A stretch of DNA of 64,000 nt from an uncultured Alphaproteobacteria bacterium. Its GTDB lineage: Bacteria > Pseudomonadota > Alphaproteobacteria > Rhizobiales > Xanthobacteraceae. Location of the stretch: positions 99,095-163,094 of the forward strand of contig CAWFNG010000008.1 in NCBI GenBank assembly GCA_963817135.1. Reading direction: 5' to 3'. Positions 1 through 64,000 of this stretch are shown here, in pieces. Under the pieces are notes generated by a model, which ran no database searches, had not been told where the DNA came from, and was given only the letters and a program-made list of their open reading frames with translations. A program made the position numbers and the translations under genes. How positions within the stretch are numbered: the first letter of the stretch is position 1; each line of letters begins with the position of its first letter.

Positions 1-136
1 CCGGGTCTTGCGCTCCTGGTCCGACGGCACAACAATTCCACAGTTCGGCCAGGTGCCTATTGGACGGAGTTGATCCGGCAAGGATGCTCTTGCTGTTTTC
101 GTGCGGCAGCCGGGCGGCCAGCGTGCGCGCCGTCAT
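1..136 (-). CDS. unidentified gene, 5' end only (runs off the left edge)
   Basis: ATG at complement 134-136, preceded 8 nt upstream by GAGGAG (complement 145-150). The frame stays open to position 1. Divergent from the regulator at 210. Only 45 codons are visible, so no family call is possible. Confidence 0.3.
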   Translation of the reverse strand, partial: MTARTLAARLPHENSKSILAGSTPSNRHLAELWNCCAVGPGAQDP

Positions 137-209
137 TCCGTTTTCTCCTCTTAAGTCAAGGCCTTGGGGGGAATACGCTGCAAGCCGATTTCAATACCGC
201 CACAGAGGC

Positions 210-1592
210 ATGACGGTGAGGTTGGAACGCCCCGCCAGCTTGACCCGCACGGCCGTGCAGCACGCCGAACGCGTCTATTCGGTTGTTGCGGAGGCGGCAG
301 CACCTGTGCCGGAAATCGAGGAGCTGTCGAGCTCCTGGCAGCGTTCCACGAATAGATACGGCGTCGATCCCCTCGACAGCAGGTCGCCGCGTATCCTCAC
401 CCTTGGCGAGCTGAAGGATTTTCGTGAGCCGCTCGGCAACCTCATCTCGACCGCGCAGGAGGAGCTCGACCGCCTGTACAAGGTGGTTCGCGAGGCCGGA
501 TACACGGTCTTGTTCTGCGACACCGCGGGTGTCGCAGTAGAGCATCGCGGCGAAGATACGGAGGCGAGCCGGTTTGAATACTGGGGAACTTGGCTTGGCG
601 GGGTCTGGGCCGAGGAGAGCGAGGGCACCAACGGCATCGGCACCTGCATCGCCGAGGAGCGCCCCGTAACAGTCCACCGAAGCCAGCATTTCCGGTCGAG
701 GCATTGAATTTGAGCTGCTCCGGCGCGCCGATCTTCGGCGTCGACGGACGGTTGCTGGCGGTACTCGACGTATCAGCCATCGATCCCGGACGCTCGGAAC
801 GCGCACATGCGCTCACCGGTGCCCTAACGGTGAATTCGGCGCGCGCCATCGAGGAGCGGCTCTTTCGCGAGCATTTCCGTCACGATTGGGTCATTGCGAT
901 CGTGTCGCCGGGGGAGGATTCTTCCGGCATGTTGCTGGCGGTGGATGGCGACCAGCGCGTGGTCGGCGCAAACCGCGTCGCGCGCAGATCCCTCCTGCTC
1001 GATGATCGCGGTCTTCAAGCCGGCGTCAGCCTGTGGACGATGTTCAAGCAGGATCTCGAACTCTTTCGACGCAAGGACAGGGCCGATATCGCGACGCGCT
1101 TGGTGGTCGGAGGGAGTCACGACAGCCATTCTGCCCTGGTGACGCCGCCGATCCAGCCCTTCGCGGATTCGCGCAATGCGGCAAACGCCGCACTGCACGC
1201 GCGCCCCCGCCTGGATGTGATCAGCGCTCTCGCGAAGATGGCGCCAGCACCACAAGCACACGGCGGACTGTCGCCCGCGGCTATGCGCCGGGTCCGGGAA
1301 TATGTGCACGCGCACCTGGGGGTCAGCACGGATCTAGCAACGCTGGCCGGCGTTGCGGGAGTTCTCGATCCACCATTTCGCGCGAGGATTCAAGCAGTCC
1401 GCCGGCGTGACGCCGCACCACTATCTCACCCAGAAGCGAGTCGAACGCGCCCAAGACTTGTTGGCTCACACGGATCTATCGCTGTCGGAGATTGCGTATG
1501 CTGTGGGGTTTTCCGACCAAAGTCACCTGGCGCGTCATTTCCGTCAGGTGCTCGGCGTCACGCCCGGACAGTTCCGGTGGGCACAGCGCTAG
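210..1592 (+). pseudogene. GAF-domain / AraC-type HTH transcriptional regulator (AcoR-like N-terminus), frame broken twice
   Basis: Three ORF pieces join into one protein. Piece 1 is 210-707 (..GTNGIGTCIAEERPVTVHRSQHF). Piece 2 is about 704-1360 in another frame (LNLSCSGAPIFGVDGRLLAVLDVS.., GAF-like core). Piece 3 is about 1362-1592, back in the first frame (FSIHHFARGFKQSAGVTPHHYL..SDQSHLARHFRQ, AraC HTH). This implies a 1-nt loss near 704 and a 1-nt gain near 1361. Confidence 0.6.
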
Positions 1593-1833
1593 CATGGGTC
1601 GAGCGACTGGTCCGCAGGGTCATGATCGTGGTTGGGATGCGCTTGGCCGAGGAATGCTATCGGAACGTTCGGTTCCACGCACGGTGACGAGATCGTGCTT
1701 CAACACGGGGTGAACGAGTGACTTCTCCTGCGGGTGTGACGTCGGGGCGGGCGCGTGTTCGGCCAGTAAAGCGCGCCAAACCGGCGCTAAATCCTGCAAA
1801 GCAGGAAAGGTGCATGGCGTTGACAAGCGCGCG

Positions 1834-2349
1834 CTACCTGATTGGCGCTACAAAGCAATAGCCGCGCCCGGGGATATTGATAATGAATCGATTCCCTTCA
1901 CGTCCGTCACGCAGCGCGCGGCGCAATGCAGAAACATGGACAGTGAGGTTGGCCGGCTCGACAAACAGCTTCGGCCAAACCCGAGCCATCAACTCCCGCT
2001 TCGTGACCAGCTCGCCCGGCCGTTCAAGCAGGACCATGAGTATATGCATGGCGCGACCGCCCAGAGGCACCGGTTTGTCGCCTTCCAGCAGAAGAAATTG
2101 TGCCGGAAGCAAGCGATAGGGCCCAAATGAAATCTCACGCGTCGTCGCGCCGGCAGGTTTGCCTGCTTTCGGCTGGTTGGCATCCGGACTTTGCAGGGGG
2201 CGTCTTACGTCAACGCTCGAGTCGGAATTCAATCGGTCCAACAGTGGCACGTCGTTCATTCGCAAGCGTTCGGAAGCCGCCGTCGATCCTGATAAAGCAA
2301 TAGTGGTTTCCAGCATCGCTGTATCTCCCGGAAAGTTGTCCGTCATCTT
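1834..2349 (-). CDS. stand-alone winged-helix (OmpR/PhoB-type, CadC-like) DNA-binding protein
   Basis: The C-terminal ~100 aa (ISFGPYRLLPAQFLLLEGDKPVPLGGRAMHILMVLLERPGELVTKRELMARVWP..NLTVHVSALRRAL..INIPGRGYCF) look like a trans_reg_C winged helix. No receiver or ATPase domain is present. The start is uncertain (ATG at 2349, ORF open to 2400). Confidence 0.5.
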   Translation of the reverse strand, partial: KMTDNFPGDTAMLETTIALSGSTAASERLRMNDVPLLDRLNSDSSVDVRRPLQSPDANQPKAGKPAGATTREISFGPYRLLPAQFLLLEGDKPVPLGGRAMHILMVLLERPGELVTKRELMARVWPKLFVEPANLTVHVSALRRALRDGREGNRFIINIPGRGYCFVAPIR

Positions 2350-2494
2350 GTGCTCCTCACGCGAATGCGACGCATTTCCTGCGCCGGCTCGCAACACCAT
2401 GCACGGAAGGATTGCGGGCTGGGCGTTTTGCCGTTGACCGTGACGAATCTCATGTGCCGCCTTCCAATGAGAAGAGAGTAGGCCTCAACTTCGA

Positions 2495-3094
2495 TCACCC
2501 GTGCAGCTTGCTTGCGGTCTCCGCAATCTTGCGGCCCTGGTAGCGGGCTCCCTCGAGCTCGTTCGCGGTGGGCAGTCGCGAGCCATCTCCGCCGGTGATC
2601 GTCGTGGCACCGTAGGGCGAGCCGCCGGTAATCTCGTCAAGCGTCATCTGTCCGGCATGGCCGTAATCGAGGCCCACAACCACCATGCCGAAGTGCAGAA
2701 GATTGGTGATGATCGAGAACAGCGTCGTCTCCTGCCCGCCATGTTGCGTGGCGCTCGACGTAAACGCGCCGCCGACCTTGCCGTGCAACGCTCCGCGCGC
2801 CCAAAGTCCGCCGGCCTGGTCGAGGAAATTGGCCATCTGCGACGGCAGTCGCCCAAACCGCGTGCCGGTACCGATGATGATCGCGTCGTAGGCAGCAAGG
2901 TCATCGACCTTTGCGATCGGCGCCACCTGATCGAACTTGTAGTGTGACTTGCGCGCGATCTCCTCGGGCACGAGTTCGGGCACGCGCTTGATGTCAACAT
3001 GCGCACCGGCCTGCCGCGCCCCTTCGGCGACCGCATTCGCCATCGCTTCGATATGGCCGTAGGAAGAGTAGTAGAGAACCAGAACCTTCGACAT
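2495..3094 (-). CDS. wrbA: NAD(P)H:quinone oxidoreductase, type IV (flavodoxin-like WrbA)
   Basis: 199 aa. [19 protein letters not shown].. N-terminus and the ..GGQETT.. and ..SPYGA.. motifs are characteristic of WrbA. Confidence 0.9.
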
Positions 3095-3138
3095 GATGTT
3101 CTCCTCGATGGTTTTGTGTTTGGCGCGCCGCGCTGCCC

Positions 3139-3840
3139 CTATGGCGCGTCGACCATTACGACCTCTGAATCCACAGTTGCCGTGATCCTGACGACAGCGA
3201 CATCTTTGATGGCGGCGCCGTCGCGCGCATCGATCCTCAGGCCGTTGACCTCGACCGCGCCCGAGGCAGGCACCAGGTAGCCATAACGTCCTTCACCAAG
3301 CGCGTATTCGACGGTTTCGCCCGCCCTCAGCATGGCGCCCAGCACGCGGGCGCGAGCGCGAATGGGCAGTGCGTCCTTGTCGTTGTCGAAGCCGCTCGCG
3401 AGCGTGACGAAGCGCCCGGAACGATCGGCCTTGGGGAACGGTTGCGACCCCCAGGCGGGTGACCCGCCCTTGGAGCTGGGAATGATCCAGATCTGGAAAA
3501 TCCGGGTTGGCCGTCGTTCCAGGTTGTATTCGGCGTGCCGGATACCGGCGCCGGCGCTCATCACCTGCACGTCTCCGGCTTCGGTTCGGCCTTCGTTGCC
3601 GAGACTGTCCTTGTGCGTTACCGCGCCCTCGCGGACATAGGTGATGATCTCCATGTTCGCGTGCGGGTGGGGCGGGAAGCCCGTGTCGGGCGCGATCTCA
3701 TCGTCGTTCCAGACGCGCAGCGAGCCCCAACCGATTCGCGCGGGATCGACATAGTCCGCGAAGGAGAAATGGTGCTTGGCCTTCAGCCAGCCGTGATCTT
3801 CTCCTCCGAGTTCGTTGAATGGTCTGTGTTCGATCATCGG
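3139..3840 (-). CDS. pirin family protein
   Basis: [47 protein letters not shown].. shows cupin-type His ligands and the pirin N-terminal signature. Start taken at the MIEHRP ATG (3840) inside the longer ORF. Confidence 0.85.
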
Positions 3841-3902
3841 CGCTCTTCCTGGCAATGGTCCTGTTCGGCGACACCTATGGACACGGCCATGCATTAGAAA
3901 TA

Positions 3903-3926
3903 GAAACTATCGAAACTCATAGTTTC
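3903..3926. promoter_or_regulatory. perfect dyad GAAACTAT-N8-ATAGTTTC in the pirin/LysR divergent intergenic region; candidate LysR-type operator
   Basis: The dyad is read directly from the sequence, 14 nt upstream of the LysR ATG (3940). LTTRs typically autoregulate from dyads in divergent promoters. Confidence 0.4.
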
Positions 3927-3939
3927 TGAATTTGACCAG

Positions 3940-4902
3940 ATGGCCGAGCTGCCGGACTTCGAAGGCCTGGCGATCTTCGCCAAGGTCGTGGAGCTTCGTT
4001 CCTTCGCCGGGGCGGCGGCGGAGCTGAAACTTTCCAAAGCCACCGTCTCGAAAGCCGTCAGCAGGATCGAGGCGCGGCTGGGCGCGCGGCTCATCAACCG
4101 CACGTCGCGGCGGCTCGCACTCACCGACGCCGGACGGCAGCTCTCTGGTCGCGCCGCGCAGATTCTCGCCGATGGCGAAGCCGCCGAGGACGCCACGCTG
4201 GCGCAAGCAACGGCACCGCGCGGGCTGGTGCGGCTGGCCGCACCCATCTCCTTCGGGGTGCTGCACCTCGCGCCCCTGCTGCCGGAATTCCTTGCCGCCT
4301 ATCCGGAGGTGTCGGTCGATCTCCACCTGAGCGATGCGATGGTGGACCTCATCGGCGAGGGGTTCGACGCGGCAATCCGCCTCGCCGTCTTGCCCGACTC
4401 CTCGCTCGTTGCGCGGCGGCTTTGTGAGATGCCTCGCTATCTGGTCGGCTCACCCACCTACTTGGACAAGCATGGCAGACCGAGGCATCCTCTCCACCTC
4501 GCGCAGCACCGCTGCATTGTCTACAGCCATGGCATGACGGCCGAGACTTGGCGCTTTACCAAGGACGGCAGATCCGCGACCGTGCGGCCGTCGGGTCCGC
4601 TGCGCGTGAACAACGGTGACGCGATGATGCCGGCCCTGATCGCGGGGTCCGGCCTCGGCATCCTGCCCGAATTCATTTTGCGCGACACACTTGCCGCCGG
4701 CCAGCTGGAGAGATTGCTGCCCGACTGGTCTATACCCCTGGGTGCTGTTTATTGGCTAACGCCGCCCGCGGGACCGCGGCCCAAACGGGTCGAGGTCCTC
4801 GGCGATTTTCTGATCGAGAAGCTCGCCCGGCACACGAAGCGCGAAGCGAGAGCAGCGCCTGCGGGCATGCTGCGGCCGGCAGGCAAAGCCAAGCGGGTAT
4901 GA
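3940..4902 (+). CDS. LysR family transcriptional regulator
   Basis: The N-terminal HTH (FEGLAIFAKVVELRSFAGAAAELKLSKATVSKAVSRIEARLGARLINRTSR) plus a LysR substrate-binding-like C-terminus. Divergent from the pirin gene. Confidence 0.85.
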   Translation: MAELPDFEGLAIFAKVVELRSFAGAAAELKLSKATVSKAVSRIEARLGARLINRTSRRLALTDAGRQLSGRAAQILADGEAAEDATLAQATAPRGLVRLAAPISFGVLHLAPLLPEFLAAYPEVSVDLHLSDAMVDLIGEGFDAAIRLAVLPDSSLVARRLCEMPRYLVGSPTYLDKHGRPRHPLHLAQHRCIVYSHGMTAETWRFTKDGRSATVRPSGPLRVNNGDAMMPALIAGSGLGILPEFILRDTLAAGQLERLLPDWSIPLGAVYWLTPPAGPRPKRVEVLGDFLIEKLARHTKREARAAPAGMLRPAGKAKRV

Positions 4903-5062
4903 AGTCTGCGAGCGCGGCAACATTTCAAAGGCAGAATTGCCCGGGTTCTGGTTCGAGGCGGGGCTGAGGTTCCACCAGCATCTGTGGATGAATTTCGCGC
5001 TACGAAGGAACCATTACAAGATTCGCTCAATTTCCCATGGAGGGGCCAGGACGGAGAATGAA

Positions 5063-5389
5063 ATGCGAAAGCTTTTGGCAATCTTCTGCGCGGCGGCGAC
5101 CGTGGCCTCGGCGGCAGCCGTTTTCGCATCTACTCCAGCGCAAGCCTGGGGTTACCGAGCCTACCGACCCTACGCTTACACGTACTATCGACCTTACGCC
5201 TTCTATCGACCGTACATCTACACGTACGCCTACCGGCCTTATTACCGGCCTTACGCTTATACCTATGCGTACCGGCCGTACTTCTACAGGCCGTATGCGT
5301 ACGCATACGGCTACCGTCCATACCGTGCCTACGCTTATTCCGGTTATGGCCCGCGCATCTGGCTGGGCTGGAGACGGCGGTGGTGGTAA
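5063..5389 (+). CDS. small secreted Tyr/Arg/Pro repeat protein (8 x YRPY), function unknown
   Basis: ATG at 5063 with GGAG about 7-10 nt upstream. Sec-type signal MRKLLAIFCAAATVASAAAVFASTPAQA. The 80-aa mature part has 28 Tyr and eight YRPY units. A rho-independent terminator follows. Confidence 0.55.
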   Translation: MRKLLAIFCAAATVASAAAVFASTPAQAWGYRAYRPYAYTYYRPYAFYRPYIYTYAYRPYYRPYAYTYAYRPYFYRPYAYAYGYRPYRAYAYSGYGPRIWLGWRRRWW

Positions 5390-5455
5390 CAAAGGCAGCT
5401 CTCCGGCAACCTTTGTTGGAACCGGAGCCGTCAAACGTCGATTTATGACGCAATG

Positions 5456-5487
5456 AAGCCCCGAGAAAGTACGCTCGGGGCTTTTTG
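5456..5487 (+). terminator. rho-independent terminator after the YRPY-repeat gene
   Basis: 10-bp stem AAGCCCCGAG / CTCGGGGCTT with an 8-nt loop, followed by a T-run (ctttttg). Confidence 0.7.
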
Positions 5488-5646
5488 CTGCCGCCTGCAC
5501 TGCGCTCGGGGCGAGGTATTCCTCCAGACCCGCACCGCGCATTCGAGAAGTGACCGTCACGCTCGCAGCATGGCGGCCGACTTGGAATCGCTGAGATCAA
5601 AAAGACGTTATCCGCGCGCTTCAGCGCGCGGATTTTGTCATTTTCC

Positions 5647-6897
5647 TTACCGCGAAAACCGCAGCCAATCCAGCGGCGATCTGAACGTCTGCCGATAGGG
5701 GGATCGGCGACGCGGAACGGAATTGTGAGTTGCATCGGCCGTTTGCGTCACGCTGCTTTCAGAAGCCTGTCCTTCGGAACTGGGCTGCGCCGATGCGTCG
5801 GGCGCGGCCTCTGCGGGCTTCTTTATGGCGAGCAGCAGGTTCGACTCGTTCGGCCGCCAGCGGTAGCCGATGCCGAAATCGATGGAATGGGCATTCCTGA
5901 AGAGGGCGGCATAGTTCGCCTGGTACCTGCCGGGGAAGACCCCGATCGGGCCGAGATAGCGGCCGAACGGATGCAGGTCCCACTTCTTCGGGTCGAAGTA
6001 GCGCAGCGGGACGCCGGAATCGTCCTGCACCATGGCCGCGCTGTCGGCGACGAGGAAGTCCCGCACCTTGGTGAAGCCGCCGGAGTGCAGGAGATAGGAG
6101 GCACTCTTTATGAGGCTGTCCCCGGGGCCGAGCGACTCCAAAAATTTCAGGAAGTTGCTGTTCCTGACGCCGTCGTCGGCAAGGTTGGTGCTGAAGTAAT
6201 AGAGCGTCCGTTCCTCGCCGTCGCTGCCGGCGAACACGATTTTCACGCCGCGCGCCCCGCTCCCGCGGCCCCCATCGGTATCCGGTTGCACCGCGCCCTG
6301 TTCGTCAATCTTGACCAGAGAGGCCTCGCGCACGGTCTTCCCCGAGCGCGCCAGGAATACGTAGAGGATCGGCAGCGTGCCGTTGACCCGGCCGACGTGC
6401 AGGTCCGATCTCATCCGGTGGGTGATGAAGAACGTGTGCGACAGCAGCGTGCTGATCGAGGCATGCAGGTGGTAAAGGTTCGGCGCGATCGACCCGCGCA
6501 GCGTGGTGAGGTCGGGCACCGTGCCGACCGGCTCGAGACCGGCGAGCACATAGGTCTTGGCGTTCGGATAGAAGGCATTTGCATAAAGGAAGTCAGGGCC
6601 GCTGAACATGTAGAACATGGCCGGGCGCGACGCCGTGAGATTGCTCTTTGACCAGGCGCGAATCCGGGCGAGCTGGCCTTGGTCGAGGCGGCCGAAGGCG
6701 CCGTCGAAGCTGCGGGCATGCTGCTGCCAGCTGCCGTCCTTGGTCAGCGGCGCGAGCGGCAACTCGGCGTCAACCGGCATGCCGGCGAGGAACCGCGCGG
6801 TGTCATTTGGAGATGCGGTGTCGGCGGCATGCACCGGCCCCAGTGCCGAGAAAAACAGGCCTGCTGCGGCGGCGATGATCGTTCTGCGCTGAAACAT
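5647..6897 (-). CDS. conserved hypothetical exported protein
   Basis: Long ORF with a signal-like N-terminus MFQRRTIIAAAAGLFFSALGPVHA. It lies 10 nt downstream of the permease gene on the same strand. No family recognised. Confidence 0.55.
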   Translation of the reverse strand: MFQRRTIIAAAAGLFFSALGPVHAADTASPNDTARFLAGMPVDAELPLAPLTKDGSWQQHARSFDGAFGRLDQGQLARIRAWSKSNLTASRPAMFYMFSGPDFLYANAFYPNAKTYVLAGLEPVGTVPDLTTLRGSIAPNLYHLHASISTLLSHTFFITHRMRSDLHVGRVNGTLPILYVFLARSGKTVREASLVKIDEQGAVQPDTDGGRGSGARGVKIVFAGSDGEERTLYYFSTNLADDGVRNSNFLKFLESLGPGDSLIKSASYLLHSGGFTKVRDFLVADSAAMVQDDSGVPLRYFDPKKWDLHPFGRYLGPIGVFPGRYQANYAALFRNAHSIDFGIGYRWRPNESNLLLAIKKPAEAAPDASAQPSSEGQASESSVTQTADATHNSVPRRRSPYRQTFRSPLDWLRFSR

Positions 6898-6907
6898 GTG
6901 TGCGGAC

Positions 6908-8270
6908 TCACGTTGGCGTTGCAAGGCCTGGATTTCTCCGCGACCGTGACAGGTAGTAGACGGCGAGGCCTGACGCCATCATCAGCACGCCGATGAACGA
7001 CTGCACCGGACGCTGGGTCACGAGATAGTACATCATGAACGCTGTCACCGAGAGGAAGATGACCGGCGTCACGGGATATCCCCATGCGCGATAGGGCCGC
7101 GGCAAATCAGGGCGCGTGATGCGCAGCTTGATGACCCCCAGCACCGTGAGGAACGAGCAGGCTAAGAGGCTGAACTGGATGAAGTCGAGCACCGCCTCAA
7201 AGCTTTGGGTGAGGAGCATCAGCGTCGCAACAATCGGCCTGGAACAAGATCGCGGTGGTCGGCACGCCGGCCCACGATCGGCGGGCAAACATGCGCAGCA
7301 TCGGAATGTCCTCGCCCATCGTCATCGTTACCCGCGGACCGATCCACATCATGGCGCTGATCGACGAAACAAGGCCGACGCAGATCAGCGCGCCGACGAT
7401 GCGGCCGCCGAGATCGCCGAACACATGCTTGCCGGCAATAACGGCAATATCGAGTTGCCCGGCGAGCTGATTGATCGGCGTGCTGTAGAGAAAAAGCGCG
7501 TTCAGCGCGACATAGAGCACGATGACGATCGCTGTCCCGACCAGGAGCGAACGCGGCAGGCTCCGCTGCGGGTCGTGCATCTCGCCGGCAATGTAGGTCG
7601 CGGCATTCCAGCCCGAATACGAATACATCACGAAGACGAGGCTGATTGCGAAGGATGCGCTGATCACGTACGAGGCATCGGCAGAGGACGGGGCGAATGA
7701 GATGGGCTGCGGCGTTGCGAGCGCGAACCCCGCGACCAGAAATGCGAGGATCAGAGCCACCTTCAGAACGGTCCAGGCCATCTGGAACGCGCTGCTGTAG
7801 CGGAGGCCGCGCAGTCCAACGAGCGATACGATCCAGACGACGCAGAGGCCGAGCACCAGCGGCGGAACACCCGGAAGGATCGCCTTGCCGTATTGGCCGA
7901 ACGCCATGGCGGCGAGCGCCACCGGGGCGGCAAAACCGACCGTGGCCGACAGCCAGCCCGCCAGGAAGCCCAGGGCCGGATGGTACGTCTGCCGCAGGAA
8001 ATTGTACTCGCCGCTGGAGCGGGGAAACATCGCGGCGAGCTCGCCGTAGGAAAATACCCCGCACAGCGCGACGCCACCCCCGACCACCCACAGAAGAAGC
8101 AGCGAGAAGCCGGAGGGGATTCCCTGCACCTGGAATCCAAGGCTGGTGAACACGCCGACGCCGACCATGTCGGCTACCACAATGGCAGTCGCGGTCAGCA
8201 TGGAGACGGTCAGCCGGATTGGCGGAAGTCCCGCTAAATGCGCCGGACTCCCAACGTCGATAATAGCCAT
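6908..8270 (-). pseudogene. APC-family amino acid permease, frame broken once
   Basis: ORF 7197-8291 is polytopic (..SGEYNFLRQTYHP..) and ends ..GVPTTAILFQ. It continues as IVATLMLLTQSFEAVLDFIQFSL.. in ORF 6908-7288. One extra nt near 7240 accounts for the break. Start at 8270 (MAIIDVG) has GAAGGGG 4 nt upstream. Confidence 0.65.
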
Positions 8271-8435
8271 GCGCCCCTTCCGCCGTGTCACGCCCGCATC
8301 GGATCAATCATTAAAGAAAGGCATTACTGCGCCACAACAGCGATCTAAACCATAACGATGAGTAAATTCATAACCGTAGTAAATTGATCACACATCGGCC
8401 GCCGCGCGAGCCGCAAACTCGGAATATTCCCCACC

Positions 8436-8490
8436 CGACTGCCTTCGCTTCGCTCGGCAGTCGACCTCCCCCTTTCAGGGGGAGGTTTTT
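8436..8490. repeat. REP-like double hairpin (CGACTGCC..GGCAGTCG, then ACCTCCCCC-tttca-GGGGGAGGT + T5)
   Basis: Palindromes read directly. It shares TTCGCTCG + CCTC(T)CCC-loop-GGG(A)GAGG with the unit at 13478-13516. Confidence 0.5.
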
Positions 8491-8652
8491 ACTGCATAGC
8501 TTTCCCCAGCCCCGCCATCCCGGCTCACAATACCGACATAATCTAATGTTTTCAGTACCGTGGGGCAGCTGGGGGAGTTCCGGAGAAAGGCGATCGGTGG
8601 TGTTTGCGGACTTGCCGCACACCCAGCGCGTCTGACTTGGAACTGTGTGGGG

Positions 8653-9834
8653 ATGGTATCTGCGGGATCGTCAGTCCCGAAAAGCAGCGTCACGAGTGAT
8701 TTCACGGGAGCGTGCGCGCCAAGCCTGTGGCGGCGCTGGGCGGCGATCTCGCCTGCGCTCGTCGCGCTGCCGTGTCTTCTTCTCCAGGGCTGTGGAAATT
8801 CAGAGCCCAAGACGCTCGCCAAAGCGGATGCAGCGATGCTGCTCTCCGGGTCTAGCACGCACGACGTGAGCCCCCGTGGCGTCGCGAGTGCCGACGCCGT
8901 GCAGACTGGGCCCGTGGATTCATTTGCCGACCGGTATGCCGCCGCCGACAGCTATGCTCCGAGATCCGCTCCGAAGATGGTCGTCGATCGCGTCGGAACG
9001 CTCCCGCCGGGCTCCTACAAGGTGGCCTCGCTGTCGCCGGATCTGCCCTTTGGCATGTCGGCCGTCAAGCAGGCGCACACGCATCTGATCGGCTTCGACA
9101 ACTCGGCCTTCCCGTCTCCCGGCAAGAGCTACAGCGACAACCGTGTTCTCGTCCACGTGCCCTCCGGGTTCGACGTGCGCAAACCGGGGGTCATCGTCGT
9201 ATTCTTCCACGGCCACGGCGCTACCCTCGAGCGCGACGTGCGCGACCGTCAGCTGCTGCCCAAGCAGATTTCCGAATCCGGGATCAATGCCGTGCTGGTC
9301 GCGCCGCAGCTTGCCTACGACGCCGCCGATTCCAGCGCCGGCAAGCTTGCCGAGCGCGGCGGCTTCAAGCGGTTCATGACGGAAGCGGCCGAGCATCTTG
9401 CCCGCATCTATGGGGATGCGCGCGCCACCCAGGCCTTCGCAAAGATGCCGGTGATTATTGTGGCCTATAGCGGCGGCTTCGTCTCCGCCGCCCACAGCCT
9501 GAGTGTCGGCGGTCTCGGCAAGCGCGTTCGCGGCGTGGTTCTGCTCGATGCCCTCTACGGGGAAATTGACAAGTACTCCTCGTGGATCGCCAAGAACCGC
9601 TCCGGCTTTTTCGTCAGCGCCTACACGGCGTATACCAAACGCCACGATGACGACCTCGCGAAAATCCTCCGCGACAAAGGCATCGCCGTCACCGACGAAC
9701 TCAATGGTTACCTGAAGCCGGGGACCGTTGCCTTCCTGCAAACCCCTGAAGGCGCCCGACACCGCGATTACGTCACGCTCGCCTGGACCGAGCACCCGGT
9801 GACCGACATCCTGCTGAGAATCCCGCGCCGCTGA
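8653..9834 (+). CDS. putative lipoprotein with alpha/beta-hydrolase-like core
   Basis: Lipobox LLLQGC. VIVVFFHGHG and an AYSGG nucleophile-elbow-like motif. Start codon uncertain (ORF open from 8560). Confidence 0.45.
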   Translation: MVSAGSSVPKSSVTSDFTGACAPSLWRRWAAISPALVALPCLLLQGCGNSEPKTLAKADAAMLLSGSSTHDVSPRGVASADAVQTGPVDSFADRYAAADSYAPRSAPKMVVDRVGTLPPGSYKVASLSPDLPFGMSAVKQAHTHLIGFDNSAFPSPGKSYSDNRVLVHVPSGFDVRKPGVIVVFFHGHGATLERDVRDRQLLPKQISESGINAVLVAPQLAYDAADSSAGKLAERGGFKRFMTEAAEHLARIYGDARATQAFAKMPVIIVAYSGGFVSAAHSLSVGGLGKRVRGVVLLDALYGEIDKYSSWIAKNRSGFFVSAYTAYTKRHDDDLAKILRDKGIAVTDELNGYLKPGTVAFLQTPEGARHRDYVTLAWTEHPVTDILLRIPRR

Positions 9835-9950
9835 CCCTGGTAGCCCGGATGAGAGACTCCGGCGCGCTTTGCGCGCAGGGGTGAATTCATCCGGGGCCCA
9901 CTTTGCTGCATCCCAGATCATGTCATGCGCGACATGCAGTCGCCGGTGAC

Positions 9951-10349
9951 TTAGGAGAGCAGGCGGACGGACTCGCCTTGCGTTTCCAGCAGCTTCACGG
10001 CCTTCTTGTCAAAGGAGACGAAGGTTTCCGCGCCGAGCCACTTGCCTTCGTAGGCAATGAGACCATCGGCGAAGTCACCGCCTGCATCGAGCAGTGCCAA
10101 TCCCGCCTCCACCGCGGGGCGGTTGACCACGACATTAGCACCATTGATCAAGCGACGGATCGCAGCCGCTATTTCGGCTGACGAGACCTTGTAGCCTTGC
10201 GAGAGCACCCAGACCAATTCGCAGAGTGCTGGTATCGCCAGCGCAACGATGTCCGCATTCGCCAGTTGCGTCTGCGCCATCCTGCTTTGTCGCGCGTCAT
10301 CTCCCATCATAGCCCGAACGAGGATGTTGGTGTCTGCGGTAATTTTCAT
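9951..10349 (-). CDS. vapC: type II toxin, PIN-domain ribonuclease VapC
   Basis: 132 aa starting MKITADTNILVRAMMGDD.. (PIN acidic residues). A 4-nt ATGA overlap links it to the upstream antitoxin ORF. Confidence 0.8.
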   Translation of the reverse strand: MKITADTNILVRAMMGDDARQSRMAQTQLANADIVALAIPALCELVWVLSQGYKVSSAEIAAAIRRLINGANVVVNRPAVEAGLALLDAGGDFADGLIAYEGKWLGAETFVSFDKKAVKLLETQGESVRLLS

Positions 10350-10597
10350 CGCCGGCCGGCCCAGCCGCGTCTGGTGATTTCATTTATTTGCTCGATCGAT
10401 AAGGAAGGGCGATTCGTCCTCTTAAAAATATCGAAGACGTCGGAAATCTTGCCAGTTGGCCGCGCCGCCCTGATTTCGATGCGACCGTCGGGGAGCCTAT
10501 GCACGGCGATTTTCCCGCCAGGCTGCACTCCCAGGTGTGCCAATAGCTCCTTGCGGAGGGTGACTTGTCCCTTTGCTGTGACGGTAAGCTCTTTCAT
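10346..10597 (-). CDS. vapB: type II antitoxin, AbrB/MazE/SpoVT-type (VapB)
   Basis: 83 aa. MKELTVTAKGQVTLRKELLAHLGV is the swapped-hairpin AbrB-like motif. Translationally coupled to vapC. Confidence 0.75.
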   Translation of the reverse strand: MKELTVTAKGQVTLRKELLAHLGVQPGGKIAVHRLPDGRIEIRAARPTGKISDVFDIFKRTNRPSLSIEQINEITRRGWAGRR

Positions 10598-10617
10598 GGC
10601 ACTACCTTAGGCCTATG

Positions 10618-10637
10618 TAAGGCAAAAATTCCTTACC
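10618..10637. promoter_or_regulatory. inverted repeat GTAAGG-N8-CCTTAC upstream of vapB, candidate autoregulation operator
   Basis: Read directly, 21 nt upstream of the vapB start. TA antitoxins usually bind palindromes in their own promoter. Confidence 0.3.
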
Positions 10638-10716
10638 TGCAAGGGCGACAACAGGTGGTGAAGCTGGTAGGCGTTTGGAGCAGTAGAAATACTGGAACTC
10701 CGGAAAGCTGCCTGGC

Positions 10717-11727
10717 GTGGCAATGCAATTCGCTACCGACGTGCAAGCAGGGATTGTTGCCGTCCTTTTCCGATCTCTGCTCGCGTCGACGCTCGTGCCG
10801 GCGGCCGGCATGGCGCAACCCGCAAGCACGCCGGCCGCAACGACTATCTGGACCGTTCCGGAAATCGGGGCATTGCCCGACGACGATTACGGCCGTCTGG
10901 TACGGCGCGGCCACGATTTGATCACCGCCACCTATGCCCATATCGGCCCGGAAGTTCCGGATGCTGCCAAGCGCTACGCCGGCAACAACCTTGCCTGCAG
11001 CAACTGCCATCTCCAGGCCGGCACCAAGAAGTTCGGACTGCCGATATTCGGTTTGTTTGATGAATTCCCCCGCTACAGCGTGCGCTCGGGAGCGGAAATC
11101 ACCATCGAGGATCGGGTCAACTCCTGCATGACCCGCAGCATGAACGGCCGTGCTTTGCCGCTGCAGGCGGCAGAAATGCAGGCATTCGTTGCTTACGTAA
11201 AATTTCTCTCAACCGGCGTTCCCGCAGGGCAGCAACTGCCCGGCCTCGGTGCGGGAAAAATGCCGGAGCTCGACCGCGCCGCCGAGCCTGCCCGCGGCGC
11301 CCCGATTTATGCGCGCACTTGTGCTGCGTGCCACGAATCGGACGGCGCGGGCGTGCGCCGCAGTCTGCCGACCGTCGATCTCGGCTATATGATTCCGCCG
11401 CTGTGGGGCTCCGACAGCTTCAACGATGGCGCCGGAATGATGCGGCTGATCAACGCCGCCAATTTCGTGCACTTCAACATGCCGCATGGCGCGGATTATC
11501 TGAATCCCCAGCTCAGCGCAGACGAGGCGTGGGACGTCGCCGCCTATATGGTCTCGCAGCCGCGTCCCCACAAAGAAGGCCTCGACCGCGATTATCCCGA
11601 CCTTCTGCAAAAACCGGTCGACACGCCCTATGGTCCCTATGCCGACGGCTTCAGCGAGCAGCAGCACAAGTATGGTCCATTCGCGCCGATCCGCGCTGCG
11701 CTGGCGCGTTTGAAGGCTGCCAAGTAG
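10717..11727 (+). CDS. dihaem c-type cytochrome, TsdA-like (thiosulfate dehydrogenase family)
   Basis: Two CxxCH motifs (CSNCH, CAACH), a signal peptide, and NSCMTRSMNG resembling the Cys-ligand region of TsdA. An alternative ATG lies at 10723. Confidence 0.65.
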   Translation: MAMQFATDVQAGIVAVLFRSLLASTLVPAAGMAQPASTPAATTIWTVPEIGALPDDDYGRLVRRGHDLITATYAHIGPEVPDAAKRYAGNNLACSNCHLQAGTKKFGLPIFGLFDEFPRYSVRSGAEITIEDRVNSCMTRSMNGRALPLQAAEMQAFVAYVKFLSTGVPAGQQLPGLGAGKMPELDRAAEPARGAPIYARTCAACHESDGAGVRRSLPTVDLGYMIPPLWGSDSFNDGAGMMRLINAANFVHFNMPHGADYLNPQLSADEAWDVAAYMVSQPRPHKEGLDRDYPDLLQKPVDTPYGPYADGFSEQQHKYGPFAPIRAALARLKAAK

Positions 11728-11736
11728 GCTCGTCCA

Positions 11737-14364
11737 TCACACCGGCTGCACAAAGCTGTCGACCACGCGCTTGTCGCCGGCGTGATCGAAGCGAACCGTG
11801 AGCTTGTTGCCGTCGATGGCGGTGACGTTGCCGTTGCCGAACTTCTGGTGAAACACCCGGTCGCCGATCGAATAATCGGAAATCGTGCCGGTCGATTTTG
11901 CCACCAATTCGCCTTCGATGGTGAGCGGCAGGCGCCGCCGGGATTTGCGACCCGCGCCGCTGGAATAGGGTTCGCTCGGCTCCTCGAAGCCGCCGCCGCG
12001 ATTCCCCTTGCGCTTGGCGCGCTGCCAGCCGGGCGTGGTGTAGCCGGAATCGAAATGCGTCATCTCGTCGAAGCGCGACGCGCCGACATTCCCATAACCG
12101 GAGAAGCCGCCGCTCGCCTCGGCCACTTCCACGTGCGCTTCCGGCAACTCGTCGAGAAAGCGCGAGGGAATGTTCGATGACCACAGCCCGTGCATGCGTC
12201 GGTTGGCGGCAAAATAGATTTTGACCCTGCGCCGCGCGCGGGTCAGTCCCACATGCGCCAAGCGCCGTTCCTCTTCGAGCCCGGCACGGCCTTGATCGTC
12301 CAATGCGCGCTGATGCGGGAACAACCCTTCCTCCCATCCGGGGAGAAAAACGGTATCAAACTCCAGACCCTTGGCGGAATGCAGCGTCATGATCGAGACC
12401 GCTTCCCCCTCGCTGCGGTCGCTGTCCATCACCAGTGAAATATGCTCGAGAAAGCCGGCAAGATTTTCAAACTCTTCCATGGAGCGTACCAGCTCCTTGA
12501 GGTTTTCCAGCCGGCCGGCAGCGTCGGCGCTGCGGTCCTTCTGCCACATCTCGGTATAGCCGGACTCATCGAGCACGATCTCGGCGAGTTCGGTGTGGGG
12601 AAGCGCATCCTTTTGCGCCCGCCAGCGGTCGAATGCCGCCAAAAGATCGCGCAGCGCCGTGCGCGCCTTCGGCTTGAGATCATCGCCGGCAATGACCGCA
12701 GCCGCTGCCGCGGTGAGCGGGATGCGACGCTTGCGCGCGTGATCGTGCAGCAGCTGGACGCTGGCATCTCCCAAGCCGCGCTTGGGCACGTTGACGATGC
12801 GCTCGAAGGCGAGGTCGTTGCTCGGCGAATGGATCACCCGCAAATAAGCCAAGGCATCACGAATCTCCTGGCGTTCGTAGAAACGCGGGCCGCCGATCAC
12901 GCGATAGGGCAGCCCCAGCGTGACGAAGCGGTCCTCGAACTCGCGCATCTGGAAGGATGCGCGCACCAGAATGGCAATTTCATCGAGGGGATGCTGATTG
13001 CCGCTGCCGTCATTCCTTTGCAGATGCTCGATCTCGTCGCCGATGGCGCGCGCTTCTTCCTCCGAATCCCAGCAGGACCTGACTTGCACCTTGTGGCCGG
13101 CCGCGTCCTCGGTGCGCAGCGTCTTGCCGAGGCGCCCTTCGTTGTGGGCGATGAGATGCGAAGCGGCGGCAAGAATATGCGCGGTCGATCGATAATTGCG
13201 CTCGAGCCGAATGATCTTGGCGCCAGGAAAGTCGTGCTCGAAGCGCAGAATGTTCTCCACTTCGGCGCCGCGCCATCCGTAGATCGACTGATCATCGTCG
13301 CCGACGCAGCAGATGTTCTTCAATGTCGGCGTCGCGTTTTTAGCAGAACCGGGAGACGGGCTCGTACCCTCTCCCCTTGCGGGAGAGGGTACCGAGCCGC
13401 CGACGCGGAGCGCAGGTGGCGAGGCCGGTGGGGGGTGACTTGGTGCGCCAATCGAGCGAATAGACCCCTCACCCGGCTCGCTTCGCTCGCCGCCCTCTCC
13501 CGCATGGGGAGAGGGTTTGGAGCCTGCGGCACCGCGCAGGCTCTCCGCACGCGGGCTCTGCCCCAACAGGCGCAGCCACAGATACTGCGCGACATTGGTG
13601 TCCTGATATTCGTCAACCAGAATGTATTTGAACCGCCCTTGATATTGGCGGAGCACCTCGCTCTGCTCGCGAAACAGTCGGATGCATTCGAGCAGCAAAT
13701 CGCCGAAATCGGCAGCATTGAGCACTTTCAGGCGATCCTGATAGGCGGCATAGAGCTTCCTGCCTTTGCCGGCAGCAAAGATTGCCGACTCGCCCGCCGT
13801 TACCTGATCCGGCATGAGGCCGCGGTTCTTCCAGCTGTCAATCAGGCCGGCGAGCACGCGCGCCGGCCAACGCTTCTCGTCGATGTGCTCCGCCTCCAGC
13901 ACCTGCTTGAGCAGTCGATGCTGGTCGTCGGTATCGAGGATGGTGAAGTCGGGCTTGCGGCCGATCAATTCGGCATGTCGGCGCAGAATTTTTGCCCCGA
14001 TGGAATGGAAGGTGCCAAGCCACGGCATGCCCTCGACGATTTGCCCGACCATGAGGCCGACGCGGGTTTTCATTTCGCGCGCCGCTTTGTTGGTAAAGGT
14101 GACGGCGAGAATGTCGCCCGGCCACGCCCGCCCGGTCGCGAGGATATGCGCCACGCGCGTGGTGAGGACGCGCGTCTTGCCGGTCCCGGCGCCGGCGAGG
14201 ACCAGGACCGGCCCTTCGAGCGTCTCGACCGCAAGCCGCTGCTCCGGGTTGAGATCTTTGAGGTAAGGCGCGCCTGCCGCCGCGCGCGCACGGGCGGCGA
14301 TCCCGCCGGCATTTGCGGCAGGTGGCGGCACTTCGTTCCGTTTGGCTGACGACTGGTCGGGCAT
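11737..14364 (-). CDS. uvrD: UvrD/PcrA/Rep-family ATP-dependent DNA helicase (DNA helicase II)
   Basis: 875 aa with motifs AGAGTGKTRVLT, VDEYQDT, GDDDQSIYGWRGAEV, TLHSAKGLEF and VGLTRAR, plus a Tudor-like C-terminal tail. It carries an extra ~80-codon insert between motifs II and III. Confidence 0.9.
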   Translation of the reverse strand: MPDQSSAKRNEVPPPAANAGGIAARARAAAGAPYLKDLNPEQRLAVETLEGPVLVLAGAGTGKTRVLTTRVAHILATGRAWPGDILAVTFTNKAAREMKTRVGLMVGQIVEGMPWLGTFHSIGAKILRRHAELIGRKPDFTILDTDDQHRLLKQVLEAEHIDEKRWPARVLAGLIDSWKNRGLMPDQVTAGESAIFAAGKGRKLYAAYQDRLKVLNAADFGDLLLECIRLFREQSEVLRQYQGRFKYILVDEYQDTNVAQYLWLRLLGQSPRAESLRGAAGSKPSPHAGEGGERSEPGEGSIRSIGAPSHPPPASPPALRVGGSVPSPARGEGTSPSPGSAKNATPTLKNICCVGDDDQSIYGWRGAEVENILRFEHDFPGAKIIRLERNYRSTAHILAAASHLIAHNEGRLGKTLRTEDAAGHKVQVRSCWDSEEEARAIGDEIEHLQRNDGSGNQHPLDEIAILVRASFQMREFEDRFVTLGLPYRVIGGPRFYERQEIRDALAYLRVIHSPSNDLAFERIVNVPKRGLGDASVQLLHDHARKRRIPLTAAAAAVIAGDDLKPKARTALRDLLAAFDRWRAQKDALPHTELAEIVLDESGYTEMWQKDRSADAAGRLENLKELVRSMEEFENLAGFLEHISLVMDSDRSEGEAVSIMTLHSAKGLEFDTVFLPGWEEGLFPHQRALDDQGRAGLEEERRLAHVGLTRARRRVKIYFAANRRMHGLWSSNIPSRFLDELPEAHVEVAEASGGFSGYGNVGASRFDEMTHFDSGYTTPGWQRAKRKGNRGGGFEEPSEPYSSGAGRKSRRRLPLTIEGELVAKSTGTISDYSIGDRVFHQKFGNGNVTAIDGNKLTVRFDHAGDKRVVDSFVQPV
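13321..13562. repeat. palindromic repeat units translated in frame inside uvrD
   Basis: GTACCCTCTCCC-cttgc-GGGAGAGGGTAC (13364-13392) and CCCTCTCCC-gcatg-GGGAGAGGG (13493-13515). They encode ..SPHAGEGGERSEPGEG..SPARGEGTSPSPG.. between WLRLLGQ and KNICCVGDDDQ. Confidence 0.6.
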
Positions 14365-14456
14365 TTAACGACACCAATGGTGCGGCCACGAATTGCTTGC
14401 GAATCTCGGGGTTAAGATGGCATTGGCCGCGGCCAATGGGGAGGGGTAAATGCCGG

Positions 14457-14969
14457 CTAATAGGTGTTCCCCGGCATTGCTATGCGCCGGCCGGCGGCTT
14501 CCGGGCGCGGCAGTCTCGAATGCGTGGCCTTCATGTGGGCGAGCGCCGACGCAACCGTGTCGGGAAACGGTACGGCGCGCCTCGCCTGCATGTCCACATG
14601 CAGCGACATGTTCTCCGAGGTTGCCGAAACCCAGCCCTCGGTGGCGTGAAACAACTGCTCGAAATAGTGCATGCGCTTGGCGTCGAAATCGATGAGCTGA
14701 AGCGTGACCCTTACCGGGTCTTCGGCATGTAGCTCGCGCAGATAGCGCACGTGCACTTCGGCGGTGAAACAGGAATGCCTGCGCTGCCGGACGTAATCGA
14801 GCCCGCATCCGAGCAACTCGAACACTTCGTCGACCGCACGATCGAACAGCACGTTGTAGTAGGCCATGTTGAGATGGCCGTTGTAATCAATCCAGGCGGG
14901 CTCGACCCGCATTACCGAGGAGACGAACGGGGCAAAGAACAGCGGTTCCAATTCGAGCCGGTCGAGCAT
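14457..14969 (-). CDS. acyl-CoA thioesterase, hotdog fold (4HBT family)
   Basis: 170 aa. ..VEPAWIDYNGHLNMAYYNVLFD.. is typical of YbgC/4HBT-type thioesterases. Confidence 0.7.
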   Translation of the reverse strand: MLDRLELEPLFFAPFVSSVMRVEPAWIDYNGHLNMAYYNVLFDRAVDEVFELLGCGLDYVRQRRHSCFTAEVHVRYLRELHAEDPVRVTLQLIDFDAKRMHYFEQLFHATEGWVSATSENMSLHVDMQARRAVPFPDTVASALAHMKATHSRLPRPEAAGRRIAMPGNTY

Positions 14970-15114
14970 CGCTGGCCTTTTATAGCAGAGGAAAATGACT
15001 CTCCTGCATCATCCGCGCGGTACGACGGGGAGGCGGCGCGACGCTTGACCCTTGCACAGCGTCTGGTCCCTGCCCATTTCCCCGGCATCGTGCCGGAGTC
15101 TTTAAAGCGCGCCC

Positions 15115-16554
15115 ATGGTCAGTGTGAGCTGGTTGCCGCCGATCTTCGCCCAGGCATCGGAGCGGCTTATGGGCACGATCGGCGAATTTGCCGGCGGCGC
15201 TACGCTTTGGCTTGCCGTGACGGGGCTTAGCCGATCGGGCAAGACCGTTTTCGTCACCAGCCTCATCCACAATCTGCTCAGCGCGCTGCACAATCCGCAC
15301 CGTATGCCGCTCCTTTCGGTGGTCAACGAGGGTCGCCTGATCGCCGCCACGCTGGAGGGCGCCAAGGCGCAGCGACTGCCGCGATTTCCCTATTTCAAGA
15401 ACATCGAGAAAATGGCGGGACCGCTGCCGGATTGGCCGGCAGGTACCGCGGATATCAGCGAGCTTGGTCTCGAAATCCGTTTCACTCCCGCCAATCCCGT
15501 CGGAAGATTTCTCAGCGAGATTACCGGAACGCCGGCCAGCCTGACCGTCAGGATCGTCGATTATCCCGGCGAATGGCTGCTCGACCTTCCTTTACTGGAG
15601 CAAAGTTATGCCGAATGGTCGGCGGCGACGCTGCCGATGTTTCGCAATGGCGCGCGCTCCATGATCGCCGGCGACTTCTTGAGCTTCATCGGCCAGCATC
15701 CGTGCGCGGAGCCCGCGAGCGAAGAGGTCGCCAAGCAAGCGCATGATCTTTTTCGCGCGTGCCTGTTCAAGGCGCGCGATCAATACGGACTGAGCTATCT
15801 CCAGCCCGGACGTTTTCTGTGCCAGGGATCGCTGGCCGATGCGCCGTATCTCTGGTTCGCGCCAATCGATGTGGCAAGCGAAGGCGCCGCGGTCGCGCCG
15901 CATACGCTCGGCGCCCTCATGGCCGAGCGATTTGAGGTCTATAAGCGCGAAGTGATAGGGCGATTTTATGAGGACTATTTCCACCGCTATTCGCGGCAGA
16001 TCGTGCTGGTGGACGTGCTGCAAGCGTTATTGGCCGGTCAGGAGGCCTTCGAGGATACGCGGCTGGCGCTCGCTGCCATGATCAAGAGCTTCCGTTACGG
16101 GCACGGCAGCATTCTCGCCAAAATGCTGCGCGGCCCGCACATCGATCGCGTCATGTTTGCCGCCACAAAAGCCGACCATGTCCCGGACATTCAGCGTGAT
16201 CATCTCGCAGCGCTCCTGCGCAATATGGCTGCACTTTCCACCATCGACGTGCGAAGCAGCAATGCGCAGCTTGATGTTGCGGCGGTTGCCGCGGTGATTG
16301 CCACCGAAGAGGACACGCAGGAGATCGATGGCCAGCGCGTCCAGGTGGTTGTCGGACGCCCGGTGGGTGCAAACAAGAGATCGAAATTTTTCGTCGGCAA
16401 TGTGCCGATCAGACCACCGCGAGTCTGGGGCTCGCCGTTCCTCAATGTTCCGGTATTCGAGCCACCTCCCATCGATCCCTCCCCGGTCGATGGCATCGCC
16501 CATATCAACCTCGATCTCGCGCTTGAATTCCTGCTGGGAGACCGCCTGCGATGA
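15115..16554 (+). CDS. ycjX: YcjX-like P-loop NTPase
   Basis: LAVTGLSRSGKTVFVTSLIHNLL Walker A in the typical YcjX context. Followed by ycjF with an ATGA overlap. An alternative start lies at 15169. Confidence 0.8.
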   Translation: MVSVSWLPPIFAQASERLMGTIGEFAGGATLWLAVTGLSRSGKTVFVTSLIHNLLSALHNPHRMPLLSVVNEGRLIAATLEGAKAQRLPRFPYFKNIEKMAGPLPDWPAGTADISELGLEIRFTPANPVGRFLSEITGTPASLTVRIVDYPGEWLLDLPLLEQSYAEWSAATLPMFRNGARSMIAGDFLSFIGQHPCAEPASEEVAKQAHDLFRACLFKARDQYGLSYLQPGRFLCQGSLADAPYLWFAPIDVASEGAAVAPHTLGALMAERFEVYKREVIGRFYEDYFHRYSRQIVLVDVLQALLAGQEAFEDTRLALAAMIKSFRYGHGSILAKMLRGPHIDRVMFAATKADHVPDIQRDHLAALLRNMAALSTIDVRSSNAQLDVAAVAAVIATEEDTQEIDGQRVQVVVGRPVGANKRSKFFVGNVPIRPPRVWGSPFLNVPVFEPPPIDPSPVDGIAHINLDLALEFLLGDRLR

Positions 16555-17621
16555 GCGACCTTGCGTATAACGATGGCGCGGCCGGGTTGCGGCCGCGGGT
16601 GACGGAAGCGGAGGGGACTGCGGAGCAGCCGTTGCCGCGTTCCGCAGTCCCGCAAGTCTTTGCCACCGACGAAATTGAGCCGGTGCTCCCGAGAGAAATC
16701 CGGACACAAGAAATCCGGACACCGCAGCAACTGCAAAGTCCGCCCAATCGCGACCGATTCATCACTCTGGGGGTCGGCGGTATCGCCGTGTTCTTCATCG
16801 GCTGGCTTATGATCGACGCAGCCGCATGGGTCTCCGCCGCATTTGAACGCAGCCTTGTGCTGGGACTATTCGCCGCTGCCGTGGTAGGCGCCGGAGTTGC
16901 CGGCGCGGGGCTGGTCTCTGCCCGCGAGGCGATAAGCCTCTTTCGGCTGAAGAACGTCGAGACAATTCGCCGACGCCTTGCAGATGAGTGCCTCGCGCCG
17001 GCCGAGGCGCGCCAATCGATTGCACAGATTATCGCAATGATTCCGCACGAAAGCGCGGTGAATACCGCACTGCAATCGTTTCAGCGTCAGGTTCAGCTGC
17101 ATCATGACCGGGACCAGCAGATCGCGCTTTTCTCGCGCGGCGTGCTGCAGCCGCTCGACCGCCGTGCCGAGGGCCATGTGCGCACCGCCGTTCTGCGCGC
17201 CTTCGGCATTACTGCCATCAGCCCCACGGCCTTGACCGACGCGGTGTTCTTTCTTGCCTGCGGCGTGCGCATGGTGCGGGCAATCGCGACAGAATACGGA
17301 CACCGGCCGACGGCTGCCGCAACCCTCCACCTGTTGCGGCGCCTCGTTTTCGAGGCCGGCAAGCTCGGTGCGATCGACATTGCCAGCGCCTCGGTGGTGC
17401 AGCATCTCGGAGGTGCGGTGACGGAACGTTTTGCCAGCACCACCGCCGAGGCTCTCTATGCCGCCTATCGCATGGCGCGGTTGGGCATCATTGTCATGGA
17501 CCTGTGCCGCCCGATTGCATTTGCCCGGGAGGAAATACCAAGCGTCGGCTCTCTGGTGGCAAATGTCCTGCGGCGTCGTAAGCAATCCCAGCCTGCTCTT
17601 GGCCCCCGGAACCCCGATTAA
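16551..17621 (+). CDS. ycjF: YcjF-like membrane protein (DUF697/TIGR01620)
   Basis: Translationally coupled to ycjX. Central TM pair (ITLGVGGIAVFFIGWLMIDAAAWV..LGLFAAAVVGAGVAGAGLV). Confidence 0.7.
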   Translation: MSDLAYNDGAAGLRPRVTEAEGTAEQPLPRSAVPQVFATDEIEPVLPREIRTQEIRTPQQLQSPPNRDRFITLGVGGIAVFFIGWLMIDAAAWVSAAFERSLVLGLFAAAVVGAGVAGAGLVSAREAISLFRLKNVETIRRRLADECLAPAEARQSIAQIIAMIPHESAVNTALQSFQRQVQLHHDRDQQIALFSRGVLQPLDRRAEGHVRTAVLRAFGITAISPTALTDAVFFLACGVRMVRAIATEYGHRPTAAATLHLLRRLVFEAGKLGAIDIASASVVQHLGGAVTERFASTTAEALYAAYRMARLGIIVMDLCRPIAFAREEIPSVGSLVANVLRRRKQSQPALGPRNPD

Positions 17622-17698
17622 AAATTCGGTGAGGCGCCGGGGAACCTTTTTCAAGCTGCGGCAGTTTAGTGATCGGGACGTGACATAGGGGATAAGCA

Positions 17699-18313
17699 AT
17701 GGGTGTTGCCTTCTCCCGGACGGGATCGGTCGCCCGATCGGCTGCGACACTGGCGGCTGCGGAAGTTTCATCAGATCAGGCCTTGATGGTGCGAATTGCG
17801 GGCGGCGACCGGCTCGCGATGCAAACCCTGTTTGCCCGCCATCGGACCTCGCTCTACCGCTGGCTTGTGCGCCTGACCGGCGACGGCGCCTTGGCGGAAG
17901 ATCTCTTGAGCGAGGTCTTCCTCGACGTCTGGCGGCAAGCCGGCCGCTTCAGGGCGCATTGCTCGGTTTCGACTTGGCTGTTCGCAGTCGGCCGGTACAA
18001 GGCGCTTTCGGCAAGGCGCCGGCGCAGCGACGCCCCGCTCGATGCGGCGCTCGCGCAAAGCGTGCCCGATCCGCTCGACAATCCGGAGATCACGCTGGAA
18101 AAGAAAAGCCGAGGCGAGCTGCTGGCGCGATGCCTGGCCAAGCTGTCGCGCGAGCATCGCGAAGTCCTGGACCTCGTCTATTATCACGGCAAATCAGTCA
18201 AGGAAGTTTCCGAGATCGTGGGCGCCGGTGAGGCCACCGTGAAGACCCGCATGTTTTACGCGCGCAAGAAGCTCGCTGAACTGGTCAATGAGTCGCAAGG
18301 CCTTGCTGCCTAA
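17699..18313 (+). CDS. ECF-type RNA polymerase sigma-70 family factor
   Basis: Region 2 (DLLSEVFLDVWRQAGRF..STWLFAVGRYKAL) and region 4 (REVLDLVYYHGKSVKEVSEIVGAGEATVKTRMFYARKKL). Confidence 0.85.
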   Translation: MGVAFSRTGSVARSAATLAAAEVSSDQALMVRIAGGDRLAMQTLFARHRTSLYRWLVRLTGDGALAEDLLSEVFLDVWRQAGRFRAHCSVSTWLFAVGRYKALSARRRRSDAPLDAALAQSVPDPLDNPEITLEKKSRGELLARCLAKLSREHREVLDLVYYHGKSVKEVSEIVGAGEATVKTRMFYARKKLAELVNESQGLAA

Positions 18314-18397
18314 AGTCGAGTGAGAATGCCGCAAATCGGGCTGCTCCCTTCCGACAGGGTTGGGAAAGAGGGGCCTTATTGCTAAGCTTCTGGCGGC

Positions 18398-19822
18398 ATG
18401 CAGTCAGTAAAAGAAAACTCCAGGACGCGCCCGAGTCGTGACGCAAAGGCTGTGCAGGCTGTGCTCACGGCGCTTGCGGCCAGATTTGGCAATCGGCTGG
18501 TCACTGCCCGCGCCGTATGCGAGCAGCACGCCAACACCACCACATGGATTCCCAACGAGCCGCCCGATGGCGTGGTGTTTCCGCAATCCACAGACGACGT
18601 GCGTGACGTCGTGCGTGTCTGCGCGCAGCACCACGTACCGGTGATTCCGTTCGGCACCGGCACTTCGCTCGAAGGTCACGTAAATGCGCCCTACGGCGGG
18701 ATATCGATCGATTTCCGCGACATGAGCAACGTGCTCGCGGTGAATTCGAGCGATCTCGACTGCGTCATCGAGCCCGGCATCACCCGCAAACAGCTCAACG
18801 AGTATCTGCGCGACCAGGGCCTGTTCTTCCCGCTGGATCCGGGCGCCGATGCCTCGCTCGGCGGGATGGCAGCGACGCGTTGTTCCGGTACCAACGCGGT
18901 GCGCTACGGCACTATGAAGGATAATGTGCTGGCGCTTAAAGTCGTCTTGGCCGACGGCGAGCTGATGACGACAGGACAGCGCGCCAAAAAGTCGTCCGCC
19001 GGTTACGATCTCACCCGGCTTTTTGTCGGGTCGGAAGGCACGCTCGGTGTCATCACCGAACTTACGCTGAAGCTCGCCGGAATTCCGGAAGCAATTTCAG
19101 CCGGTGTATGCCAGTTTCCTTCGGTGGAAGCGGCCTGCGATGCAGCGATTGCGACCATTCAATCCGGCATTCCGATCGCTCGTGTTGAGCTTTTGGATGA
19201 GCTGCAGGTGAAGGCGACCAATCTCTATTCCAAGCTGTCGCTGCCGGAAGTGCCGATGCTTTTCGTGGAATTCCACGGCTCCCCTGCGGGCGTAGCCGAG
19301 CAGTCCGCATGCTTCGGCGAGATTGCCGGCGATTTCGGCGGTGGTTCGTTCGAATGGACGGTCAACCCCGAAGAGCGAACGCGGCTCTGGCAGGCCCGGC
19401 ACGATGCATATTGGGCAGGGCGAGCGCTGCGCCCCGGGACACAGGCGGTTGCGACCGATGTCTGCGTCCCGATCTCGCGGTTGTCGCAGTGTGTCGTCGA
19501 GACTCAACGCGATATTGCCGCCCACGGCCTGGTGGCGCCGATCCTCGGCCACGTCGGCGACGGCAATTTCCATCTGAGCTTGCTGGTCAACATGACCGAT
19601 GCGGAGGAGCTAAAGGCGGCACACGAATTATGCGACCGGCTGGTCGAGCGAGCGATTGCCATGCAGGGCACCTGCACGGGGGAGCACGGGGTGGGTCAGG
19701 GCAAGATGAAGCATTTGCAGCACGAATTGGGCATGCCTGCTCTTAAAGCCATGGCAGCTATCAAGCGGGCTTTGGATCCTGAAAACATAATGAATCCCGG
19801 CAAGATCGTTGTACTGGAATGA
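18398..19822 (+). CDS. FAD-linked oxidase, D-lactate dehydrogenase (cytochrome)/GlcD-like
   Basis: 474 aa. FAD_binding_4-like N-terminus (VIPFGTGTSLEGH), a C-terminus with CTGEHGVGQGK, and ending ..DPENIMNPGKI. Confidence 0.8.
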   Translation: MQSVKENSRTRPSRDAKAVQAVLTALAARFGNRLVTARAVCEQHANTTTWIPNEPPDGVVFPQSTDDVRDVVRVCAQHHVPVIPFGTGTSLEGHVNAPYGGISIDFRDMSNVLAVNSSDLDCVIEPGITRKQLNEYLRDQGLFFPLDPGADASLGGMAATRCSGTNAVRYGTMKDNVLALKVVLADGELMTTGQRAKKSSAGYDLTRLFVGSEGTLGVITELTLKLAGIPEAISAGVCQFPSVEAACDAAIATIQSGIPIARVELLDELQVKATNLYSKLSLPEVPMLFVEFHGSPAGVAEQSACFGEIAGDFGGGSFEWTVNPEERTRLWQARHDAYWAGRALRPGTQAVATDVCVPISRLSQCVVETQRDIAAHGLVAPILGHVGDGNFHLSLLVNMTDAEELKAAHELCDRLVERAIAMQGTCTGEHGVGQGKMKHLQHELGMPALKAMAAIKRALDPENIMNPGKIVVLE

Positions 19823-20109
19823 CGCTGTACGGCTACCCGCGCTATATTCGGCATACGTTAAGGCGGGAAAACCCATCCAATTTGCACGAAATTTCAGCTA
19901 AGCTATTGGGATTGGACATAGATTTGCCGCCGTTGAAGCCGACCTTCAAGCTCCTGTAAAAAGCGGGAAGAGCACGATAGGTCGCTCGCCGGAAGGCGCG
20001 GGCGGCTATTATTGCGCAGCGGGGATCGTGTTCAACTCGCTGGTATTCAGGTCTGTTCTGAGGCCCTCCGATCGATGAGGCGCTTCGCTCAGCCTGGTGT
20101 GGAGGCGGC

Positions 20110-23100
20110 GTGCAGACGACGCTGCTCGGTTTTGCCATTGCGATCATTCTGGCGCTGGTAACGGCGCTGGTAGGGCCGCTTTTTGTCGACTGGACGCGCT
20201 ACCGCGCGGAGTTCGAGGCGCGCGCGACCAGGCTGACGGGGCTCGAGTTTCGCATCACCGGATCGGTCGACGCGCGGGTGTTACCGACGCCTACCATCGT
20301 GATGCACGGCATCGAATTTGGCCGACCCGACGACATTGGAAAAGTGCGGGCACGATCCCTGCGCATTGAATTTGCGCTCGGTGCATTGGCCCGCGGCGAA
20401 TGGCGGATCGCCAATGCCCGTCTGGACGGACCTGAATTGGCAGCAGGATTGGACAGCAACGGTCGCCTGGACTGGCCCGTCCCAAAGATCGGCTTCGATC
20501 CCGAAGGCGTCTCGATCGAGCGGCTTACGATCAGGGATGGCCGCGCGCTCCTGGCCGACAGCGCGAGCGGCGCGCGTCTCATGTTCGAGAAAGTCGAATT
20601 CAGGGGCGAGATTCGCTCGCTTACCGGCCCGGCGAGGGGCGAGGGCTCCTTCGTTATCGCAGGCCAGCATTATCCATACCGGCTGGCGACCAGCCGGATC
20701 GGCGAAGACGCCACCGTCAAGGTGCGGCTCACGGTCGATCCGATCGATCGTCCGGTAACCGCGGAAGCCGACCTCTCAATCGGGTTCGAGCAGGGGGCGC
20801 CGCGATACGAAGGCACTATTCAATTGGCGCGCGCAGTCGGACGCGCTCCGGCGGGTGCGCAGGCGCTGATCATCGAGCCATGGCGCACCACCAGCCGGAT
20901 AAAAGGCGACAGCACAGGTGCAGTCCTGGAGCAAATCGAGTTCCAATACGGTCCGGACGATCGGGCCATAAAACTGCAAGGCAACGCCCAACTGAAATTT
21001 GGGCAGCAGCCGCACGCCAATGTGGTGTTGACATCCCCGCAAATCGATCTCGAACGCATGCTGGCAGCTCCCGGCACGCCGCGCCGGCAGCCGATCGCCG
21101 CGCTCAAGACATGGTTGGAGGGTTTCAGCGCCATCCCGCAATTGCCGCTGCCTATAACCTTGAGCATCGGTGTCGAGTCGTTAGCGCTCGGCGGAGCAAT
21201 GCTGCAACGGCTCGGCGCCGATATCGCGATCGACTCCCAGGAAGCGCAGGTCCGCCTGCTCGAATTCCGGGCGCCGGGGCTTACTCAGGTGCGGTTGAGC
21301 GGGCGGGTTTCCAATGCTGCGCGTTTCGAGGGCTCCACCAAGATCGAATCAAACGATCCGCGCGTACTCCTGGGCTGGCTTACCGATCGCAGCGATGTTC
21401 AGGCCGCCGCTTCGGGCCCGCTGCGCCTTGCCGGCGATGTTCGGCTATCCACTGACATGATCTCGATCGATCGCTTGAACTTCGATTTCGATCGGATGAC
21501 GGTCGCCGGACGAGTGGCCTATTTTTGGTCCAACCAGGATCGCCCGGCGCGGTTGGATGCAGAGCTGGCGTCGCCCGAGATCGACCTTGACCGCATGCAC
21601 ACTCTCGGTGCGGCAATACTTGGCGGCATCAGCTTTGAGTTGCCGCGCGAGGGCGCGCTGTCCCTCAAGATCGGCCGCGCCTCGATTTTCGGCGTTCAAG
21701 CCAAACAGGTCGATGTGAATACGCGCATCGACAATAACGGGCTTGAGATCGACCGCCTCATTATTGCTGATTTCGGCGGCGCGGCAGCTGCCATCAAAGG
21801 CCGCATCGATACCAAGTCGCAATCGCCGCGCGGCACGGTTACGCTCAATCTGGATGCCCGCACTCTCGACGGCCTGCTGGCAGTGCTCGACAAGCTCGCG
21901 CCGCAACCAGCGGAGCAGCTGCGGCGCTCCGCTGAGCGCCTCGCGCCGGTGGCATTGCGGGCTTCGCTCACAATGGACCCAGCCTCCGGCGACGCGCTTG
22001 CGAGCGCCAGATTCAACATCGAGGGCCGCGCCGGCAAATTTTCTCGCATTTCCCTGCTCGGCGATGCGAGCACATCGAGCGCTGCTTTCAAGGCTGACAA
22101 GATCGCCGCGCTCGGCGCCGCTAAAGTGAACATTGCCGCGCATCTCGAATCCGACGAAGGCGAGCCTCTCATCGAGTTTCTGCGGCTCGATAAGCTGTTT
22201 GCGGTTGACCGGCGCTCGGCCCGTCTGAACCTCTCGGCGAAAGGAAACCTGGATGGAGCGCTTGCCGTCGATGGGCAGCTCGCCGCCGGCGCGCTCGCCA
22301 TTTCAGCTAACGGAAAACTGCACGTCGCCAAAGAGCCAACGGCGGAATTCGATCTCACGATAAACAATGCGACTATTCGTTCGCCGCGTCCCGTTGCAGC
22401 GGGACTGCCGCCCGAGACTTTTCCGGCATCCGGGACTGCCCGGCTTGCCTGGGCGCAGAACACGCTGCAGTTGGCTCAAATAAAAGGAATACTGGCGGGC
22501 AGTTCGGTTGCCGGCGGCCTTACCCTCAATATCGGGCAAACGACCAGCGTGAATGGCAGCATCGAAGCGAGCGCGGTTGATCTGCCGGGTGCAATTGCCG
22601 CTCTCATCGGAGTACCCGCCCGCGCGGTGCCCGGCGGCGCGGGCAGAGTTTTCGACTGGCCCTCTGAGCCGTTCGAGCGCTTTCTCGGTCCCTTGAATGG
22701 TCAGATTGCGCTGAAGTCAGCGCGCGTCACGCTCGCGCCGCAGCTTGCGGCGCGCGACTTCCAGGGAAGCATCAGTTTCGCCGACTCGCGCCTCGCCCTG
22801 CAGGTCGCTGAGGCCATTCTTGCCGGTGGTCGTGCTTCAGGTGAGCTTTCTTTCCTGCGCCAGCCGGATGGTGTCCTTGCGCGCGGCCGTCTGAATGTGG
22901 TGGGCGCCAATGCGGCGGAACTCCTTCCCGGCGATGGGGTCGTTTCCGGACGGCTCAGCTTTGTCCTGGCAGCAGAAGGCGCCGGAATGAGTCCGGTGGC
23001 ACTCGTCGGCTCGCTATCCGGCAGCGGAAGCTTCACCCTGGAGAACGGGGGAATAGCCCGACTTGATCCGCGGGCCTTTCAAGCTGTGATGCGCGCAGTC

Positions 23101-23742
23101 GATCAAGGGCTGCCGATCGATGCCAATCGCGTGAAAGATAAAATGGAGATCGCGCTGGCCGCCGGCTTGTTTGCCGTTCAGCGCGCGGATGGCAGCATCG
23201 CCCTCGATTCCGGCCAAGCGCGCACCACTATTTCCATGACCGAGACGAAAGGCGCCGAACTCGTCGTAAGTGGAAATATAAATCTGGAAGACGGCGCGCT
23301 TGACGGCCAACTTCTCTTGTTCGGACCAGCCGCAGCAGGCGGGCCGGGAAACACTCGCCCCGAGATTACCATTCTGCTCAAGGGACCGTTCGATGCCCCC
23401 ACAAGAACAATGGATGTTGCCGCCCTGGCAAATTGGCTTGCTCTGCGTTCCGTCGAGCAGCAGTCAAAGAAAATTGACATGCTTGAGGGCCGCGAGCCTT
23501 CGACCATCTCTCTGGCGCCGCCTGAGCAGCCGCCTGAGGAAAACCGCGTAATCCCGAGCACGCCCGGCGCTGCCGCAACCACGACCCCGACTGCGCCACA
23601 AGCGGTCCAGCAGCCATCCACGGCTCGAAACCGGCCCGTCGCGCAAAAGCCCAAACCGAAACGGCAGGTTCAGACGCTACCGCCGCCGGTCGACCTCAGA
23701 CCTGCTCCGTGGCTGCCACCATGGTTATTCGGGGTGCACTGA
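20110..23742 (+). CDS. AsmA-family envelope protein (1210 aa)
   Basis: GTG start with GGAGG upstream. N-terminal TM anchor (LLGFAIAIILALVTALVGPLFVDW), a long beta-rich body, and a Pro-rich tail. Confidence 0.7.
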   Translation: MQTTLLGFAIAIILALVTALVGPLFVDWTRYRAEFEARATRLTGLEFRITGSVDARVLPTPTIVMHGIEFGRPDDIGKVRARSLRIEFALGALARGEWRIANARLDGPELAAGLDSNGRLDWPVPKIGFDPEGVSIERLTIRDGRALLADSASGARLMFEKVEFRGEIRSLTGPARGEGSFVIAGQHYPYRLATSRIGEDATVKVRLTVDPIDRPVTAEADLSIGFEQGAPRYEGTIQLARAVGRAPAGAQALIIEPWRTTSRIKGDSTGAVLEQIEFQYGPDDRAIKLQGNAQLKFGQQPHANVVLTSPQIDLERMLAAPGTPRRQPIAALKTWLEGFSAIPQLPLPITLSIGVESLALGGAMLQRLGADIAIDSQEAQVRLLEFRAPGLTQVRLSGRVSNAARFEGSTKIESNDPRVLLGWLTDRSDVQAAASGPLRLAGDVRLSTDMISIDRLNFDFDRMTVAGRVAYFWSNQDRPARLDAELASPEIDLDRMHTLGAAILGGISFELPREGALSLKIGRASIFGVQAKQVDVNTRIDNNGLEIDRLIIADFGGAAAAIKGRIDTKSQSPRGTVTLNLDARTLDGLLAVLDKLAPQPAEQLRRSAERLAPVALRASLTMDPASGDALASARFNIEGRAGKFSRISLLGDASTSSAAFKADKIAALGAAKVNIAAHLESDEGEPLIEFLRLDKLFAVDRRSARLNLSAKGNLDGALAVDGQLAAGALAISANGKLHVAKEPTAEFDLTINNATIRSPRPVAAGLPPETFPASGTARLAWAQNTLQLAQIKGILAGSSVAGGLTLNIGQTTSVNGSIEASAVDLPGAIAALIGVPARAVPGGAGRVFDWPSEPFERFLGPLNGQIALKSARVTLAPQLAARDFQGSISFADSRLALQVAEAILAGGRASGELSFLRQPDGVLARGRLNVVGANAAELLPGDGVVSGRLSFVLAAEGAGMSPVALVGSLSGSGSFTLENGGIARLDPRAFQAVMRAVDQGLPIDANRVKDKMEIALAAGLFAVQRADGSIALDSGQARTTISMTETKGAELVVSGNINLEDGALDGQLLLFGPAAAGGPGNTRPEITILLKGPFDAPTRTMDVAALANWLALRSVEQQSKKIDMLEGREPSTISLAPPEQPPEENRVIPSTPGAAATTTPTAPQAVQQPSTARNRPVAQKPKPKRQVQTLPPPVDLRPAPWLPPWLFGVH

Positions 23743-23757
23743 TCCCGAATAAAGCCC

Positions 23758-24048
23758 CTAAGCGGGGGCAGGCCGGTTGGTGATTGAATTGCGCGGTCCG
23801 TCGTGCTCGTCGCTCTCGCGCGAGTTCCGCTTCTGATAAAAATCGAGCACGAAAAGGCGAATAGCCGACGACAGGTTGCCGTGCTGTCGTTCCGAATCGA
23901 TCGTGGCAACCATCTCGGACAGGGTCATATCGCGTCCGGCTGCGATCTCCTTGAGCGCCTTCCAGAACGCGTCCTCGAGGCTGACGCTGGTCTTGTGCCC
24001 GGCGATCACTATCGAACGTTTGACGACGGGTGATTTCATTCCATCCAT
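23758..24048 (-). CDS. ribbon-helix-helix (RHH_4-type) domain protein
   Basis: ..KRSIVIAGHKTSVSLEDAFWKALKEIAAGRDMTLSEMVATIDSERQHGNLSSAIRLFVLDFY matches the RHH_4 pattern. Confidence 0.65.
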   Translation of the reverse strand: MDGMKSPVVKRSIVIAGHKTSVSLEDAFWKALKEIAAGRDMTLSEMVATIDSERQHGNLSSAIRLFVLDFYQKRNSRESDEHDGPRNSITNRPAPA

Positions 24049-24066
24049 TCGTCCCTCGACGAAACC

Positions 24067-24226
24067 CTAGTGCGGTGAATTTGAAGTTCCCTCATGACCG
24101 GCCGCAAGCTCGTTTAGGAACTTCAAAACCGCACTAGAAATCATAGAGTTGCTAGTGGTCCTTAATTCCGAAGTTCGCATCTGAACGTGCCGCGAGTGGT
24201 GGCGAACTTCGGAATCGGACCACTAG
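24067..24226. repeat. mosaic palindromic element, copy A (modules 1+2)
   Basis: CTAGTGCGGTGAATTTGAAGTTCC..GGAACTTCAAAACCGCACTAG (24067-24137), then CTAGTGGTCC..CCGAAGTTCGC..GCGAACTTCGGAATCGGACCACTAG (24152-24226). Near-identical to the copies at 25062 and 35705. Confidence 0.85.
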
Positions 24227-24379
24227 GGCACGCGACAGTTATGGCTTCGGAGCCAAATGTGCCGACAGCGTGGCAGCCCGGCTATGGGCTGCACCGCCGT
24301 GCTCACGATGCGGTTATTGCATTAACGAAATTCTGCACGCGTAACCGAACGCGTCATTTAAGTTCAGGCGCGCCGCTGC

Positions 24380-24943
24380 TTATTTCTTGCGGAAACGGTC
24401 AAGCCGCACAACCTCGCCACTGCCCGCGGGCGTGGCACCATCTCGCTTGGGCGACGGTTCGGCATTGGCTGGCGTCGGTACCGCGGCAAGCGAAGACGAA
24501 CTGCGCGGCTTGTGTTCTGCCGGCGGTCGCGGCAGTCCCTGTTGCTGGTTGGACACCGCCCCGTCATCCTGATCCTGTACAGATTCGAGCATCTCCTCGA
24601 ATTGCAAACCGAATTGAACCGAGGGATCGAAGAATCCCTTGATTGCAGCGAACGGAATCACCAACCGCTCGGGGATGCCGCCAAACGACAGGCCGACTTC
24701 AAAGGCATCGTCGCTCACCGTCAGATCCCAGAACTGATGTTGCAGGACCACGGTCATCTCCTGGGGATATTGCGCCAGCATGCGCGGCGACAGCCGCACG
24801 CCCTCGCAGAGGGTATTGAAGGAGATGTAGAAATGATGCTCTCCCGGCAGCCCGTTCTTGGCGGTGTCCGCAAGGATGGTGCGCACCACGCCGCGCAACG
24901 CTTCCTGGGCGAGGATATCGTAACGAATGTGATCGACGGGCAT
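24380..24943 (-). CDS. sspB: ClpXP adaptor SspB (alphaproteobacterial type)
   Basis: ..RYDILAQEALRGVVRTILADTAKNGLPGEHHFYISF..VLQHQFWDL.V.DD.FEVGLSF.. plus a basic C-terminal ClpX-binding tail ..VVRLDRFRKK. Confidence 0.8.
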   Translation of the reverse strand: MPVDHIRYDILAQEALRGVVRTILADTAKNGLPGEHHFYISFNTLCEGVRLSPRMLAQYPQEMTVVLQHQFWDLTVSDDAFEVGLSFGGIPERLVIPFAAIKGFFDPSVQFGLQFEEMLESVQDQDDGAVSNQQQGLPRPPAEHKPRSSSSLAAVPTPANAEPSPKRDGATPAGSGEVVRLDRFRKK

Positions 24944-25061
24944 GCGCGAATTCCGTTTAAAAATGGGATGTCATCCCGCTCTGGCCTGTAACCCACTGCT
25001 GAGCCAATCGCCCGACGAGACTCAGCAGCCGAATGCTAGCGCGCGTCACCGCCGCCCGCCA

Positions 25062-25229
25062 CTAGTGCGGTGAATTTGAAGTTCCTATCATAACTGGCCG
25101 CAAGCTCGTTTAGGAACTTCAAATTCAAAACCGCACTAGAAATCATAGAGTTGCTAGTGGTCCTTAGATTCCGAAGTTCGCATCTGAACGTGCCGCGAGT
25201 GGTGGCGAACTTCGGAATCGGACCACTAG
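25062..25229. repeat. mosaic palindromic element, copy B (modules 1+2)
   Basis: Same two CTAG-bounded hairpin modules as copy A, placed between the ssrA 3' end and sspB. Confidence 0.85.
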
Positions 25230-25239
25230 GCAGCTTTGC

Positions 25240-25635
25240 TCCATTATAGATATGGAAGTGGAGGCTTCTGTTGCCAGGTGCCTCCGAACCCCGCCTGAAG
25301 CTGCTAAGACCTCAGGACTTTATTTCGGTTTTCCGAACCGCATTACGCGGCCAGGGCCACCGGAGCATAGTTGTCGTTGGCAACTATGAGTTTGGCCCGA
25401 TATCGGTGGTACCATGCCGAGCAAAAGCACGCCCTTTACGCCCTCGTCGATCCTATTTCGCCCCCGTATCAGGATTCAGGCGACAGTAATCAGTAATCAG
25501 TAGGCCTGATCTGATTACTGATTTCTGGCTTCCTGACTCCTGACTGGTGGAGGCGCCGGGTACTGCCCCCGGGTCCGAAAGGTTTATTCCGACGGCCATT
25601 TATTGCCATAGCCGGCATATGCCGGCTCCTCTAAT
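25240..25635 (-). ncRNA. ssrA: tmRNA (ssrA), circularly permuted two-piece type
   Basis: On the minus strand the acceptor piece ends ..CCGGGGGCAGUACCCGGCGCCUCCACCA (CCA = complement 25545-25547). The coding piece starts GGGGGCGAAAUAGGAUCGACG at 25465. Its acceptor pairing includes G3-U70. Tag ORF GCC AAC GAC AAC TAT GCT CCG GTG GCC CTG GCC GCG TAA (complement 25343-25381) gives ANDNYAPVALAA. The outer ends are approximate. Confidence 0.85.
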
Positions 25636-25964
25636 ATAGCCCGACACGCGCAGCAAAAAAAGACTGCCGGCGCCGTCGCCGCGGTGCCCGGGCCCGCGGA
25701 TTCGTTCCGCGCAGAACGGCGCTGGCCATCGCGCCAGCCGGTGCTCAAATTAATGGCACGCGCTCCGAACGTTCGCGCTTTGCCGTAGCCGAAACGAAAT
25801 CCCTGTGCATATTTGTCGCAGTTGCATTAAGGCGCCCGCGCCTTACGGGAACCTTAACGCGTCGTACTTGCTTCCCGCCGCCTATGGGAATGTGGTACGG
25901 ATTACAGGCGTGCAGAACCGAGCGCTAGGATCGGCGCACAGCCTGCGGCTTTGCAGGAGGGAAC

Positions 25965-26582
25965 ATGTCTCAGGGCGTTACGCCGTCCCCCAAGGGGACG
26001 CGCTGGGCATTGCAGATTAATACCCACAACCTGATTGGGGGAGTGATCGTCGCAGCGATTGCGCTCGTTCTGTTTGGCTACGCTCTTTACGTCTCGAACA
26101 CGACGGTACCGCGATTTATCTGCGGGCTTATCGTCTTGCTGGGCCTTGCCGTCGCAGCGGGCCTTGTGCCGGTACCGGGACCGCGTGATTTCTATGGTGG
26201 CGTCGCGCTTATGCTGCTGGCGAGTTTGGCGCTGATTGCTTCCGCGGAATTCCCAGGCCAGCGCGGGTTTGCCTTCGGTCCGGGAACTGCTCCGCGAATG
26301 TTCTCGATGGTGCTGGCGGCTCTCGGTGCTGCTGTTGCGGTCGGCGGCGTGTTTGCCGAGGGGCCGCCGATTGAAAAATACAAGATTCGCGGGCCTGCCT
26401 TGGTCCTCATCGCGATCTTCGCGTTTGCCGCCATGATTCGTCCCTTGGGGCTGGTCCCAGCGACTTTTCTCGCTTTCCTGATTTCGATCATGGGATCCTC
26501 GGAAATGCGCTGGATCGAAAGCTTGATTGCAGCTGCATTGGTGACCTTCGTTCTGCGTGCTGCTGTTTGTCTACCTGCTTAA
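25965..26582 (+). CDS. tctB: tripartite tricarboxylate transporter small membrane subunit TctB
   Basis: Four-TM small protein directly upstream of tctA. The 3' end may be frameshifted, with a better-looking terminus ending at 26613 in another frame. Confidence 0.65.
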   Translation: MSQGVTPSPKGTRWALQINTHNLIGGVIVAAIALVLFGYALYVSNTTVPRFICGLIVLLGLAVAAGLVPVPGPRDFYGGVALMLLASLALIASAEFPGQRGFAFGPGTAPRMFSMVLAALGAAVAVGGVFAEGPPIEKYKIRGPALVLIAIFAFAAMIRPLGLVPATFLAFLISIMGSSEMRWIESLIAAALVTFVLRAAVCLPA

Positions 26583-26628
26583 CCTGCCGTTCCAAATGTG
26601 GCCGCGATTTTAGTTCGGGTGGGAAGTC

Positions 26629-28134
26629 ATGTCGGAACTGCTTGCAAATCTGTGGATGGGCTTTCACGTCGCCGCCAATCCCTACAACGTGCTGTTCTGC
26701 TTGCTCGGCGCGCTGGTCGGAACGCTGGTCGGGGTGCTTCCCGGCATTGGAACGGTCGCGACGATTGCAATGCTCTTGCCGATCACCTTCGGCCTGCCGC
26801 CGGTTGGCGCCTTGATCATGCTGGCGGGCATCTATTACGGCGCCCAATACGGCGGTTCCACCACCTCGATTCTGGTCAACATTCCGGGTGAAGCGACATC
26901 TGTCGTCACCTGCCTCGATGGCCATCAGATGGCACGCCAGGGCCGTGCCGGCCCTGCGCTCTCCATCGCAGCGATCGGCTCGTTCTTCGCCGGGTGCGTT
27001 GCCACCGTCCTGGTCGCCGCCCTGGGCGCTCCGCTCACCAGCCTCGCGCTGTTGTTCGGTCCGGCCGAATATTTCTCGCTCATGGTGCTGGGTCTCATTT
27101 TTGCGGTCGTGCTGGCAAAGGGCTCGGTCCTCAAGGCTATCGCCATGGTTCTGACCGGGCTGTTGTTGTCCATGGTCGGCTCCGACCTCGAGACCGGTGC
27201 CGGGCGCATGACATTCGACTTCGCCGAATTGGCGGACGGCATTGGCTTCACCAACATCGCCATGGGCGTGTTTGGATTTGCCGAAATCATTCGTAACCTG
27301 GAACTGCCGGCGGAGAGCCGCGATATCGTCAGCGCCAAGGTGACCGGGCTGATGCCGAAGCGTCAGGACCTGATCGACTCGTCCGGTGCGATTGCCCGCG
27401 GTACCCTGTTGGGTTCGATCCTCGGCATTCTACCGGGAGGCGGCGCCGTGATTGCCTCGTTCGCCGCCTATACCTTCGAGAAAAGAATTGCCAAAGATCC
27501 TTCGCGCTTCGGGCGCGGGGCGATTCAGGGCGTTGCCGCGCCGGAGAGCGCCAACAACGCTGCCGCCCAGACGTCGTTCATTCCTCTCCTCACCCTGGGC
27601 ATTCCACCCAATGCGGTCATGGCGCTGATGGTGGGAGCCATGACCATTCATGGCATCGTGCCGGGTCCGCAGGTCATGACCAAACAGCCGGAATTGTTCT
27701 GGGGCATGATCGCATCGATGTGGATCGGCAACCTCATGCTGATCGTCATCAATCTGCCTCTGGTCGGCGTGTGGGTGTCGCTGCTGCGCGTTCCCTATCG
27801 GCTGCTGTATCCCTCGATCATCGTTTTCTGCTGCATTGGCGTTTACTCGATCAACAACTCGCCAACCGATGTCAGTATTGCAGCCCTGTTCGGCATTATC
27901 GGGTTCTGGCTGATCAAGCATGATTTCGAAGGAGCGCCCATGCTGCTCGGTTTCGTGCTCGGACCCCTGATGGAGGAAAATTTGCGACGGGCCATGCTGA
28001 TCGCGCGTGGCGATGCGACGGTGTTTTTCACCCGGCCGATTTCAGCCGTTCTGCTGACCACGGCGATGATCCTGCTCATCATAGCAGCAATGCCGAAAAT
28101 CCGTCGCCGTCGCGACGAAGTATTCGTGGAATAA
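26629..28134 (+). CDS. tctA: tripartite tricarboxylate transporter permease TctA
   Basis: 501 aa polytopic protein starting MSELLANLWMGFHVAANPYNVLFCLLGALVGTLVGVLPGIG, the typical TctA N-terminus. Confidence 0.9.
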   Translation: MSELLANLWMGFHVAANPYNVLFCLLGALVGTLVGVLPGIGTVATIAMLLPITFGLPPVGALIMLAGIYYGAQYGGSTTSILVNIPGEATSVVTCLDGHQMARQGRAGPALSIAAIGSFFAGCVATVLVAALGAPLTSLALLFGPAEYFSLMVLGLIFAVVLAKGSVLKAIAMVLTGLLLSMVGSDLETGAGRMTFDFAELADGIGFTNIAMGVFGFAEIIRNLELPAESRDIVSAKVTGLMPKRQDLIDSSGAIARGTLLGSILGILPGGGAVIASFAAYTFEKRIAKDPSRFGRGAIQGVAAPESANNAAAQTSFIPLLTLGIPPNAVMALMVGAMTIHGIVPGPQVMTKQPELFWGMIASMWIGNLMLIVINLPLVGVWVSLLRVPYRLLYPSIIVFCCIGVYSINNSPTDVSIAALFGIIGFWLIKHDFEGAPMLLGFVLGPLMEENLRRAMLIARGDATVFFTRPISAVLLTTAMILLIIAAMPKIRRRRDEVFVE

Positions 28135-28321
28135 GGACGAAGTATTCGTAGAGTAAGGGAGAGCCGGGGGCTGCTTGCGGCCAGCAGCTCGATTTGCTCG
28201 ACAGCGTCTTTGTCCACGGTTGCACTAGGTCGTCCCGACCCTACATCCAATTCGCAATTTGCGGCTGCCGCATTAGACTCCTCCTGCCGAATCGGCAGTC
28301 GGGCTGCATCACTGACGACCC

Positions 28322-29116
28322 ATGCGCCAGTATCTCGAATTAATCGAACGCATTCTCGCAACCGGCGCCAAGAAGGCGGATCGCACGGGCACCGGGACGT
28401 TGTCGATTTTCGGTCACCAGATGCGCTTCGACCTTGCGGAGGGCTTCCCGCTAACGACCACAAAGAAGCTGCATCTTAAGTCGATCGTCCACGAGCTGCT
28501 CTGGTTCCTCGCGGGCAGCACAAACATCCAATACCTCAATGAACATGGGGTGACGATCTGGGATGAATGGGCCGACGAGCGCGGCGAGCTTGGTCCGGTT
28601 TATGGCCGGCAGTGGCGATCATGGCCTGCGCCGGACGGCAGCGCTATCGATCAGATGGCGAACGTCATTAATGCCATCCGGCGCAATCCGGACTCGCGTC
28701 GGCTGATTGTGAGTGCCTGGAATCCGGCCGATATCGACCGGATGGCACTGCCGCCATGCCATTGCCTGTTTCAGTTCTATGTCGCGAACGGGCGGCTTTC
28801 CTGCCAGCTTTATCAGCGCTCGGCCGACGTCTTCATAGGGGTTCCATTCAATATCGCCTCCTATGCATTGCTTACATCGATGGTCGCGCAGGTCACCGGG
28901 CTCAAAGCAGGGGAATTCGTGCATACCTTCGGCGACGCTCATCTTTACCTTGATCATCTGGAGCAGGCGCGGGTCCAACTCGCGCGTCTGCCCCGGTTAT
29001 TGCCAAGGATGGTCCTCAATCCCAACGTCACGGACTTGTTTGCATTCCGCTACGAAGACTTCCGGTTGGAAGGCTACGATTCGCACCCCCATATCAAAGC
29101 GAAGGTGGCGGTGTGA
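28322..29116 (+). CDS. thyA: thymidylate synthase
   Basis: 264 aa. [25 protein letters not shown].., active-site PPCH.LFQFYV, and ending ..IKAKVAV. Confidence 0.95.
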
Positions 29117-29667
29117 CCGCAAAGCGCGGGTCTGCCGGTTTGCAATCTGTCGCTATTGTGCAGGTCGCTGCGGTCGCAACGAACGGCGTTATAGGGCAAT
29201 GCGGCCGACTGCCATGGCGCCTCAAATCGGAATTGCTGCATTTCCGCAAGGTCACCGTGGGTAAGCCGGTCATCATGGGTCGGCGTACCTATCTTTCCAT
29301 CGGCAAGCCGCTCGGGAGCCGAACCAATGTGGTGGTAAGTCGGGACTCGAACTTCGCCGCGCCGGGAGTTATTACGGCAGTAAGTATCGAAGCGGCGCTG
29401 GCAGTCGCACGCGGCGACGCGCTGCGGCGGGGAGCAGACGAAATTGTGGTGATCGGCGGCGCCGAGATCTACCATCAAACAATGGCCATGGCTGATCGGC
29501 TGCTTATTACCACCGTACATCTGCAGGCGGCTGGCGATATTCGATTTCCACCGATTGATGCGAACGTCTGGAGGCAAGTGAGCGCCAGCGAGCATGCCGC
29601 CGCGGCTGGCGACGACGCGAATTTCACTATCCGCGCTTACGAGCGCAAATCGGCCATACATTCCTGA
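29113..29667 (+). CDS. folA: dihydrofolate reductase
   Basis: ..[63 protein letters not shown] overlap with the thyA stop. The exact start is uncertain. Confidence 0.85.
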
Positions 29668-29825
29668 AGTTGTGCTGTGACGCCGCAGCCGCGGCGGGCG
29701 CGTTGTAACGCGCGGACGGCTCACTTATAACCCCAGCAACGCAGCCAGCGATCGTCCCGTTGCCGCTCCGCATGTGCCGGAGGCAAGGGAATGCGTCGTC
29801 AGTCTGGTGCATAGGGAGACAGCCG

Positions 29826-30962
29826 ATGCCATGGAGCAATCAGGGCGGCGGACCCTGGGGATCCGGAGGGGGTGGAGGCAAGGGTCCCTGGGGTTCGGGA
29901 CCGCAGCAGTCGGGACCGACGCCCCCGGATCTCGAAGAATTTCTGCGCCGTAGCCAGGACAAACTGCGTACCGTGTTGCCGGGTGGGAATCTCGGCGGCA
30001 AGGGGTTGAGCCTGATCCTGCTTGCTGCTGTGGCGATTTGGGGGTTCTCCGGTTTCTTCCGCGTTGATCCGGATGAACTTGGCGTGGTGCTGCGCTTCGG
30101 GAAATATGTTCGCGATGCAAAGCCCGGTCTCAATTATCACCTGCCATGGCCGGTCGAGTCGGTACTCACGCCCAAGGTTACCCGCGTCAACCGCATCGAT
30201 ATCGGCATGCGGCTGGTCGAGGACTTGCGTCGCGGCACCACTGTTCGTGACGTGCCGGAAGAAAGCCTGATGCTGACCGGGGACGAGAATATCGTCGATG
30301 TGGATTTTTCCGTGTTCTGGTTGGTCAAACCCGATGGCGCCGGCGATTACCTTTTCAACATCCAGCAACCGGAAGGGACGGTAAAAGCGGTCGCCGAAAG
30401 CGCCATGCGGGAAATCGTGGGCCGTTCCAATATCCAGCCCATTCTGACCGGCGCACGCCAGAATATCGAAACCGCCGTCCAGGAACTGATGCAAACGACG
30501 CTCGACAAATACGGATCAGGCATCCAGATAACGCAGGTACAGTTGCAGAAAGTCGATCCGCCGTCGCAGGTCATCGATTCCTTCCGCGATGTGCAGGCAG
30601 CTCGCTCCGACCTCGAGCGCGCGCAGAACGAAGCGCAGACCTATGCCAATAAAGTCGTTCCCGAGGCGCGCGGTCGGGCATCTCAGATCACTCAAAACGC
30701 TGAGGCCTATCGCGAGCAAACGGTTGCCGAGGCAAAGGGCGCGACCGCGCGTTTCCTGAAAGTCTACGATGAGTACAAGAAGGCGCCCGACGTCACCCGC
30801 CAGCGGATGTATCTGGAGACGATGGAGCGGCTGTTTGGAGGCACTGATAAGATCATTGTGGATCCCGGCGTTGGCGGCAGCGGAGGAGTGGTCCCCTATC
30901 TTCCGCTCGATCAGCTATCGCGTCGCCCACAGACCCCGCCGCAAACGGGAGGCACGCGATGA
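29826..30962 (+). CDS. hflK: FtsH protease modulator HflK
   Basis: MPWSNQGGGPWGSGGGG.. Gly-rich N-terminus, a TM segment and an SPFH/band-7 domain. Start at 29826 lies inside the longer ORF. Confidence 0.9.
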   Translation: MPWSNQGGGPWGSGGGGGKGPWGSGPQQSGPTPPDLEEFLRRSQDKLRTVLPGGNLGGKGLSLILLAAVAIWGFSGFFRVDPDELGVVLRFGKYVRDAKPGLNYHLPWPVESVLTPKVTRVNRIDIGMRLVEDLRRGTTVRDVPEESLMLTGDENIVDVDFSVFWLVKPDGAGDYLFNIQQPEGTVKAVAESAMREIVGRSNIQPILTGARQNIETAVQELMQTTLDKYGSGIQITQVQLQKVDPPSQVIDSFRDVQAARSDLERAQNEAQTYANKVVPEARGRASQITQNAEAYREQTVAEAKGATARFLKVYDEYKKAPDVTRQRMYLETMERLFGGTDKIIVDPGVGGSGGVVPYLPLDQLSRRPQTPPQTGGTR

Positions 30963-31894
30963 AGCTCAATGTTCTCGGCGGCGTCGTCGCCGGCCTCATC
31001 CTCGTGCTGCTGATCGTTGCTTACAGCACCTTGTTCACGGTCTATCAGACCAAGCAGGCCCTGGTGGTTCGCCTCGGCCAACCCGTACGGATCGTGACCG
31101 AGCCCGGCCTCAATTACAAAATCCCGCTGATCGATAGCGTAATCCCGGTCGACAAGCGAATTCTCGACCTGGAGAACCCGGCGCAGGAGGTGATCGCCTC
31201 CGACCAGAAGCGGCTCGTGGTCGATGCATTTGCCCGCTATCGGATCAAGGATCCGCTGAAATTCTACCAATCGGTCGGCAGCGTCGAAGGAGCCAATTCG
31301 CGGCTCTCGACTTTGCTTAATTCGGCGCTGCGTCGCGTTCTCGGCGAGGCTACGCTCACTCAGGTGGTTCGCGATCAACGCGAGCAGCTCATGGCGCGGG
31401 TGCGCGAGCAACTCGACAACGAGGCGCAAGCCTTTGGTATTTCAATCGTCGATGTCCGTATTCGGCGCGCCGATCTGCCGGAGCAGAACAGCCAGGCGGT
31501 GTATCAGCGAATGCAGACGGAGCGCCAGCGCGAAGCACAGGAGTTCCGTTCCCAGGGCACCCAACGGGCACAGGAAATTCGGGCGAAAGCGGATCGCGAC
31601 GTAACCGTGCTGCTCGCCGAAGCGCAATCGAAAGGCGAGCAAACCCGCGGCGAGGGCGACGCTGAACGCAACCGCATCTACGCCGAAGCCTATGGCAGGG
31701 ATCCGGATTTCTTTTCGTTCTATCGCTCCATGCAGGCCTACGAGACTGGCTTGCGCTCCAACGATACGCGCATGCTGCTCAGGCCGGATTCGAATTTCTT
31801 CCGGTTTTTCGCAGACCCGTCCGGCAAGGATCGGAACAACGGTTCTCCCCCGCCGGCCGGAACACCGCCTCCGACCGGATCGCCTGTCAGATAG
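30959..31894 (+). CDS. hflC: FtsH protease modulator HflC
   Basis: ATGA overlap with hflK and an SPFH domain (..VVRLGQPVRIVTEPGLNYKIPLIDSV..). Confidence 0.9.
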   Translation: MKLNVLGGVVAGLILVLLIVAYSTLFTVYQTKQALVVRLGQPVRIVTEPGLNYKIPLIDSVIPVDKRILDLENPAQEVIASDQKRLVVDAFARYRIKDPLKFYQSVGSVEGANSRLSTLLNSALRRVLGEATLTQVVRDQREQLMARVREQLDNEAQAFGISIVDVRIRRADLPEQNSQAVYQRMQTERQREAQEFRSQGTQRAQEIRAKADRDVTVLLAEAQSKGEQTRGEGDAERNRIYAEAYGRDPDFFSFYRSMQAYETGLRSNDTRMLLRPDSNFFRFFADPSGKDRNNGSPPPAGTPPPTGSPVR

Positions 31895-31934
31895 CCACCG
31901 GGGTCGGGGGTCTTGCGGGGGCGGTTAGCTGAAT

Positions 31935-32117
31935 ATGGCTCAGTTTCTTATCGCAGTCGGGCTCGTACTCGTCATCGAGGGCTTGCTTTTTGCCGCGTTT
32001 CCCGCCGCTGCCAAGCGCTTGGCTGCCACCGCAATCGAAAGCCCGGAAACTTCGTTGCGCGTTGCCGGCATCGTGTCCGCTGTGCTCGGTCTGCTGCTGA
32101 TCTGGCTAGTGCGGTGA
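31935..32117 (+). CDS. DUF2065-type small membrane protein
   Basis: 60 aa. MAQFLIAVGLVLVIEGLLFAAFP.., in the usual position after hflC. The last three codons and the stop come from the repeat element. Confidence 0.7.
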   Translation: MAQFLIAVGLVLVIEGLLFAAFPAAAKRLAATAIESPETSLRVAGIVSAVLGLLLIWLVR

Positions 32118-32154
32118 ATTTGAAGTTCCTCTCATTCTGGCCGCTAGCTCGTTC
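32106..32154. repeat. mosaic palindromic element, copy C (left half of module 1 only)
   Basis: CTAGTGCGGTGAATTTGAAGTTCCTCTCATTCTGGCCGCTAGCTCGTT matches the module-1 left arm and loop. No right arm follows. Confidence 0.7.
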
Positions 32155-32379
32155 TCCCAAGCCGGGTCCGCAGTCCCAATTCCGCCCCAATCCCAAGGGT
32201 ACTGTCCCGTTTGGGCATTGGCTTGCGTCCATGCTAAGCATGATCGCGAAAAGAGGACACTGCTTTTCGGCAAAAGATCCCGCTCAAACAAACAATTAGA
32301 GCGGGCTGACCATTTGATCAAAAGTCATCCCGCTCGAGGGCGGGAGCACTGTCTCGCCTCGATTGCTTTAGGAGCTCCC

Positions 32380-33867
32380 ATGTTCGGCACTCTCGCTCGA
32401 TTTGGACTGCAGGTCCGCCGGCCCTCAATGGCAGCGGCGATAGCGGCGGCAATCGTTTTGTCGGGGAATTCGATCTCTCATGCGGCGCGCGGGCCTGACA
32501 GCATTGCCGACGTTGCGGAAAAGGTGATCGATGCGGTCGTCAATATCTCGACCTCGCAAAAAGTCGAGGCGCGTAACACGCCAATGCCGCAGCTGCCTAA
32601 CGATCCGCAACTAGACGAATTGTTTCGGGATTTCTTCAACCGCCGCGGTCAAAACGAGCCGCAGAATCGCGAGCGAGGTCCGCGCCGGGTGAATTCGCTC
32701 GGGTCCGGGTTCATCATCGATTCGTCCGGCATTGTAGTGACCAACAATCATGTGATCTCTGAGGCCGACGAGATCACCGTTATTCTCAACGACGGTTCTC
32801 GGCTCAAGGCGGAGATCATCGGCAAGGATCAAAAAACCGACATCGCTTTGTTACGCGTGAAACCTGACAAGCCGCTCAAGGCGGTGAAATTCGGCGATTC
32901 CGACAGGCTGCGGCTTGGTGACTGGGTGATTGCCATCGGCAACCCGTTCAGCCTGGGCGGCACGGTCACCGCCGGAATCGTCTCGGCGCGCAACCGCGAC
33001 ATCAATTCGGGCCCGTACGACAATTACATCCAGACCGACGCTGCCATCAATCGCGGCAATTCAGGCGGTCCCTTGTTCAACCTCGACGGGGAAGTTGTCG
33101 GCATCAATACCGCTATCATCTCTCCTTCAGGTGGGTCTATCGGCATCGGTTTCGCGGTACCGTCAAAAACCGCCACCCCCGTGATCGATCAATTGAAGCA
33201 GTTCGGGGAGACGCGGCGCGGTTGGCTCGGTGTGCGCATCCAGCAGGTAACCGACGAGATTGCCGAGAGTCTGAACATCAAGCCGCCACGCGGTGCCCTG
33301 GTGGCCGGCGTCGATGATAAGGGGCCTGCCAAGCCTGCCGGCATCGAGCCGGGCGATGTGATTGTCAGGTTCGACGGCAAAGAGATCAAGGAGATGCGTG
33401 ACCTGCCACGGGTGGTCGCCGACACTCCGGTGGGCAAGCAAACCCCGGTTGTGGTCATCCGCAAAGGCAAGGAAGAGACCAAGACCGTCACTCTCGGCCA
33501 ACTCGAGGATGGCGAGAAACTTGCCGCTACCGATACAAAGAACGACAGCACGCCCGAGAACACAGTTGTGAAGAAGACCCTCGGGATTGAGCTGGCAAAT
33601 CTCTCCGGCGAACTGCGCAAGCGCTACAAGATCCGCGACACCGTCAAAGGCGTGGTGATCACCGGGGTCGATGCGAGTTCGCCCGCCGCGGATAAGCGGT
33701 TGTCGCCGGGCGATGTCATTGTCGAGATCGCACAGGAAGCGGTTGCAACGACGGACGAATTCCAGGCCAAGGTCGAAAAGCTCAAACAGGATGGTCGCAA
33801 ATCGGCGCTGCTCCTGGTGGCCGGCGCCGACGGTGAATTGCGCTTCGTGGCCCTGAGCCTGCAATAA
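32380..33867 (+). CDS. periplasmic serine endoprotease, HtrA/DegP/DegQ family (two PDZ domains)
   Basis: ATG at 32380 with AGGAG upstream. Signal peptide, catalytic ..TNNHV.., ..DIALL.. and ..GNSGGPL.., and two PDZ-like segments. Confidence 0.9.
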   Translation: MFGTLARFGLQVRRPSMAAAIAAAIVLSGNSISHAARGPDSIADVAEKVIDAVVNISTSQKVEARNTPMPQLPNDPQLDELFRDFFNRRGQNEPQNRERGPRRVNSLGSGFIIDSSGIVVTNNHVISEADEITVILNDGSRLKAEIIGKDQKTDIALLRVKPDKPLKAVKFGDSDRLRLGDWVIAIGNPFSLGGTVTAGIVSARNRDINSGPYDNYIQTDAAINRGNSGGPLFNLDGEVVGINTAIISPSGGSIGIGFAVPSKTATPVIDQLKQFGETRRGWLGVRIQQVTDEIAESLNIKPPRGALVAGVDDKGPAKPAGIEPGDVIVRFDGKEIKEMRDLPRVVADTPVGKQTPVVVIRKGKEETKTVTLGQLEDGEKLAATDTKNDSTPENTVVKKTLGIELANLSGELRKRYKIRDTVKGVVITGVDASSPAADKRLSPGDVIVEIAQEAVATTDEFQAKVEKLKQDGRKSALLLVAGADGELRFVALSLQ

Positions 33868-33883
33868 CCAAGCGGATCAATCG

Positions 33884-34783
33884 CTACTCAGTCACGAACT
33901 CCTCGCGCCGGTATCCTTGCGCATAGAGGAGCGCCGTGAGATCGCCGTAGTCCACACGCGCGGCCGCAGCCTGCGCCACTTTCGGCTTGGCATGGTAGGC
34001 CACTCCCAACCCTGCGGCGGCGATCATCGCAAGGTCATTGGCGCCGTCGCCGGCAACAAGCGTGTCGTCCGGCCGCAGATTCAATTGCAAGGTTAATTCC
34101 TTCAGGGTCGCAAGCTTGCCGTCGCGAGCAAAAACCGGCTCGGCTACGATTCCGGTCAGGACGCCATGGCCGTCGACGACGAGCGTGTTGGCGCGACTCT
34201 CATCGAAGCCGAGCATCCCCGCAATCCGATCAGTGAATAGAGTGAAACCGCCCGTGACCAGACACGCATATGCGCCGTAATGGCGCATGGTGGTGACCAG
34301 AGCGAGGGCACCCGGGTTGAGGCGAATCCGGCTGCGGATCACTTCCTCGACCACGGATACTGGCAGGCCCTTGAGCAGGGCCACGCGCGCTCGCAGCGCC
34401 GGCTCGAACTCCACCTCGCCGCGCATCGCGCGCTCGGTAATGGCGGCGACCTCCTGTTTCACTCCGGCGTAGTCAGCCAGCTCATCGATGCATTCCTGGC
34501 CGATCATGGTGGAATCCATGTCGCTGAGGAGAAGCTTCTTGCGCCGGCCGGTCGTGCCCTGCACCACAATGTCGATCGGCGCCCCGGCGAGCGCCTCGCG
34601 GATGCGTTTGCCAGTTGCGCGACTTTCCGACTGCTGCGCGCTAAAGGGAATGTCGACGGCAATGCCGACATCGAGCCAGATCGGTTGTTCGCTGCGAGCG
34701 AGCGCGCCGCGCGCGCGTCCGATTGCACGATCGTCGATGGCAGGCGTTGCTGGATTCGAGATCAGAGTTGCGACGAAGGACAT
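33884..34783 (-). CDS. serB: phosphoserine phosphatase
   Basis: HAD motifs ..[11 protein letters not shown].. and ..[12 protein letters not shown].., with an ACT-like N-terminus. Confidence 0.9.
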
Positions 34784-34786
34784 GCA

Positions 34787-35716
34787 ATGGCCGCTCAGGC
34801 AGCATCACAGCGGGCGCTGCTTATTGCAGGGGCCACCGCCAGCGGCAAGTCGGCAGTGGCGCTTGCGCTTGCGGAAAAGCTCGGCGCAACCATCATCAAT
34901 GCGGATTCGATGCAGGTCTACCGGGATCTGCGCATTATCACGGCGCGACCGACGCCGGAGGAGGAGGGGCGTGTTCCCCATCGTCTGTATGGTCACGTTG
35001 ACGCCGCCGAGAATTATTCGGTCGGCCGCTGGTGTGTCGATGCCAGCGCAGCCATCGCAGAGGCCATGCAGGCGGGGTCGCTGCCGATCGTGGTCGGCGG
35101 CACCGGGCTTTATTTCAAGATCCTCACGCAGGGGCTTGCCCGCATTCCGCCGATCCCGTCTGAATTGCGCGCGCGTATTCGCAGACGCCTGCAGACCGAA
35201 GGCGTTGCTGCGCTCTACGCCGACTTGAGCGCGCGGGATGCGCACACGGCGCGGCGCCTGATGCCGGCTGACCGCGCGCGTATTGTGCGTGCACTCGAAG
35301 TCATGTTGGCAACCGGCCGGTCGCTGGCGGATTGGCAGCGCGAGGGCATGCAGCCCGTCTTCGCTGCCCATAACGCGCTGCGAATATTCCTCGCGATGGA
35401 TCGCGATGAACTCTATCGCCGCATCAATGCCCGCTTCGATGCCATGCTCGCAGCCGGGGCGCTGGAGGAGGTACGGGGGCTTTATGCCCGCGATCTTGAT
35501 CCGGCGCTTCCCGCCATGAAGGCACATGGGGTGCCTTGGCTGATTGCGCATTTCCGCGGCGAAATGGATTTGGCGGCAGCGGCCGAGGCGGCAAAGCGCG
35601 ACACCCGCCGTTACACCAAGCGCCAAGCCACCTGGTTCCGGCATCAACTGCCGGATTGGACCTGGGTCGCTCCCGAAAGCGCAGTCGGCGAGATCATGCG
35701 GGCACTAGTGCGGTGA
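34787..35716 (+). CDS. miaA: tRNA dimethylallyltransferase
   Basis: ATG at 34787 with GAAGGA upstream. [45 protein letters not shown]. The last codons (LVR) and the stop lie in repeat copy D. Confidence 0.9.
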
Positions 35717-36032
35717 ATTTGAAGTTCCTATCATAACTGGCCGCAAGCTCGTTTAGGAACTTCAAATTCAAAACCGCACTAGAAATCATAGAGTTGCTAG
35801 TGGTCCTTAAATTCCGAAGTTCGCATCTGAACGTGCCGCGAGTGGTGGCGAACTTCGGAATCGGACCACTAGTGCCCCGCTTCCGAAGTTCGTGATACAT
35901 TGCGGCACCCTCCGATACGAACTTCGGAAGCAAAGGGGCACTAGCAACTATAATCCTAGTGCCGCTTTTCGATTTGAAGTTCCTTCACGAGCTTGCTGCA
36001 ACCGCTGTAGGAACTTCAAATCGGCGGCACTG
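35705..36032. repeat. mosaic palindromic element, copy D (four modules; second-order palindrome)
   Basis: Modules at 35705-35782, 35797-35872, 35869-35944 and 35956-36032. Each is a CTAGTG..CACTAG hairpin with a GAAGTTC(C/G) core. Module 4 is an inverted, diverged module 1, and module 3 is a variant of module 2. Confidence 0.85.
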
Positions 36033-36865
36033 GAACGCTGACGCGGCTTCCAACGCCATGCGCCGGCAGCCGCCGCGAGGAGGCCCGCTGCAAGCACCCA
36101 CCAAGCAGGGCGGATTTCCAGGTCGAAATCGAGTTGCGCGAGCAGGATCATGCGGCCGTCGACGCCGCTCGTGATCAGGTAGATGGTTGCTTCCGCCGCA
36201 GCGGTTGCGGCCGCGACCGTGCACGCCAGCAGCACGAGGTGATAGGGGGTCATCTCGCCGTTCCGCCGGAGCAGCACGCGGTAGAGCAGCAGCCACAGCA
36301 GAAACCCCGTCATCAATACCGGCTGATAGATGTTGAGCTTGGATTGCATGAAGAAGTGCACTGCGGCGAGCGGGGCAATGGCGTAGACCAGGCGGTGCAG
36401 CCTTTTCCAGCGCGCCCCGCCAAGCCGGCGGATCGCGGCATCGGTTGAAGTCGCGGCGAGCGCGATCAATCCCGTCAAAGCGAGCGCGCCGATCACGAGA
36501 TAAATCCGGCGCACGATCTCGCTGGCCACCTTGAACAGGTCGAAATGTTGATCGACCACGTAGAGCGATAGGTGAAGCACGGCATAACCTGCCGCAGCAA
36601 CGCCCAACGTGCGGCGGGTAAGGACAAGGCGCGGGTAGTTGAGGATACGTTGCGCCGGCGTGACCAGGAGCGTCACCAGGAGCAGACGGAACGCCCAGTC
36701 GCCGGCTTGGTGAATTGCCTCGGTCACCGGGCGAGCGCCAAGGGCGCCGGTTGCGGCCTGGTACGCGATCCAGATTGCCGGCAGCACTGCCGCTGCGAAG
36801 GCGGCAATCTTTATCGGGGACCAGTGTCCCGACTGTTCGCGGAGAAATCGCATGACGAATGGCAT
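35948..36865 (-). CDS. ferric-reductase-like transmembrane protein (MsrQ/YedZ-related)
   Basis: Polytopic with conserved His in TM segments (..AVLHLSLYV.., ..LAAVHFFMQ..). The C-terminal ~26 aa (..SAADLKFLQRLQQAREGTSNRKAALGL) are encoded by repeat module 4. No msrP partner is adjacent. Confidence 0.55.
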   Translation of the reverse strand: MPFVMRFLREQSGHWSPIKIAAFAAAVLPAIWIAYQAATGALGARPVTEAIHQAGDWAFRLLLVTLLVTPAQRILNYPRLVLTRRTLGVAAAGYAVLHLSLYVVDQHFDLFKVASEIVRRIYLVIGALALTGLIALAATSTDAAIRRLGGARWKRLHRLVYAIAPLAAVHFFMQSKLNIYQPVLMTGFLLWLLLYRVLLRRNGEMTPYHLVLLACTVAAATAAAEATIYLITSGVDGRMILLAQLDFDLEIRPAWWVLAAGLLAAAAGAWRWKPRQRSSAADLKFLQRLQQAREGTSNRKAALGL

Positions 36866-37005
36866 ACCGCCTTGTCAGATCACTTCTAATTAAATCAATC
36901 GTGTGATTTCGCCGTAGCCCTGAGTTCATCTCTTATGAAATCTCGGCGCCACTGTCCCGGATTGAGCGAAGACGCCCAATCCGGGCTACATTCATACGTT
37001 TTTGC

Positions 37006-37184
37006 TTGACGCCGCGGCCTCGCATCCCCTATAAGCGCCCGCAAGGAAATGACCAAATAGGCCTGCAATGCGTAATTTTATTACTCGAACTCGTAACCGT
37101 AGGCAGGCGCATCGCCGCCGGTGGCTAGCCCATCGGCAAATGCGGCGGTGCGCAGAAAGGCCCTTGCGGGCCTTTTTGATTTTG
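37006..37184 (+). promoter_or_regulatory. putative ilvIH promoter and leader/attenuator
   Basis: TTGACG (37006-37011), an 18-nt spacer, then TATAAG (37030-37035). A Val/Ile/Leu-rich codon run (GTA ATT TTA TTA CTC GAA CTC GTA ACC GTA) spans 37072-37101. A stem pairs 37108-37121 with 37141-37153. Terminator AAAGGCCC-ttgc-GGGCCTTT plus T-run lies at 37156-37184. Confidence 0.4.
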
Positions 37185-37214
37185 CGGGGCTGAGGAACCT
37201 AATAGGAGACAATA

Positions 37215-38975
37215 ATGGACAGCGAGATGACCGGCGCCGAGATGGTGATTGCGGCCCTTGTCGATCAGGGCGTCGAGCACCTGTTCGGATATCCCGGCGG
37301 TGCCGTGCTGCCGATCTACGACGCGCTGTTTCAGCAGGAAAAGCTCAGGCACATTCTGGTGCGTCACGAGCAGGGCGCGGTGCATGCGGCGGAAGGTTAT
37401 GCCCGTTCGAGCGGTAAAGTCGGCTGCGTGCTGGTGACGTCGGGGCCAGGCGCCACCAATGCGGTGACTGGCCTCACCGATGCCTTGATGGATTCCGTCC
37501 CCGTCGTCTGTATCACCGGACAGGTTCCCACCCACCTCATCGGCAACGATGCGTTCCAGGAGTGCGATACGGTCGGCATCACCCGGCCGTGCACCAAGCA
37601 CAATTATCTCGTGAAGAATATTGCCGATCTTCCGCGCGTGCTGCACGAGGCATTCCATATTGCGCGCAGCGGCCGGCCCGGTCCGGTTGTGGTCGATATC
37701 CCCAAGGACATTCAGTTCGCCAAAGGCAGCTATTCCAAGCCGAAGGAATTCCAGCACCGCGGCTATCGCCCGAAGCTCAAGGGCGATCTGGCGCAGATCA
37801 AGGCGGCAATCGAGCTGATGCAGCACGCCAAACGACCGCTGTTCTATACCGGCGGCGGCGTGATCAATTCCGGTCGCGAGGCAAGTCAGCTGCTGCGCGA
37901 ACTGGTGAAGCTCACCGGTTTTCCCATCACGTCGACTCTCATGGGATTGGGCGCCTACCCCGCCTCCGACCCGCAATGGATCGGCATGCTCGGCATGCAT
38001 GGTACCTACGAGGCCAATCTTTCCATGCACGATTGCGACGTGATGATCTGCGTCGGTGCGCGGTTTGACGACCGCATCACCGGTCGGCTCGATGCGTTCT
38101 CGCCGAAGTCGAAAAAAATACACATCGACATCGATCCGTCCTCCATCAACAAGAACGTCAAGGTCGATATCCCGATCATCGGCGATTGCGCGCACGTGCT
38201 CGAGGACATGGTGCGGCTGTGGCGCGCCACCCCCAGGCAGCCGGACAAAGCAGCGCGGGAACGATGGTGGGGCGACATCGACAAGTGGCGCGCGCGCAAG
38301 TCGCTTTCCTACCGAAACTCGAACCAGCTGATAAAACCGCAATATGCCATTGAGCGGCTCTACGCCCTAACCAAGGATCGTGACACCTACATCACCACGG
38401 AAGTCGGCCAGCACCAGATGTGGGCAGCGCAATTCTATCGCTTCGAGGAGCCGAACCGCTGGATGACGTCCGGAGGTCTCGGCACCATGGGCTATGGGCT
38501 GCCCGCTTCCGTGGGCGTGCAGCTTGCGCACCCCAACTCGCTGGTGATCGATATCGCCGGCGAGGCCTCGGTGCTGATGACCATGCAGGAAATGTCGACT
38601 GCCGCGCAGTACCGGCTGCCGATCAAGATCTTCATCGTGAACAACAAGTATATGGGCATGGTGCGCCAATGGCAGGAGCTGCTGCACGGCGGGCGCTATT
38701 CCGAGAGCTACATGGATGCGCTGCCCGACTTCGTGAAGCTTGCGGAGGCCTATCATGCCGTCGGCATCCGCTGCGAACGCCCGGGTGAGCTTGACGCTGC
38801 CATCGAAGAGATGATCGCTGTCGACCGGGCGGTTATCTTCGATTGCGTTGTCGACCCGGCGGAGAACTGCTTCCCCATGATCCCGTCGGGCCGCGCCCAT
38901 AACGAGATGCTGCTTGGCGAATCCGCGCTCAGCGTCGAGGATGCCATTACCGAGGAAGGTAAGGTGATGGTGTAA
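37215..38975 (+). CDS. ilvI: acetolactate synthase (AHAS) large catalytic subunit
   Basis: 586 aa. MTGAEMVIAALVDQGVEHLFGYPGGAVLPIYDAL.., ThDP motif ..GLGTMGYGLPA..N-N.., with AGGAG upstream. Confidence 0.95.
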   Translation: MDSEMTGAEMVIAALVDQGVEHLFGYPGGAVLPIYDALFQQEKLRHILVRHEQGAVHAAEGYARSSGKVGCVLVTSGPGATNAVTGLTDALMDSVPVVCITGQVPTHLIGNDAFQECDTVGITRPCTKHNYLVKNIADLPRVLHEAFHIARSGRPGPVVVDIPKDIQFAKGSYSKPKEFQHRGYRPKLKGDLAQIKAAIELMQHAKRPLFYTGGGVINSGREASQLLRELVKLTGFPITSTLMGLGAYPASDPQWIGMLGMHGTYEANLSMHDCDVMICVGARFDDRITGRLDAFSPKSKKIHIDIDPSSINKNVKVDIPIIGDCAHVLEDMVRLWRATPRQPDKAARERWWGDIDKWRARKSLSYRNSNQLIKPQYAIERLYALTKDRDTYITTEVGQHQMWAAQFYRFEEPNRWMTSGGLGTMGYGLPASVGVQLAHPNSLVIDIAGEASVLMTMQEMSTAAQYRLPIKIFIVNNKYMGMVRQWQELLHGGRYSESYMDALPDFVKLAEAYHAVGIRCERPGELDAAIEEMIAVDRAVIFDCVVDPAENCFPMIPSGRAHNEMLLGESALSVEDAITEEGKVMV

Positions 38976-39042
38976 TGGACCGAACCAGCGCGAGCATCTC
39001 GGAGGCCGTTGCGGGTGCGCCGGCGCGGAGGGAGCCGGCGAC

Positions 39043-39582
39043 TTGAACAGCACCACCCATTATCCGGCCGCGCCGGTTGCCCAGCAGGTGGAGACGCACA
39101 CGTTATCGGTCCTGGTCGACAACGAGCCCGGTGTGCTGGCCCGCGTCATCGGGCTGTTTTCCGGCCGCGGTTACAATATCGACTCGCTCACCGTGTCGGA
39201 GACCGAGCACGAGCGCCATCTCTCGCGCATCACCATTGTTACCCGCGGCACGCCGATGGTGATCGAGCAGATCAAGAACCAGCTCGATCGCCTGGTGCCG
39301 GTTCACCGGGTTATCGATATGACCGTGGCGGGCCCGCATATCGAGCGCGAGCTGGCCATGGTCAAGGTGCGCGGCAAGGGCGAGCATCGCATGGAGGCGC
39401 TGCGGCTTGCCGATGCGTTCCGCGCGCGCGTGATCGATGCCTCGACCGAGAGCTTCGTGTTCGAGATCACCGGCGCAAGCGAAAAAATCGAGACTTTCGT
39501 CGGGCTGATGCTGCCGCTCGGCCTGGTCGAAGTCTCCCGCACCGGAATTGTGGCGATCGGGCGCGGGCCGGAGGGGATGTGA
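39043..39582 (+). CDS. ilvH: acetolactate synthase small regulatory subunit
   Basis: ACT domain HTLSVLVDNEPGVLARVIGLFSGRGYNIDSLTV. TTG start with GGAGGGAG upstream. Confidence 0.9.
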   Translation: MNSTTHYPAAPVAQQVETHTLSVLVDNEPGVLARVIGLFSGRGYNIDSLTVSETEHERHLSRITIVTRGTPMVIEQIKNQLDRLVPVHRVIDMTVAGPHIERELAMVKVRGKGEHRMEALRLADAFRARVIDASTESFVFEITGASEKIETFVGLMLPLGLVEVSRTGIVAIGRGPEGM

Positions 39583-39674
39583 TCGGCATTTGACATCGAT
39601 CGTGCCAAGCAGCTTAACCTTCTGAATGGCGCAGGCCGCCGCCATTAACGCTAGACACTTCGAGGCAAGGATAA

Positions 39675-40697
<1,023 letters not shown>

Positions 40698-40713
40698 CCT
40701 TCGCGCGCGCGAG

Positions 40714-41529
40714 ATGGCGGCGATTGACTTCGTCGATTTGAGCGTGGATTTCTCGCTTGCCGGCGGCGGCAGCTATCCGGCGGTCAGGAACACTTCTCTT
40801 TCCATTGCCGACGGCCAATTCGTCGCCATTGTCGGGCCAACCGGCTGCGGCAAGTCAACGCTTCTCAATATCGCGGCTGGCCTGATTGCGCCGTCGCGTG
40901 GCCGGATCGAAATTTTCGGTGCGCCCCTGCACGGCATCAACCGCCAGGCTGGCTATCTGTTCCAGGCCGATGCGCTGTTCCCGTGGAAGACGGCGCTGGA
41001 AAATGTTGCAATCGGGCTGGAAACCGCCGGCACCGAGCGCGGTCAGGCGCGGGCGCGCGCGCATGACTGGCTCGCTCGCGTTGGATTGGCCGATTTCGCC
41101 GGTCGCTATCCGCATTTGTTGTCGGGTGGGCAGCGAAAGCGCATCGGACTGGTGCAGGTCCTCATTCGCGATCCCAAAATATTGCTGATGGATGAGCCGT
41201 TCGGCCCGCTCGACGCGCAGACGCGGCAGATCATGGGCAATCTCCTGCTCGATCTGTGGAGCGGCGATCGCAAGGCGGTGTTGTTCGTTACCCATGACCT
41301 CGAAGAGGCAATTGCGCTGTCCGATCGTGTCGTCATCATGTCGGCCGGGCCGGCCGCGCATGTGATCGGAGACTGGAAGATCCCGCTGCCGCGCCCGCGC
41401 GACATTGCGGAGATCAAGACCGAGCGAGTGTTTCAGCAGCTGCACGGCGACATTTGGTCGGTCCTCAAAGCCGAAGTGCTCAAGAGCTATCGGACGACGG
41501 ACGACGGAGGACAGAGGACGGATGGCTAG
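40714..41529 (+). CDS. ABC transporter ATP-binding protein (NitT/TauT, SsuB/TauB-like)
   Basis: Walker A GPTGCGKST, signature LSGGQRKR, Walker B LLMDEPF. The last ~10 codons (..TTDDGGQRTDG) lie in a repeat cluster. Confidence 0.85.
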   Translation: MAAIDFVDLSVDFSLAGGGSYPAVRNTSLSIADGQFVAIVGPTGCGKSTLLNIAAGLIAPSRGRIEIFGAPLHGINRQAGYLFQADALFPWKTALENVAIGLETAGTERGQARARAHDWLARVGLADFAGRYPHLLSGGQRKRIGLVQVLIRDPKILLMDEPFGPLDAQTRQIMGNLLLDLWSGDRKAVLFVTHDLEEAIALSDRVVIMSAGPAAHVIGDWKIPLPRPRDIAEIKTERVFQQLHGDIWSVLKAEVLKSYRTTDDGGQRTDG

Positions 41530-41662
41530 CCGCCAGAGGACGGAGGACAGACGACACAGGACAGAAACAAGCCTTTCATGTATCTATTTATCTGCCAAGT
41601 GGGTTCTGCTACCGGAATGAGGCCTCTGTCATCGGTCCTCTGTCCTCCGTCGTCTGTCCTCC
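41491..41662. repeat. cluster of direct and inverted GGAGGACAGA(G/C)GAC motifs around an AT-rich core
   Basis: Left copies at 41501-41524 and 41541-41555. Inverted copies at 41622-41662 (CCTCTGTCATCGGTCCTCTGTCCTCCGTCGTCTGTCCTCCG). Confidence 0.6.
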
Positions 41663-41668
41663 GATTTC

Positions 41669-42452
41669 ATGTCCCGTCCTGCTCTTCTGGCGTTTCAGGT
41701 TCTGGTTGCTGTTGTTGCGGTGCTCATTTGGCACATTCTGACCACCGTGCCGATCGGCGGGATCAGGCTGTTGCCGCCGTTCTTCTTCTCGACCCCGTCG
41801 GACGTGGCGCTGCGTATTGGCAAGTGGCTTGCCGACGGCACGCATCTGGATGCATGTCTGGATTACGCTGGTTGAATCCGTGCTGGCATTCGTGTTCGGG
41901 TCGGTTGCCGGCATTCTCGTCGGCTTCTGGTTTGCCCGCCAGCCGCTGGTCGCTGCCGTGTTCGATCCCTACGTCAAGATGACCAACTCGCTGCCACGGG
42001 TCGTGCTGGCGCCGATATTCGCGCTGTGGCTCGGGCTCGGCATCTGGTCCAAGGTGGCGCTCGGCTTCACGCTCGTATTCCCCATCGTTTTCTTCAACGT
42101 GTACCAGGGCGTCAAAGAGGTGAGCCCCGCCATTCTTGCGAATGCCCGCATGCTCGGCATGACCGAGCGGCAGCTGATGCGGCATGTCTATTGGCCCTCG
42201 GCCCTGTCCTGGATGTTTTCATCGCTGCATACTGCCATCGGGTTTGCCATGGTGGGCGCCGTGGTCGGCGAATATCTCGGTTCGGCCGCCGGTCTCGGCT
42301 ATGTCATTCAGCAGGCCGAGGGTGTATTCGACGTGGCGGGCGTGTTCGCTGGGATGGTGGTGCTGACCGCATTTGTGCTCACACTCGACCGGCTGGTCAC
42401 GCTTGCCGAACGGCGCCTTCTGGTCTGGCGGCCGATGGAATTGCGGGCATGA
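41669..42452 (+). pseudogene. ABC transporter permease (NitT/TauT family), frame broken once
   Basis: ORF 41669-41875 (..STPSDVALRIGKWLADGT) continues as IWMHVWITLVESVLAFVFG.. in ORF 41817-42452. One extra nt near 41843 accounts for the break. An EAA-like loop is present downstream. Confidence 0.65.
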
Positions 42453-42472
42453 GATTGCCGAAGGAGTAGCCG

Positions 42473-43492
42473 ATGAAACTGCGTTCAGCATTGCTGTTTG
42501 CCCTTGCGCTTGTGCTTTCGCTGAGCGGCATGGCGCATGGCCAGGCGATCGAGAAGAGGCAGGTCACGCTCGGCGTCGGCGGCAAGAATTCGCTCTATTA
42601 CCTGCCGGTGACCATCTGCGAGCGGCTCGGCTATTTCAAGGAGCAGGGCCTCGACGTCGCCATCAACGACTTTCGCGGCGGCGCGCAATCGCTGCAGGCG
42701 CTGGTGGGCGGCTCCGTCGACGTCGTCACCGGCGCCTATGAGCACACCATTCGCATGCAGGCGAAGGGGCAGGACATCCAGGCGGTGATCGAGCTCGGCC
42801 GCTTCCCCGGGCTGGTCGTCGGCGTGCGCATGAGCAAAGCGGCAAACTACCGGTCCGCCGCCGACCTCAAGGGAATGAAGATCGGAGTGAGCGCGCCCGG
42901 CTCATCGACGCATTTCTTCGTCATGTATTTGATGGCGAAAGCCGGCCTCAAGCCCGCCGACGCATCCTATATCGGCGTCGGCATCGGTCCGTCGGCAGTC
43001 GCTGCCATCAAGAAGGGCGAGATCGACGCGGTGGTCAATGTCGATCCGGTGATCACCAAGCTCGAGCAGGACGGCGACATCAAAGTGGTCGCCGACAGCC
43101 GAACGGAGGAGGGGACGCGCGCCATTTTCGGAGGCTCCAATCCTGCGGCCGTGCTCTACCTCAAGCATGAGTTCATCGAACGCAACCCCAATACGGTGCA
43201 GGCGCTGGTCAATGCCTTCTACAAGACGCTGAAATGGCTGGAGCGTGCAAGTCCCGAGCAGATCGCCGCGACCGTGCCGGAGGAGTTCTATCTTGGCGAC
43301 AAGACGCTTTATCTCGCGGCGGTCAAGGCCAACAAGCCGGTCTATTCCATAACCGGGATCATTCCCCCGGCTGGCATGAAATCGGCCGCCGACATGCTGC
43401 TCGCCTTCGACGAAGAGCTCAAGAGTGCCAATGTGGATCTCGCGAAGACCTTCGACGATCGTTTCGTAAAGAAGGCGGCCGGCAATATCTAG
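42473..43492 (+). CDS. ABC transporter substrate-binding protein (NMT1/THI5-like, NitT/TauT family)
   Basis: Signal peptide MKLRSALLFALALVLSLSGMAHG, SBP-like body, last gene of the ATPase-permease-SBP operon. Confidence 0.8.
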   Translation: MKLRSALLFALALVLSLSGMAHGQAIEKRQVTLGVGGKNSLYYLPVTICERLGYFKEQGLDVAINDFRGGAQSLQALVGGSVDVVTGAYEHTIRMQAKGQDIQAVIELGRFPGLVVGVRMSKAANYRSAADLKGMKIGVSAPGSSTHFFVMYLMAKAGLKPADASYIGVGIGPSAVAAIKKGEIDAVVNVDPVITKLEQDGDIKVVADSRTEEGTRAIFGGSNPAAVLYLKHEFIERNPNTVQALVNAFYKTLKWLERASPEQIAATVPEEFYLGDKTLYLAAVKANKPVYSITGIIPPAGMKSAADMLLAFDEELKSANVDLAKTFDDRFVKKAAGNI

Positions 43493-43498
43493 AAAATC

Positions 43499-45199
43499 AT
43501 GTCGATCAGCGCGCTGTCTCCGGTAGCTCGGCTTCGATCACGCGATGTTGGCTACGCGCTCGGCGTAGCGCTTTTCGCCGTCCTGCATCTTGCCGCGCTC
43601 GGCATATTGCTGTTCACCGAGTACGATTTTGCGGCGCAAGCGGCTTTTCTCCTTGCCTGGGTTTTCGTCAACTGCTGCTGGCTGATCTTACTTAAGCGTC
43701 CACTGGTGTCGGGCGCGCTTTCGCTTGCGCTTGCCGTCACGCTGATCGCGCTGTCGCATTTCAAGTACGGCGTCATGATGATGACGGTGACGTTTGTCGA
43801 TGTGATGCTGATCGATGCCTCGACATTCTCGTTCCTTTTGCGCGCCACACCGGGCCTCTCGGTAAAGCTGGCGGCAGGCCTCGTCATCGCGATTCCATTG
43901 ATGATCCTGCTATGGCGGCTGGAGCCGTTTCTAGTGCGCCGCGGCCGTGCGGCAGCGGTTGGCGTTTTCTCCCTGGTTGCTCTCGCCGGATTGTCACTCG
44001 CGCTCCCGCTCGAACACGAAGATGAATTCCGGCTACGTCAGTACGTATCGAAGTTCGTACGCTCGGCAATTGTTGCTGCTGTCGAGCTCACCACGCACGG
44101 CGTGTTGGAAGCCGACGCCGCCGCTTCCTCGCGATTGAATGTCGCAACCAGTCCGACCTGCCCGCCGGCGCACAAGCTGCCGCACATCATCATGGTATTC
44201 GACGAATCGAGCTTCGATGCGAGCGTGCTGCCGAATGTCGTGCTGCCCGCACACTACCGGGATCGTTTCCGTTCTTCCGACGGCAGGATACGTTCCTTCG
44301 TAGTCGAAGGCGCCGGCGGCCCAAGCTGGTTCACCGAATACAACGTCCTGGCGGGGTTGTCGGTACGCTCGTACGGCCGCTTTGCCGGATCCGTGACCCG
44401 ACTTGCCGCCGGCCACGTCAAGCGCGGGCTGCCCTTTGCGCTGCGCAATTGCGGATACCGCACCTACAGCTTGTATTCCTGGTACGGAGCTTTCGCCGGT
44501 GCCCGCGGATTTCATACTTCGACCGGCATTGAGCACTTTCTCGATGCGCGGCAGCTGCACACCGGCCCTGCCGACACGGACAGCTTCTACTACAATCAGG
44601 CGCTGCGGGTTCTCGCTGAGAAACACGACGGCGAGCCGGTTTTCGTTTTCGTCTATCTCGCCCTCAATCACTTTCCCTGGAATTACCGTTATCGCCCCGA
44701 CCTCTTGACCGGGTGGAAAAATCCGGGCAACCCGTTCGAGGTCGACGAATATCTGCGCCGGCAGGAAATCAGCGCGCGCGATTATGCCGAATTCAAACTC
44801 AATCTCGCGCGCGAGTTTCCCGGCCAGCCATTCCTGCTGGTGCGCTTCGGCGATCACCAGCCGCTATTCGCCAAGCACCTTCTTGAGCCAGCACTTGCGC
44901 CGTCGCAGGTTGCGCAGCGGATTGCGCAGCATGACCCGCGCTATTTCACCACCTACTACGCATTGGAGGGCGTAAACTTTAAACCGGTCGAGCTTTCTTC
45001 CGCGCTCGAAAGGCTGGACGCTCCACATTTGCCGGTGGTAGTGCTGGAAGCGGCGGGGTTGCCGCTCGACGCTGCCTTCGCGGAGCAGAAAAGCATCCTT
45101 AACCGCTGTCGCGGGTTGTTTTATTTCTGCGCCGACGGCGCGGAAGCGCGCCGGTTCAATCGGCTGCTGATCGATGCCGGGTTGATCGAAGGGCTTTAA
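43499..45199 (+). CDS. membrane-anchored sulfatase-like / LTA-synthase-family transferase
   Basis: About five N-terminal TM helices, then an alkaline-phosphatase-superfamily-like domain (HIIMVFDESSFD .. RFGDHQP). Confidence 0.5.
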   Translation: MSISALSPVARLRSRDVGYALGVALFAVLHLAALGILLFTEYDFAAQAAFLLAWVFVNCCWLILLKRPLVSGALSLALAVTLIALSHFKYGVMMMTVTFVDVMLIDASTFSFLLRATPGLSVKLAAGLVIAIPLMILLWRLEPFLVRRGRAAAVGVFSLVALAGLSLALPLEHEDEFRLRQYVSKFVRSAIVAAVELTTHGVLEADAAASSRLNVATSPTCPPAHKLPHIIMVFDESSFDASVLPNVVLPAHYRDRFRSSDGRIRSFVVEGAGGPSWFTEYNVLAGLSVRSYGRFAGSVTRLAAGHVKRGLPFALRNCGYRTYSLYSWYGAFAGARGFHTSTGIEHFLDARQLHTGPADTDSFYYNQALRVLAEKHDGEPVFVFVYLALNHFPWNYRYRPDLLTGWKNPGNPFEVDEYLRRQEISARDYAEFKLNLAREFPGQPFLLVRFGDHQPLFAKHLLEPALAPSQVAQRIAQHDPRYFTTYYALEGVNFKPVELSSALERLDAPHLPVVVLEAAGLPLDAAFAEQKSILNRCRGLFYFCADGAEARRFNRLLIDAGLIEGL

Positions 45200-45208
45200 T
45201 CCTTCACC

Positions 45209-45925
45209 ATGAACGAGATCACGGTTGTGCCGGTCGAGCGGCTCGATCTTGTTTTTGCGCCGCGACCATGGCCCTTTGCCGAGGAGCGGCGCGCCGAGAT
45301 TGCTGCACATTTTGCCGCGCTGCGGGAGGCCAATCCGACGCTTTGGAACGGACGTGCGCTTCTGCTGCACCAATATTCCATCACGACGTCGGTGTTCCAG
45401 GGATCGTATCTCGAAACCGATTATGCGAGCCTGCTGGCATGGCGGCACTGGGGATTTCCCGACGATCGGATGAAGAACTGCTTTGCCATGGCAGCGCTTC
45501 GCGCAAGCGACGGCGGGTTTCTCCTGGGCGTCATGGCCGCGCATACCGCCAATGCCGGCCTTGTCTATTTCCCGGCAGGGGTGCCCGATCCATGCGACGT
45601 TGTCGGCACACGCGTCGATCTTGCACGCAACGTCCTGCGCGAGATCGGCGAGGAGACCGGCCTGTGCGCCGGGGATTTCCAGGCCGACGACGGATGGACG
45701 ACGGTTCTGGCAGGTCCTCGCATTGCGCAAATCAAGCTGTGCCATTTGCGCGAGAGCGCGCAAGCGGTGCGCGGGCGCATCGTTGCCTACCTGAAGACCC
45801 AGCCGCAGCCGGAATTGTCGGATCTGCGCATCGTGCGCAGCCCCTCGGATTTCGAATCCTGCATGCCGGCCTTCGTTACCGGATATCTCACGCATTTCTG
45901 GAATCGAACGCAGGGCACAGCATGA
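45209..45925 (+). CDS. NUDIX-like hydrolase
   Basis: A partial Nudix box ..NVLREIGEETGL.. is present. The upstream G-x5-E part is not canonical. Confidence 0.5.
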   Translation: MNEITVVPVERLDLVFAPRPWPFAEERRAEIAAHFAALREANPTLWNGRALLLHQYSITTSVFQGSYLETDYASLLAWRHWGFPDDRMKNCFAMAALRASDGGFLLGVMAAHTANAGLVYFPAGVPDPCDVVGTRVDLARNVLREIGEETGLCAGDFQADDGWTTVLAGPRIAQIKLCHLRESAQAVRGRIVAYLKTQPQPELSDLRIVRSPSDFESCMPAFVTGYLTHFWNRTQGTA

Positions 45926-45973
45926 AGCACACGCGTACTGCCAATTGCTGTAGCTAAATGCCGCTTGTCACTC

Positions 45974-47020
45974 TCAACTGGACGGTTCGGTCAGTTCGCG
46001 GCGCACGATCTTGGCGCCTTCCGCCATGGTGCACATCTTTGCGAAGGCGACATCGCGCGGCAGGTATTTCAGCCCGCAGTCCGGCGCGACGATCACGCGA
46101 TCGGCCGCGATATACGGCAGTGCGCGGCGAATGCGGGCGGCCACCGTCTCCGGCGTCTCCACGTTCATGTCGGAGAGATCGAGCACACCGAGAATGATGG
46201 TCTTGCCCGGCAGCTTCTGCAGCACCGAGCAGTCGAGCCTGGACTGCGCCGTTTCAATCGAGACCTGCCGCACCGGCGAGCCCGCGAGTTCCGGCAGGAA
46301 CGAATAGCCCTCCGGCCGCACGTGAATGATGGCGGCATAGCCGAAGCAGATGTGCACCGCCGTCATGCCCGTAACCCCGTCAAGCGCCGCATTGAGCGCG
46401 TTGAGGCCGTATTTCCGCGCCTTCTCGGCTCGCGCCTGCATGTAGGGCTCGTCGATCTGCACCACGTCGGCCCCGGCGGCGAACAGGTCCTTGATTTCCG
46501 CGTTCACCGCCGCCGCGTAGTCGAGCGCCATCTCCTCTTCGTTCGTGTAGAAATCGTTTTGCGCCTGCTGCGACATGGTGAAGGGCCCGGGCACCGTCAT
46601 CTTGATCATGCGGTCGGTGTTCTTGCGCAGGAATTCAACGTCGCGCACCTGGACCGGGTGCCTGCGCCGCACCCTGCCGGTGACGCGCGGCACCGGATTG
46701 GGATGGCCGGAGCGATCGAGCGCGCTGCCGGGATTGTCGATGTCCACGCCGGCGAGCGCCGTGGCGAAACGGTTGGAGTAGCTTTCCCGCCGCATCTCCC
46801 CGTCGGTGATGATGTCGAGCCCGGCGCGTTCCTGGTCTCTGATGGCGAGCAGCGTGGCGTCGTCCTGCGCCTGATCGAGGAATTCCGGCGCGACGCGCCA
46901 CAGTTCCTGCGCGCGCACGCGCGGGGGAAAGCGGCCAGCGAGCTTCTTACGGTCGATCAGCCAGTCCGGCTGAGCATAGGAACCGACGAGCGAGGTGGGC
47001 AGGAGGTTTTGCGGCATCAA
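45974..47020 (-). CDS. cobalamin-independent methionine synthase-like protein (MetE C-terminal domain family)
   Basis: 348 aa. ..LPTSLVGSYAQPDWL.., ..DIITDGEMRRESY.., ..HICFGY... The opposite-strand ORF 45965-47137 is a GC shadow. Confidence 0.75.
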   Translation of the reverse strand: MMPQNLLPTSLVGSYAQPDWLIDRKKLAGRFPPRVRAQELWRVAPEFLDQAQDDATLLAIRDQERAGLDIITDGEMRRESYSNRFATALAGVDIDNPGSALDRSGHPNPVPRVTGRVRRRHPVQVRDVEFLRKNTDRMIKMTVPGPFTMSQQAQNDFYTNEEEMALDYAAAVNAEIKDLFAAGADVVQIDEPYMQARAEKARKYGLNALNAALDGVTGMTAVHICFGYAAIIHVRPEGYSFLPELAGSPVRQVSIETAQSRLDCSVLQKLPGKTIILGVLDLSDMNVETPETVAARIRRALPYIAADRVIVAPDCGLKYLPRDVAFAKMCTMAEGAKIVRRELTEPSS

Positions 47021-47483
47021 CTATTTCCCTCATCTCGCGTACAGTTTGTCGCGTCGGGACCTCGTCGGTTGCTGCGCTCAAGCAGGCAACGCGCGCAATC
47101 CCGATCATTGTCGCCATCGTCAACTCGCATGCACTAAGGGTTGAATTCGCGTCGGCTTCCGGGGCGATCCTGAAATGAATTGGCCGGTAGTCCTGACTGA
47201 CTTGGTCTCAAAATGACCCTGAACCGACACCCGGCTTGGTTAATTGCTGCGGCGCAAGGGAGCCGCAGTGTTTTCCGCTAACAATAATTTTCCGATTTCT
47301 GCAAACAGCCGGGTCGACGGTGTCCCAGGAATTGAGTTGTCGTAGGAGGCATCGAACTCGGTTCGATCTCAGAGCTAAAATTAATATTTGTTCATGGGCC
47401 GATGTGCGGATGTTCGGCCCCATTCTTGACCTAATTGCTTAGCCCGCTGCCGTAACTATCCTGTGGTTATTTCGGAGAAGGCC

Positions 47484-48507
47484 ATGGTTCGTTTGTTCGC
47501 CGGTTTTATTATCCTCGCATATGCCTGCAATGTTGCGTCCGCGCAGGAGGAGCGCGCGCTCGTGATCGACGCCTGCGACCGGCTGGCGGCAAGCGATCTC
47601 GACCGCGAGCGGCCGCCTCCCGTTCCCGGTGTGCCGGTGAACAAGATCGACGCCAAGGCGGCGGTGCCGGCGTGCGAGGCCGCGGTCAAGCTTGCGCCAG
47701 ACGATCGCCGCATCCTCTATCAGCTCGGCCGCGCCTACAACGCGGCGAAGGATTACGAGAACGCGCGCACCGTTCTCGCAAAGGCCGACGCGCTGGGCCA
47801 TGTCCTGGCGACGAACAATCTCGGGGCGCTTTATGCGGACGGCAACGGGGTGAAGGCCGATCTTGACGAAGCAAGGCGTCTTTATGAAAAGGCCGCCGCA
47901 GGCGGTGTTGCAATTGCAATGAACAATTTGGGGTCCTTCTACGAGAAGGGCAAAGGTGTGCCCCAAGACTTTGCAAAGGCGAAGCTTTGGTATGAGAAGG
48001 CAGCGGCTTCAGGAATGGCGGGTGCATGGGCGAGTATCGGCCTGCTTTACGAATACGGGCACGGCGTGCCGGTTGATTATGTCGAGGCGCGACGGTGGTT
48101 CGAAAAAGCCGCCGCGGCGGGCGACTCCGATGCAATGACCTTTATTGGTCACTTTTACGACAATGGATCAGGAAGTCCCGATCGATTACGCGGCTGCCCG
48201 CGCCTGGCACGAAAAGTCTGCCGCGCTTGGAAACGCGCTCGCGATGAACCGGATTGGCGCGCTCTACGCGGAGGGAAAGGGTGTCCTGCGCGATTACGCC
48301 GTGGCGCGAGAGTGGTTTGAGAAAGCGGCAACGCGAGGCAATATGGTAGGCATGAACAATCTGGGAAAGCTTTACGAGAATGGGTGGGTTGTTCGCCTCG
48401 ATCGCGCGGCAGCGCGCGCCTGGTACGAGAAGGCCGCCGCTGCCGGGAGCAAAGACGGCGCCGCCAACCTCGTTCGACTAAATCGTATCTATCCGGCCAA
48501 AAACTGA
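47484..48507 (+). pseudogene. secreted Sel1-repeat (SLR/TPR-like) protein, frame broken once
   Basis: ATG at 47484 with GGAGAAGG upstream and signal MVRLFAGFIILAYACNVASA. It has repeated ..A.WYEKAAA.G...AM..LG.LYE.G.GV.. units. ..AMTFIGHFYDNG continues as QEVPIDYAAARAWHEKSAALGN.. in ORF 48145-48507, with an extra T at about 48168. Confidence 0.65.
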
Positions 48508-48661
48508 GGGGGGCCGGATGATGGTTCGCATTTTTTCACGGGTGGAAGCGCGCGCACGCGGCTCTTGCTCTGCGGTGCTCGTCAAACCATCTCTGCTCGC
48601 GTGCAGCTGCCGCAGTCTTCAAGACCGATCCACCAAAACCGGCGCTCAGGGGGATTGAGCT

Positions 48662-51600
48662 ATGGCTCTCTACGACGCCTTCGTCTCCTATAGCTATGCC
48701 AACGACAAATCCGTCGCGTCGGCGCTGCAAACGACGGTGCAGAAGCTCGGCAAGCTCTGGTACCGGAGGAGGGCGCTGCGCCTTTTCGCGACGACACCAG
48801 CCTCGCCGCCGCGCCGCAGCTTTGGCCGACGATCGAGCGGGCGCTCGGAAGAGTCGCTCCACTTCATATTGCTCGCCTCTCCGCAAGCCGCCGCCTCGAA
48901 ATGGGTCAACAAGGAGGTTGCGTACTGGCTGGATCATAATTCCATCGACACACTGCTCATCGGCGTCACCCATGGCGAGCTGTTCTGGGACGACACGGCC
49001 GGCGACTTCGCCGCCCGGCGGAATCTGCCGCTGCCCTCCGTGCTTGCTGGCCGGTTTCCGAGCGAGCCGAGTTGGGTCGACCTGCGCGCCTACCGGGATG
49101 GTGCGGACAAGCGCGATGCGAAGCTCACCGAGCTTGCGGCCGACTTCGCCGCTGCCATCCGTGGTATTCCGAAAGAGGATTTGCTGTCACAGGAAGTTCG
49201 CCAGCAGCGGCGCGCCCTCACCCTGGCCTGGTCGGCGGTGGGCCTCTTGCTCGTTCTCGCCGCCGGCGCCACCGGCGCGGGCGTCCTCGCCTATCGCGCC
49301 AGCAGCAGGCGGTGTGTGCCGAGCAGCAAGCCCTCGCCGAGCGCGATACCGCGACCCGCAACTTCAAGCTCGCGAAAGCGACTGCCGACAGCCTGGTGCG
49401 CGACATCGCGATCGATCTGCGCGATGAGCCGGGAATGCGATGAACTCGATTTGGAAAATTCTGGAAACCGCGCGAACGACCTACGAGACGCTGGCGGATG
49501 CGGCGCCGGACGATGTCTCCTTGCAGCAAAGCCGCGCCGGGATGCTGCATGAATTTGGCAGCACGTATGAAAGGCTCGGTGACCTGGGCCAAGCGCTCGC
49601 GACCTATCGCGAGGATCTTGCCATCAGCACGGCAGCTGGCCGCGCGCGACAGCAACCCCCAGCGCAAGCTCGGCATTGCGTCGGCCAACCTCGCGATCGG
49701 CGATGTCCTCAGGGAGCAGGGGCAATTCGATGCAGCAGTTGCAGCCTATCGCGCGGGGCTGGCGACTAGAGCGGGCATTGGCCGAGCCGGATCGAAGCAG
49801 CGCGGCTTGGCAGCGCTACGTGGCGTGGTTCACGGAGCGCATTGGCGACGTGCTCCGGAAGCAGGGCCGGCTGGATGAAGCGCTCGCTGCATTTCGCGAC
49901 TACCTCACGATGCAAGGCCAGGCCGCTCGCAATGAGAGCGACGACGTTTCGCAGGATTGATGATAGCCTACGACCGAATAGGCAGCGTGTTGGAAACGCA
50001 GGGCAAGCTCGATGAAGCGTTGGGGACCTATCGGGAGAGCCTCGCCATCAACGAGCGCATGGCTGCGCTGAAGGCAGCGGCATGGGGGCGCAGCACGGCC
50101 CGCCGTCGCCCACGGGCAGATCGGGGACGTGCTGCGTACCAAGGGTCGCCTCGATGAGGCGCTCCAGGCTTATCGGGACGCTTTTGCGATCGACGAGCGC
50201 GTCGCCGCCGCCGATCCGAGCAACATTGTTCGACAGGGCCAACTCGAACACTGGTCGATCAGCATCGGCGACGTGCTGCGCGAACAAGGCAAGCTCGGCG
50301 ACGCCCTGAAAGCCTACCGTGCAAGTCTTGCCGTAAGGGAGCGCCTCGCTGCTGCCGATCCCAGCAACATGGAGTGGCAGCGCAACCTCATCATCGCTCA
50401 CAATCGGATCGGCAACCTGCTGGGGGATAAAAATCGGCAGGACGAGGCGATTGCCGCCTATCGCAAGAGCCTCGAATTGGCGCAGAGTCTTGCCGCCCGC
50501 GATCCCGATCATGCGCAATGGCAGGACGACCTTTTCGTTGGCTACGAAAATCTGGGCCGTCAATTGGCGCACGTCGATCGCAATGAGGAGGCGCTCGAAG
50601 CCTACCGCAACAGCCTCGCCATCGCAGAAAAGCTCGTCGCCAAGTCGGGCGGAAATCCCAGGTGGCAGTTGAAACTCTCGGGCGCCTATTATGGGATCGC
50701 CAACCTGCTGGTGGATGATCCCACCAGGCACGAGGAGGCGTTGGCAACCTATCAGAAGAGCCTCGCAATTCGCCAGCAACTCGTCGCGGCCGATCCGAGC
50801 AACACGGAATGGCAGAACTACCTGGGCGTAAACTACTCGGGCCTCGCCAAGATGCTGGTCGACGCTGGCGCGCGCGAGGAGGGGCTTGAGAACTATCGCG
50901 CCGCGGCGGGCATCTGGGAGCGTCTTGTTGCGCTCGACGGCAGCAATGTCCAATGGCAAACGCGGCTGCGCTGGATGTACAACGATATCGCCGACATCCT
51001 GAAAGGCCGCGGTGAGCTTGACGCTGCACTCCAACTCTACCGCCAAGGCTTTGCCATCGCAGCGCGCCTCGCCGCCGCCGATCCGGACAATATCGAGAGG
51101 GGGCGCGCTCTCGCGCTCGCGCACGAAAACATCGGCCACGTGCTCGAGAAGGAGGGCAAGCACGACGACGCCTTTGCGGCCTACGGCGAGAGCCTGGCGA
51201 TCCGCGAGCGTCTCGCCGCGGCTGACCCGGGCAGCACGCAAAGGCAGCGCGAGCTCTCTGTGGTGAACGAGCGCCTGGGCGATATCTATCTAAAACAAGG
51301 CAAGCTCGACGAAGCACTCAGGCAGTACCGTACCAGTCTCGATCGCATGAGTGCTCTGCGTGATGCCGGCCCCTTCAATGCTGATCTGCAGCGTTTCACC
51401 GCCGTCACCCTGACCAATATCGCCAAAATCCTCGGTCGCCAGGGCAGGCTCGACGACGCGGTCAAAGCCGACCGCGACAGCACCGAGCTGCGCACGCGCC
51501 TGGCAGCGAGCAATTCAAACAACGCAAAGTGGCAGCGTGAGCTTGCAGTGTCCCACTACAATGAGGGGGACATCCTCAAGGCGCAGGGTAAGCTCGATGA

Positions 51601-53023
51601 GACGCTTGTGGCTTACCGCAGCGGACACGCAATATGGGAGCGCCTCGTCGCCGCCGACCCAAGCAATGCCGATTGGCAGAGCGATCTTTGGACTTCTAAC
51701 AACAAAATCGCGGGTGTGCTGAAATCCCAGGGCAAGGTGCTCGAAGCGCTGCAAGCGTATCAAAGTGCGCTTGCCATTTCCCAGCGGCTCGCCTCCTTGA
51801 ACGCAGCGAATACTGTCTGGCAGAGCGATCTGGCAAGCTCCTACGAGAATGTCGGCGCGCTGCAGTTAGCGCAGGGTAAGCTGGACGATGCGCGTGATGC
51901 TTACGGGCACGGTGTTGCCGTCCGGGAACTGCTGACAACCAACACTCCAGCAAACACGCAATGGCAGCGTGGTCTTTCGGTCGCGCACAACCAACTCGGG
52001 TATGTTCTCCAGCAGCAAGGCAATTGGAACGATGCGCTGCGCGAATACAGGGATGGATTGATCGCCATCCAGCGGGCTGTTGATGCTGAGCCGACCGAAC
52101 TGCAATGGCAGTGGGACCTGGCCTTTTCTCAAAGCAAGATTGCCGACGCGCTGTTTACGCTTGGCAAGGATGAGGATGCGCTTGCGGCGCACCGCGAGGC
52201 GGCCAGAATGCGCGAAAGTGTTGTCGCTGCCGAGCCGGGTAATCCTCGGTTGCAGCATTCTCTCTTCAGTTCATACGAAAGAATAGGCAATATTCTTTTT
52301 CAACAGAAAAAGTTTGCCGATGCGCTGGAAATGTACCGCATCGGTCTGGCCATCGCCGAGCATATTGCGCCGAACGATCGCGGCAACCTCGGTCTGCAGC
52401 ACGACCTTGCGCTCATGTATGAGAAGGTCGGTCGTGGGATCAAAGCGCAGGGCAAGCCCGACGACGCGATGAAACCCTTCATCGACTCGTTAGCGGTACG
52501 AGAGCGTCTGGCCGCAGCGCACCCCGCAGATGCAGAGTTGCAAACCGAGCTTGCAGGCATTCACAGTCTCATCGGCGAACTGATGAGCGCCAAAAAAGAT
52601 TTCGCGGCGGCAATCGAAAGGTATAGCAAGGCGATTATCATCGCGCCCGCGCTTGCCGCGCCTTGGAATTCACGCTGCTGGGATCGGGCGCTGCTTGGCC
52701 AACTGGAGACCGCACTTGCTGATTGCAATGAAGCGCTGCGGCTTCAGCCTGTCAGTGCCAACGCTCTGGATAGCCGCGGCTTCGTCTATCTCAAGCTCGG
52801 CCAATTCGACAAAGCGGTCGCGGATTATGATGCGGCCCTTAGGCTCGATCCGAAACAGCCGTTTTCGCTTTACGGACGCGGCCTCGCCAAGCTTAAGAAG
52901 GGAGACCGCAGCGGCGGCGAGGACCTGACTGCAGCACTCAGGATGCAACCGGACATCGCAGAGGAATTCGCCCGTTATGGCGTTACGGGTCACCGCGAGC
53001 TCGGGCTGGCCAAGAGCCCATGA
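48662..53023 (+). pseudogene. TIR domain - TM helix - ~22 x 42-aa TPR-like repeats + 3 canonical TPRs; about nine frame changes in the first 1.45 kb
   Basis: TIR-like N-terminus (ALYDAFVSYSYANDKS.., ..HFILLASPQAAASKWVNKEVAYWL). TM helix LTLAWSAVGLLLVLAAGATGAGVLAY. The repeat unit is ..AAADPSN..WQRDL......IGDVL..QGKLDEAL.AYR.SLAI.ERL. The protein reads continuously only by switching among ORFs 48662-, 49072-, 49440-, 49498-, 49676-, 49957-, 50082- and 50129-53023. Confidence 0.6.
50129..53023 (+). CDS. intact 964-codon TPR-repeat ORF (3' two-thirds of the TIR-TPR gene)
   Basis: Uninterrupted ORF of 17 long TPR-like units plus C-terminal classical TPRs. The GTG at 50129 is only a formal start, because homology-like periodicity continues upstream in other frames. 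Confidence 0.5.
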   Translation: MLRTKGRLDEALQAYRDAFAIDERVAAADPSNIVRQGQLEHWSISIGDVLREQGKLGDALKAYRASLAVRERLAAADPSNMEWQRNLIIAHNRIGNLLGDKNRQDEAIAAYRKSLELAQSLAARDPDHAQWQDDLFVGYENLGRQLAHVDRNEEALEAYRNSLAIAEKLVAKSGGNPRWQLKLSGAYYGIANLLVDDPTRHEEALATYQKSLAIRQQLVAADPSNTEWQNYLGVNYSGLAKMLVDAGAREEGLENYRAAAGIWERLVALDGSNVQWQTRLRWMYNDIADILKGRGELDAALQLYRQGFAIAARLAAADPDNIERGRALALAHENIGHVLEKEGKHDDAFAAYGESLAIRERLAAADPGSTQRQRELSVVNERLGDIYLKQGKLDEALRQYRTSLDRMSALRDAGPFNADLQRFTAVTLTNIAKILGRQGRLDDAVKADRDSTELRTRLAASNSNNAKWQRELAVSHYNEGDILKAQGKLDETLVAYRSGHAIWERLVAADPSNADWQSDLWTSNNKIAGVLKSQGKVLEALQAYQSALAISQRLASLNAANTVWQSDLASSYENVGALQLAQGKLDDARDAYGHGVAVRELLTTNTPANTQWQRGLSVAHNQLGYVLQQQGNWNDALREYRDGLIAIQRAVDAEPTELQWQWDLAFSQSKIADALFTLGKDEDALAAHREAARMRESVVAAEPGNPRLQHSLFSSYERIGNILFQQKKFADALEMYRIGLAIAEHIAPNDRGNLGLQHDLALMYEKVGRGIKAQGKPDDAMKPFIDSLAVRERLAAAHPADAELQTELAGIHSLIGELMSAKKDFAAAIERYSKAIIIAPALAAPWNSRCWDRALLGQLETALADCNEALRLQPVSANALDSRGFVYLKLGQFDKAVADYDAALRLDPKQPFSLYGRGLAKLKKGDRSGGEDLTAALRMQPDIAEEFARYGVTGHRELGLAKSP

Positions 53024-53679
53024 TAAGGGACGTGTACCGTGGATGGCCTCCATCACTTAAGCGACCACCTCAAGAAGGGTCTAAGGGACGTAGTACTAAG
53101 CTGTATTGCAGAAGGTATTTTCCGTCGTGCGGTGACTTCCCCGCAGAGGGGGTACGTTGCGCGTTCCCGTTGTTGCGCAGGCTGTTCAATGCGCCTTAGC
53201 AGCAGCGTGGGCGCAGTGTGGGACAATCAAAAGTTCCTCATCTGTTGTGGTTTGCGGACAGTCATAGAAGCCTCGCCGCTCATCCCGTCACTGGCTCGTG
53301 GCCTGCAGGCCATAGCGCTTCAGTAAGCTTCCTTGGTTCGCTGCACCTGCTCAGGTCTCCTCTTGGCACTTCGCTACAGGCACAAAAACATCGAAATGAC
53401 GGTCGCTATTGGAGGTGCTCCGGACATGAATCGACTTGCGGCTTGGTGTGCCTCCGACGCGAATGATCCCGAGCCGACATGCGCGGTTCAGGATTTTTGC
53501 AGCGCAACTTGACCCCTGAACCCCATTTCACCGGTCGTTATTTCCTGTTTTGATGGCGTGAGCTGAGAGCCACATTTGGCGTGGTCCTGAGCCTCGGGGA
53601 GGCAATGAGACGCCGCGATTTCATCAAAGTAATCATACGGTCTTCATCGAAAATCAGAAATCGGAGTGATGCTGAGAAA

Positions 53680-54639
53680 ATGTCCAAGCACAACGCGGTG
53701 GTGGGGTTCGTCGGGCTGGGTACCATGGGCGGCCGGATGGCGGCCAACCTGGAAAAGGCGGGCTTCAGGCTCATCGTGCACGACTTGCACAGGCAGGCGG
53801 CGAGCCATCAGGTTAATGCCGGCGCTATCTGGGCAGACAGCCCGCGTGCGCTCGCAAGCCAGGCCGACGTGATCTTCTCCTCGTTGCCGGAGCCGACCGA
53901 TGTGGAGGCTGTCGCGCTCGGGCCGGACGGACTCATCGCTGGCATCAGGCCCGGTGCCGCCTATTTCGACCTGTCGACCAATTCGCCGAGCGTCGTTAAA
54001 AAGCTGCACGCTGCCTTTGCCGAGAAGGGCGCGCACATGCTGGACGCGCCGGTGAGCGGCGGTCCGGCAGGCGCGGCATCCCGCAAGCTCGCGATCTGGG
54101 TCGGCGGGGACGAAAGCGTCTTCAACCGGCACAAGACTGTGCTCGACGCGATGGGTGACAAGGCCGCCTATATCGGGCCCATCGGCAGCGCCACGGTAGC
54201 CAAGCTCGTTCACAACATGTCGGGCTATGCGATCGTCTGTGCGCTCGCTGAAACCTTCAGCCTGGGCGTGAAGGCGGGCGTCGAGCCGCTCGCGCTCTGG
54301 CAGGCGGTTCGCCAAGGCGCGGCTGGACGTCGTTTTACATTCGATGCCTTGATCGACCAGTTTCTGCCCGGCAAGTACGATCCGCCCGCCTTCACGCTCA
54401 AGCTTGCCCACAAGGACGTTTCGCTTGCCAACGCTCTCGGCCGCGAGCTGGGCATGCCCATGCGCATGTGCAATCTGGCGCTCGCCGAGATGACGGAAGC
54501 TCTCGCGCGCGGATGGGGCGGCCGCGATTCGCGCTCGGTGATGCTCCTCCAACAGGAACGCGCCGGTGTCGAAATCGCCGTGCATCCCGAGCGGTTACGC
54601 GAAGCGCTCGCGCCCGCCGTCCCGAAGGACAGCGCATAG
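53680..54639 (+). CDS. NAD(P)-dependent oxidoreductase, 3-hydroxyisobutyrate/6-phosphogluconate dehydrogenase-like (HIBADH family)
   Basis: Rossmann motif VGFVGLGTMGGRMAANL, then ..DAPVSGG..A..G.L.I.VGG.., ..KL.HN.. Start at the MSKHNAVV ATG (53680). Confidence 0.85.
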   Translation: MSKHNAVVGFVGLGTMGGRMAANLEKAGFRLIVHDLHRQAASHQVNAGAIWADSPRALASQADVIFSSLPEPTDVEAVALGPDGLIAGIRPGAAYFDLSTNSPSVVKKLHAAFAEKGAHMLDAPVSGGPAGAASRKLAIWVGGDESVFNRHKTVLDAMGDKAAYIGPIGSATVAKLVHNMSGYAIVCALAETFSLGVKAGVEPLALWQAVRQGAAGRRFTFDALIDQFLPGKYDPPAFTLKLAHKDVSLANALGRELGMPMRMCNLALAEMTEALARGWGGRDSRSVMLLQQERAGVEIAVHPERLREALAPAVPKDSA

Positions 54640-54808
54640 CCCCGCCTGATGGCAGTGAACGGGCGCGCTCCCTTGGCGGACTTTCGCTGGGCGGAGGTAG
54701 GCAGGAGGTATTGCGGCATCCATATCCCGCTGACCGGCTCAAGCTTGCCAGCCGCGTCAACGTGTAGTCGAGATAATGTTGCCCGGGGGCGTAGGAAGGA
54801 AGCGGGTC

Positions 54809-54934
54809 ATGAAGATCGATGGAGGTTGCCACTGTTGCTACATCACCTATGAGGCGCAGATCGATCTCGCAGAGCTGGCTGGGCCAGCTGGGTTCCATCC
54901 CGAAGATCGAAAAGCAACCCGTCTTTGACCAAAG
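54809..54934 (+). pseudogene. truncated GFA-family (glutathione-dependent formaldehyde-activating-like) gene remnant
   Basis: AGGAAGGA RBS, then MKIDGGCHCCYITYEAQIDL.., the typical GFA N-terminus. It stops after 41 codons and the rest of the Cys-rich fold is missing. Confidence 0.3.
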
Positions 54935-54999
54935 CGGCGGGATCGCTTGAGGGCTGCTTATGTGCAGTGGCACGAAGTGCGAGTGTCGCCTCATCCTGG

Positions 55000-56274
55000 T
55001 TAGCGAGCAATCAAACCAATAGTATTCTGACCGCCTTCTTGTGCAGTAGGATCAAGCGTAAATAGCTCCTGAGGGTGTGTGACGCCGCGCAGCGCGTATC
55101 GTCCTACCGAAACGAGGCGGCGGTTCATGCCGCCGACATTGGCAAACGCCGACGACATCAGAACGGGCTGATCGACCGAACGGCACATCGCTGCAATGCG
55201 GCTTGCTTCGTTCACCGCCGGGCCAGTGACGGTAAAGTCCAGCCGCTCGCGGCTTCCGACATTGCCATAGAAAACTTCGCCGACATGCAAACCGAGATAC
55301 ATGTCGGTTATGGGCTTGCTGTCGGCCACCCGGCGCCTGTTCAATTCGATAATGCCCTCGCGCGCAGCGACCGCCGCGGACAATGCCGCGCCGCATGCGT
55401 GCGTGCGATATTCCGCGGGAAAGATGGCAAGCGTACCGTCGCCGATCAGCTTGAGTACATCACCGCCATGCTCGTGAATTGCAGAGACGATCGCATCGGA
55501 GTAGTCGTTCAGTAAGGGGATTACCTGTTCCGGTGCAGTGTCGGTGATACGCGTGAACCCTCGCAAATCGCTGAACCAAATGACAGCCTCAATTCGCTCG
55601 GCAATTCCCCGCACGATCCGTCCGCTGAGCACGCGCCGACCGGCGTCGCGACCGAGATACGTTTCCATCAGCGTTCCGGTCATGCGCGCGAGCGATACCG
55701 ATTTGATGGCGAGCGCGAGATATGGCGCGATGCGCTGAAGCGCGGCAATTTGCTCGTCGCCGAACCCATCGGGTACCCTTGTCGCCCATGACGAGTACAC
55801 GCCATCCATCTCGCCGATGGTACCTTCAGCGGCAAAGCGGCTGATTATCGCGACGTAGTCGGTCATCCCCGCTGCGCGCAGGTCTGCCAGCACCGCGAAC
55901 TCGTCTTTGGTTGTGGCGTTCAGGCGCCGGCGCAGAAACGAGCCGCCAGTTTGTAGCATCTTGTAGAATGGGCTGCGTCTCCAGCGCTCGGCCGCCTCGA
56001 CATCCTGCGGATCGGAGCCGGACGCAGCGAGCGCGTCTGGGCTGGTGCGGCCGTATTCGACCAGTGGCGATTCGGTGGGGCCATAGCCCCAGCGGAACAC
56101 GCGGCCCTCGTGGACTGGGTGCAGCGTGTCAATGAGCACTAGAGCGCGAGCAAGCGGGAGCCCAGCCTCGACGCAACGGTCGCAAAACCCAGACACGATG
56201 TCGGTTTCTGACGTGCCGGCGAGGCCAGCGTGGGTCAGCCATGCTGACAATTCGGCGAAAAAGGCTTCGTTCAT
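55000..56274 (-). CDS. class III adenylate/guanylate cyclase with N-terminal sensor-like domain
   Basis: CYCc catalytic core ..VIWFSDLRGFTRI..LKLIGDGTLAIF..LHVGEVFYGNVGS..RLDFTVTGPAVNEASRI... Confidence 0.85.
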   Translation of the reverse strand: MNEAFFAELSAWLTHAGLAGTSETDIVSGFCDRCVEAGLPLARALVLIDTLHPVHEGRVFRWGYGPTESPLVEYGRTSPDALAASGSDPQDVEAAERWRRSPFYKMLQTGGSFLRRRLNATTKDEFAVLADLRAAGMTDYVAIISRFAAEGTIGEMDGVYSSWATRVPDGFGDEQIAALQRIAPYLALAIKSVSLARMTGTLMETYLGRDAGRRVLSGRIVRGIAERIEAVIWFSDLRGFTRITDTAPEQVIPLLNDYSDAIVSAIHEHGGDVLKLIGDGTLAIFPAEYRTHACGAALSAAVAAREGIIELNRRRVADSKPITDMYLGLHVGEVFYGNVGSRERLDFTVTGPAVNEASRIAAMCRSVDQPVLMSSAFANVGGMNRRLVSVGRYALRGVTHPQELFTLDPTAQEGGQNTIGLIAR

Positions 56275-56528
56275 ATCGCGATGTTCGAGATGTGGGCAGT
56301 ATTTTTAGCACGCATCATCATGATGGCCACACCGTACAATGAGGTCGATTCTTCATTCGTGCGTCAAACAGAAGCGACACCGCGGGGCGTGGTGAGGACG
56401 GCCGAGCAAAGTGCTTCCGCGCGTCCTCGCCCCTCTCCGGCGTAGGTCAGCACCGCGCAAACTGCCAGCGAGGCTCCAATGAAGTGCTGAAACGAATGAC
56501 TGTCATGGCGGCCTCAAGTAGGGCATCG

Positions 56529-57221
56529 CTAGAAGCGGAGATTGAAGCCGGCCTTTAGCTCCTGCAGCTTTAGATCAATGTCTAGCGCGTCGGTCACCAG
56601 CACCGGGCCCGTCGGGGTTTGGGACACTGTGCCGAAGCCGAGATAGTCATACTCGATCTTGGCTGACCAATTCCGCGAGATTGCATATTCCACACCTGCG
56701 CCCGCGGTCCATCCTACACGCAATGCGTCAGATGTGGCGACGTTGGCAAACGCATCGGTGACGGTGCTGGAGTTGTGCGCAAGCGCCACACCTGCCTTGC
56801 CATATACAAGTAAACGCTCGAATGCCAGTCCAGCCCGGCCGGTAAACGTTGCGGAGAAATTGACCCGCATGTTGAGATTGTCCCCGGATCCATCTGCAGT
56901 ACTGCTGTTTACGCTCAGCCAGGTGAAATCGGTCTCGCAGCCAAGGACGCCATATCCTCTTTGGAAATTGTAACCGACCCCGCCGCCGATCGCATATCCA
57001 CTGGACGACGGCAATGCACTGGAAAACCCGGTAACCGGATCGCTCCACGTGGAGCTTCCCCACGCCGAGCCCGCGTGAATGCCAATATACGCTCCAGTCC
57101 AGGTGAAAGTATCGACGGTGCTGATGACGTTGCCCGGTGCGACCGGAATATCAGCTGCAGTGGCAGGCATAGCCGCAAACCCAAGACACAAACCGGCGAT
57201 GCTCAACATGAGTTCCTGCAA
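56529..57221 (-). CDS. outer-membrane beta-barrel protein (Omp25/Omp31/RopB-like porin family)
   Basis: Signal peptide ..GFAAMPATA, W/Y/G-rich alternating strands (..WTGAYIGIHAGSAWG.., ..VGWTAGAGVEYAI..NWSAKIEYDYLGFG..), and terminal ..FNLRF. Confidence 0.8.
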   Translation of the reverse strand: MQELMLSIAGLCLGFAAMPATAADIPVAPGNVISTVDTFTWTGAYIGIHAGSAWGSSTWSDPVTGFSSALPSSSGYAIGGGVGYNFQRGYGVLGCETDFTWLSVNSSTADGSGDNLNMRVNFSATFTGRAGLAFERLLVYGKAGVALAHNSSTVTDAFANVATSDALRVGWTAGAGVEYAISRNWSAKIEYDYLGFGTVSQTPTGPVLVTDALDIDLKLQELKAGFNLRF

Positions 57222-57464
57222 CCGTCCTTGCCATATTCCCCCTCCGATATGCGAACATCGACCGTGCCGGCATGAGCGGGATACTTTGCAGCTCAGCTGA
57301 TTGACCGAGATGTCCGCTCGTTATCTGTCATTCCAGGACTTCATACTGGTGTCGGACACCTGACGATACGCTTACGGCAACATTACAAACTGGTAAGCCC
57401 GTTCTAATTCTGTGCTTAGTGACTTTTTTGCACCGTGCGACTGGCAAATGATTGCGATTGAGAC

Positions 57465-57641
57465 TCACCACAGCGGTGGGAGTTCGTCCTGATGCCCGGA
57501 TGAAACACCAAGTTCCGTGGACGGCGGGACGGTTTCCACATGATGAGCGTAGCTCAATAGAAGTCGGGCACTAAGGATGACTGCGCATATCGCGAGCAGC
57601 AATGCAAGTTTGATCAGACGATAATGGAATGGAGGAGTCAT
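57465..57641 (-). CDS. unannotated 58-aa single-TM ORF translationally coupled to the histidine kinase
   Basis: Its ATG overlaps the kinase stop as ATGA (57638-57641). Hand translation: MTPPFHYRLIKLALLLAICAVILSARLLLSYAHHVETVPPSTELGVSSGHQDELPPLW. It falls below the 60-aa cut-off of the ORF track. Confidence 0.3.
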   Translation of the reverse strand: MTPPFHYRLIKLALLLAICAVILSARLLLSYAHHVETVPPSTELGVSSGHQDELPPLW

Positions 57642-58906
57642 TTTACGGTCTCCTTCTTCTTGTTCGGTGGCGGGTAACGGTCAGAGGTTGGCCGTGAGGG
57701 ATTATAGCCTCGGTGCTCAGGATCCTTTCGTTCAAGTCTTCGAATGGGAAGATCGAGCGTGAACGTCGTTCCCGTATTCTTCGCGCTCTCTGCCATAACG
57801 ACCCCACCGTGTGCTTCTGCAATTCCTTTGACCAAGGTCAATCCCAAACCCCATCCTTTTATAGCGCTATTTTCGCTCTCCCCAGTTCGTTGGAATGCCT
57901 GAAACAGATTTTCTCGATCCTCAATGGGAATCTCGGGGCCTTGGTTATGAACGGAAAGCACTGCCTGATCATTTCTTCGCTGCAGCTTGATGGTAATCGG
58001 AATGTCGGGTGCGCCATACTTAATGGCATTAGTCACCAAGTTATCCAGCGCTCTGCGAATCCCACTTAACCCCCAATTTCCCCAAATCGATTTATCGGCG
58101 GTGAAGTCGAGGCGGCCACATTCCGTTAGAGATATTTCCTCGACCATTTTGCCGACTTCAACGCCAAGATCACAGGCATGAAAGTCCAGATGGATGGTCT
58201 TTCCACCCCGCATACTAGTCACATCGAGCAGCGATTTAATCATTGCATCAGCTCGTTCTACGCTGTGAAGAATCATCCTGAGGATGCGCTTATGCTTGTC
58301 GGTTTGCGCCGAATTCCCAAGAATTAATTCAGACCCCATATGGATTCCATTTAAAGGTTGGCGAATATCATGTGAGACGAGGGCAAGCACCTTTTCCATT
58401 ATTATTGAGGCATGTTCTGCTTGCCGCTTGGCCTGAATAGTCTGGCGAAATGCGGTACGCAGCGAGGATTCGAGGCAGGCCACAAATATGGCAAGGCCAA
58501 CGATGATAAAAAAGTGTTCGTACCCGGCACGCGAACCGAGAACAGCTCCAACAGGAGGAATAAAACTATAGTCCGCAGCCAGAGCTAGAATAACGGCGAA
58601 AGAAACGGCTAGAAAAGGCCCGCAATAGAGTGCGATCAAAACAATCACAACTATGCTCAGAGACGAAAAATGATGGTTGCGACCTGTAGCCTCATAAAGA
58701 TAGAAAGTAAGGATAAATCCAATAATCGCCATCATCGAAGCCGCGATAAACCTTTTGACGACAGATCGCTCCGCTACGAAAAAATTCTCCCACTTCTGTT
58801 TTAGTCCAACTTGCGCCAGGCCTATGCGTTGGCCGACGTGGCTGACGCCGATCCGTCGAAATACTTCGACGCGATCCCACACTCGGAACTCCCTCAAAAT
58901 CGACAT
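57638..58906 (-). CDS. sensor histidine kinase with multi-TM (DUF4118-like) input region
   Basis: H-box LALVSHDIRQPLNGI, N-box LDNLVTNAIKYG, G-boxes ..GWGLGLTLVKGIAEAHGG... No periplasmic domain or HAMP is evident. The true start may lie downstream of 58906. Confidence 0.8.
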   Translation of the reverse strand: MSILREFRVWDRVEVFRRIGVSHVGQRIGLAQVGLKQKWENFFVAERSVVKRFIAASMMAIIGFILTFYLYEATGRNHHFSSLSIVVIVLIALYCGPFLAVSFAVILALAADYSFIPPVGAVLGSRAGYEHFFIIVGLAIFVACLESSLRTAFRQTIQAKRQAEHASIIMEKVLALVSHDIRQPLNGIHMGSELILGNSAQTDKHKRILRMILHSVERADAMIKSLLDVTSMRGGKTIHLDFHACDLGVEVGKMVEEISLTECGRLDFTADKSIWGNWGLSGIRRALDNLVTNAIKYGAPDIPITIKLQRRNDQAVLSVHNQGPEIPIEDRENLFQAFQRTGESENSAIKGWGLGLTLVKGIAEAHGGVVMAESAKNTGTTFTLDLPIRRLERKDPEHRGYNPSRPTSDRYPPPNKKKETVK

Positions 58907-59000
58907 TCTTCAGGTCACAAGATCGAGAGGATGGTCGGTAGCTGGTTTACCGCCGCAGCCATCAAGCCCTCGTAGCTTGTCAGGCCTTCGGCAGCTGATT

Positions 59001-59729
59001 TCAAAATTGACGATCTCCTTCGCGAAAGCGATATCCCACACCATAGAGCGTATCGATCATGTCGAAGGCATCGTCGACCGCCATGAACTTCCTACGCACT
59101 CGCTTGATGTGACTATCGATCGTACGGTAGTCGACGTGAACGTTTTCGGGATATGCCGCATCCATTAGCGCGTTGCGACTCTTGACTACGCCTGGACGGA
59201 TCGCGAGCGCCTGCAAAATTAGGAACTCGGTGAGTGTCAGTGTGACTGGTCTGCCCATCCACGTGCAGGCATGTCGTTCGGGATCGACCCGCAAGTCACC
59301 CTGCTCCAATACCTTGGTGGAGAGTCCTTTGGTGCCGTACCCATAGCCATCCCTGTAACTATCTTTCGCCGTTGCTCGTCGCAATATTACTTTGACACGC
59401 TCCAACAGGACCCGCTGTGAAAACGGCTTGCGGATGAAGTCGTCCGCGCCGACCTTGAAAGCGAACAGTTCATCAATTTCCTCTTCCTTTGATGTCAGCA
59501 TGATGACTGGCATATCGGAGTTCCGCCGGAGGCACTTCAGAAGCTCCATTCCGTCCATGCGCGGCATCTTGATGTCGAGAATGGCAAGATCAGGTGGACT
59601 TGCTTGAATTCCTCCGAGTGCGGATGCGCCATCGGAATAGGTCATGATCCGGTATCCCTCGGCCTCTAGTGCGATGGATACCGAAGTCAGGATGTTGCGG
59701 TCGTCGTCGACCAGTGCGATGATTGGCAT
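59001..59729 (-). CDS. OmpR-family response regulator, ChvI/BvrR-like
   Basis: [131 protein letters not shown]. It resembles ChvI closely as I recall that family. Confidence 0.8.
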
Positions 59730-60031
59730 AAGCCCCTCTGTAGGTTCGTTGTCGGAGAAGGTGCCGCCCCGTCCCGCGCCTCGCGAACGTCGCGTTGCCC
59801 CCGCGCAACTTGCTCCCGGCAGCTTACACAGCGCTTACTCGGAAATTACAATTTGTTCACGTTATCAGAACTTGCAAGTTTGCCATTTGCGCGGTGTTCT
59901 CGGACCGAGTTTTGGCTCGGCGCAGCATATAAACTTCATATAAACAGTACGAACCACACTTGCTTCGTATCGGCCCTATTTCAGCCGAAGAAACCGGCTA
60001 TTTCCAGCCGTATAGGGATTGGGGAGCTAGC

Positions 60032-60244
60032 ATGCGAAAACTAGTTGTTGCGCTGGCGACAATCGCCGTCCTGACAGCGCCCGCGTATTCCCAGAATTGA
60101 GGCAAAGGATCTAAGAGTTCGCAACCTACCCAGCAGAACGAAGACAAAAAGAAGAAGGATGCTGCCGCAGAGCAGGCTTACAAAGATGCTCTCCGTAGCA
60201 TCCCTGAACAAAAGAATTCTGATCCTTGGGCGAAGATGCGCTAA
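60032..60244 (+). pseudogene. small secreted Lys/Gln-rich protein interrupted by an in-frame TGA
   Basis: GGGGAG RBS. MRKLVVALATIAVLTAPAYSQN-[TGA 60098-60100]-GKGSKSSQPTQQNEDKKKKDAAAEQAYKDALRSIPEQKNSDPWAKMR-TAA. Both halves are in the same frame. Confidence 0.4.
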
Positions 60245-60336
60245 CCGAGTGCTGCGGCTCGTAAAGGTGCGAGCGGACGTGCGCCGCTGGCAAACGGCCG
60301 ATCGCGCAGAGCACTCAATCTACAGAACACATTCCG

Positions 60337-61491
60337 ATGTCCTCCGCGGTTTCAGCACATATCCTTCTGAAGACAGCGGTCGTTTTCATTGTCTGTGGCG
60401 CAATTGCGGCCTGTGCTACGCCTCGGGCTCAGTTTACCGCAGCCCAGGCGGAGAACGCGCAGTTACCGGGCTTTTCTCACATCAGAGCGTTCGCTGACTC
60501 CACAGGGCGAAAGCTCGAAACGGACCCGGCCAAATTCGATCCGCAAAAAGATTTTGTCTTTTTGGCTCTTTCCGGCGGAGGCGCGGACGGTGCGTTCGGA
60601 GCGGGTATTCTCAATGGCTGGACGGCGACGCATCAACGGCCGCAATTCACCGTGGTGTCGGGCGCAAGTACGGGTGCACTCATGGCTCCACTTGCCTTTC
60701 TCGGGCCTGAATACGATGACGTTATCAAGGAGATCTATACGGGAGGTCATGCCGAGCAGTTCGTCAAAGCTGTAAATGTCACTAACGTAATCTTTGGCGC
60801 AGGTCTGATAAGCCCAGACAGCGCACGCAGCATTGTTTCACGATTTATAACCCCGCGTGTGCTCGCTGATATTGCGCGAGAGCATCGGAAAGGACGGCGT
60901 CTCTACGTAATCACTACAAATCTTGACGCGCAGCGGCCGGTGCTATGGGACATGGGCGCAATCGCTGCAAGCGACAGGCCTGATGCTGCCTCGGTTTTCA
61001 GTGAAGTCCTTACCGCTTCCGCCAGCTATCCGGGGGTATTCTCGCCTGTGCTCATCGATGTCGAAGCAGACGGGCACCGGTTCACCGAAATGCATATCGA
61101 CGGCGAGGCGACGGACCCGATGTTTGTGGGGCCGGAGAAAATTCTAAAAGGCCTCGGGGTCACGCGTTCCGCGTCGGCTCATAAATCGATGTATATGCTC
61201 ATCAATACGAAGCTGGAACCAAGCTTCGAGGTGATGGAGAATAATTTACTGCAGGTCCCCAGCCGGGCTGTCTTTACTCTGACCAAGACGGAGCGCCGGA
61301 ACAGTGTCCTTGCGGCATATGAATTTGCGCGTAGAAACGGGTTTAAATTCAATCTTACATACCTTCCCAAGGACATCCCGGATAAAGGCTCAACAGAATT
61401 CGACACAGGCTATATGCAATCGCTGTTTGCATACGGATACGAGCTTGGCCGTTCCGGACAGGCGTGGCAATCGTCGCTGCCGGAGCAGTAA
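60337..61491 (+). CDS. patatin-like phospholipase, predicted lipoprotein
   Basis: Oxyanion LSGGGADGAFGAG, nucleophile GASTGA, downstream catalytic Asp region (..HIDGEA..), and lipobox-like ..GAIAAC. Confidence 0.85.
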   Translation: MSSAVSAHILLKTAVVFIVCGAIAACATPRAQFTAAQAENAQLPGFSHIRAFADSTGRKLETDPAKFDPQKDFVFLALSGGGADGAFGAGILNGWTATHQRPQFTVVSGASTGALMAPLAFLGPEYDDVIKEIYTGGHAEQFVKAVNVTNVIFGAGLISPDSARSIVSRFITPRVLADIAREHRKGRRLYVITTNLDAQRPVLWDMGAIAASDRPDAASVFSEVLTASASYPGVFSPVLIDVEADGHRFTEMHIDGEATDPMFVGPEKILKGLGVTRSASAHKSMYMLINTKLEPSFEVMENNLLQVPSRAVFTLTKTERRNSVLAAYEFARRNGFKFNLTYLPKDIPDKGSTEFDTGYMQSLFAYGYELGRSGQAWQSSLPEQ

Positions 61492-61632
61492 TTAGTCATG
61501 AGCAGGTAAATCGCAAAGTAACGGCATCATACGGACGCGCACCGTCAGGTGAGTAGACCGGCACGCGGACCGATTTCCAGAGTTTAATTTAATTAGTCGG
61601 CCGTGCGGCATTCCAGGTCCCAGGAGGACGAT

Positions 61633-62736
61633 TTGACGCTCATTCTCAGCAACGTTGATATCGACGAACTTGTTTCCATAGACGAATGCCTTGAGAGACT
61701 GGATCAGACGTATCAGGATCTCGGCAACGGATTGGCGCAGAACCGGCCGCGCAGCGACATCTACGGGCCGATCCGGGATAATGGCCGATACATCTTCAAG
61801 ACCATGGACGGCATGGTGCCGCGGTTCGAAGTAGCCGCCGTCAGGCTAAACTCCGATACTGTTCGTTGGAGCGTGACCCCGGCAGGAATTCGCAAGGACA
61901 AACAACCGACCGGCCCTGGCGGCAAGTGGATCGGTCTGATCATGCTGTTTAGCATGCGAACCGGCGAACCTTTAGCTATCATGCCGGATGGGGTGGTGCA
62001 GCGGCTGCGCGTTGCCAGCACCAACGCGCTGGCGGCCAAGTACATGGCGGCGCAGAATGCGTCGACTTATGCCCTCATCGGGGCGGGATGGCAGGCCAGC
62101 GGCCAGGCCCTCGCCATGGCGGCCGTGCGCAAGCTGAAGGAAATCAGGGTTTACAGTCCGACGCCGGCCAATCGCGAGCGGCTGGCAACAGAACTGGCAA
62201 ATCAGCTCAGTATCAAGGTTGTCGCCTCACCGGACGCGAGAACCGCGGTGCGCGGCGCCGACATTGTCGGGACGGCCACTAACAGCATTACTCCCGTGGT
62301 TGAACTCGATTGGCTCGAACCGCATGCCCACGTCACCTGCGTAAAGGAGCTTGAACTCGGTCACGGCATTCTCGGCAACAGCTCACTCGTCGTCGTTCAT
62401 ACGCGGCTCGACCGGCCGGCAAACTATATCGTCGGCAAGGGCGAAAATCCGATCTTGGATCACGACCCAGAGGAGGGCCTGACCGGCGAGATCGCCAGGA
62501 CCCGTGCCAGCAAGCGGCCAAATGAGATCGATTTGAGCAAGCAGCCCGACCTCGGCGAGCTTGCGGCTGGAATGGTCCAGCGGCCGAGGCCAGGCACAAT
62601 GACAACCTTTGTCAATACGATCGGAATGGGCCTGCAGTTCGCAGCCGTCGGCTCGCTGGCCTATGAGAAAGCTCAGGCGGCGGGTCGCGGGCGTGAGATT
62701 CCGACGGATTGGTTTCTGGAAGATGTGCACCCTTGA
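61633..62736 (+). CDS. ornithine cyclodeaminase / mu-crystallin family protein
   Basis: Rossmann ..ALIGAGWQASGQALAM..IRVYSPT..., with AGGAGG 5 nt upstream of the TTG at 61633. The ORF is open from 61603. Confidence 0.75.
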   Translation: MTLILSNVDIDELVSIDECLERLDQTYQDLGNGLAQNRPRSDIYGPIRDNGRYIFKTMDGMVPRFEVAAVRLNSDTVRWSVTPAGIRKDKQPTGPGGKWIGLIMLFSMRTGEPLAIMPDGVVQRLRVASTNALAAKYMAAQNASTYALIGAGWQASGQALAMAAVRKLKEIRVYSPTPANRERLATELANQLSIKVVASPDARTAVRGADIVGTATNSITPVVELDWLEPHAHVTCVKELELGHGILGNSSLVVVHTRLDRPANYIVGKGENPILDHDPEEGLTGEIARTRASKRPNEIDLSKQPDLGELAAGMVQRPRPGTMTTFVNTIGMGLQFAAVGSLAYEKAQAAGRGREIPTDWFLEDVHP

Positions 62737-62747
62737 TGCGGACCAGC

Positions 62748-63731
62748 ATGGACCGTCGTGAAATGTTGCTGTCAGTCGGCGTATTGCTCGCGGCGGCAAC
62801 GCTTGTGCGCGCCGAAGCTGCGGATGGGCGATATCCCGACCGCCCCATCCGCTTGATCGTTCCCCGCACAGGCACAGGCGTGGTCGATGTCGTCGGTCGC
62901 GAATGGAGCGAGAATGTCAGGACTACGCTTGGCGCGACCTATATCGAGAATATCGGCGGGGCAGGGGGAACGATCGGGGCGATGATGGCGGCACGCGCCC
63001 GGCCCGACGGATACACCTTGCTTCTCGGCACCACGAGCGAGCTCGTGCTCAGCCCGGTGCTCGCGACCCAGCCCTACGATCCCGTGAAGGATTTTGTCCC
63101 GATCATGATCATGTCGGCGTCGACCGAGGTCATAGCCGTGCATCCGTCGATACCAGCGCACGATCTCAAAGAAATGGTCGCCTACGCCAAGGCCAATCCC
63201 GGCCGACTCAACTATGGTTCGGCCGGCGTCGGGAGCGTCTCCAATCTGGCCGGCGAGCTCCTCAAGCAAATGGCCGGGTTACCGGATATCGTCCACATCC
63301 CCTACAAGGGAGGGAGCGCGGCGCTCTCGGATCTCGTCTCCGGCCAGATCACCATCGCTACGCCCGCGATTTCAAAAAGCGTGATCGAGCTGCACGGAGC
63401 GGGCAGGATCCGCATTCTCGCCGTCACCTCCGAGCAGCGTCTTGCCGCTGCGCCCGACTTGCCGACCGGGATTGAGCAAGGCTTCCCCGGATTGGTGACG
63501 CAGCTCGTCATCGGTCTGTTTGCGCCCGCGGGTACGCCGCAACCAATCCTCGATCAGATCGAACGAGCGACACGCGACGCCGTGCAGGACAAGGCGCTGC
63601 AATCGAAACTCGCCGCTGCAGGGTTCGAGACGATCACCAACTCCAACCCCGCAAAGGCGGCGGAATATCTCAAGGCGGAGATCGCCCGCTGGACCCCCGT
63701 GCTCAAAGCTGCCGGCATGAAACGGGACTAA
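62748..63731 (+). CDS. Bug-family (TctC-like) tripartite tricarboxylate transporter substrate-binding protein
   Basis: Signal MDRREMLLSVGVLLAAATLVRAEA, then ..YPDRPIRLIVP...G...D...R........G....ENIGGAGG.IG.. and ..IPYKGG..A..DL..G.., typical of Bug proteins. Confidence 0.85.
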   Translation: MDRREMLLSVGVLLAAATLVRAEAADGRYPDRPIRLIVPRTGTGVVDVVGREWSENVRTTLGATYIENIGGAGGTIGAMMAARARPDGYTLLLGTTSELVLSPVLATQPYDPVKDFVPIMIMSASTEVIAVHPSIPAHDLKEMVAYAKANPGRLNYGSAGVGSVSNLAGELLKQMAGLPDIVHIPYKGGSAALSDLVSGQITIATPAISKSVIELHGAGRIRILAVTSEQRLAAAPDLPTGIEQGFPGLVTQLVIGLFAPAGTPQPILDQIERATRDAVQDKALQSKLAAAGFETITNSNPAKAAEYLKAEIARWTPVLKAAGMKRD

Positions 63732-63815
63732 GGCTGGTCCGAATTATCGCGATGAACCTGTATTACGCAATCGAAATGAGAAGGCAGCCGCAACTCGTCA
63801 GACGACTGATTTTTC

Positions 63816-64000
63816 TCACGCAGTTTGCGGACGATCCTTACCCTCGATCAGCACGCGGTAACCCGAGCGAACATTGGGCCAATAGTCCCAGATTGCGAAA
63901 TGCTGCGTGCAGCGATTGTCCCAAAAAGCGATCGAATGATCCGTCCAGCGGAAGCGAACCTGCCAGTGCGGCTTGGCCATGTGGTCGAAGAGAAAAGAGA
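63816..64000 (-). CDS. TauD/TfdA-family Fe(II)/2-oxoglutarate dioxygenase, C-terminal end only (partial)
   Basis: Hand translation of the minus strand: ..HWQVRFRWTDHSIAFWDNRCTQHFAIWDYWPNVRSGYRVLIEGKDRPQTA*. The WDNR.TQH motif is typical. The gene continues beyond the window. Confidence 0.7.
   Translation of the reverse strand, partial: SFLFDHMAKPHWQVRFRWTDHSIAFWDNRCTQHFAIWDYWPNVRSGYRVLIEGKDRPQTA

Follow-up and report, generated by a model that had tools for sequence, protein, structure and literature searches.

The convergent genes miaA and msrQ of this Xanthobacteraceae genome are separated by an array of palindromes from which both take their last codons, and the question raised by this locus is what kind of element the array represents and how it came to lie there. 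Within the window (the whole stretch of 64,000 nucleotides that was analysed) the array occupies positions 35705-36032, where sequence inspection identified four hairpin modules of 76-78 nucleotides, built on a GAAGTTC core and bounded by CTAGTG and CACTAG, the last one ending in CACTGG, a layout described in the original prediction. Module M1 (35705-35782, plus strand; CTAGTGCGG...CCGCACTAG) is an A-type hairpin with its bulge on the right arm ('+' orientation), which scores 80.4 bits on the plus and 54.7 bits on the minus strand with the covariance model of the family, and which folds as DNA at -26.5 kcal/mol (z -9.6). It is followed by linker 1 (35783-35796, plus strand; AAATCATAGAGTTG), agreeing with the IHF consensus WATCAANNNNTTR at eight of nine defined positions, and by module M2 (35797-35872, minus strand), a B-type hairpin with its bulge on the left arm ('-' orientation; 82.8 bits on the minus strand) and a single GANTC site at 35858. 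The CTAG at 35869-35872 is common to the end of M2 and the start of M3 (35869-35944, plus strand; '+' orientation, 89.6 bits), a B-type module of a second subfamily, after which linker 2 (35945-35955, minus strand; CAACTATAATC), a shortened reverse-complement form of the linker, leads to M4 (35956 to approximately 36033, minus strand; '-' orientation, 70.5 bits), an A-type module of the second subfamily. Every module of the array forms one long hairpin as DNA (-23 to -28 kcal/mol, z = -7 to -10), and the RNA fold of the complete array reaches -192 kcal/mol (z = -17).

M1 is 78% identical to the reverse complement of M4, in keeping with the earlier view of M4 as an inverted copy of M1. M3 had been regarded as a variant of M2, which it is, and as M2 matches the reverse complement of M3 at 78% identity, M3 is better termed an inverted variant. 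The array is a head-to-head pair of A-linker-B dimers that belong to different subfamilies (77% identical) and abut at one common CTAG; its global symmetry is therefore incidental, and the notion of a 'palindrome of palindromes' as a designed unit had to be abandoned, the other four-module arrays found (L142 and L029) being direct tandems of dimers. The window contains eight occurrences of the core pattern GAAGTTCS-N15-35-SGAACTTC, where shuffles lead one to expect 0.00, and the tetranucleotide CTAG, which is rare in the window (38 observed, 92 expected), is concentrated in the elements as anticipated, 16 of the 38 sites falling within them.

Members of the same family are located at the three further positions in the window that had been pointed out beforehand. 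An A-linker-B dimer at 25062-25229 (plus strand) lies 27 nucleotides downstream of the 3' end of the tmRNA gene and is 99.4% identical to M1-linker-M2, while a second dimer at 24067-24226 (plus strand), situated between sspB and an RHH_4 gene, is 93.5% identical to M1-M2 and has an A module that is 7 nucleotides shorter; these degrees of identity are observed although the flanks of the copies are unrelated. The third is a truncated A-type module (32106 to approximately 32150, plus strand), which consists of the left arm and loop only and provides a DUF2065 gene with its L-V-R-stop end. Far from being unique to the window, the family is represented elsewhere by hundreds of copies and extends over many orders of Alphaproteobacteria: a scan of genome contigs recovered it at no fewer than 120 loci, those listed belonging to Bradyrhizobium, Xanthobacteraceae, Hyphomicrobium, Caulobacteraceae, Hyphomonadaceae, Parvularculaceae, Paramagnetospirillum, Magnetospira, Rhodopila, Hoeflea, Mesorhizobium and Brucella daejeonensis, and nhmmer identified 269 modules in approximately 1.1 Mb of family loci. 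A full dimer was also found on Roseibium/Labrenzia plasmids. At gathering thresholds the tmRNA was the sole Rfam match in the window, a search of 35600-36150 at E<=10 returned nothing but sub-threshold miRNA-precursor hairpins, and neither Rfam nor the literature that could be searched yielded an account of the family.

Across the family a module measures 75-78 nucleotides, typically about 76, and is laid out as CTAGTG, a variable stem, an A-rich bulge of 3-4 nucleotides on one arm only, the GAAGTTC stem, a loop of about 25 nucleotides resembling CATnnTGCGGCAnnCTCGTTT, the complement, and CACTAG. The flank logo of 270 ends begins with C (93%) and T (88%) followed by AGTG, and after CACT it continues with A (87%) and G (95%). 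The usual unit is a dimer of about 165 nucleotides, in which an A-type module, a 13-14-nucleotide linker of the pattern AATCA(T/A)NNNNTTG and an inverted B-type module succeed one another, and which is polar in that the B type was the module on the TTG side in 30 of 38 cases. The 154 arrays comprised 102 dimers, 47 single modules, 2 triples and 3 quadruples. Where neighbouring modules lay less than 40 nucleotides apart the bulge orientation was (+)(-) in all except one pair, with 13 nucleotides as the commonest gap, and arrays of at least three modules were always dimers joined at an overlap of -4, that is, at one common CTAG. GANTC was found mid-stem in just 37% of modules, so that an association with GANTC (CcrM) does not define the family. 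If our reading of these data is correct, a repeat family spanning much of the Alphaproteobacteria is hereby defined; it is accompanied by an alignment and a covariance model, and both its dimer architecture and a candidate IHF site are described.

The consequences of the array for its two neighbours could be established by comparison with relatives. The first 12 nucleotides of M1 (CTA GTG CGG TGA) supply the last three codons, L-V-R, and the stop of miaA (IPP transferase; 34781-35716, plus strand, start approximate), as originally proposed, and the protein consequently ends in RALVR-stop here as compared to RALGR-stop in relatives. On the opposite strand, the last 25-27 or so residues of the msrQ-like gene (35948-36865, minus strand; Ferric_reduct domain) had been ascribed to M4; that module does encode most of the new tail, ADLKFLQRLQQAREGTSNRKAALGL, and part of linker 2 contributes the remainder, including the TAG stop at 35948-35950 on the minus strand. 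Relatives that lack the array have an overlap of 73-85 bp between the two genes, and L121-L127, in which miaA and msrQ overlap, carry no module. A 325-bp block (35707-36031) is extra with respect to these relatives, and upon its removal the sequence reads ATG CGG GCA CTG GAA CGC TGA, collinear with ...CGC GCG CTC GGG CGC TGA of the relatives. A remnant of the sequence that coded for the native tail of msrQ persists at 35644-35704 (minus strand), antisense within the 3' end of miaA and now separated from msrQ by the array. The insertion thus parted the two convergent genes, which no longer overlap, and MsrQ lost a conserved 19-residue tail, in place of which it carries the element-encoded one, whereas the end of MiaA stayed near-native; palindrome-free orthologues accordingly do not share the C-termini found here. 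If our reading is correct, the site represents a clean natural experiment in which an insertion separated overlapping convergent genes and swapped a conserved protein tail; the biology of the window itself is ordinary, being that of mobile palindromic DNA tolerated at the 3' ends of genes. The predicted location at such positions was borne out, as stops or tails are supplied to miaA, the DUF2065 gene and msrQ, and, on the Roseibium plasmids, to an SDR gene.

Mobility of the family is supported by presence or absence between close relatives at miaA/msrQ, sspB/RHH_4 and ssrA/sspB: 8 relatives have nothing at the ssrA/sspB site of the 25062 dimer, neither of the two sites flanking sspB is occupied in L130, and all four window sites are element-free in the closest relatives. 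In addition, L142 has two dimers where L132 has one. Between RHH_4 and asmA, GCG-CTAA-CG, GCG-CTAA-TT and CGC-TTAA-CG are the empty forms of the site, and the filled sites read GCG-CTAG[...]CTAG-CG/TG. Over the sites compared, filled ones show a CTAG on either side in the place of a single YTAR or CTNG tetranucleotide in empty ones; TA is missing from the insertion point of several empty sites in relatives (CGCCA|GCC, CTCG, CTGG). The identical string would be produced by a TA duplication, by a 4-bp duplication or by duplication-free entry of AGTG...CACT into CT^AG, target duplication and terminal redundancy being inseparable because the element's own ends carry the same letters. The idea that the native site resembles the element end was discarded: GCT(C/G)G is present at three of four sites, yet the G outside CTAG is weak in the logo.

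Taken together, these observations suggest that the array probably arose when a mobile but non-autonomous palindromic DNA element, one with a wide distribution in Alphaproteobacteria, inserted twice, and the element is best read as combining MITE-like ends with BIME-like arrays. Its modules (76 nucleotides) and dimers (about 165 nucleotides) are small, non-coding and furnished with terminal inverted repeats whose arms are 97.9% complementary, and they display the presence/absence polymorphism and near-identical dispersed copies (99.4% in the window) of MITEs. In common with IS630/Tc1-type MITEs such as RUP of S. pneumoniae and Correia/NEMIS of Neisseria, which are likewise non-coding inverted repeats of about 100-170 bp forming a single hairpin, the family appears to have a TA-centred target and inserts at gene ends with addition of stop codons or tails, and the internal IHF site of Correia elements may be compared with the candidate in our linker (PMC2229807). 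It differs from these MITEs in spanning a class rather than a genus, in its polar two-hairpin dimers, in a target that is almost always a full CTAG, and in that the 1.1 Mb of loci yielded no autonomous insertion sequence whose ends match. Against the mobile-element reading it may be held that persistence throughout a class, together with the conservation of the loop and of a bulge on one side, would be unusual in an ordinary MITE and fits a selected hairpin better. The element would integrate at CTAG-like sites, and, as its ends regenerate CTAG, a resident copy would constitute a new target, so that arrays could grow. At miaA/msrQ the older subfamily-2 dimer (M3-M4, with the worn right end CACTGG) would have entered the gene overlap first, its left CTAG being entered later by the subfamily-1 dimer M1-M2, which would be young, given its 99.4% identity to the 25062 copy.

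The enzyme responsible was sought in the vicinity of the modules. No transposase, RAYT or integrase domain was detected among the approximately 45 ORFs of the window, no gene flanked by modules was found between neighbouring modules at family loci, neither the window nor the 1.1 Mb of loci contained an insertion sequence with module-type ends, and no IS630-type SPxLNPIE motif was encountered in any frame of those 1.1 Mb; the RAYT or other mobilising gene that had been envisaged did not, therefore, come to light at these places. Unpaired arms 0.1-4 kb apart, considered as an autonomous partner, proved to belong to distinct modules that have housekeeping genes lying between them, and a plasmid BLAST for such a partner brought up no insertion-sequence ends, only a small number of copies of chromosomal type. 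The mobiliser may be a DDE transposase with a TA/YTAR target (IS630/Tc1- or IS5-like), to which we would give somewhat less than even chances; an HUH/RAYT-like single-strand enzyme is a tentative second candidate, and an enzyme of another type a doubtful third.

In their architecture the arrays recall the REP/BIME sequences of E. coli, especially BIME-1 (RIP/RIB), which are also directional imperfect palindromes with a one-sided irregularity and alternating orientation, joined by defined linkers of which one type bears an IHF-consensus site, and which also occupy intergenic or 3'-end positions in arrays of variable length; the present family forms the same kind of alternating clusters with specific linkers, nearly half of which match the IHF consensus, its longer arrays reading (+-)(+-). 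The differences are that CTAG modules measure 76 nucleotides and REPs about 35, with no sequence similarity, that CTAG lies within the stem at both ends here as opposed to a one-sided GTAG there, and that the common CTAG represents a second junction type, with a linker of zero length. E. coli TnpA-REP cuts at CT dinucleotides adjoining REPs, and one may imagine a REP/REPIN-like system in which the hairpins are single-stranded DNA substrates of a domesticated enzyme, HUH (RAYT-like) or otherwise specific for hairpins, that is encoded in single copy and inherited vertically across Alphaproteobacteria, with A and B hairpins behaving like left and right ends and with cleavage after CT. Such a system would account for the Watson-Crick complementarity kept strictly in many diverged subfamilies, the conserved one-sided bulge that orients each module, the alternating orientation within arrays with two kinds of junction as in BIMEs, the polar A-linker-B dimer and the class-wide distribution, and the miaA and DUF2065 junctions fit an AGTG...CACT placed after CT in CT^GG with no further mutation. 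We nevertheless regard it as somewhat unlikely, since CTAGTG/CACTAG is palindromic and stem-paired at both module ends whereas known REPs have a one-sided, unpaired GTAG or CGTC tag (PMC3733652), the A that follows CACT in 87% of ends is a constrained downstream flank that HUH insertion 3' of a target does not predict, and no RAYT-like gene was found in the window or adjoining modules. The reported Y1 transposases of Bradyrhizobium, R. palustris and Caulobacter are moreover not linked to the CGTC repeats of their own genomes, and those Y1 transposases that are REP-associated have GTAG REPs on their flanks (PMC3733652). REPs measure 20-40 nucleotides with their tag at one end, and both the GTAG and CGTC families occur in Bradyrhizobium (PMC3733652); neither can be equated with the modules, which are 75-78 nucleotides long with CTAGTG/CACTAG at both ends, and QMITE2 relatives in Bradyrhizobium proved to be GTAG REPs, distinct from the CTAG-bounded family.

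A related and more far-reaching proposal, which we hold to be unlikely, is that of an ancient, vertically inherited hairpin-repeat system of most alphaproteobacterial orders, kept by a dedicated hairpin-specific enzyme (RAYT-like HUH or other recombinase) together with IHF, in which A and B would be left and right ends and CTAG the cleavage or target site. Were this proposal true, the family would constitute a second long-term association of the REPIN/RAYT type, independent of the gammaproteobacterial ones, and would share a kinship of design with Bru-RS, CIR and RIME elements.

Whether the hairpins are maintained as DNA or as RNA bears on the mobile-element reading and on its remaining rivals. 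In the arms 97.9% of cells were paired as compared to 84% in shuffles, and 292 cells were changed on both sides as compared to 74; one-sided (G:U) changes amounted to 0-3 per pair, and G:U was no commoner in the arms than A:C. The inner box also co-varies in modules outside the search-pattern selection (GAAGTCC/GGACTTC, GAAATTC/GAATTTC). This strict Watson-Crick covariation with almost no G:U points to pairing at the level of DNA rather than RNA and argues for a DNA-level constraint on the hairpins, which under the mobile-element reading would serve as transposase-bound terminal inverted repeats or as single-stranded/cruciform hairpins. Together with the conserved one-sided bulge it raises the question of which enzyme recognises the hairpins. 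At least eight of the nine positions of the IHF consensus were matched by 48% of linkers (n=105), as compared to 0.2% of random 21-mers and 1.6% of shuffled linkers; from this consensus match the linker, CTAG-AATCATAGAGTTG-CTAG when written with its flanking CTAGs, is put forward as a candidate IHF site, which may bind the protein by analogy with E. coli BIME-1/RIP and Neisseria Correia elements.

A role at the level of RNA, as envisaged in the original prediction, in which selection at gene ends would favour the modules for terminating transcription in both directions, for stabilising mRNA 3' ends or for processing by RNase III/E, has precedents in REP, ERIC and Correia elements, and would suit both the great stability of the hairpins and their 3'-end or convergent positions (miaA/msrQ, RHH_4/asmA, SDR/thioesterase and downstream of ssrA). 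It is rendered distinctly improbable by the near-absence of G:U, which is no commoner than A:C, by the lack of a T-tract or intrinsic-terminator signature on either strand of 35400-36400, by a dimer polarity that goes either way relative to neighbouring genes, by the element-free state of all four window sites in the closest relatives, and by the absence of an Rfam family match; a terminator or insulator effect of the array is possible as a by-product. Folded tyrosine-recombinase sites of the attC/FRT kind, with two conserved boxes in a hairpin and an extrahelical bulge marking the strand, are suggested by the duplex boxes CTAGTG/CACTAG and GAAGTTC/GAACTTC, 10-14 nucleotides apart with a one-sided bulge, and by GAAGTTCCTAT, which equals the first 11 nucleotides of the FLP recognition arm, but are highly improbable given that there are no cassette genes between modules and no integrase in the window, that the inner box co-varies instead of being fixed, that the sequences are unlike attC R/L boxes (GTTRRRY), and that CTAG is the outer and GAAGTTC the inner box, an order opposite to that of FRT, in which 13-bp arms surround an 8-bp spacer, the resemblance of GAAGTTCCTAT to FRT being judged coincidental because box order and spacing are wrong.

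Several other palindromic repeat families invite comparison. RIME1 and RIME2 of Rhizobium, reportedly described by Osteras in 1995 as 'mosaic' intergenic elements of 108-109 bp with two large palindromes, are said to be restricted to Rhizobiaceae and absent from Bradyrhizobium; as far as that description allows, they share with our family the mosaic intergenic nature, the two large palindromes and an occurrence in Rhizobiales. The Bru-RS elements of Brucella (103-106 bp, approximately 105 bp; PMC2267715) were suspected of identity with the modules because of the IS711/YTAR link, a possibility that was rejected when the Bru-RS files (PMC2267715 supplement) were found to contain no GAAGTTC/GAACTTC, one CACTAG only and sequences unlike the modules. 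CIR1-4 (Chen & Shapiro 2003) are outlined as elements of approximately 110 bp with two arms, a linker and GANTC at the terminal loop (PMC2229807); by this description they would differ from our dimers of about 165 bp, in which GANTC is located mid-stem in 37% of modules, though one CIR class may prove to be the same family. To the extent that the available accounts of Bru-RS and of the CIR1-4 of Caulobacter/Brucella permit, all three groups can be described as alphaproteobacterial, as composed of two hairpin arms and a short linker, as conserved between genera and as bearing GANTC in some copies, and the TA/CTAG termini of the present family may be set beside Bru-RS copies reading TAGAGCG...CGCTCTAG. 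The original assessment that the array belongs to none of the named families therefore holds for those that were checked, namely Rfam families, Bru-RS and GTAG/CGTC REPs.

A further parallel concerns coding sequence. Like the Rickettsia palindromic elements (RPE), to which they are unrelated in sequence, the modules are palindromic repeats that can lie within genes and add peptide segments; in contrast to RPE, the addition is a C-terminal tail and not an in-frame internal insertion in msrQ of this window and in P0253, the two instances in which a recognisable gene could be assigned. In these GC-rich loci 79% of random positions are covered by some long ORF, and the running of long ORFs into element edges is for that reason uninformative as a test. 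On the plus strand the translated B-type consensus has two frames open through the module. A module-derived peptide is contained in 292 clusters of predicted proteins, the best-scoring of which are mostly short ORFs called across the repeats (40-200 amino acids), and, if our reading of the family is correct, such peptides account for some annotation noise.

Four consecutive hairpin modules occupy 35705-36032 just as the original prediction had it: M1 (35705-35782), M2 (35797-35872), M3 (35869-35944), the first CTAG of which is the last CTAG of M2, and M4 (35956-36032), which ends in CACTGG, the linkers of the array being AAATCATAGAGTTG and CAACTATAATC. Each module is a single long hairpin (DNA fold -23 to -28 kcal/mol, z -7 to -10), the RNA fold of the whole array reaches -192 kcal/mol (z -17), and the window has eight occurrences of the core GAAGTTCS-N15-35-SGAACTTC, where shuffles have none. 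The additional copies that had been named were recovered, two of them at 24067-24226 and 25062-25229 and a truncated third at 32106, and a covariance model run over the 64 kb returned eight full modules (in the array, at 24067 and at 25062) and no others. CTAG is scarce in the window (38 observed versus 92 expected) and is indeed concentrated in the elements, with 16 of the 38 inside and only 22 outside. The dimer (module, linker and inverted module) at 25062 shares 99.4% identity with that at 35705, yet their flanks are unrelated. The A-type module, one of two module kinds, of the 24067 dimer (24067-24137) measures 71 nt, about 7 nt less than in the 25062 and 35705 copies, and this copy is therefore taken to be decaying; the ATG of an RHH_4 gene follows 19 nt downstream, so that the module would fall in the 5' leader of that gene.

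We interpret the array as mobile palindromic DNA that is non-autonomous and inserts into CTAG-like sites. Contigs bearing three MsrQ homologues (L121-L127) share the synteny hflKC, DUF2065, htrA, serB-like, miaA and msrQ and carry no module anywhere, and in the relatives L121, L123 and L126 the convergent miaA and msrQ genes overlap by 85, 73 and 73 bp. Aligned to these, the window contains an additional 325 bases (35707-36031), without which it reads ATG CGG GCA CTG GAA CGC TGA, collinear with the relatives' CGG CGC GCG CTC GGG CGC TGA; judged from this alignment, the array is an insertion into the overlapping miaA/msrQ ends. The orthologues do not share the C-termini of the window proteins: MiaA ends RALVR* as opposed to RALGR*, while MsrQ, only about 90% of which is covered by homologues, departs from aligned orthologues after RQRSSA and continues ADLKFLQRLQQAREGTSNRKAALGL, its present stop being a TAG within the M3-M4 linker. 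The conserved MsrQ tail is lost, and the sequence that coded for it survives within miaA as a relic on the antisense strand (35644-35704). Owing to the 73-85-bp overlap, this tail is encoded in the relatives antisense to the MiaA C-terminal region, and miaA may account for its conservation as much as the function of MsrQ does. The mechanical miaA ORF (34280-35716, plus strand; 478 aa) begins about 167 codons before the likely start and overlaps the opposite-strand serB-like HAD gene, the MiaA of relatives being 308-313 aa long. A DUF2239 gene lies between ilvI and msrQ in L126 and L127 and appears to be missing from the window, which has only about 350 bp there (36866-37214).

The element is not unique to the window, as a scan of one genome per species with CTAGTG-N8-16-GAAGTTCS-N15-35-SGAACTTC found at least 120 loci across many alphaproteobacterial lineages, among the matches listed being Bradyrhizobium, Xanthobacteraceae, Hyphomicrobium, Caulobacteraceae, Hyphomonadaceae, Parvularculaceae, Paramagnetospirillum, Magnetospira, Rhodopila, Hoeflea, Mesorhizobium and Brucella daejeonensis. 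The consensus of 93 aligned and oriented modules was CTAGTGTCCCGATTCCGAAGTTCGC-(loop ~ATCATTnTGCGGCACCCTCGTTTG)-CGAACTTCGGAATCnAAGGGACACTAG, with an A-rich bulge of 3-4 nt on one and the same arm in all modules, so that every module has an orientation; the covariance-model score is 80-90 bits in one orientation and about 54 in the other. Paired cells amount to 97.9% (shuffles, 84%; slid partners, 25-40%), and two-sided changes affect 292 cells versus 74 in shuffles, while one-sided (G:U) changes are nearly nil, at 0-3 per pair about as common as A:C mismatches. As the inner box was fixed by the search pattern, modules were re-collected with nhmmer, which matched 269 (222 at full length); in the 80 of these that fall outside the pattern the inner box co-varies (GAAGTCC/GGACTTC, GAAATTC/GAATTTC, GACATTC/GAATGTC) and CTAGTG/CACTAG is retained at 90% or more. 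This strict Watson-Crick complementarity, with wobble pairs not tolerated, points to a hairpin constrained at the DNA rather than the RNA level. Only 37% of modules contain a GANTC site.

The unit of the family is the dimer. The 154 arrays comprise 102 dimers, 47 singles, 2 triples and 3 quadruples, and neighbouring modules less than 40 nt apart have the bulge orientation (+)(-), the sign denoting the arm that carries the bulge, in all but one pair, across a gap of 11-16 nt (mode 13) with the linker consensus CTAG-AATCA(T/A)NNNNTTG-CTAG. The IHF consensus is WATCAANNNNTTR, with 9 defined positions. At least 8 of these 9 are present in 48% of 105 linkers, but in only 1.6% of shuffled linkers and 0.2% of 21-mers drawn at random from the same loci, from which we infer that the linker is a candidate IHF-binding site. 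Dimers are polar: of 38 orientable cases, 30 have a B-type module (GAAGTTCG) on the TTG side, and the ATCA-side module is more often A-type. All arrays of three or more modules are (+-)(+-), with gaps of 13-15, -4 and 13-15, and are thus dimers abutted at a shared CTAG. Two of them, L142 (1959-2278) and L029 (198-528), are direct dimer tandems (A B A B), whereas the window array is head-to-head (A B B' A'). As its halves, compared as reverse complements, share only 77% identity and represent different subfamilies (1, M1-M2 type; 2, M3-M4 type), both of which are found in further genomes (the latter e.g. in L013, L051 and L098), the predicted 'palindrome of palindromes' is incidental.

Insertion sites are polymorphic. 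Both window sites flanking sspB are empty in L130, the closest SspB relative (88% identical), and the 25062 site is empty in eight relatives. The window dimer (25062-25229) begins 27 nt beyond the 3' end of the tmRNA gene, while L147 has a dimer of a different subfamily 50 nt after it, which points to independent insertions into the same intergenic region. The tmRNA gene itself (25257-25665, minus strand) is of the two-piece (permuted) alphaproteobacterial type (alpha_tmRNA match, 306 bits), with a palindromic run of CAGTAATCAG-like repeats at about 25470-25540 in its intervening segment. The convergent RHH_4/asmA site, the most revealing one, reads GCG-CTAA-CGCCCGAAC (L148), GCG-CTAA-TTTCCGAAC (L170) or CGC-TTAA-CGACCGAAC (L137) when empty and GCG-CTAG[dimer]CTAG-CG/TG-CCCGAAC when filled (L048, L144, L132), which makes the target a YTAR/CTAG-like tetranucleotide, of which empty sites have one and filled sites one on either side. 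L142 holds two dimers at this site as compared to one in L132 (3679-3844); in the window RHH_4 and asmA are separated by only 15 nt that contain no element. Over 270 array ends, C (93%) and T (88%) precede AGTG and A (87%) and G (95%) follow CACT, with only a weak G/C preference just outside. As the element begins (CTA)GTG and ends CAC(TAG), the same string is expected whether TA was duplicated, 4 bp were duplicated, or AGTG...CACT went into CT^AG without any duplication. The CACTGG of M4, at a position where relatives have CTCG or CTTG, lies within the 8% class of array ends and could reflect either mutation of the end or insertion into CTGG. In the order of events that we favour, the older subfamily-2 dimer M3-M4 would have inserted first and the young subfamily-1 dimer M1-M2 would then have entered its left CTAG; each copy would restore CTAG at both ends and so become a new target, which would account for the shared-CTAG junctions.

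The mobilising enzyme could be a DDE transposase of IS630/Tc1 or IS5 type, in keeping with the target (TA/YTAR) and the symmetry of the ends; an IS630-type motif was absent from 1.1 Mb of loci. The selected hairpin, with its conserved bulge on one side, would suit an HUH/RAYT-like single-strand enzyme, as would alternation of the BIME kind and persistence across the class. Transposase, RAYT or integrase domains were found in none of about 45 window ORFs, and no genes bracketed by modules were found in the loci examined. Elsewhere in the window, several sizeable ORFs of 238-566 aa (5647-6924, 8560-9834, 43499-45199, 45209-45925 and 48662-49552) had no Pfam match at E<=1e-5. A primary RNA-level function as terminator or stabiliser, as originally suggested, is disfavoured by the missing T-tract (35400-36400 shows neither an intrinsic terminator nor a sigma-70 promoter signature), the intolerance of G:U and close relatives that manage without the element, although a by-product effect of the array on convergent transcription is possible.

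We file the family under bacterial mosaic palindromic repeats, MITE- or REP-like; no Rfam family matched the modules. The E. coli BIME-1/RIP is closest in design, with alternating palindromes and an IHF linker (here an IHF-consensus match), but its REPs are about 35 nt with a one-sided GTAG. Bru-RS and CIR share the two-arms-plus-linker layout, CTAG/TA termini and alphaproteobacterial range; Bru-RS is about 105 bp and, when actual sequences were compared, unrelated, while CIR was compared by description only and the family may equal one CIR class. RUP and Correia share MITE features, the latter also having an IHF site. The GTAG/CGTC REPs of Bradyrhizobium and QMITE2 relatives are different from the family. 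GAAGTTCCTAT, present in modules (e.g. 35721-35731), is the same as nucleotides 1-11 of the yeast FLP/FRT arm, and the A-type end TAGTGTGG..GAAGTTCCTAT resembles the Tc3 terminal repeat CAGTGTGGGAAAGTTCTATAGG; either likeness may be coincidental.

Other gene ends are affected. A 79-aa ORF across M3-M1 (35694-35933, minus strand), searched against 1.84 billion representative proteins, had 292 homologous clusters at E<=1e-3 (proteins P0121-P0270), the best-scoring being mostly 40-200-aa predictions and P0121 100% identical over 68 aa. Several longer predicted proteins share the module-coded end ...SGPIPKFASARVTFRCELRNLRTTSNFMILVRF, and one of them, P0253, has an ABC substrate-binding domain. The family thus regularly adds spurious ORFs and C-terminal tails, and repeat-derived ORFs contaminate gene annotation. 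The truncated 32106 copy gives a DUF2065 gene ending LIWLVR*, as compared to LIW(L/F/I)(V/M)RG* in relatives, and on Roseibium plasmids a RefSeq SDR gene takes its stop, TAG, from the first CTAG of the element.

Follow-up and report, generated by a model that had tools for sequence, protein, structure and literature searches.

A gene readable as one 1,453-aa protein was found on the forward strand at 48662..53023 of the window (the whole 64,000-nt stretch of DNA analyzed, from an uncultured Alphaproteobacteria bacterium). Once nine frame changes are corrected, a TIR domain in this protein precedes a membrane helix and a lengthy array of TPRs. We lean, cautiously, towards a patch of about 2 kb of near-raw consensus as the source of the damage, the organism's own gene being unbroken; the locus would then be an ordinary, very long and probably intact member of an uncharacterized soil-alphaproteobacterial family.

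Frame changes and the lesion zone

By three-frame translation the reading opens at ATG 48662 and ends with the stop at 53023, and the same continuous reading was returned by frameshift-aware protein-to-DNA alignment against an intact relative (P0001). Both agree with the single protein proposed in the first-pass annotation, and its extent is further supported by the stitched length. The frame changes aligned within a few bases of the positions first noted: -1 at ~48782, +1 at ~48850, -1 at ~49298, -1 at ~49441, +1 (or -2) at ~49626, +1 at ~49765, and -1 each at ~49958, ~50065 and ~50100. These sum to -3, so that ATG 48662 and the uninterrupted 964-codon ORF downstream (50129..53023, + strand), seen in the ORF list as had been reported, stand in one frame. 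This ORF carries on the same TPR array and is a continuation of it rather than a demonstrated separate gene. Because the first two changes cancel out, a 296-aa ORF (48662-49552) stays open, as had been noticed; about 21 codons in its TIR core are read in the wrong frame, and FATTPASPPRRSFGRRSSGRS stands in place of FRDDTSLAAAPQLWPTIERAL. The public protein P0004 corresponds exactly to this ORF and is recorded on a single NCBI/ENA contig of 285,844 bp. No substitution-born in-frame stop was found in the corrected reading by three-frame translation and alignment to P0001.

The spacing of the DNA repeats in the array served as an internal control for the frame changes. In repeat family D1, spacing was 142, 145, 137 and 142 nt in the broken stretch and 144, 144, 144, 147, 432, 144, 144 and 144 nt in the open stretch, the latter values all being multiples of three. 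Losses of 3 to 6 nt within repeat units were present besides the frame changes (alignment to P0001, repeat spacing).

The Sel1-repeat gene upstream (47463..48507, + strand) is split by a +1 frameshift at ~48163 (GGAAGTC) into two overlapping ORFs, each matching Pfam Sel1, and the coding signal changes frame at 48163/48164. As an unrelated background event this frameshift has P = 0.035, and it probably marks the upstream limit of the lesion zone that also holds the other nine changes (48163..50100, not assigned to a strand). Over its 1,937 nt the zone has 10 frame changes, exceeding the background of the window about 100-fold. That background, about 1 per 19.5 kb, was defined by three ordinary genes in the remaining 58.4 kb with one frameshift each; they encode an AraC-type regulator (~1380), an ABC permease (~41850) and, on the minus strand, an amino-acid permease (~7234). 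The neighboring genes, described earlier as intact, are so only in part, the adjacent Sel1 gene and these three being frameshifted. At the background rate 0.075 frameshifts are expected in the broken 1.47 kb (P(>=9) = 2e-16), and the open 2.9 kb has P(0) = 0.86. At the 5' lesion density the open stretch would be expected to hold 17.8 lesions (P(0) = 2e-8), and with nine lesions uniform over the gene the probability that all nine fall in the 5' third is 5.5e-5. Homopolymer density was the same inside and outside the zone and DNA repeat analysis found no repeats bounding it; nothing in the sequence itself accounts for the cluster.

Domain architecture

The N-terminal domain (about aa 1-145; 48662..49100, + strand) is a TIR domain by HMM, PDB profile and predicted fold, as first suggested. 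After correction it passed the Pfam cut-offs for both ThsB_TIR (29.9 bits, cut-off 21.2) and TIR_2 (29.0 bits, cut-off 28), and the uncorrected ORF was below cut-off for both. A PDB profile search with the N-terminal module matched plant and bacterial TIRs, the nearest at sequence level being plant TIRs (3JRN, E = 1.3e-6). Foldseek matches to an AF2 model of the family module (pLDDT 86) were almost all TIR domains, including those of TLR1, TLR10, IL-1RAcP and MyD88. A GAG codon at 48914..48916 (+ strand) encodes the family-invariant Glu of SKWVNK-E-V (E85 in alignment A1), which is the putative catalytic residue and aligns with the Glu of SRWCLDEL (RUN1/RPV1) and SSWCLDEL (AtTIR). Among the structural matches was PDB 7S2Z, the NAD-bound E100A mutant of RUN1, and we take E100 to be the catalytic residue of that protein. 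The domain carries a catalytic-type Glu, and NADase activity is putative. The corrected TIR departs from the family at 9 of the 115 columns that are >=90% conserved (median 3); the departures include H12Y, T51A, F155L and K137S, the last requiring two base changes by codon reading.

A juxtamembrane segment (…ELAADFAAAIRGIPKEDLLSQEVRQQRR; 49101..49213, + strand), nearly invariant across the family in alignment A1 and modeled with helices at 153-167 and 171-204, leads into the single predicted membrane helix (ALTLAWSAVGLLLVLAAGATGAGVLAY; 49214..49297, + strand), the sole hydropathy peak >1.6 in the corrected protein. This lone hydrophobic helix, at about aa 184-213, bears out the one TM helix first described; its position is common to all relatives by hydropathy, and K+R is mostly higher on its N-side flank (about 4 vs 2). 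A helical, coiled-coil-like linker (49298..49530, + strand) follows, with frame changes at ~49298 (-1, CCC to CC) and ~49441 (-1).

The array (49530..52660, + strand) consists of ~21-22 TPR_10/TPR_12-type units of 48 aa (144 nt), as determined by unit HMM, DNA repeat families and Pfam TPR_12 (5.7e-54); the earlier count of units held, and the earlier unit length of 42 aa gave way to 48 aa. Units 1 to 4-5 carry the changes at ~49626, ~49765, ~49958 (TTT to TT), ~50065 and ~50100. Conformity of the units is lower within the lesion zone, where unit-HMM scores are 11-53 bits vs 60-79 elsewhere. The repeats are 60-80% identical at the DNA level, and DNA repeat analysis found no long near-identical repeats in the array. 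At the C-terminus (52655..52960, + strand), about three classical 34-aa TPRs, again as first described, matched Pfam TPR_1, TPR_2, TPR_11, TPR_16 and TPR_17, most strongly over aa 857-925 of the 964-aa ORF.

The family and known TIR and TPR systems

The N-terminal module has 513 database homologues, and the family is large, abundant in soil Alphaproteobacteria and without a characterized member. Intact relatives, which the first-pass annotation had proposed to look for, exist and measure 582-958 aa among the loci examined, the longest being L001 (958 aa). Pfam found no NTPase (NACHT, NB-ARC, AAA_16) anywhere in the corrected protein, and none was found in the family; neither a conserved partner gene nor a defense-island context was found around the family loci examined. 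The predicted TIR-TM-TPR architecture is not rare, and no model in PADLOC or the NCBIfam family models covers it, in keeping with the earlier statement that it lies outside the characterized defense systems.

The TIR NADase or signal domains of ThsB (Thoeris), AbTir, PdTIR and SPARTA TIR-APAZ, and of plant RUN1, L6 and AtTIR, have the same fold and the S-x-W-x-x-x-E motif with the invariant Glu also present in the window family. Unlike these, the window TIR is predicted to share its polypeptide with a membrane helix and a huge array of TPRs, and its activity is putative. In contrast to Thoeris and other TIR systems, no ThsA-type or other effector partner adjoins it at the loci examined, and PADLOC returned only about 20-bit ThsB-like matches. 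STAND or NLR-like proteins (TIR-NB-ARC-TPR, Avs-like, DUF4062-AAA_16-TPR) have a similar 48-aa TPR array (best matches 43-47% identical), in some cases with an N-terminal TIR_2, and share the logic of an effector head and a repeat sensor. The window protein differs from them in having no NTPase and in having a TM helix between head and array; activation would thus not proceed via a nucleotide switch, and head and array are probably in different compartments.

By the positive-inside rule, the TIR would be cytoplasmic and the TPR array periplasmic; support for the latter placement is weak, and TPRs of this type are usual in cytoplasmic STAND proteins. The array may be the ligand-sensing or scaffolding part, and ligand-driven clustering could bring the TIR domains together. 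In characterized systems, bringing TIR domains together activates their NAD+ cleavage. Here NAD+ would be depleted or a signal derived from ADPR produced, by a mechanism that would operate without an NTPase switch and without a partner gene.

Animal Toll-like and IL-1 receptors share the logic of repeat ectodomain, single-pass helix and cytoplasmic TIR, with the topology of the window protein read from flanking charges only. The window protein is reversed by comparison (N-terminal TIR, type II), has TPRs rather than LRR or Ig repeats and has the catalytic-type Glu; no evidence indicates common descent of the whole architecture. In Bacillus cereus, BcTir and BcTpr, a TIR protein and a TPR-containing protein, act in NAD+-linked anti-phage defense as two separate soluble proteins; the NADase activity is reported for BcTpr, where it lies in the N-terminal glycosidase domain, and not for BcTir (bioRxiv 10.1101/2023.05.26.542521). 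The window gene encodes one membrane-anchored polypeptide instead, and the likeness drawn here is between the components as described.

Origin of the lesions

The closest relatives sit on ENA ERZ25039xxx and 'MFD' MAG contigs. Microflora Danica assemblies are Nanopore-only and were made with Flye and one round of Medaka polishing against indel errors (PMC12313526); the window itself is presumably from a Nanopore-only assembly. Ordinary genes near relatives are also split, namely a molybdopterin oxidoreductase (L016) and DIOX_N|2OG-FeII_Oxy and GAF|HATPase_c genes (L018), at roughly 1 per 11 kb in the flanks of three relatives, and in L017 >=3 frame changes cluster in the terminal 1.1 kb of a contig. 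Sequencing error had been discounted in the first-pass annotation on the ground that neighboring genes were intact. That argument fails, as the three frameshifts in ordinary window genes show that the assembly has indel errors, and like damage is present in the Nanopore-only, once-polished assemblies that supply the closest relatives.

Decay or mis-assembly, the pair of options offered at the outset, was the right one. Under the consensus error towards which we lean, the nine frame changes and the Sel1 one would all lie in a patch (48163-50100) near raw-read accuracy; its indel density of about 0.5-1% is, by our own estimate, of the order of raw long-read error. The patch may have arisen from a local fall in usable read depth or from ambiguous mapping during polishing, either of which is possible because the TIR module appears to be multi-copy and strain-variable. 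The lesion zone tracks position, not function: it probably takes in the neighbor gene, crosses the intergenic region and ends abruptly inside the array. Against consensus error stand the poor unit-HMM fit of the zone repeats and the TIR substitutions, which resemble the outcome of evolutionary relaxation or divergence more than that of indel noise alone. These same features, including the surplus at family-invariant positions with its two-step codon and the degraded first four repeat units, would be explained if in the organism itself the TIR-TM-TPR gene and its Sel1 neighbor had decayed, accumulating small indels and substitutions after loss of function, a reading we hold only as a tentative second. 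Broken relatives recur (L010, L011, L016, L005, L008, L014), and genuinely broken family copies probably exist, because L014, whose short-read MAG is of MEGAHIT style (k141) and should be free of long-read indel error, has two TIR frameshifts (both TGGGT to TGGT) and L005 has an in-frame stop. Among 14 relatives about 7 lesions were counted in the first ~1 kb, above the rate in the three flanks, but this count is confounded by error-prone assemblies and locus choice. Decay is also hard to reconcile with the confinement of all nine lesions to the 5' third and none to the 964 codons, with the lack of substitution-born stops in the corrected reading, and with the isolated frameshifts in the window's transport and regulator genes, which point to assembly error.

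The first-pass annotation had suggested that a toxic TIR effector was selectively inactivated while a functional TPR-only protein, translated from about 50129, was kept. TIR NADases are toxic when active, and the effector end is struck while the 964-codon ORF is still open. This explanation is improbable: the lesions reach four to five TPR units and probably the upstream gene instead of following the effector boundary, the open 2.9 kb needs no selection at the background rate, and a single disabling mutation would do where nine are found. On reading the sequence, no convincing ribosome-binding site precedes GTG 50129 (GGGGAC lies directly before it), which leaves a TPR-only product without a convincing independent start, and such a product, having no membrane helix, would be unable to enter the compartment where the full-length array lies. 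Mis-joins classically occur in repeat arrays, and the assembler could have fused a TIR-TM-TPR gene of roughly 500-600 aa to another, longer TPR-array gene via the 144-nt repeats, the damage marking a poorly supported join. We regard this as the least probable origin, even though the corrected gene is far longer than the intact relatives examined and its C-terminal array is nearest to those of STAND-type proteins. The repeats are too diverged, with none long and near-identical; the damage begins 0.5 kb upstream of the gene and covers 2 kb with no single junction; repeat phase is unbroken across the boundary; and the matches include TIR_2-containing proteins of 1,100-1,500 aa with the same array type.

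Reading of the TIR-TM-TPR gene

The TIR-TM-TPR gene (window 48662-53023, plus strand) was read from a three-frame translation of 48600-50250 together with the ORF list. Short plus-strand ORFs that overlap one after another were obtained; once stitched, they give one protein that continues directly into a 964-codon ORF at 50129-53023, and the whole product is 1,453 aa long. Frame changes were placed by frameshift-aware protein-to-DNA alignment, with the intact relative P0001 as the reference, and fall on the plus strand at ~48782 (-1), ~48850 (+1), ~49298 (-1), ~49441 (-1), ~49626 (+1 or -2), ~49765 (+1), ~49958 (-1), ~50065 (-1) and ~50100 (-1); nine lesions were also counted against the intact relative at locus L001. 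The nine changes sum to -3, which puts the long ORF in frame with the ATG at 48662. The first two cancel each other and leave a 296-aa ORF at 48662-49552 that carries ~21 TIR-core codons out of frame; exactly this ORF is deposited as public protein P0004, which was found on one NCBI/ENA contig only.

The spacing of the repeat copies was determined from start to start. In the open part of the gene it runs 144, 144, 144, 147, 432, 144, 144 and 144 nt, versus 142, 145, 137 and 142 nt in the broken part; since the latter are not multiples of three, the frame changes represent genuine insertions and deletions in an array that was ancestrally in frame. Three-frame translation, alignment to P0001 and repeat spacing thus agree on what the first-pass annotation had read, a single protein across 48662-53023 with nine frame changes followed by 964 open codons. 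Its description of the array as about 22 units of 42 aa held for the count (~21-22 units, followed by approximately three classical 34-aa TPRs) and was corrected for the unit length, which is 48 aa. The interpretation of the gene as a whole, as a decayed or mis-assembled TIR effector, was supported in part.

Domains and relatives of the encoded protein

Translated after the frame changes were undone, the N-terminus passes both Pfam TIR models (ThsB_TIR, PF08937, 29.9 against a cut-off of 21.2; TIR_2, PF13676, 29.0 against a cut-off of 28), confirming the TIR assignment, whereas the raw ORF stays below both gathering thresholds (20.4 and 18.5, respectively). A family profile built from the first 205 residues of 19 sequences was searched against the PDB; its top matches were plant TIRs (3JRN at 1.3e-6, with RUN1, L6 and RPV1 after it), and the bacterial TIRs PdTIR, AbTir and TcpB came next. 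Residue E85 (window codon 48914-48916) is invariant in 19/19 family sequences and aligns, after an S-x-W motif, with the WCLDEL Glu of RUN1, RPV1 and AtTIR, an established catalytic residue; PDB entry 7S2Z is the RUN1 E100A mutant with NAD bound. By this alignment the TIR of the family carries a catalytic-type Glu, and its NADase activity is putative. An AF2 model of the family N-terminal module, computed from the sequence of P0001 and not from the window protein, reached a pLDDT of 86.1 and a pTM of 0.80, and its top Foldseek matches in the PDB were nearly all TIR domains (target-normalised TM-scores 0.55-0.68). The module is accordingly modelled with a flavodoxin-like TIR fold.

The TIR is followed by a near-invariant juxtamembrane motif, PKEDLLSQEVRQQRR (…FAAAIRGxPKEDLLSQEVRQQRR), and by one hydrophobic helix at approximately aa 185-205; in the corrected protein both are in register with all relatives. 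The helix takes the place of an NTPase, and no NACHT, NB-ARC or AAA_16 domain appeared among the Pfam matches of the corrected N-terminal 474 aa and the C-terminal 964 aa. Lysine and arginine are mostly more numerous on the N-side flank of the helix (~4 vs 2), a charge distribution that speaks weakly for a TIR in the cytoplasm with the array on the other side of the membrane. Some members carry ends resembling the lipoprotein NlpI, which may hint weakly at a periplasmic array: an NlpI-like terminal module lies at 12300-12877 of L001 (NCBIfam match of 52 bits, far under the 250-bit cut-off), and a similar end was noted by eye in the translation of ~8700-9300 of L018, another relative's locus. 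Counting against extracytoplasmic placement, the array type of the window protein is common in cytoplasmic STAND proteins. When the 964-aa ORF was used as the query, the closest arrays were those of STAND-type proteins (43-47% identity), whose heads are AAA_16, NACHT, NB-ARC, DUF4062 or TIR_2.

The corrected protein matches P0001 at 71% identity over 323 aa (E = 1e-145), and by sequence the window gene is a member of a family of TIR-TM-repeat-array proteins. For the N-terminal module, 513 homologues were retrieved at E <= 1e-5, mainly in soil metagenomes and in Xanthobacteraceae and other Alphaproteobacteria MAGs, and a genome scan found relatives at ~40% identity in Nocardia, Mycobacterium and Acidimicrobiia. 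Members of the family are annotated in databases as 'toll/interleukin-1 receptor domain-containing protein' or 'TPR repeat protein'; in one match, P0120, WD40 repeats replace the TPRs. Related genomes do hold intact copies, of 582-958 aa among the fetched loci, the 958-aa one at L001, and the constant neighbours also sought there were not found, no neighbour gene recurring among four relatives' loci (L001 and L016-L018). No near-identical allele was recovered, the best identities being 63% in the genome scan, 43-47% among proteins when the 964-aa ORF was the query, and 39% in one metagenome scan. Synteny was tried with L016, which has the closest TIR (78%), and was set aside, as only the TIR module aligns at the DNA level. 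With hundreds of members in soil Alphaproteobacteria and relatives in Actinobacteria, the family itself is worth attention.

Origin of the lesion cluster

Four other genes in the window are frameshifted, and the first-pass argument against sequencing error, drawn from intact neighbouring genes, had to be given up. Single frameshifts were found in an AraC-family regulator gene (590-1687, plus strand, switch at ~1380, …LATLAGVAG / SIHHFARGFKQSAGVTPHHYL…), probably by loss of a G in a G-run; in an amino-acid permease gene (8291-6908, minus strand, switch at ~7234, …AILFQA / IVATLMLLTQSFEAVLDF…, with the C-terminal part in another frame to 6908); and in an ABC-transporter permease gene (41642-42452, plus strand, switch at ~41850), which shares its operon with the gene for an NMT1-type binding protein (42473-43492). 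The Sel1-repeat gene immediately upstream of the TIR gene (47463-48507, plus strand), whose product has a signal-peptide-like N-terminus, is split by a +1 frameshift at ~48163 (GGAAGTC). A further candidate at ~10400 on the minus strand was rejected, the locus being a normal VapB/VapC gene pair. This toxin-antitoxin pair (VapB AbrB/MazE-like, VapC with a PIN domain; 9951-10606, minus strand), first flagged by the coding-signal scan, is intact. A homology-free six-frame Viterbi frameshift detector was also dropped, because it missed known cases in the window and called antisense shadows.

The background frameshift rate in ordinary genes of the window is ~1 per 19.5 kb, a value uncommon in finished genomes but typical of unpolished long-read assemblies. 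The Sel1 frameshift probably belongs to the lesion cluster (P = 0.035 for an unrelated background event). With it, the lesion zone comprises 10 lesions in 1,937 nt (48163-50100), ~100x background; at the background rate, nine or more frame changes in the 5' 1.47 kb of the TIR gene have a probability of 2e-16. The zone runs across the intergenic region, through the TIR and the membrane helix, and covers four to five repeat units before ending abruptly. The 2.9 kb that follow are as clean as background predicts (P(0) = 0.86). Homopolymer density was equal inside and outside the zone, no tandem near-identical repeats and no direct or inverted repeats bounding it were found, and its GC content is not distinctive; no sequence-intrinsic cause accounts for the cluster.

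Because the zone is positional, is followed by 2.9 kb at background and has no intrinsic cause, the most likely explanation, given moderate confidence, is that the consensus of this stretch stayed close to raw quality in a long-read metagenome assembly; the platform behind the window would be of the Nanopore type. The nearest relatives of the gene lie on Microflora Danica MAGs ('MFD', described in PMC12313526 as Nanopore-only Flye assemblies given one round of Medaka polishing) and on ENA ERZ25039xxx contigs, where ordinary genes are split too, the lesion baseline for relatives being Pfam-split genes in three loci only. At one relative's locus, L017, the final 1.1 kb of the TPR array (7300-8408) contain at least three frame changes. 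They sit at the tip of a 368-kb Nanopore contig, a place of expectedly low coverage; the 7 kb before them look clean and the genes upstream intact. This contig end demonstrates that data of this kind do contain local clusters of errors. The first-pass annotation had favoured instead that a toxic N-terminus was inactivated selectively while the array was kept. This we hold to be very improbable, as the lesions do not follow the effector but run into the repeat units and probably into the upstream gene, and the open 3' part is explicable without selection; moreover, a product starting at 50129 would not have the membrane helix, and one lesion would have sufficed to disable the gene.

That the lesions are genuinely in the organism's DNA, as in a true pseudogene, is a possibility we regard as rather unlikely while finding more in its favour. 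Among the family's 115 highly conserved columns, 9 are changed in the corrected TIR (median 3), and one of its changes, K137S, requires two base substitutions by codon reading; repeat units score 11-53 bits inside the lesion zone versus 60-79 outside. Broken copies also occur among relatives, at L010, L011 and L016 as well as at L005, which has an in-frame stop, and at L008, whose tail is out of frame. In L014 (Xanthobacteraceae MAG, contig k141_8813559, module at 5821-6778) two -1 deletions, TGGGT to TGGT, lie in the TIR at ~6064 and ~6234; the MEGAHIT-style contig name implies a short-read assembly, and this copy hints that truly broken family members exist. Against decay of the window gene, in-frame stops are absent from the corrected reading and the 2.9 kb downstream are untouched; uniform decay gives the observed 5'-only split at P = 5.5e-5, and the 5' density would put 17.8 lesions downstream. 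What looks like effector-specific decay is most simply local bad consensus, and the lesson of the window is one of caution: the pattern should not be taken as biology before the reads are checked.

At L016, the TIR gene (8001-9086) leaves frame just past the membrane helix with no TPR array behind it, and a second short TIR-like fragment (6352-6533, 78% nucleotide identity to the window TIR) lies ~1.5 kb upstream, an arrangement that suggests duplication and decay of the TIR module.

Comparison with known systems and possible mode of action

No family model for the TIR-TM-TPR architecture was found in PADLOC or NCBIfam, which returned nothing beyond weak, generic matches to TIR or TPR models, and no description of such a protein lacking an NTPase was found in open-access papers and bioRxiv; the first-pass placement of the architecture outside characterised defence systems was borne out by the model searches. 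In Thoeris, a ThsB-type TIR stands beside a ThsA-type effector (SIR2/SLOG, Macro or TM), whereas the window gene has no such partner: its neighbours encode the Sel1 protein, Meth_synt_2, a dehydrogenase, a cyclase, an OMP, a two-component system and a patatin, and its PADLOC ThsB matches reach 14-22 bits only. A ThsA-type partner was likewise absent at L016-L018, and the flanks of L001, judged from ORF translations only, look unrelated. STAND or NLR-like TIR-NTPase-TPR receptors differ in having a central P-loop NTPase, which the window protein does not have. The window surroundings consist of metabolic, transport and signalling genes and do not form a defence island. The family is a variation on a known theme, a TIR effector joined to a repeat sensor, and combines a catalytic-type TIR, a membrane helix and a TPR array without an NTPase or partner gene.

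The intact protein may be a single-pass membrane protein with its TIR in the cytoplasm and its TPR array outside, a topology drawn from the flanking charges only. Clustering of the array by a ligand or scaffold would then bring the TIR domains together. In characterised TIRs, self-association activates NAD+ cleavage, and here it could lead to NAD+ depletion or to an ADPR-derived signal. If the predicted topology is true, the family would constitute bacterial transmembrane TIR receptors; the locus itself is modest, and the family gains in interest under such a receptor-like topology. In a broader version, which we consider quite unlikely, these would be widespread NTPase-free receptors with a periplasmic TPR array that senses an envelope or extracellular cue and turns on an NAD+-cleaving TIR in the cytoplasm, by a Toll-like-receptor logic, and the TIR-module lesions that recur between independent assemblies (the window, L010, L011, L016, L005 and the short-read L014) would be real, a costly effector being often silenced in evolution.

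An adenylate/guanylate cyclase gene lies a few kb from the TIR-TPR gene both in the window (55000-56274, minus strand) and in L018 (375-2105), probably by coincidence, because such cyclases are numerous in these genomes. The window is placed in the Alphaproteobacteria by a permuted tmRNA of alphaproteobacterial type, identified at 25257-25665 on the minus strand (Rfam RF01849, 306 bits), with the tag peptide ANDNYAPVALAA.
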